DNA of 8,160 bases. It comes from Candidatus Helarchaeota ASGARD archaeon Hel_GB_B. GTDB lineage: Archaea; Asgardarchaeota; Lokiarchaeia; Helarchaeales; HEL-GB-B. Every line of letters starts with the position of its first letter. Within the stretch, counting starts at the first letter, position 1. Both the position numbers and the translations under genes were made by a program. The notes below the pieces were generated by a model. It was not told where the DNA came from, made no database searches, and was given only the letters and a program-made list of their open reading frames with translations. Location of the stretch: positions 1 to 8,160 of the forward strand of contig SUPR01000127.1 of NCBI GenBank assembly GCA_005191425.1. The letters run 5' to 3'. This document shows, piece by piece, positions 1 to 8,160 of the stretch.

Positions 1-205
1 ATAATAATATTTATATTTATAATACATTTTTAAAATCATCTCATATTATGATTAAATAAAAATAATAGTTTGATATAAAAAAATCTTTTCTAATTTAGTC
101 GGAGAAAAAAAATTATATATTTATTTATATATTTTTGTCGGGCAAAGGTTTTTGTAAAATCTCGTAATAGATAGATTTTTTTGTAAAAGAAAGTAATTTT
201 AATAT

Positions 206-1120
206 ATGGTTGAAATTATCGGTTTAGGAGAAATAGTAATTGATCTGGTATCAAAAATTCCATATTTTCCAGAGCCCGATGAGAAAATTGATGCAATAAC
301 ACAAGTAAAATTTGCAGGTGGAGTTACTGCTAATTATGTTACAGCTGCGTCAAGGCTAGGCGTATTAACAGGATTTATGGGTGCTGTTGGAGATGATAAT
401 GATGGTGAATTTCTTATAGAGAACCTAAAAAAAGAGAAAATAGACTATACATTTACATTGAAAAAAAAGGGACTTACAACACCAATTAATTTTATAATGG
501 TCAATTTAAAAGGAGACAAAATTATTATCCAATCGCCACACATGCAGACTACAAAATTAGATTTAGAAGATATTAATGAAGATTATATTCAACAGGCTAA
601 ATTAATTCATACGACTGCTATACATTTAGATATTACTAAAAAGGCGATAGAAATAGCTAAGAAAAACGATTTAATTGTTTCATTTGATTTAGAAAAGCAG
701 ATTTCTATTCGAGGATGGGACATCTTAGCCCCAATAATTGAAAAAACGGATATTTTATGTCCAAATAAAGCTGGTGCAATGGAATTAACAAAAACAAGTA
801 CTCCAGAAGAGGCAGCAAAAGTATTGATTAAAAAAGGTCCAAAAATAGTGGTGGTCACGCTTGGTGCTAAAGGATGTTTAATTCAGACTAAAAAAGAAAA
901 AATAATCGTCCCCGCTTATGATATAGAAAAAATAATCGATACTACTGGTGCTGGAGATACATTTAACGGTGCATTTAGTGTTGGGTATTTAAAAGGGTGG
1001 ACGCTTAAAGAAATTGGGCAATTTGCAAACGCTGCAGCTGCTTTAAAAATTCAGAAAATGGGCGCCAGGACGGGGATGCCTACTTTTAAACAAGTAATGA
1101 ACTTTTTAGATCAAAATTAA
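206..1120 (+). CDS. PfkB/ribokinase-family carbohydrate (or nucleoside) kinase, 304 aa
   Basis: N-terminal GLGEIVID strand; PfkB signature 1-like GGVTANYVTAASRLG; GAVGDD; VVTLGAKG; PfkB signature 2 DTTGAGDTFNGAF with anion hole and catalytic Asp251; C-terminal ANAAAALKIQKMGA. Substrate cannot be assigned from sequence. Confidence 0.93.
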   Translation: MVEIIGLGEIVIDLVSKIPYFPEPDEKIDAITQVKFAGGVTANYVTAASRLGVLTGFMGAVGDDNDGEFLIENLKKEKIDYTFTLKKKGLTTPINFIMVNLKGDKIIIQSPHMQTTKLDLEDINEDYIQQAKLIHTTAIHLDITKKAIEIAKKNDLIVSFDLEKQISIRGWDILAPIIEKTDILCPNKAGAMELTKTSTPEEAAKVLIKKGPKIVVVTLGAKGCLIQTKKEKIIVPAYDIEKIIDTTGAGDTFNGAFSVGYLKGWTLKEIGQFANAAAALKIQKMGARTGMPTFKQVMNFLDQN

Positions 1121-1161
1121 TTGTAATTGAATACATTTAATTATTTTTAATTATGAAAATG

Positions 1162-1169
1162 AAAAAAAA
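1162..1169 (-). terminator. Oligo-T tract (T8 on minus strand) just downstream of the Roadblock gene; convergent T-rich tract TTATTTTT at 1141-1148 on the plus strand
   Basis: 52-bp gap between convergent stops (1120 and 1173) carries T-runs on both strands, typical of archaeal intrinsic termination. The AT-rich background lowers specificity. Confidence 0.4.
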
Positions 1170-1172
1170 GTA

Positions 1173-1739
1173 TCAAATACTACGAACAATTAATTCTTTT
1201 TGAATTGCTTCCACTATTTTTTGTATATTAATCTTAATAATTCCAAGATTATATAGTTCATCCTGTTCCAATAATATTACTACAAAACCAATATAATTTT
1301 CTGAATTATTGTCTATGGTTAAATTTTTTGGAAATGGTAATGGTGAAATAAAAAGTGTGCCTAAATTAGTTTCCAGTAATATTTCTTTAATTTTCACTGA
1401 TGTTATCTGGTCATTTGGCTGATTTTCATATAAGTTGGAACTTGAAAGTGGTCGAAAAACTTCGTCTTTCAAATTATGTGAAATATTAAATAATTGGACG
1501 CCATAAGCTCCCAATACATCAATATCAACATCATCTTTTTGGAATCCTGCTTCAATTAAAAGTCCTGAAATATCAAAAATAGCGCACCTTTTGAAATCTA
1601 GCTCAGATTCGGCCCAATTTAATATCTTTTTAATTTTATTTTCTTTTTCTTCAGATATTTTCTCGTATAATTTATTTAAATTCTGAATTCGACTTAATAA
1701 TTCATCAATATTCGTATTTTTTGCCATAATATAACCCAT
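1173..1739 (-). CDS. Roadblock/LC7 (MglB/LAMTOR-like) domain protein with N-terminal coiled-coil extension, 188 aa (start may be the second ATG at 1727)
   Basis: Roadblock element order is visible: helix (KIKKILNWAESEL), beta hairpin RCAIFDISGLLIEA, long helix DIDVLGAYGVQLFNISHNLKDE, strands IKEILLETNLGTLFISPL and YIGFVVILL, and terminal helix with the N-x-G motif (NLGIIKINIQKIVEAIQKEL, compare the generic NLGLVRLEMRRLAEKL). Confidence 0.72.
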   Translation of the reverse strand: MGYIMAKNTNIDELLSRIQNLNKLYEKISEEKENKIKKILNWAESELDFKRCAIFDISGLLIEAGFQKDDVDIDVLGAYGVQLFNISHNLKDEVFRPLSSSNLYENQPNDQITSVKIKEILLETNLGTLFISPLPFPKNLTIDNNSENYIGFVVILLEQDELYNLGIIKINIQKIVEAIQKELIVRSI

Positions 1740-1775
1740 TATTAATAAATAAAACCTTTTTATTTTTTTAAAAAA

Positions 1776-1785
1776 TATTTATAAA
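1776..1785 (-). promoter_or_regulatory. Candidate archaeal TATA box (TTTATAAATA) for the Roadblock gene
   Basis: Matches the archaeal TATA consensus, 37-46 nt upstream of ATG 1739, within the divergent 1740-2090 intergenic region. Chance matches are likely in AT-rich DNA. Confidence 0.35.
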
Positions 1786-2056
1786 AACTGCACGGCGATA
1801 AAAATTTCAATTTTTATCAATTTATTGACTAATATTAAGGAATATAATATAATATACCAATATGTAAAAAAGATATTAAATCTAAAAAATATTCTACAAT
1901 TAATTTGATGAATATTGATATTAAACTTATTAGTTTTAAATTTTTGAAAATTAAGATAAATAAATAAATTGATCAAAAAGTGCTTGTTTAAATTCAATTT
2001 TAATTTTGAGTCATTAATAAAAAATTTTATCAAAAAGGTTTAATGATTTTTATTTA

Positions 2057-2066
2057 TTTATAAATA
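2057..2066 (+). promoter_or_regulatory. Candidate archaeal TATA box (TTTATAAATA) for the ACD alpha gene
   Basis: Lies 25-34 nt upstream of ATG 2091, the spacing expected for a leaderless or near-leaderless archaeal transcript. The same 10-mer faces the divergent gene at 1785-1776. Confidence 0.4.
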
Positions 2067-2090
2067 AAATTAATTTTAATTTAAAAACAA

Positions 2091-3491
2091 ATGGAATTAA
2101 AAATGAGCAGAATTGATGATATTGAAGGTTTTTTCAATCCGCGGTCAATTGCAATATTAGGGGCGTCCCGGTCTCCCGCCAAATTTGGAAATGTATTTTT
2201 AAGATCATACCAATTAAGTGGTTTTGAAGGAAATATATATCCTATCAATCCAAATGCGGATGAAATCAATGGGTTAAAAACGTATCCTTCTATTAAAGAC
2301 GTCCCTAATGATGTTGACCTTGCAATAATTTCCACCCATCCAAGGGAAGTATTAAAACTAGTTAAAGATTGTATTGATAAAGGAATTAAACATATTATCA
2401 TATTTTCCGCTGGATTTGGAGAATTAGGAAAAGAAGGTAAAAAGAGAGAAGATCAATTACTTGAAATTATTAAAGGTAGAGCGTCTATAATTGGTCCTAA
2501 TTGTATTGGTATTTATGTGCCTTCTACAAAATTATCATTTTTTCCAGGAATACCATTAATAGAAGGTCCTGTATCTTTTGTTTCTCAATCCGGATTTATA
2601 TGTGCAACAATATCAAGGTGGGGGGCTATACGAGGAATTGGGTTCAGTAAAGTTATTTCTCTCGGAAATTCAGTTGACCTAACTATAAATGATTTTCTAG
2701 AATATTTTGAGAACGACCCTAATACAAAAATTATTAGTATTTATATTGAGGGCGTTAAAGACGGACGGAGATTTGTCGATTTAATAAGACGTATCTCTAT
2801 AAAAAAACCAATAATTATCTGGAAAACCGGTAATACGCCACTGGGAAAACAAGTTATTTCCTCCCACACCGGAAGTATTGGGGGCTCAAAAGAAATATGG
2901 AATAGTATTATTAAGAAAAATAAATTAGCTCAAGTAAGTTCAATAGAGGAAATTTTAGATTACTACCAAATTTTCTTAAATTTAGAACAATTTAAAAATA
3001 TTGGACAAAAAATCTGCCTAATAGCATCACAAGGAGGATTAATTTCTAATACTACGGACATCTTTGAAGAAAATGGATTGAAATTTGCAAATTTAAGTCC
3101 TTCCACTATAGACAAATTGAAACAAATAATTCCCGATTATGGTACTAACGTTGTCCCGAATATGCCTATTGATATTAGTATAGCAGCCGCGCTTGATATG
3201 GATTTATATGTGAGAGTTGCAAAAGTTGCTATAAATGACCCCAACGTAGATATTCTAATTATTCTAGGCTCTATGGAAATTACTAGTGAATTAACAAAAG
3301 ATCTTTTAAAATTAAAAAATAAGTCCAATAAACCAATTATTTTGGTCCAGCCCGTAATTCCATACCGATTATCAAAATTTGAATTAAAATTGAGAACTAA
3401 TGGAATTTGTGTGTTTTATACAGTAAATAACGCCGTAAAAGCATTATTGGCTTTATTTAGATTTTTAAAACATTCCAAGCAAAATTCATAA
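2091..3491 (+). CDS. ADP-forming acyl-CoA synthetase / acetate-CoA ligase alpha subunit-like protein (AcdA-like), 466 aa
   Basis: CoA-binding Rossmann start FFNPRSIAILGAS and IYPINP; SAGFGE; IIGPNCIG; VSQSG; SLGNSVD; YIEG; phospho-histidine motif SSHTGSIGG (His259); second flavodoxin-like ligase domain (QGG...GL...NVVPNMPIDI). No ATP-grasp domain. Alternative start ATG at 2103. Confidence 0.9.
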   Translation: MELKMSRIDDIEGFFNPRSIAILGASRSPAKFGNVFLRSYQLSGFEGNIYPINPNADEINGLKTYPSIKDVPNDVDLAIISTHPREVLKLVKDCIDKGIKHIIIFSAGFGELGKEGKKREDQLLEIIKGRASIIGPNCIGIYVPSTKLSFFPGIPLIEGPVSFVSQSGFICATISRWGAIRGIGFSKVISLGNSVDLTINDFLEYFENDPNTKIISIYIEGVKDGRRFVDLIRRISIKKPIIIWKTGNTPLGKQVISSHTGSIGGSKEIWNSIIKKNKLAQVSSIEEILDYYQIFLNLEQFKNIGQKICLIASQGGLISNTTDIFEENGLKFANLSPSTIDKLKQIIPDYGTNVVPNMPIDISIAAALDMDLYVRVAKVAINDPNVDILIILGSMEITSELTKDLLKLKNKSNKPIILVQPVIPYRLSKFELKLRTNGICVFYTVNNAVKALLALFRFLKHSKQNS

Positions 3492-3535
3492 AACAAATTA
3501 TTTTTTAAAAATTAATGAAAATAAAAAAAGAAGGA

Positions 3536-3685
3536 CTATTCAATAGTTCTCTCTTTAAATATATTTCTTATAGCCATTTTAACCAATTCGAGCCGTTCTA
3601 TTGTTTCATTATCTAATTTTATTTCGATATTCTGTAATTCAGATCTATATAGTTCAGACAATGCTTTTAATTTATCTAATAACAC
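3536..3685 (-). CDS. Small hypothetical protein, 49 aa (MLLDKLKALSELYRSELQNIEIKLDNETIERLELVKMAIRNIFKERTIE); not in the supplied ORF track
   Basis: Open frame from GTG 3685-3683 to TAG 3538-3536. Strong archaeal SD AAGGTGAT (3697-3690) lies 4 nt upstream. Composition is protein-like, amphipathic and L/E/K/I-rich. It fills an otherwise unexplained ~295-bp gap and is followed by a T7 tract. Confidence 0.7.
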   Translation of the reverse strand: MLLDKLKALSELYRSELQNIEIKLDNETIERLELVKMAIRNIFKERTIE

Positions 3686-3689
3686 TACT

Positions 3690-3697
3690 ATCACCTT
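3690..3697 (-). promoter_or_regulatory. Shine-Dalgarno AAGGTGAT for the small ORF
   Basis: Complementary to the archaeal 16S 3' end (AUCACC), 4 nt before GTG at 3685. Confidence 0.65.
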
Positions 3698-3766
3698 TAT
3701 TTAATTTCACTGACCTTTTAATATTTCAAATAAGGTAATATCTCAGTGTTATTCAGACAAGAGTAG

Positions 3767-3775
3767 AAAAAAAAA
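3767..3775 (-). terminator. Oligo-T (T9) archaeal terminator candidate downstream of the GDPD gene
   Basis: Minus strand reads TCCTCTTTTTTTTTCT, with the T run starting about 12 nt after the TAA at 3787. Confidence 0.5.
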
Positions 3776-3786
3776 GAGGAAAGCAA

Positions 3787-5316
3787 TTAATTTTTGAGTT
3801 CTTTTTTCTCTGAAAAATATTTAAAAATAAATATTGAACTTAACCCAAATGCATAAAGGACTATCCAAATACCGTAGTAGGAAAAAGTCGATAAATACCA
3901 GCTTGGTTGATTCATTATAACAAAATTGTGGGCTTCGTTTGTAGTTATATATGTAGCACCTAAACACCAAAGTTGGGAAAATGTTGCAAGAATATCTACA
4001 GTCCATAAATTCACTTTAATTCCCGATTTATAATATGATTTTAAAACATTGAATGGAACGGAATAATGTGAATTGATCATATCATACCCTAATGCTAAGA
4101 ACTCTTGGACGGAAGGAGGGTTTTTCGGATCGATACTCAATGCCGTTATCATATTTGGATAATTATTTTTAACGTAGTTTAGGTTGGTATAATTTCCTGA
4201 AGTTATCCAAACTAAACTTTGGTTAATGCCCGATTTATTTATTGTATATAGCGTTAAATTAAATAATTGAGAATAATATGGATGAGTTTGCGCCGGATAT
4301 TTGAAGTCGACATCTAAAATCAAATTATTATCTCTACAAAAATTCAATACTTCTTCTAAAGTAGGAATTGATACATTTGTTAAATAGTAATTTATCATTG
4401 TTTGATTGATCAAACCTTTTTTAATTGATCCATATGGGTCTCTTTCAACAAACCAAGCACCAGCATTGAGTTTCATTAAATCTGAGAAATTAAAAGAAGA
4501 TGCATCGTCATTTACACGATTGGGAAATACTTTGTCAACATTTGTGGTGCGTTTTAATGTGTCATCATGCATCAAAAATAGCTTACCATCAAGACTTATT
4601 TGAGTGTCTATTTCAATGCCGTTTGCTCCGTGCTCTTTAGCTAATTTCCAAGCAATATATGTATTTTCAGGAGCCAAATGGGATAATCCTCTATGTGCAA
4701 TTAGTTTTGGTTTCGGTGGAATTTGGTCAGTAACATTTGGTGGGACGACTAAAAATGGGAGAATAAAAGCAATGATGTAACCTATAATAATTAAACTAAG
4801 GAATGTTATACCTTTAATTTTGTGATAACTGGCTGTTTTTGTAAATTTTCTAAATTTATTGTAGATTGTAGGAATAATACTTATTAGAATTACAATTAAA
4901 ATCATGTAGATAATGATTATATTGTCCATAATTAATGACCCAATTATTGCTGCTTCCTCTCCGAATAAAACTATTAAAATTATCAGTAAAAAATCAAAAA
5001 ATGCCAGAAAAATTATTGATACGACTTTATTAACAATATGTGGTTTTACTTTTTTCGACCGGATTAATTGAATCAAGCTTAAAATGATTATTATCCCGGA
5101 GTATATCAAAGGTATCGAAATTATTAAAATTAAAATATATACGAAATTTATTTGTAATGTCCCGACCATATCACCCAAATAATAGTTAAAATCTGCCCAT
5201 AGAGGTTCAATGGCTAAAACTAATAATTCAATGATTAATATATTAAAAAATGTTATTATAAAAAAAATTAGCCATCCAAATTGTCTCTTAACATTATTTG
5301 AATTTTCTTTTTTCAT
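3787..5316 (-). CDS. Six-transmembrane glycerophosphodiester phosphodiesterase (GDE2/GDE3/GDE6-like), 509 aa
   Basis: GDPD motifs LIAHRG (H208/R209), APENT, GIEIDTQIS (E235/D237), LMHDDTLKRTT (H250), IPTLEEVL, VNLWTVD and ITTN. Five hydrophobic helices precede the domain (about aa 13-36, 56-85, 98-118, 132-152, 169-191) and one follows it (about aa 480-498). The GDPD call is firm; the subfamily call rests on recalled similarity. Confidence 0.92.
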   Translation of the reverse strand: MKKENSNNVKRQFGWLIFFIITFFNILIIELLVLAIEPLWADFNYYLGDMVGTLQINFVYILILIISIPLIYSGIIIILSLIQLIRSKKVKPHIVNKVVSIIFLAFFDFLLIILIVLFGEEAAIIGSLIMDNIIIIYMILIVILISIIPTIYNKFRKFTKTASYHKIKGITFLSLIIIGYIIAFILPFLVVPPNVTDQIPPKPKLIAHRGLSHLAPENTYIAWKLAKEHGANGIEIDTQISLDGKLFLMHDDTLKRTTNVDKVFPNRVNDDASSFNFSDLMKLNAGAWFVERDPYGSIKKGLINQTMINYYLTNVSIPTLEEVLNFCRDNNLILDVDFKYPAQTHPYYSQLFNLTLYTINKSGINQSLVWITSGNYTNLNYVKNNYPNMITALSIDPKNPPSVQEFLALGYDMINSHYSVPFNVLKSYYKSGIKVNLWTVDILATFSQLWCLGATYITTNEAHNFVIMNQPSWYLSTFSYYGIWIVLYAFGLSSIFIFKYFSEKKELKN

Positions 5317-5495
5317 AATTTAAATATCTTTAATAGAATTAAAAAATATTTTGAATCTTTTTAACCCTCATTTAAAAAGTAAAATGCAGAAAATTAGAGA
5401 CTTTTTGAGCAACGGTTCAATCCGATATCATTGTAAGATGCAAGATAGAAATATTATTAATATAGGAATAATTTCTTGCTAAAAAGAAGTTATAG

Positions 5496-5540
5496 AGGTA
5501 ATATTACCTTATAAATTGTCCAATTGCCATAATATTGTGG
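5496..5540. promoter_or_regulatory. Pair of 14-bp palindromes (AGGTAATATTACCT 5496-5509; CCATAATATTGTGG 5527-5540), candidate operators in the divergent GDPD/flavodoxin intergenic region
   Basis: The first is a perfect palindrome and the second has one mismatch. Both have a TAATATT core, and their centres are 31 bp apart. Confidence 0.3.
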
Positions 5541-5742
5541 TCAAATTATTACAGCAACAGATTTCCAATTCATCGTAGTTTTTTTATTTATTATCCATTC
5601 TACTCCAAGTTTAAATCATTAAAATATTAATTTTTTAATCGGAAATTTATTATTTATAACCCTATTTTTTTGTAATCATTAATTTTAAAAACAATTATTA
5701 AATCCTTTTTTTCTTGAAAAAATTTGAAAAATGTGATTAACA

Positions 5743-6564
5743 ATGAACAGCGTAATTTTTTATTTTTCTCAAGTAATTACGGGTAATACAAAGAAAATAG
5801 CCGAGAAAATTGGAGAAGGATTGAGGTACAATAATAATTCATGCGACCTCATACTTTTAAGAAAAATGAAAAAAGATATTGAAATGATTAAAAGCTTTAA
5901 TTTCGATGATTATGACCTAATTGGAATTGGTGTCCCCGTATATTATTTTCATCCTCCTTATAGTGTTTATCTGACATTGAAAGAATTTCCTATTCTTAAA
6001 AATAAAAAAGGATTCTTATTTTGTACAAGTGGAGGAAACCCAGGGTCTACTCTTTTCCAAATAAAAAAGGTCCTCGATAAAAAAGGTTTAAAAATTATAG
6101 ATGGATATGATAGGTGGAGAGGCTGGGACGTCCATCAGATGTATAGGAATTTCGGTGGATATTTACCTGCTTCTAAAGGACACCCAACACCTGAAGAGCT
6201 AGAAGAAGCCAAAAAATTTGGAATAAAACTTATCGAAAAAGCTAATGACCCAAATGTACCTGAAAAAACAGATTTCTGGACTAAAGAAAATGCTTCAAGT
6301 AAAATGTGGACCTATGAATATATGCAAATCTGGTTTCCGAAACTACCTGGCAAATTTTATGAGGACAGATGTACGCAATGTGGGAGATGTGCTGAAATAT
6401 GTCCAATGGATAAGATTATTTTAAGTCCTTATCCAAAATTCCTTGATATTCCTTGTAATAGATGTTATATTTGCGAATTGATTTGCCCTGAAAAAGCAAT
6501 CGAATGCGATTGGGACAAGCAAATATCATATCTTGAAAATTTGATGAAGAAAAAAAATAAATAA
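5743..6564 (+). CDS. Flavodoxin / 2x[4Fe-4S] ferredoxin fusion (EFR1-type), 273 aa
   Basis: Flavodoxin motifs YFSQVITGNTKKIAE, LIGIGVPVYYF, FLFCTSGG and GHPTPEELEEAKKFG. Two CxxCxxCxxxCP motifs: C210-C220 (CTQCGRCAEICP) and C238-C248 (CNRCYICELICP). Confidence 0.9.
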   Translation: MNSVIFYFSQVITGNTKKIAEKIGEGLRYNNNSCDLILLRKMKKDIEMIKSFNFDDYDLIGIGVPVYYFHPPYSVYLTLKEFPILKNKKGFLFCTSGGNPGSTLFQIKKVLDKKGLKIIDGYDRWRGWDVHQMYRNFGGYLPASKGHPTPEELEEAKKFGIKLIEKANDPNVPEKTDFWTKENASSKMWTYEYMQIWFPKLPGKFYEDRCTQCGRCAEICPMDKIILSPYPKFLDIPCNRCYICELICPEKAIECDWDKQISYLENLMKKKNK

Positions 6565-6582
6565 AGAAAGTTATTAGATTTT

Positions 6583-6625
6583 ATAACAAATTAAGCAATT
6601 AAATTTGTTATCTTTTTATTTTTTT
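6583..6625 (+). terminator. Hairpin plus T-tract between convergent genes
   Basis: Perfect 10-bp inverted repeat ATAACAAATT (6583-6592) / AATTTGTTAT (6602-6611) with a 9-nt loop, followed by C-TTTTT-A-TTTTTTT (6612-6625). Confidence 0.55.
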
Positions 6626-6635
6626 ACTGGAAATA

Positions 6636-7826
6636 TTATGAAAATCCGAATTCTCTATAGACTTCTCTTTGAATAATAAATTTATGAACATTTATTGTTC
6701 CGCCTCCAATTTCAAGTAATTTACTATCTCTATAATATTTTTCTACAGGATATTCATTCGTATATCCAATTCCACCCAAGATACCAACGGCATCAGTTGC
6801 ATTTTGAGTAGCGGCTTTTGCAGAGAAGTTTTTTGCCATAGCACAAATTTTAGTTGAAGGTATATTACCGATATTATCAAGGCTACGGGCTGCCTGTATA
6901 GTAAGTGCTCTTGATGCTTCAACTCTTATAGCCATATCTGCAATATTAAAACTAATACCTTCAAAAAATCTAATATGCATTCCAAATTGAATTCTTTCTT
7001 GACTATATTTAACTGCTTCCTCAAATGCAGCTCTGGCTACGCCTACTCCTTGTGCTGCAATACAACACCTCTCAGAATTCAGTTCGGACATCAAAATATG
7101 AAATCCATGATTTTCTTTCCCTAAAAGATTCTCTTTGGGGACAGCTACATCTTCAAATATTAAGTGTCCGACCGCGGTACCTTTAAGTCCGCATAAATTA
7201 AATCTCTTTTTTACTTTAAATCCTTTCGTCTTAGTTTCAATAATAAAGGAACTCATCCCATTTTTTGGGTGGACTTTTGGAAGCGGAGTTGTTATGGCAT
7301 ATAAATTGATAAAATCTGCCTCTGGGCCATTTGTAATAAAACGTTTTTCCCCATTAATTATATAAAAATCACCCTCTTTAACAGCAGTAGTTTTCATCCC
7401 TACAACATCAGATCCAACGGATGGCTCAGTAATTCCAATGCACCCAATTTTCTCACCTTTGATAATTGGACGTAAATATTTTTCCTTTTGTTCCTCAGTA
7501 CCAAACCTCTGTAAAGGCATACCAAACAAGGCTATAGTAGCAATCCTGGAAAGGTCTACTGCAAGACTAACGCGTGCTATTTCTTCAGCTACAATTGTTT
7601 CTCCAATCATACCCATTTCAATCCCACCATATTTTTTTGGATGAAGCGCTCCTAAAATTTTTTCTTTTCCCATTTCTTTAAGTAGCTTTTTTATTGGCTC
7701 ATAATTATTATTTTCTAATTCATTATTAAAAGGCTTTATTCTATTCTCAGCAAATTCATGGACTTTTTCCCTGAAATCTAATTCCTCTTTTGTATAAAAA
7801 ACATTTAATTTTTTAAAATTTTTCAA
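6636..7826 (-). CDS. Acyl-CoA dehydrogenase, isovaleryl-CoA dehydrogenase-like active-site arrangement, 396 aa (TTG start)
   Basis: YGG; FGTEEQKEKYL; GITEPSVGSDV; INGEKRFITNGPEAD; GLKGT; LIFEDVAVP; LNSERCCIAAQGVG; ERIQFG; LGGIGYTNEYPVEKYYRDSKLLEIGGGT. TTG start is supported by SD-like GAGATGAT 6 nt upstream. Confidence 0.95.
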   Translation of the reverse strand: MKNFKKLNVFYTKEELDFREKVHEFAENRIKPFNNELENNNYEPIKKLLKEMGKEKILGALHPKKYGGIEMGMIGETIVAEEIARVSLAVDLSRIATIALFGMPLQRFGTEEQKEKYLRPIIKGEKIGCIGITEPSVGSDVVGMKTTAVKEGDFYIINGEKRFITNGPEADFINLYAITTPLPKVHPKNGMSSFIIETKTKGFKVKKRFNLCGLKGTAVGHLIFEDVAVPKENLLGKENHGFHILMSELNSERCCIAAQGVGVARAAFEEAVKYSQERIQFGMHIRFFEGISFNIADMAIRVEASRALTIQAARSLDNIGNIPSTKICAMAKNFSAKAATQNATDAVGILGGIGYTNEYPVEKYYRDSKLLEIGGGTINVHKFIIQREVYREFGFS

Positions 7827-7832
7827 GATTTT

Positions 7833-7840
7833 ATCATCTC
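7833..7840 (-). promoter_or_regulatory. SD-like GAGATGAT upstream of the acyl-CoA dehydrogenase TTG start
   Basis: One mismatch to GAGGTGAT, 6-nt spacer to TTG at 7826. Confidence 0.45.
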
Positions 7841-8160
7841 GATATTGTATACTATTCTAAAATCTAATATACAATCGAATAATATAAATTATTGTTATTT
7901 TTTGTTTTTAAAAATTGAAAAATAATAGTTGAATCAGTAAAATTTAATCATAATAAACTTTTTTTTTTAATATATTCGTAATTCAGCGTTGGCTATTAAA
8001 TTTTGACTCTTTTTAATCTTATAAATAATTAATTAAAATATTAATGAAATTCTTCACTTGTGCTATTATAAGAATAAGAATAGATTTCCAAAAAATCTCC
8101 AATTTAAATAATCTAAAAAATTAAGTTTCAATAATCCGTTGAAATAAATTATTATGGATT

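What the first reader, a model, noticed from the sequence alone, without database searches (positions are those of the whole stretch)
3787..5316. Prokaryotic (likely Asgard) full-length homolog of vertebrate six-transmembrane GDE2/GDE3/GDE6 GPI-anchor-cleaving enzymes
Seen in sequence: 5 TM helices, a complete GDPD domain, then 1 TM helix and a short tail. Established: this 5+1 layout with an extracellular catalytic domain defines the vertebrate six-TM GDEs (GDPD5/GDE2, GDPD2/GDE3, GDPD4/GDE6), which shed GPI-anchored proteins and, for GDE3, hydrolyse glycerophosphoinositol/lyso-PI. Typical prokaryotic GlpQ/UgpQ enzymes are soluble or lipoproteins, and the bacterial membrane-domain GDPDs I know lack the TM after the domain. 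From memory of human GDPD5, similarity runs across the whole length, including subfamily-specific inserts: ADFNYYL~DEFNWYL; YSGIIIILSLIQL...KPHIVNK~YIAGLLVLALCHI...NLHWLHK; LPFLVVPP...PPKPKLIAHRG~APLTISSP...GPKPALIGHRG; TLKRTTNVDKVFP..DASSFNFSDLMKLNAGAWFVERDPY~TLRRTTNVEEEFP..PASMLNWTTLQRLNAGQWFLKTDPF; HPYYSQLFNLTL~HPYRSSFINVTL; VNLWTV...FSQLWCLGA...PSWYLSTFSYYGIW~VNLYTV...FSLLWCAGV...PLWIMPPDEYCLMW. Catalytic H208, metal ligands E235/D237 and H250 are intact. Inference: an unrecognised eukaryotic-signature protein, possibly an ancestral ecto-phosphodiesterase acting on inositol-headgroup archaeal lipids or lipid-anchored surface proteins. Archaetidylinositol and glucosaminyl-archaetidylinositol, a mimic of the GPI core, are known archaeal lipids. 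The gene is intron-free and compositionally like its neighbours, which argues against simple eukaryotic contamination.
Basis: partly seen in the sequence, partly recalled or inferred. Interest (0 to 1): 0.9.

Follow-up and report, generated by a model that had tools for sequence, protein, structure and literature searches.

The report
Archaeal six-transmembrane GDE2/3/6-type phosphodiesterase
An Asgard archaeon encodes a membrane enzyme that matches, over its whole length and fold, the animal GDE2/GDE3/GDE6 enzymes that cut GPI anchors, but the same family also occurs in a few Chloroflexota bacteria and the gene tree puts the eukaryotic enzymes next to those bacteria rather than next to the archaea.

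Summary
ORF 3787-5316(-) encodes a 509-aa protein with five TM helices, a complete GDPD domain, one more TM helix and short tails. It belongs to a Helarchaeota (Asgard) genome.

Homology to animal GDPD5/GDPD2/GDPD4 runs over the full length:
- phmmer E 1e-42 to 1e-54.
- BLASTP against elephant GDPD5 gives 1e-48.
- The TM region alone gives 2e-07.
- Foldseek TM-score is 0.77-0.83 over about 500 residues. Every other GDPD matches only the barrel.

The catalytic His/Arg/His and the metal ligands are intact.

The "Asgard eukaryotic-signature protein" reading is only partly supported. The family is patchy in Asgard (63 of 400 genomes) and also occurs in a few Chloroflexota (3 of 401). Among eukaryotes it was found in animals, an ichthyosporean and Archamoebae. 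Outgroup-rooted trees give ((Chloroflexota, eukaryotes), Asgard). AU tests reject an Asgard+eukaryote clade (p = 0.011 and 0.0045).

The most likely function is a metal-dependent ecto-phosphodiesterase acting on membrane-bound glycerophospho head groups. The substrate is unknown. I found no paper describing prokaryotic six-TM GDEs. First readers of this scan flagged look-alikes on two other genomes.

The parts
3787..5316 (-). Whole gene: 509-aa six-TM glycerophosphodiesterase (P0001), stop codon included
   Evidence: ORF list and translation. A 98%-identical protein lies on a 163-kb Helarchaeota contig.
4747..5316 (-). N-terminal membrane domain, residues 1-190: short cytoplasmic tail, then TM1 to TM5
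   Evidence: Hydropathy and AF2 helices. The segments are aligned and hydrophobic in Asgard, Chloroflexota and eukaryote members and absent from soluble GDPDs. This region alone hits the Owenia GDPD5-like protein at 2e-07.
5164..5208 (-). Outer surface helix between TM1 and TM2, residues 37-51, carrying the family motif W..FN.YL (N44)
   Evidence: AF2 helix H37-51. N44 is nearly invariant in all three clans. It pairs with EFNWYL of GDPD5.
3937..4695 (-). GDPD catalytic domain, residues 208-460 (TIM-barrel phosphodiesterase), predicted to face outward
   Evidence: Pfam PF03009, 2.8e-27. The same coordinates come from the whole-genome search. PDB GDPD barrels superpose at TM by target 0.8-0.87.
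4690..4695 (-). H208-R209, the HR motif. The His corresponds to the catalytic His that is mutated in GDE2(H233A) and GDE3(H229A).
   Evidence: Translation. Invariant in all groups. Aligned to LIGHRG of GDPD5. The Foldseek numbering offsets are consistent with H229/H233 of PMC5576486.
4606..4614 (-). E235-x-D237 metal ligands
   Evidence: Invariant in all groups, outgroup included.
4567..4569 (-). H250, the second catalytic His (HDD motif)
   Evidence: Translation. Invariant.
4306..4308 (-). D337, predicted third metal ligand. It is Asp in all six-TM clans and Glu in soluble GDPDs.
   Evidence: Residue table. Aligned to the IEIK Glu of 2pz0.
3793..3888 (-). TM6 and the short C-terminal tail, residues 477-508, with family-specific P471, Y480 and W484 just before and within it
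   Evidence: AF2 helix H477-508. Conservation. Aligned in all three clans.

Best explanation
The gene encodes a real Helarchaeota (Asgard archaeal) integral-membrane glycerophosphodiester phosphodiesterase. It belongs to the same protein family as the eukaryotic six-transmembrane GDEs (GDE2/GDPD5, GDE3/GDPD2, GDE6/GDPD4).

Shown: five TM helices, an outward-predicted GDPD TIM barrel and a sixth TM helix are collinear with the animal enzymes and superpose on them. The acid/base pair H208/H250, R209 and the metal ligands E235/D237/D337 are intact.

Inferred mechanism: a divalent-metal-dependent phosphodiesterase is held on the outer face of the cytoplasmic membrane by a conserved TM bundle. It cleaves a glycerophosphodiester bond in a membrane-associated substrate. 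Candidates are a lipid or lysolipid head group, possibly of the phosphoinositol type, or a lipid-linked surface molecule. Free soluble diesters are less likely. This would make it the stripped-down core of the animal enzymes, without their long regulatory cytoplasmic tails.

Evolution: the family is shared by a patchy set of Asgard lineages, a narrow set of Chloroflexota (Anaerolineae-type) and Amorphea eukaryotes (animals, Ichthyosporea, Archamoebae). The eukaryotic clade is closest to the Chloroflexota clade, not nested in or sister to the sampled Asgard sequences. At least one inter-domain transfer is therefore needed, and simple vertical Asgard-to-eukaryote descent is not the best-fitting history.
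For: Identity and host
- The nearest proteins are from Helarchaeota, Lokiarchaeota and Promethearchaeota MAGs (98%, 66% and 60% identity).
- The gene is present in 63 of 400 genomes of the phylum.
- The genome is 93.7% complete with 4.9% contamination.

Full-length homology
- 136 cluster representatives score below 1e-30.
- The named animal GDPD5/GDPD2 representatives among them score 1e-42 to 1e-54 and are aligned over query residues 3-505.
- BLASTP gives 1e-48 to elephant GDPD5.
- The TM region alone gives 2e-07.

Fold
- The AF2 model has pLDDT 93.9.
- The top eight Swiss-Prot AFDB hits are GDPD5/2/4, with TM by query 0.77-0.83 over 485-525 residues. UgpQ, GlpQ, GDE1 and plant GDPDs match only the barrel, at about 0.4.
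- The ESM Atlas gives the same picture.

Catalytic and family-specific residues.

Topology
- Positive-inside charges.
- All 8 sequons lie in the ectodomain, against about 4 expected (p about 0.03).

Phylogeny
- There are three clans.
- The rooted trees give ((Chloroflexota, eukaryotes), Asgard) with 98*, 97.9/100 and 95.4/94.
- AU rejects Asgard+eukaryotes.
- Position 335 is hydrophobic in Chloroflexota and eukaryotes but D/N in Asgard and the outgroup.
Against: - There is no biochemical data, so substrate, metal and orientation are all predictions.
- No conserved neighbouring gene gives a functional hint.
- The root rests on soluble GDPDs that align only over about 280 catalytic-domain columns.
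- Asgard monophyly is weak (91/64, unresolved). A (Chloroflexota+eukaryote) lineage arising from within Asgard diversity is therefore not excluded.
- The family is far commoner in Asgard (63/400) than in Chloroflexota (3/401). This makes Chloroflexota look like a recipient rather than the source.
- The constrained trees for the PMSF AU test were searched under LG+F+G4 only.
- A simple role in scavenging exogenous glycerophosphodiesters cannot be excluded.
Confidence: 0.8

Rival explanations
1. True eukaryotic-signature protein. The eukaryotic six-TM GDEs descend vertically from the Asgard ancestor of eukaryotes, and the Chloroflexota copies are a secondary acquisition from the eukaryote stem or from an unsampled Asgard lineage close to it.
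For: - The family is widespread and diverse in Asgard, including MAGs labelled Heimdallarchaeota and Kariarchaeaceae.
- The outgroup attaches on the Asgard side, and Asgard monophyly is weak.
- Chloroflexota carriers are rare, 3 of 401.
- Eukaryote members form one clade that spans Holozoa and Amoebozoa.
Against: - A clade of Asgard plus eukaryotes that excludes Chloroflexota is rejected (AU 0.011 and 0.0045).
- Eukaryotes never group with Heimdall-labelled sequences.
- The named eukaryotic members are all Amorphea. No plant, fungal or SAR member was seen among the best 150 representatives.
- The distribution within Asgard is patchy and does not follow named lineages.
Confidence: 0.3
2. Bacterial route. 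An early Amorphea-lineage eukaryote acquired the gene by horizontal transfer from an Anaerolineae-like Chloroflexota bacterium, which had itself obtained it from Asgard archaea sharing anoxic sediments. The Asgard gene would then be a cousin of the animal enzymes, not their ancestor.
For: - The Chloroflexota+eukaryote clade is recovered.
- Chloroflexota and eukaryotes share a derived hydrophobic residue at position 335.
- The eukaryotic distribution is narrow.
- Archamoebae and Asgard/Anaerolineae share anoxic habitats (established knowledge).
Against: - Chloroflexota and eukaryotes are reciprocally monophyletic or unresolved, so the direction of transfer is not shown. The protist P0238 falls outside both with weak support.
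- Only 3 of 401 sampled Chloroflexota carry the gene.
Confidence: 0.35
3. Functional rival. The protein is simply a membrane-tethered GlpQ-like scavenging enzyme that hydrolyses free environmental glycerophosphodiesters for phosphate and glycerol, and the TM bundle is only an anchor.
For: - The catalytic machinery is identical to soluble GDPDs.
- The host lives in organic-rich vent and sediment habitats.
- No lipid-metabolism partner gene is conserved nearby.
Against: - A single helix would be enough for anchoring. Here six helices and specific TM and surface-helix residues (N44, Y72, P187, Y480, W484) are conserved across three domains of life.
- The genome already has an ordinary 231-aa soluble GDPD.
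- The characterised family members act on GPI anchors, lysolipid or GroPIns at the membrane (PMC5576486; abstract of PMC7033719).
Confidence: 0.25
4. Eukaryotic contamination or mis-binning of the contig.
For: None, beyond the eukaryote-like best annotated relatives.
Against: - GC content is about 26-35% throughout the window and the neighbours are prokaryote-type genes.
- A 98% identical copy lies on a 163-kb Helarchaeota contig, and closer relatives occur in dozens of Asgard genomes.
- Identity to animal proteins is only 27-31%.
Confidence: 0.01

Closest known systems
Vertebrate six-transmembrane GDEs: GDE2/GDPD5, GDE3/GDPD2, GDE6/GDPD4
   Same: - Same 5 TM + ecto-GDPD + 1 TM order.
- Collinear sequence similarity, TM2-TM5 and the surface helix included.
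- Full-length fold match, TM 0.77-0.83.
- Same catalytic His (H229/H233 equivalent), Arg and second His, and the same Asp as third metal ligand.
- Shared family-only motifs: FN.YL, HPY, FSxLWC, P.W...Y...W.
   Different: - Only 22-31% identity.
- Cytoplasmic tails are very short (about 14 and 9 aa) against medians of 43 and 28 aa, and up to more than 100 aa, in eukaryotes. Any regulatory function of those tails in the animal enzymes has no counterpart here. The redox-regulated Cys pair and trafficking motifs of GDE2 are recalled from the literature and were not checked here.
- The host has ether lipids on a glycerol-1-phosphate backbone and no canonical GPI-anchored proteome, so the substrate must differ or is unknown.
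- The gene is not nested in the animal clade.
Chloroflexota (Anaerolineae-type) six-TM GDPD proteins, e.g. in Anaerolineales MAGs and MAGs labelled Chloroflexia (L023-L031)
   Same: Same architecture, similar length (about 450-510 aa), short tails and the same conserved residues. Identity is 30-36%.
   Different: - They form a separate, well-supported clan (100/100) that groups with eukaryotes, not with Asgard.
- They are rare in their phylum (3 of 401).
- Position 335 is hydrophobic, as in eukaryotes.
Bacterial GPDPase_memb + GDPD proteins (PF10110, mainly Bacillota)
   Same: A polytopic membrane domain fused to a GDPD domain.
   Different: - P0001 has no PF10110 match.
- The fold match is only TM about 0.5 over 329 residues.
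It is a different membrane module.
Soluble or lipoprotein GDPDs (UgpQ, GlpQ, T. tengcongensis GDPD 2pz0)
   Same: The catalytic barrel, the HR...E.D...H machinery and the metal-dependent mechanism.
   Different: - They have no TM bundle.
- The third metal ligand is Glu instead of Asp.
- They lack the HPY and W450 motifs.
- Similarity reaches only E about 1e-17 and covers only residues about 200-465.

Membership tests
Six-TM GDE subfamily (GDE2/3/6) | Six transmembrane helices arranged 5 + 1 around the GDPD domain (definition in PMC5576486) | tested here: met
   Hydropathy, AF2 secondary structure, and column-wise hydrophobicity aligned with eukaryotic members.
Six-TM GDE subfamily (GDE2/3/6) | Sequence homology to GDPD5/2/4 that extends beyond the GDPD domain into the TM region | tested here: met
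   phmmer alignments cover query 3-505 against named animal proteins. BLASTP gives 1e-48. The TM region alone gives 2e-07, collinear.
Six-TM GDE subfamily (GDE2/3/6) | Whole-protein fold match, including the TM bundle | tested here: met
   Foldseek against AFDB Swiss-Prot: the top eight hits are GDPD5/2/4, TM 0.77-0.83 over 485-525 residues. Both sides are predicted models.
Six-TM GDE subfamily (GDE2/3/6) | Catalytic His of the HR motif (GDE2 H233, GDE3 H229) and the metal-binding residues | tested here: met
   H208, R209, E235, D237, H250 and D337 are conserved. They align to LIGHRG of GDPD5. Mutant data are in PMC5576486.
Six-TM GDE subfamily (GDE2/3/6) | Catalytic domain exposed on the outside of the membrane | tested here: inconclusive
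   Only predicted. The positive-inside distribution fits, and all 8 sequons lie in the domain (p about 0.03). There is no experimental topology.
Six-TM GDE subfamily (GDE2/3/6) | Cleavage of GPI anchors, glycerophosphoinositol or lyso-PI | not testable with these tools
   Requires enzyme assays.
Six-TM GDE subfamily (GDE2/3/6) | Placement in one clade with GDE2/3/6 to the exclusion of other GDPDs | tested here: met
   The six-TM proteins of Asgard, Chloroflexota and eukaryotes form one clade against soluble GDPDs (100*, 92.7/87, 98.5/100).
Asgard-derived eukaryotic signature protein | Among prokaryotes, restricted or nearly restricted to Asgard archaea | tested here: not met
   Full-length members occur in Chloroflexota MAGs. 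The MAGs labelled Bathyarchaeia and Deferrimicrobium are Asgard genomes by the genome collection's own grouping.
Asgard-derived eukaryotic signature protein | Eukaryotic sequences sister to, or nested within, Asgard sequences | tested here: not met
   The free trees give Chloroflexota+eukaryotes. AU rejects Asgard+eukaryotes at 0.011 and 0.0045. Nesting of the joint Chloroflexota+eukaryote lineage inside Asgard is not excluded.
Asgard-derived eukaryotic signature protein | Broad eukaryotic distribution consistent with presence in LECA | tested here: inconclusive
   Seen in Metazoa, Ichthyosporea, Archamoebae and two unidentified eukaryote contigs. Only the best 150 representatives could be inspected.
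GPDPase_memb-GDPD (PF10110) bacterial membrane GDPDs | N-terminal PF10110 membrane domain | tested here: not met
   No PF10110 hit at E <= 0.01. The fold match is only TM about 0.5.

The most novel reading that the evidence does not exclude
The six-TM GDE family arose in Asgard archaea and passed from the archaeal ancestor into eukaryotes, with the Anaerolineae copies a side-branch transfer. In archaea the enzyme would already shed or remodel lipid-anchored surface molecules built on inositol-phosphate ether lipids. On this reading the GPI-anchor sheddases of animals continue a pre-eukaryotic surface-remodelling system.
Probability: 0.12. Interest if true: 0.85.

Novelty: new member of a known kind. 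Interest (0 to 1): 0.6.

Why it matters
GDE2, GDE3 and GDE6 are treated in the literature as animal, mostly vertebrate, six-TM ecto-enzymes that shed GPI-anchored proteins. They have roles in neuronal differentiation, ALS-type neurodegeneration and cancer (abstracts listed; PMC5576486).

No full-length structure of the family is in the PDB, and I found no account of its origin. Compact, tail-less, intron-free homologs in Asgard archaea and Chloroflexota would help in three ways:
- They are tractable proteins for structure determination and for mapping how the TM bundle presents lipid-bound substrates.
- They show that the whole architecture predates animals and crosses all three domains of life.
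- They make a concrete test case of how a "eukaryote-like" Asgard protein can fail the phylogenetic test for vertical descent.

If the archaeal enzyme acts on inositol-phosphate lipids or lipid-anchored surface molecules, it would bear on the origin of GPI-type surface biology.

Tried and rejected
- **Profile scan of genome contigs.** The search for related loci with the 62-sequence alignment failed because no stretch was conserved enough. An 8-sequence alignment worked.
- **treekit AU test.** On 78 rows it did not finish in two 300-s runs. I replaced it with my own IQ-TREE constrained searches on 55 rows.
- **More protists.** Word-indexed searches with Mastigamoeba P0201 and with a profile of non-animal eukaryotes returned only Mastigamoeba paralogs, animals and soluble GDPDs. 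No further protist lineages could be named.
- **AFDB cluster search.** Organism names were withheld, so it did not help with taxon range.
- **Synteny.** No neighbouring gene family is shared by 4 or more of 31 loci, but the flanks of L001-L010 were only about 1.5 kb.
- **Expression.** No RNA holder was listed for the gene, so nothing can be said about expression.
- **Literature.** Searches for Asgard+GDPD5, Asgard+glycerophosphodiester, GDE2/prokaryotic/phylogenetic, glycerophosphoinositol inositolphosphodiesterase+archaea and GDPD5/GDPD2+horizontal gene transfer found nothing on prokaryotic six-TM GDEs.
- **Central long branches.** P0239 and P0251, which sat near the centre of the first tree, are not family members. 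P0239 is a bacterial soluble GDPD+DUF309 protein. Both were reused as outgroups.
- **Eukaryotic contamination.** Considered and rejected.
Full report
**1. What is in the sequence**

The window is AT-rich, with GC 0.21-0.37. It holds seven ORFs of 100 aa or more. Six were scanned against Pfam; the seventh is the antisense ORF at 2081-2401.

The finding is the ORF at 3787-5316 on the minus strand, 509 aa (P0001). Pfam places a complete GDPD domain at residues 208-460 (2.8e-27).

Kyte-Doolittle hydropathy finds five hydrophobic spans before the domain and one after it. An AlphaFold2 model built on 62 relatives (mean pLDDT 93.9, pTM 0.90) shows these elements:
- helices 6-35, 58-87, 94-131, 133-159 and 166-189
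- a short helix at 37-51
- the alpha/beta barrel
- a last helix at 477-508

Lys/Arg cluster at the N-terminus, in the TM2-TM3 and TM4-TM5 loops and at the C-terminus. By the positive-inside rule the termini are cytoplasmic and the GDPD domain faces outward.

All eight N-x-S/T sequons lie in that domain. A shuffle expects about 4, p about 0.03.

**2. Whose gene it is**

The closest proteins (98%, 66% and 60% identity) come from MAGs labelled Candidatus Helarchaeota and Lokiarchaeota. The 98% copy lies on a 163-kb contig.

The window's genome is 3.54 Mb, 93.7% complete and 4.9% contaminated.

The Pfam-annotated neighbours in the window are ordinary prokaryotic metabolic genes:
- a PfkB kinase
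- a CoA-binding/succinyl-CoA-ligase-like protein
- a flavodoxin-ferredoxin fusion
- an acyl-CoA dehydrogenase

The DNA is held in hydrothermal-vent and marine-sediment metagenomes.

Eukaryotic contamination is excluded.

**3. Relation to GDE2/3/6**

*Sequence.* An exhaustive phmmer search of 1.84 billion cluster representatives found 136 proteins below 1e-30. Exact look-ups named many of them as animal enzymes:
- GDPD5 or GDPD5-like from elephant, whales, a crinoid, a sea star, Littorina, Tubulanus and Priapulus
- GDPD2 or GDPD2-like from birds, Polypterus and the hemichordate Glandiceps
- uncharacterised GP-PDE-domain proteins from Owenia, Capitella and Ciona

For those named representatives:
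- E-values are 1e-42 to 1e-54 and identity is 27-31%.
- Most alignments begin within query residues 3-16 and run to about 476-505, so they include the membrane region.
- BLASTP against elephant GDPD5 gives 1e-48 over query 42-477.
- The first 200 residues alone still match the Owenia protein collinearly at 2e-07.

*Fold.* The eight best Swiss-Prot AlphaFold models are chicken, human and mouse GDPD5, human and mouse GDPD2, and mouse, macaque and human GDPD4. TM-score by query is 0.77-0.83 over 485-525 aligned residues. UgpQ, GlpQ, GDE1, plant GDPDs and yeast Pgc1 match only the barrel, at about 0.4. The ESM Atlas gives the same ranking. It also shows that the bacterial GPDPase_memb (PF10110) membrane GDPDs are a different module, at TM about 0.5. 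P0001 has no PF10110 hit.

*Solved structures.* The PDB holds only catalytic-domain relatives. No solved full-length six-TM GDE exists to compare with.

[quoted passage not shown] It reports that H229A (GDE3), equivalent to H233 in GDE2, kills activity. By alignment this His is H208 here.

**4. Conserved residues**

In a 55-sequence alignment split into Asgard, Chloroflexota, eukaryote and soluble-GDPD groups:
- H208, R209, E235, D237 and H250 are invariant everywhere.
- The third metal ligand is Asp (D337) in all six-TM clans and Glu in nine of the ten soluble GDPDs of the outgroup.
- N44 (surface helix), Y72 (TM2), P187 (TM5), H345-P346, S447, W450, P471, Y480 and W484 (TM6) are specific to the six-TM family and shared across the three clans.

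All six TM segments are aligned and hydrophobic in all three clans.

Prokaryotic members have short tails (medians 8-14 aa N-terminal, 9-12 aa C-terminal). Eukaryotic members have long ones (medians 43 and 28 aa, up to more than 100).

Conservation of specific TM and juxtamembrane residues across domains of life argues that the bundle does more than anchor the protein.

**5. Distribution**

*Asgard.* The family is in 63 of 400 genomes and 21 of 85 genera. Most carriers are in the window's own class, and some are in other classes. MAGs labelled Heimdallarchaeota and Kariarchaeaceae are among them. Some genomes carry two or three copies, in places in tandem.

*Mislabelled MAGs.* MAGs labelled Deferrimicrobium and Bathyarchaeia correspond by contig number, length and coordinates to genomes G124 and G091. 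The genome collection groups both inside the window's phylum.

*Bacteria.* Full-length members occur only in Chloroflexota, in MAGs labelled Anaerolineales, Anaerolineaceae and Chloroflexia. They are rare there, in 3 of 401 evenly sampled genomes. Other bacteria match only the catalytic domain.

*Eukaryotes other than animals.*
- Chromosphaera perkinsii, an ichthyosporean
- Pelomyxa schiedti and at least four Mastigamoeba balamuthi paralogs
- two metagenomic contigs with eukaryote-type genes: Mob1, Rad21 and ceramidase on one, Glyco_transf_22 and C2orf69 on the other

**6. Phylogeny**

A full-length tree (LG+C20 PMSF, quick search) resolves three clans:
- Asgard, 96*
- Chloroflexota, 100*
- eukaryotes, 93, with the core animal clade at 99*

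Adding soluble GDPDs as outgroup puts the root on the Asgard side and joins Chloroflexota with eukaryotes (98*).

An independent 55-taxon, 501-column analysis (LG+F+G4, 1000 UFBoot) gives:

| Clade | SH-aLRT/UFBoot |
|---|---|
| Chloroflexota+eukaryotes | 97.9/100 |
| Eukaryotes | 95.7/99 |
| Chloroflexota | 100/100 |
| Asgard | 91.2/64 |

Trees constrained to Asgard+eukaryotes or to Asgard+Chloroflexota are worse by 15-16 lnL units. AU rejects them at p = 0.011 under LG+F+G4 and at 0.0045 (Asgard+eukaryotes) and 0.0043 (Asgard+Chloroflexota) under LG+C20+F+G4 PMSF.

A tree of the catalytic domain only, with extra and closer outgroups and extra protists, again recovers Chloroflexota+eukaryotes (95.4/94).

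Position 335 is D/N in Asgard and the outgroup but hydrophobic in both Chloroflexota and eukaryotes. This is a discrete character that agrees with the tree.

Long-branch attraction would pull the long eukaryote branch toward the outgroup, which is not what is seen.

Caveats:
- The outgroup aligns over only about 280 columns.
- Asgard monophyly is weak, so a joint Chloroflexota+eukaryote lineage arising from within Asgard diversity is not excluded.
- The direction of transfer between Chloroflexota and eukaryotes is unresolved.

**7. How it most likely works**

*Shown.* An intact GDPD active site is fused between a conserved five-helix bundle and a sixth helix, with the fold of GDE2/3/6.

*Inferred.* A divalent-metal-dependent phosphodiesterase sits on the outer membrane face. 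H208 and H250 act as acid and base, and E235, D237 and D337 bind the metal. It acts on a membrane-associated glycerophospho head group or a lipid-linked surface molecule, as its characterised relatives do on GPI anchors, lyso-PI and GroPIns.

The genome also has an ordinary soluble 231-aa GDPD, two inositol-1-phosphate synthase homologs and six PIG-L-family genes. Inositol-phosphate lipids are therefore plausible substrates, but nothing links them to this gene.

No conserved neighbour was found.

A plain scavenging role for a tethered GlpQ-like enzyme remains a live rival.

**8. Comparison, novelty and verdict**

The protein passes every testable membership criterion for the six-TM GDE family: architecture, full-length sequence and fold homology, catalytic residues and clade membership. 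It differs in lacking the long cytoplasmic tails and in its host's lipid chemistry.

It fails two criteria for an Asgard-derived eukaryotic signature protein:
- It is not exclusive to Asgard among prokaryotes.
- Eukaryotes are not its sister group.

Public records call these proteins "glycerophosphodiester phosphodiesterase family protein". A few JGI records carry the name "glycerophosphoinositol inositolphosphodiesterase". Automatic pipelines have therefore touched on the similarity. I found no paper that describes prokaryotic six-TM GDEs.

First readers of this scan noted look-alikes on two other genomes. Those notes are unchecked.

I class it as a new member of a known kind, from an unreported domain of life. 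Its value is for structural work and for understanding the origin of the family. The strong evolutionary claim attached to it is weakened by the tree.

Noticed in passing
window 1173-1739 (-): A 188-aa ORF with no Pfam hit at E <= 0.01. Another first-reader note (e1-5392963) calls it an enlarged Roadblock/LC7 protein. I did not test that.
   Followed up: no
window 2091-3491 (+), 5743-6564 (+), 6636-7826 (-): A CoA-binding/Succ_CoA_lig protein (like the alpha subunit of ADP-forming acyl-CoA synthetase), a flavodoxin plus 2x[4Fe-4S] fusion and an acyl-CoA dehydrogenase flank the gene. This is an acyl-CoA metabolism neighbourhood. It is not conserved next to homologs elsewhere.
   Followed up: partly
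window 2081-2401 (-): A 106-aa ORF lies antisense to, and almost wholly inside, the 5' end of the CoA-binding gene. It is probably spurious.
   Followed up: no
G000:C175:8103-8759 (L094): The same genome also encodes an ordinary soluble 231-aa GDPD, with a stronger Pfam score than the six-TM one.
   Followed up: no
G268:C42:26531-28021 and 28206-29690; G255:C45; G135 (three matches): Some Asgard genomes carry two or three copies of the family, in places as tandem neighbours.
   Followed up: no
L012 (DATKTP010000235.1), L018 (DATKZI010000044.1), L022 (DATKTW010000045.1): SMAG-catalogue MAGs labelled Deferrimicrobium, Bathyarchaeia and Nanopelagicaceae carry Asgard-type copies. The first two coincide with contigs of genomes that the genome collection places in the window's order and phylum, so the NCBI organism labels look wrong.
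   Followed up: partly
P0129, P0201, P0286, P0287 (Mastigamoeba balamuthi): This archamoeba has at least four paralogs. P0129 is 886 aa with three matched stretches and is the best eukaryotic hit to the window protein (2e-80). It may be a fused or duplicated gene model.
   Followed up: no
G627:C20:16955-18292: One Chloroflexota match lies in an open frame of 2034 aa. It may be a fusion protein or a long read-through.
   Followed up: no
L092 5001-6383 (P0239): A bacterial soluble GDPD fused to DUF309 is among the closest non-TM relatives of the catalytic domain. It may be useful as a nearer outgroup.
   Followed up: partly
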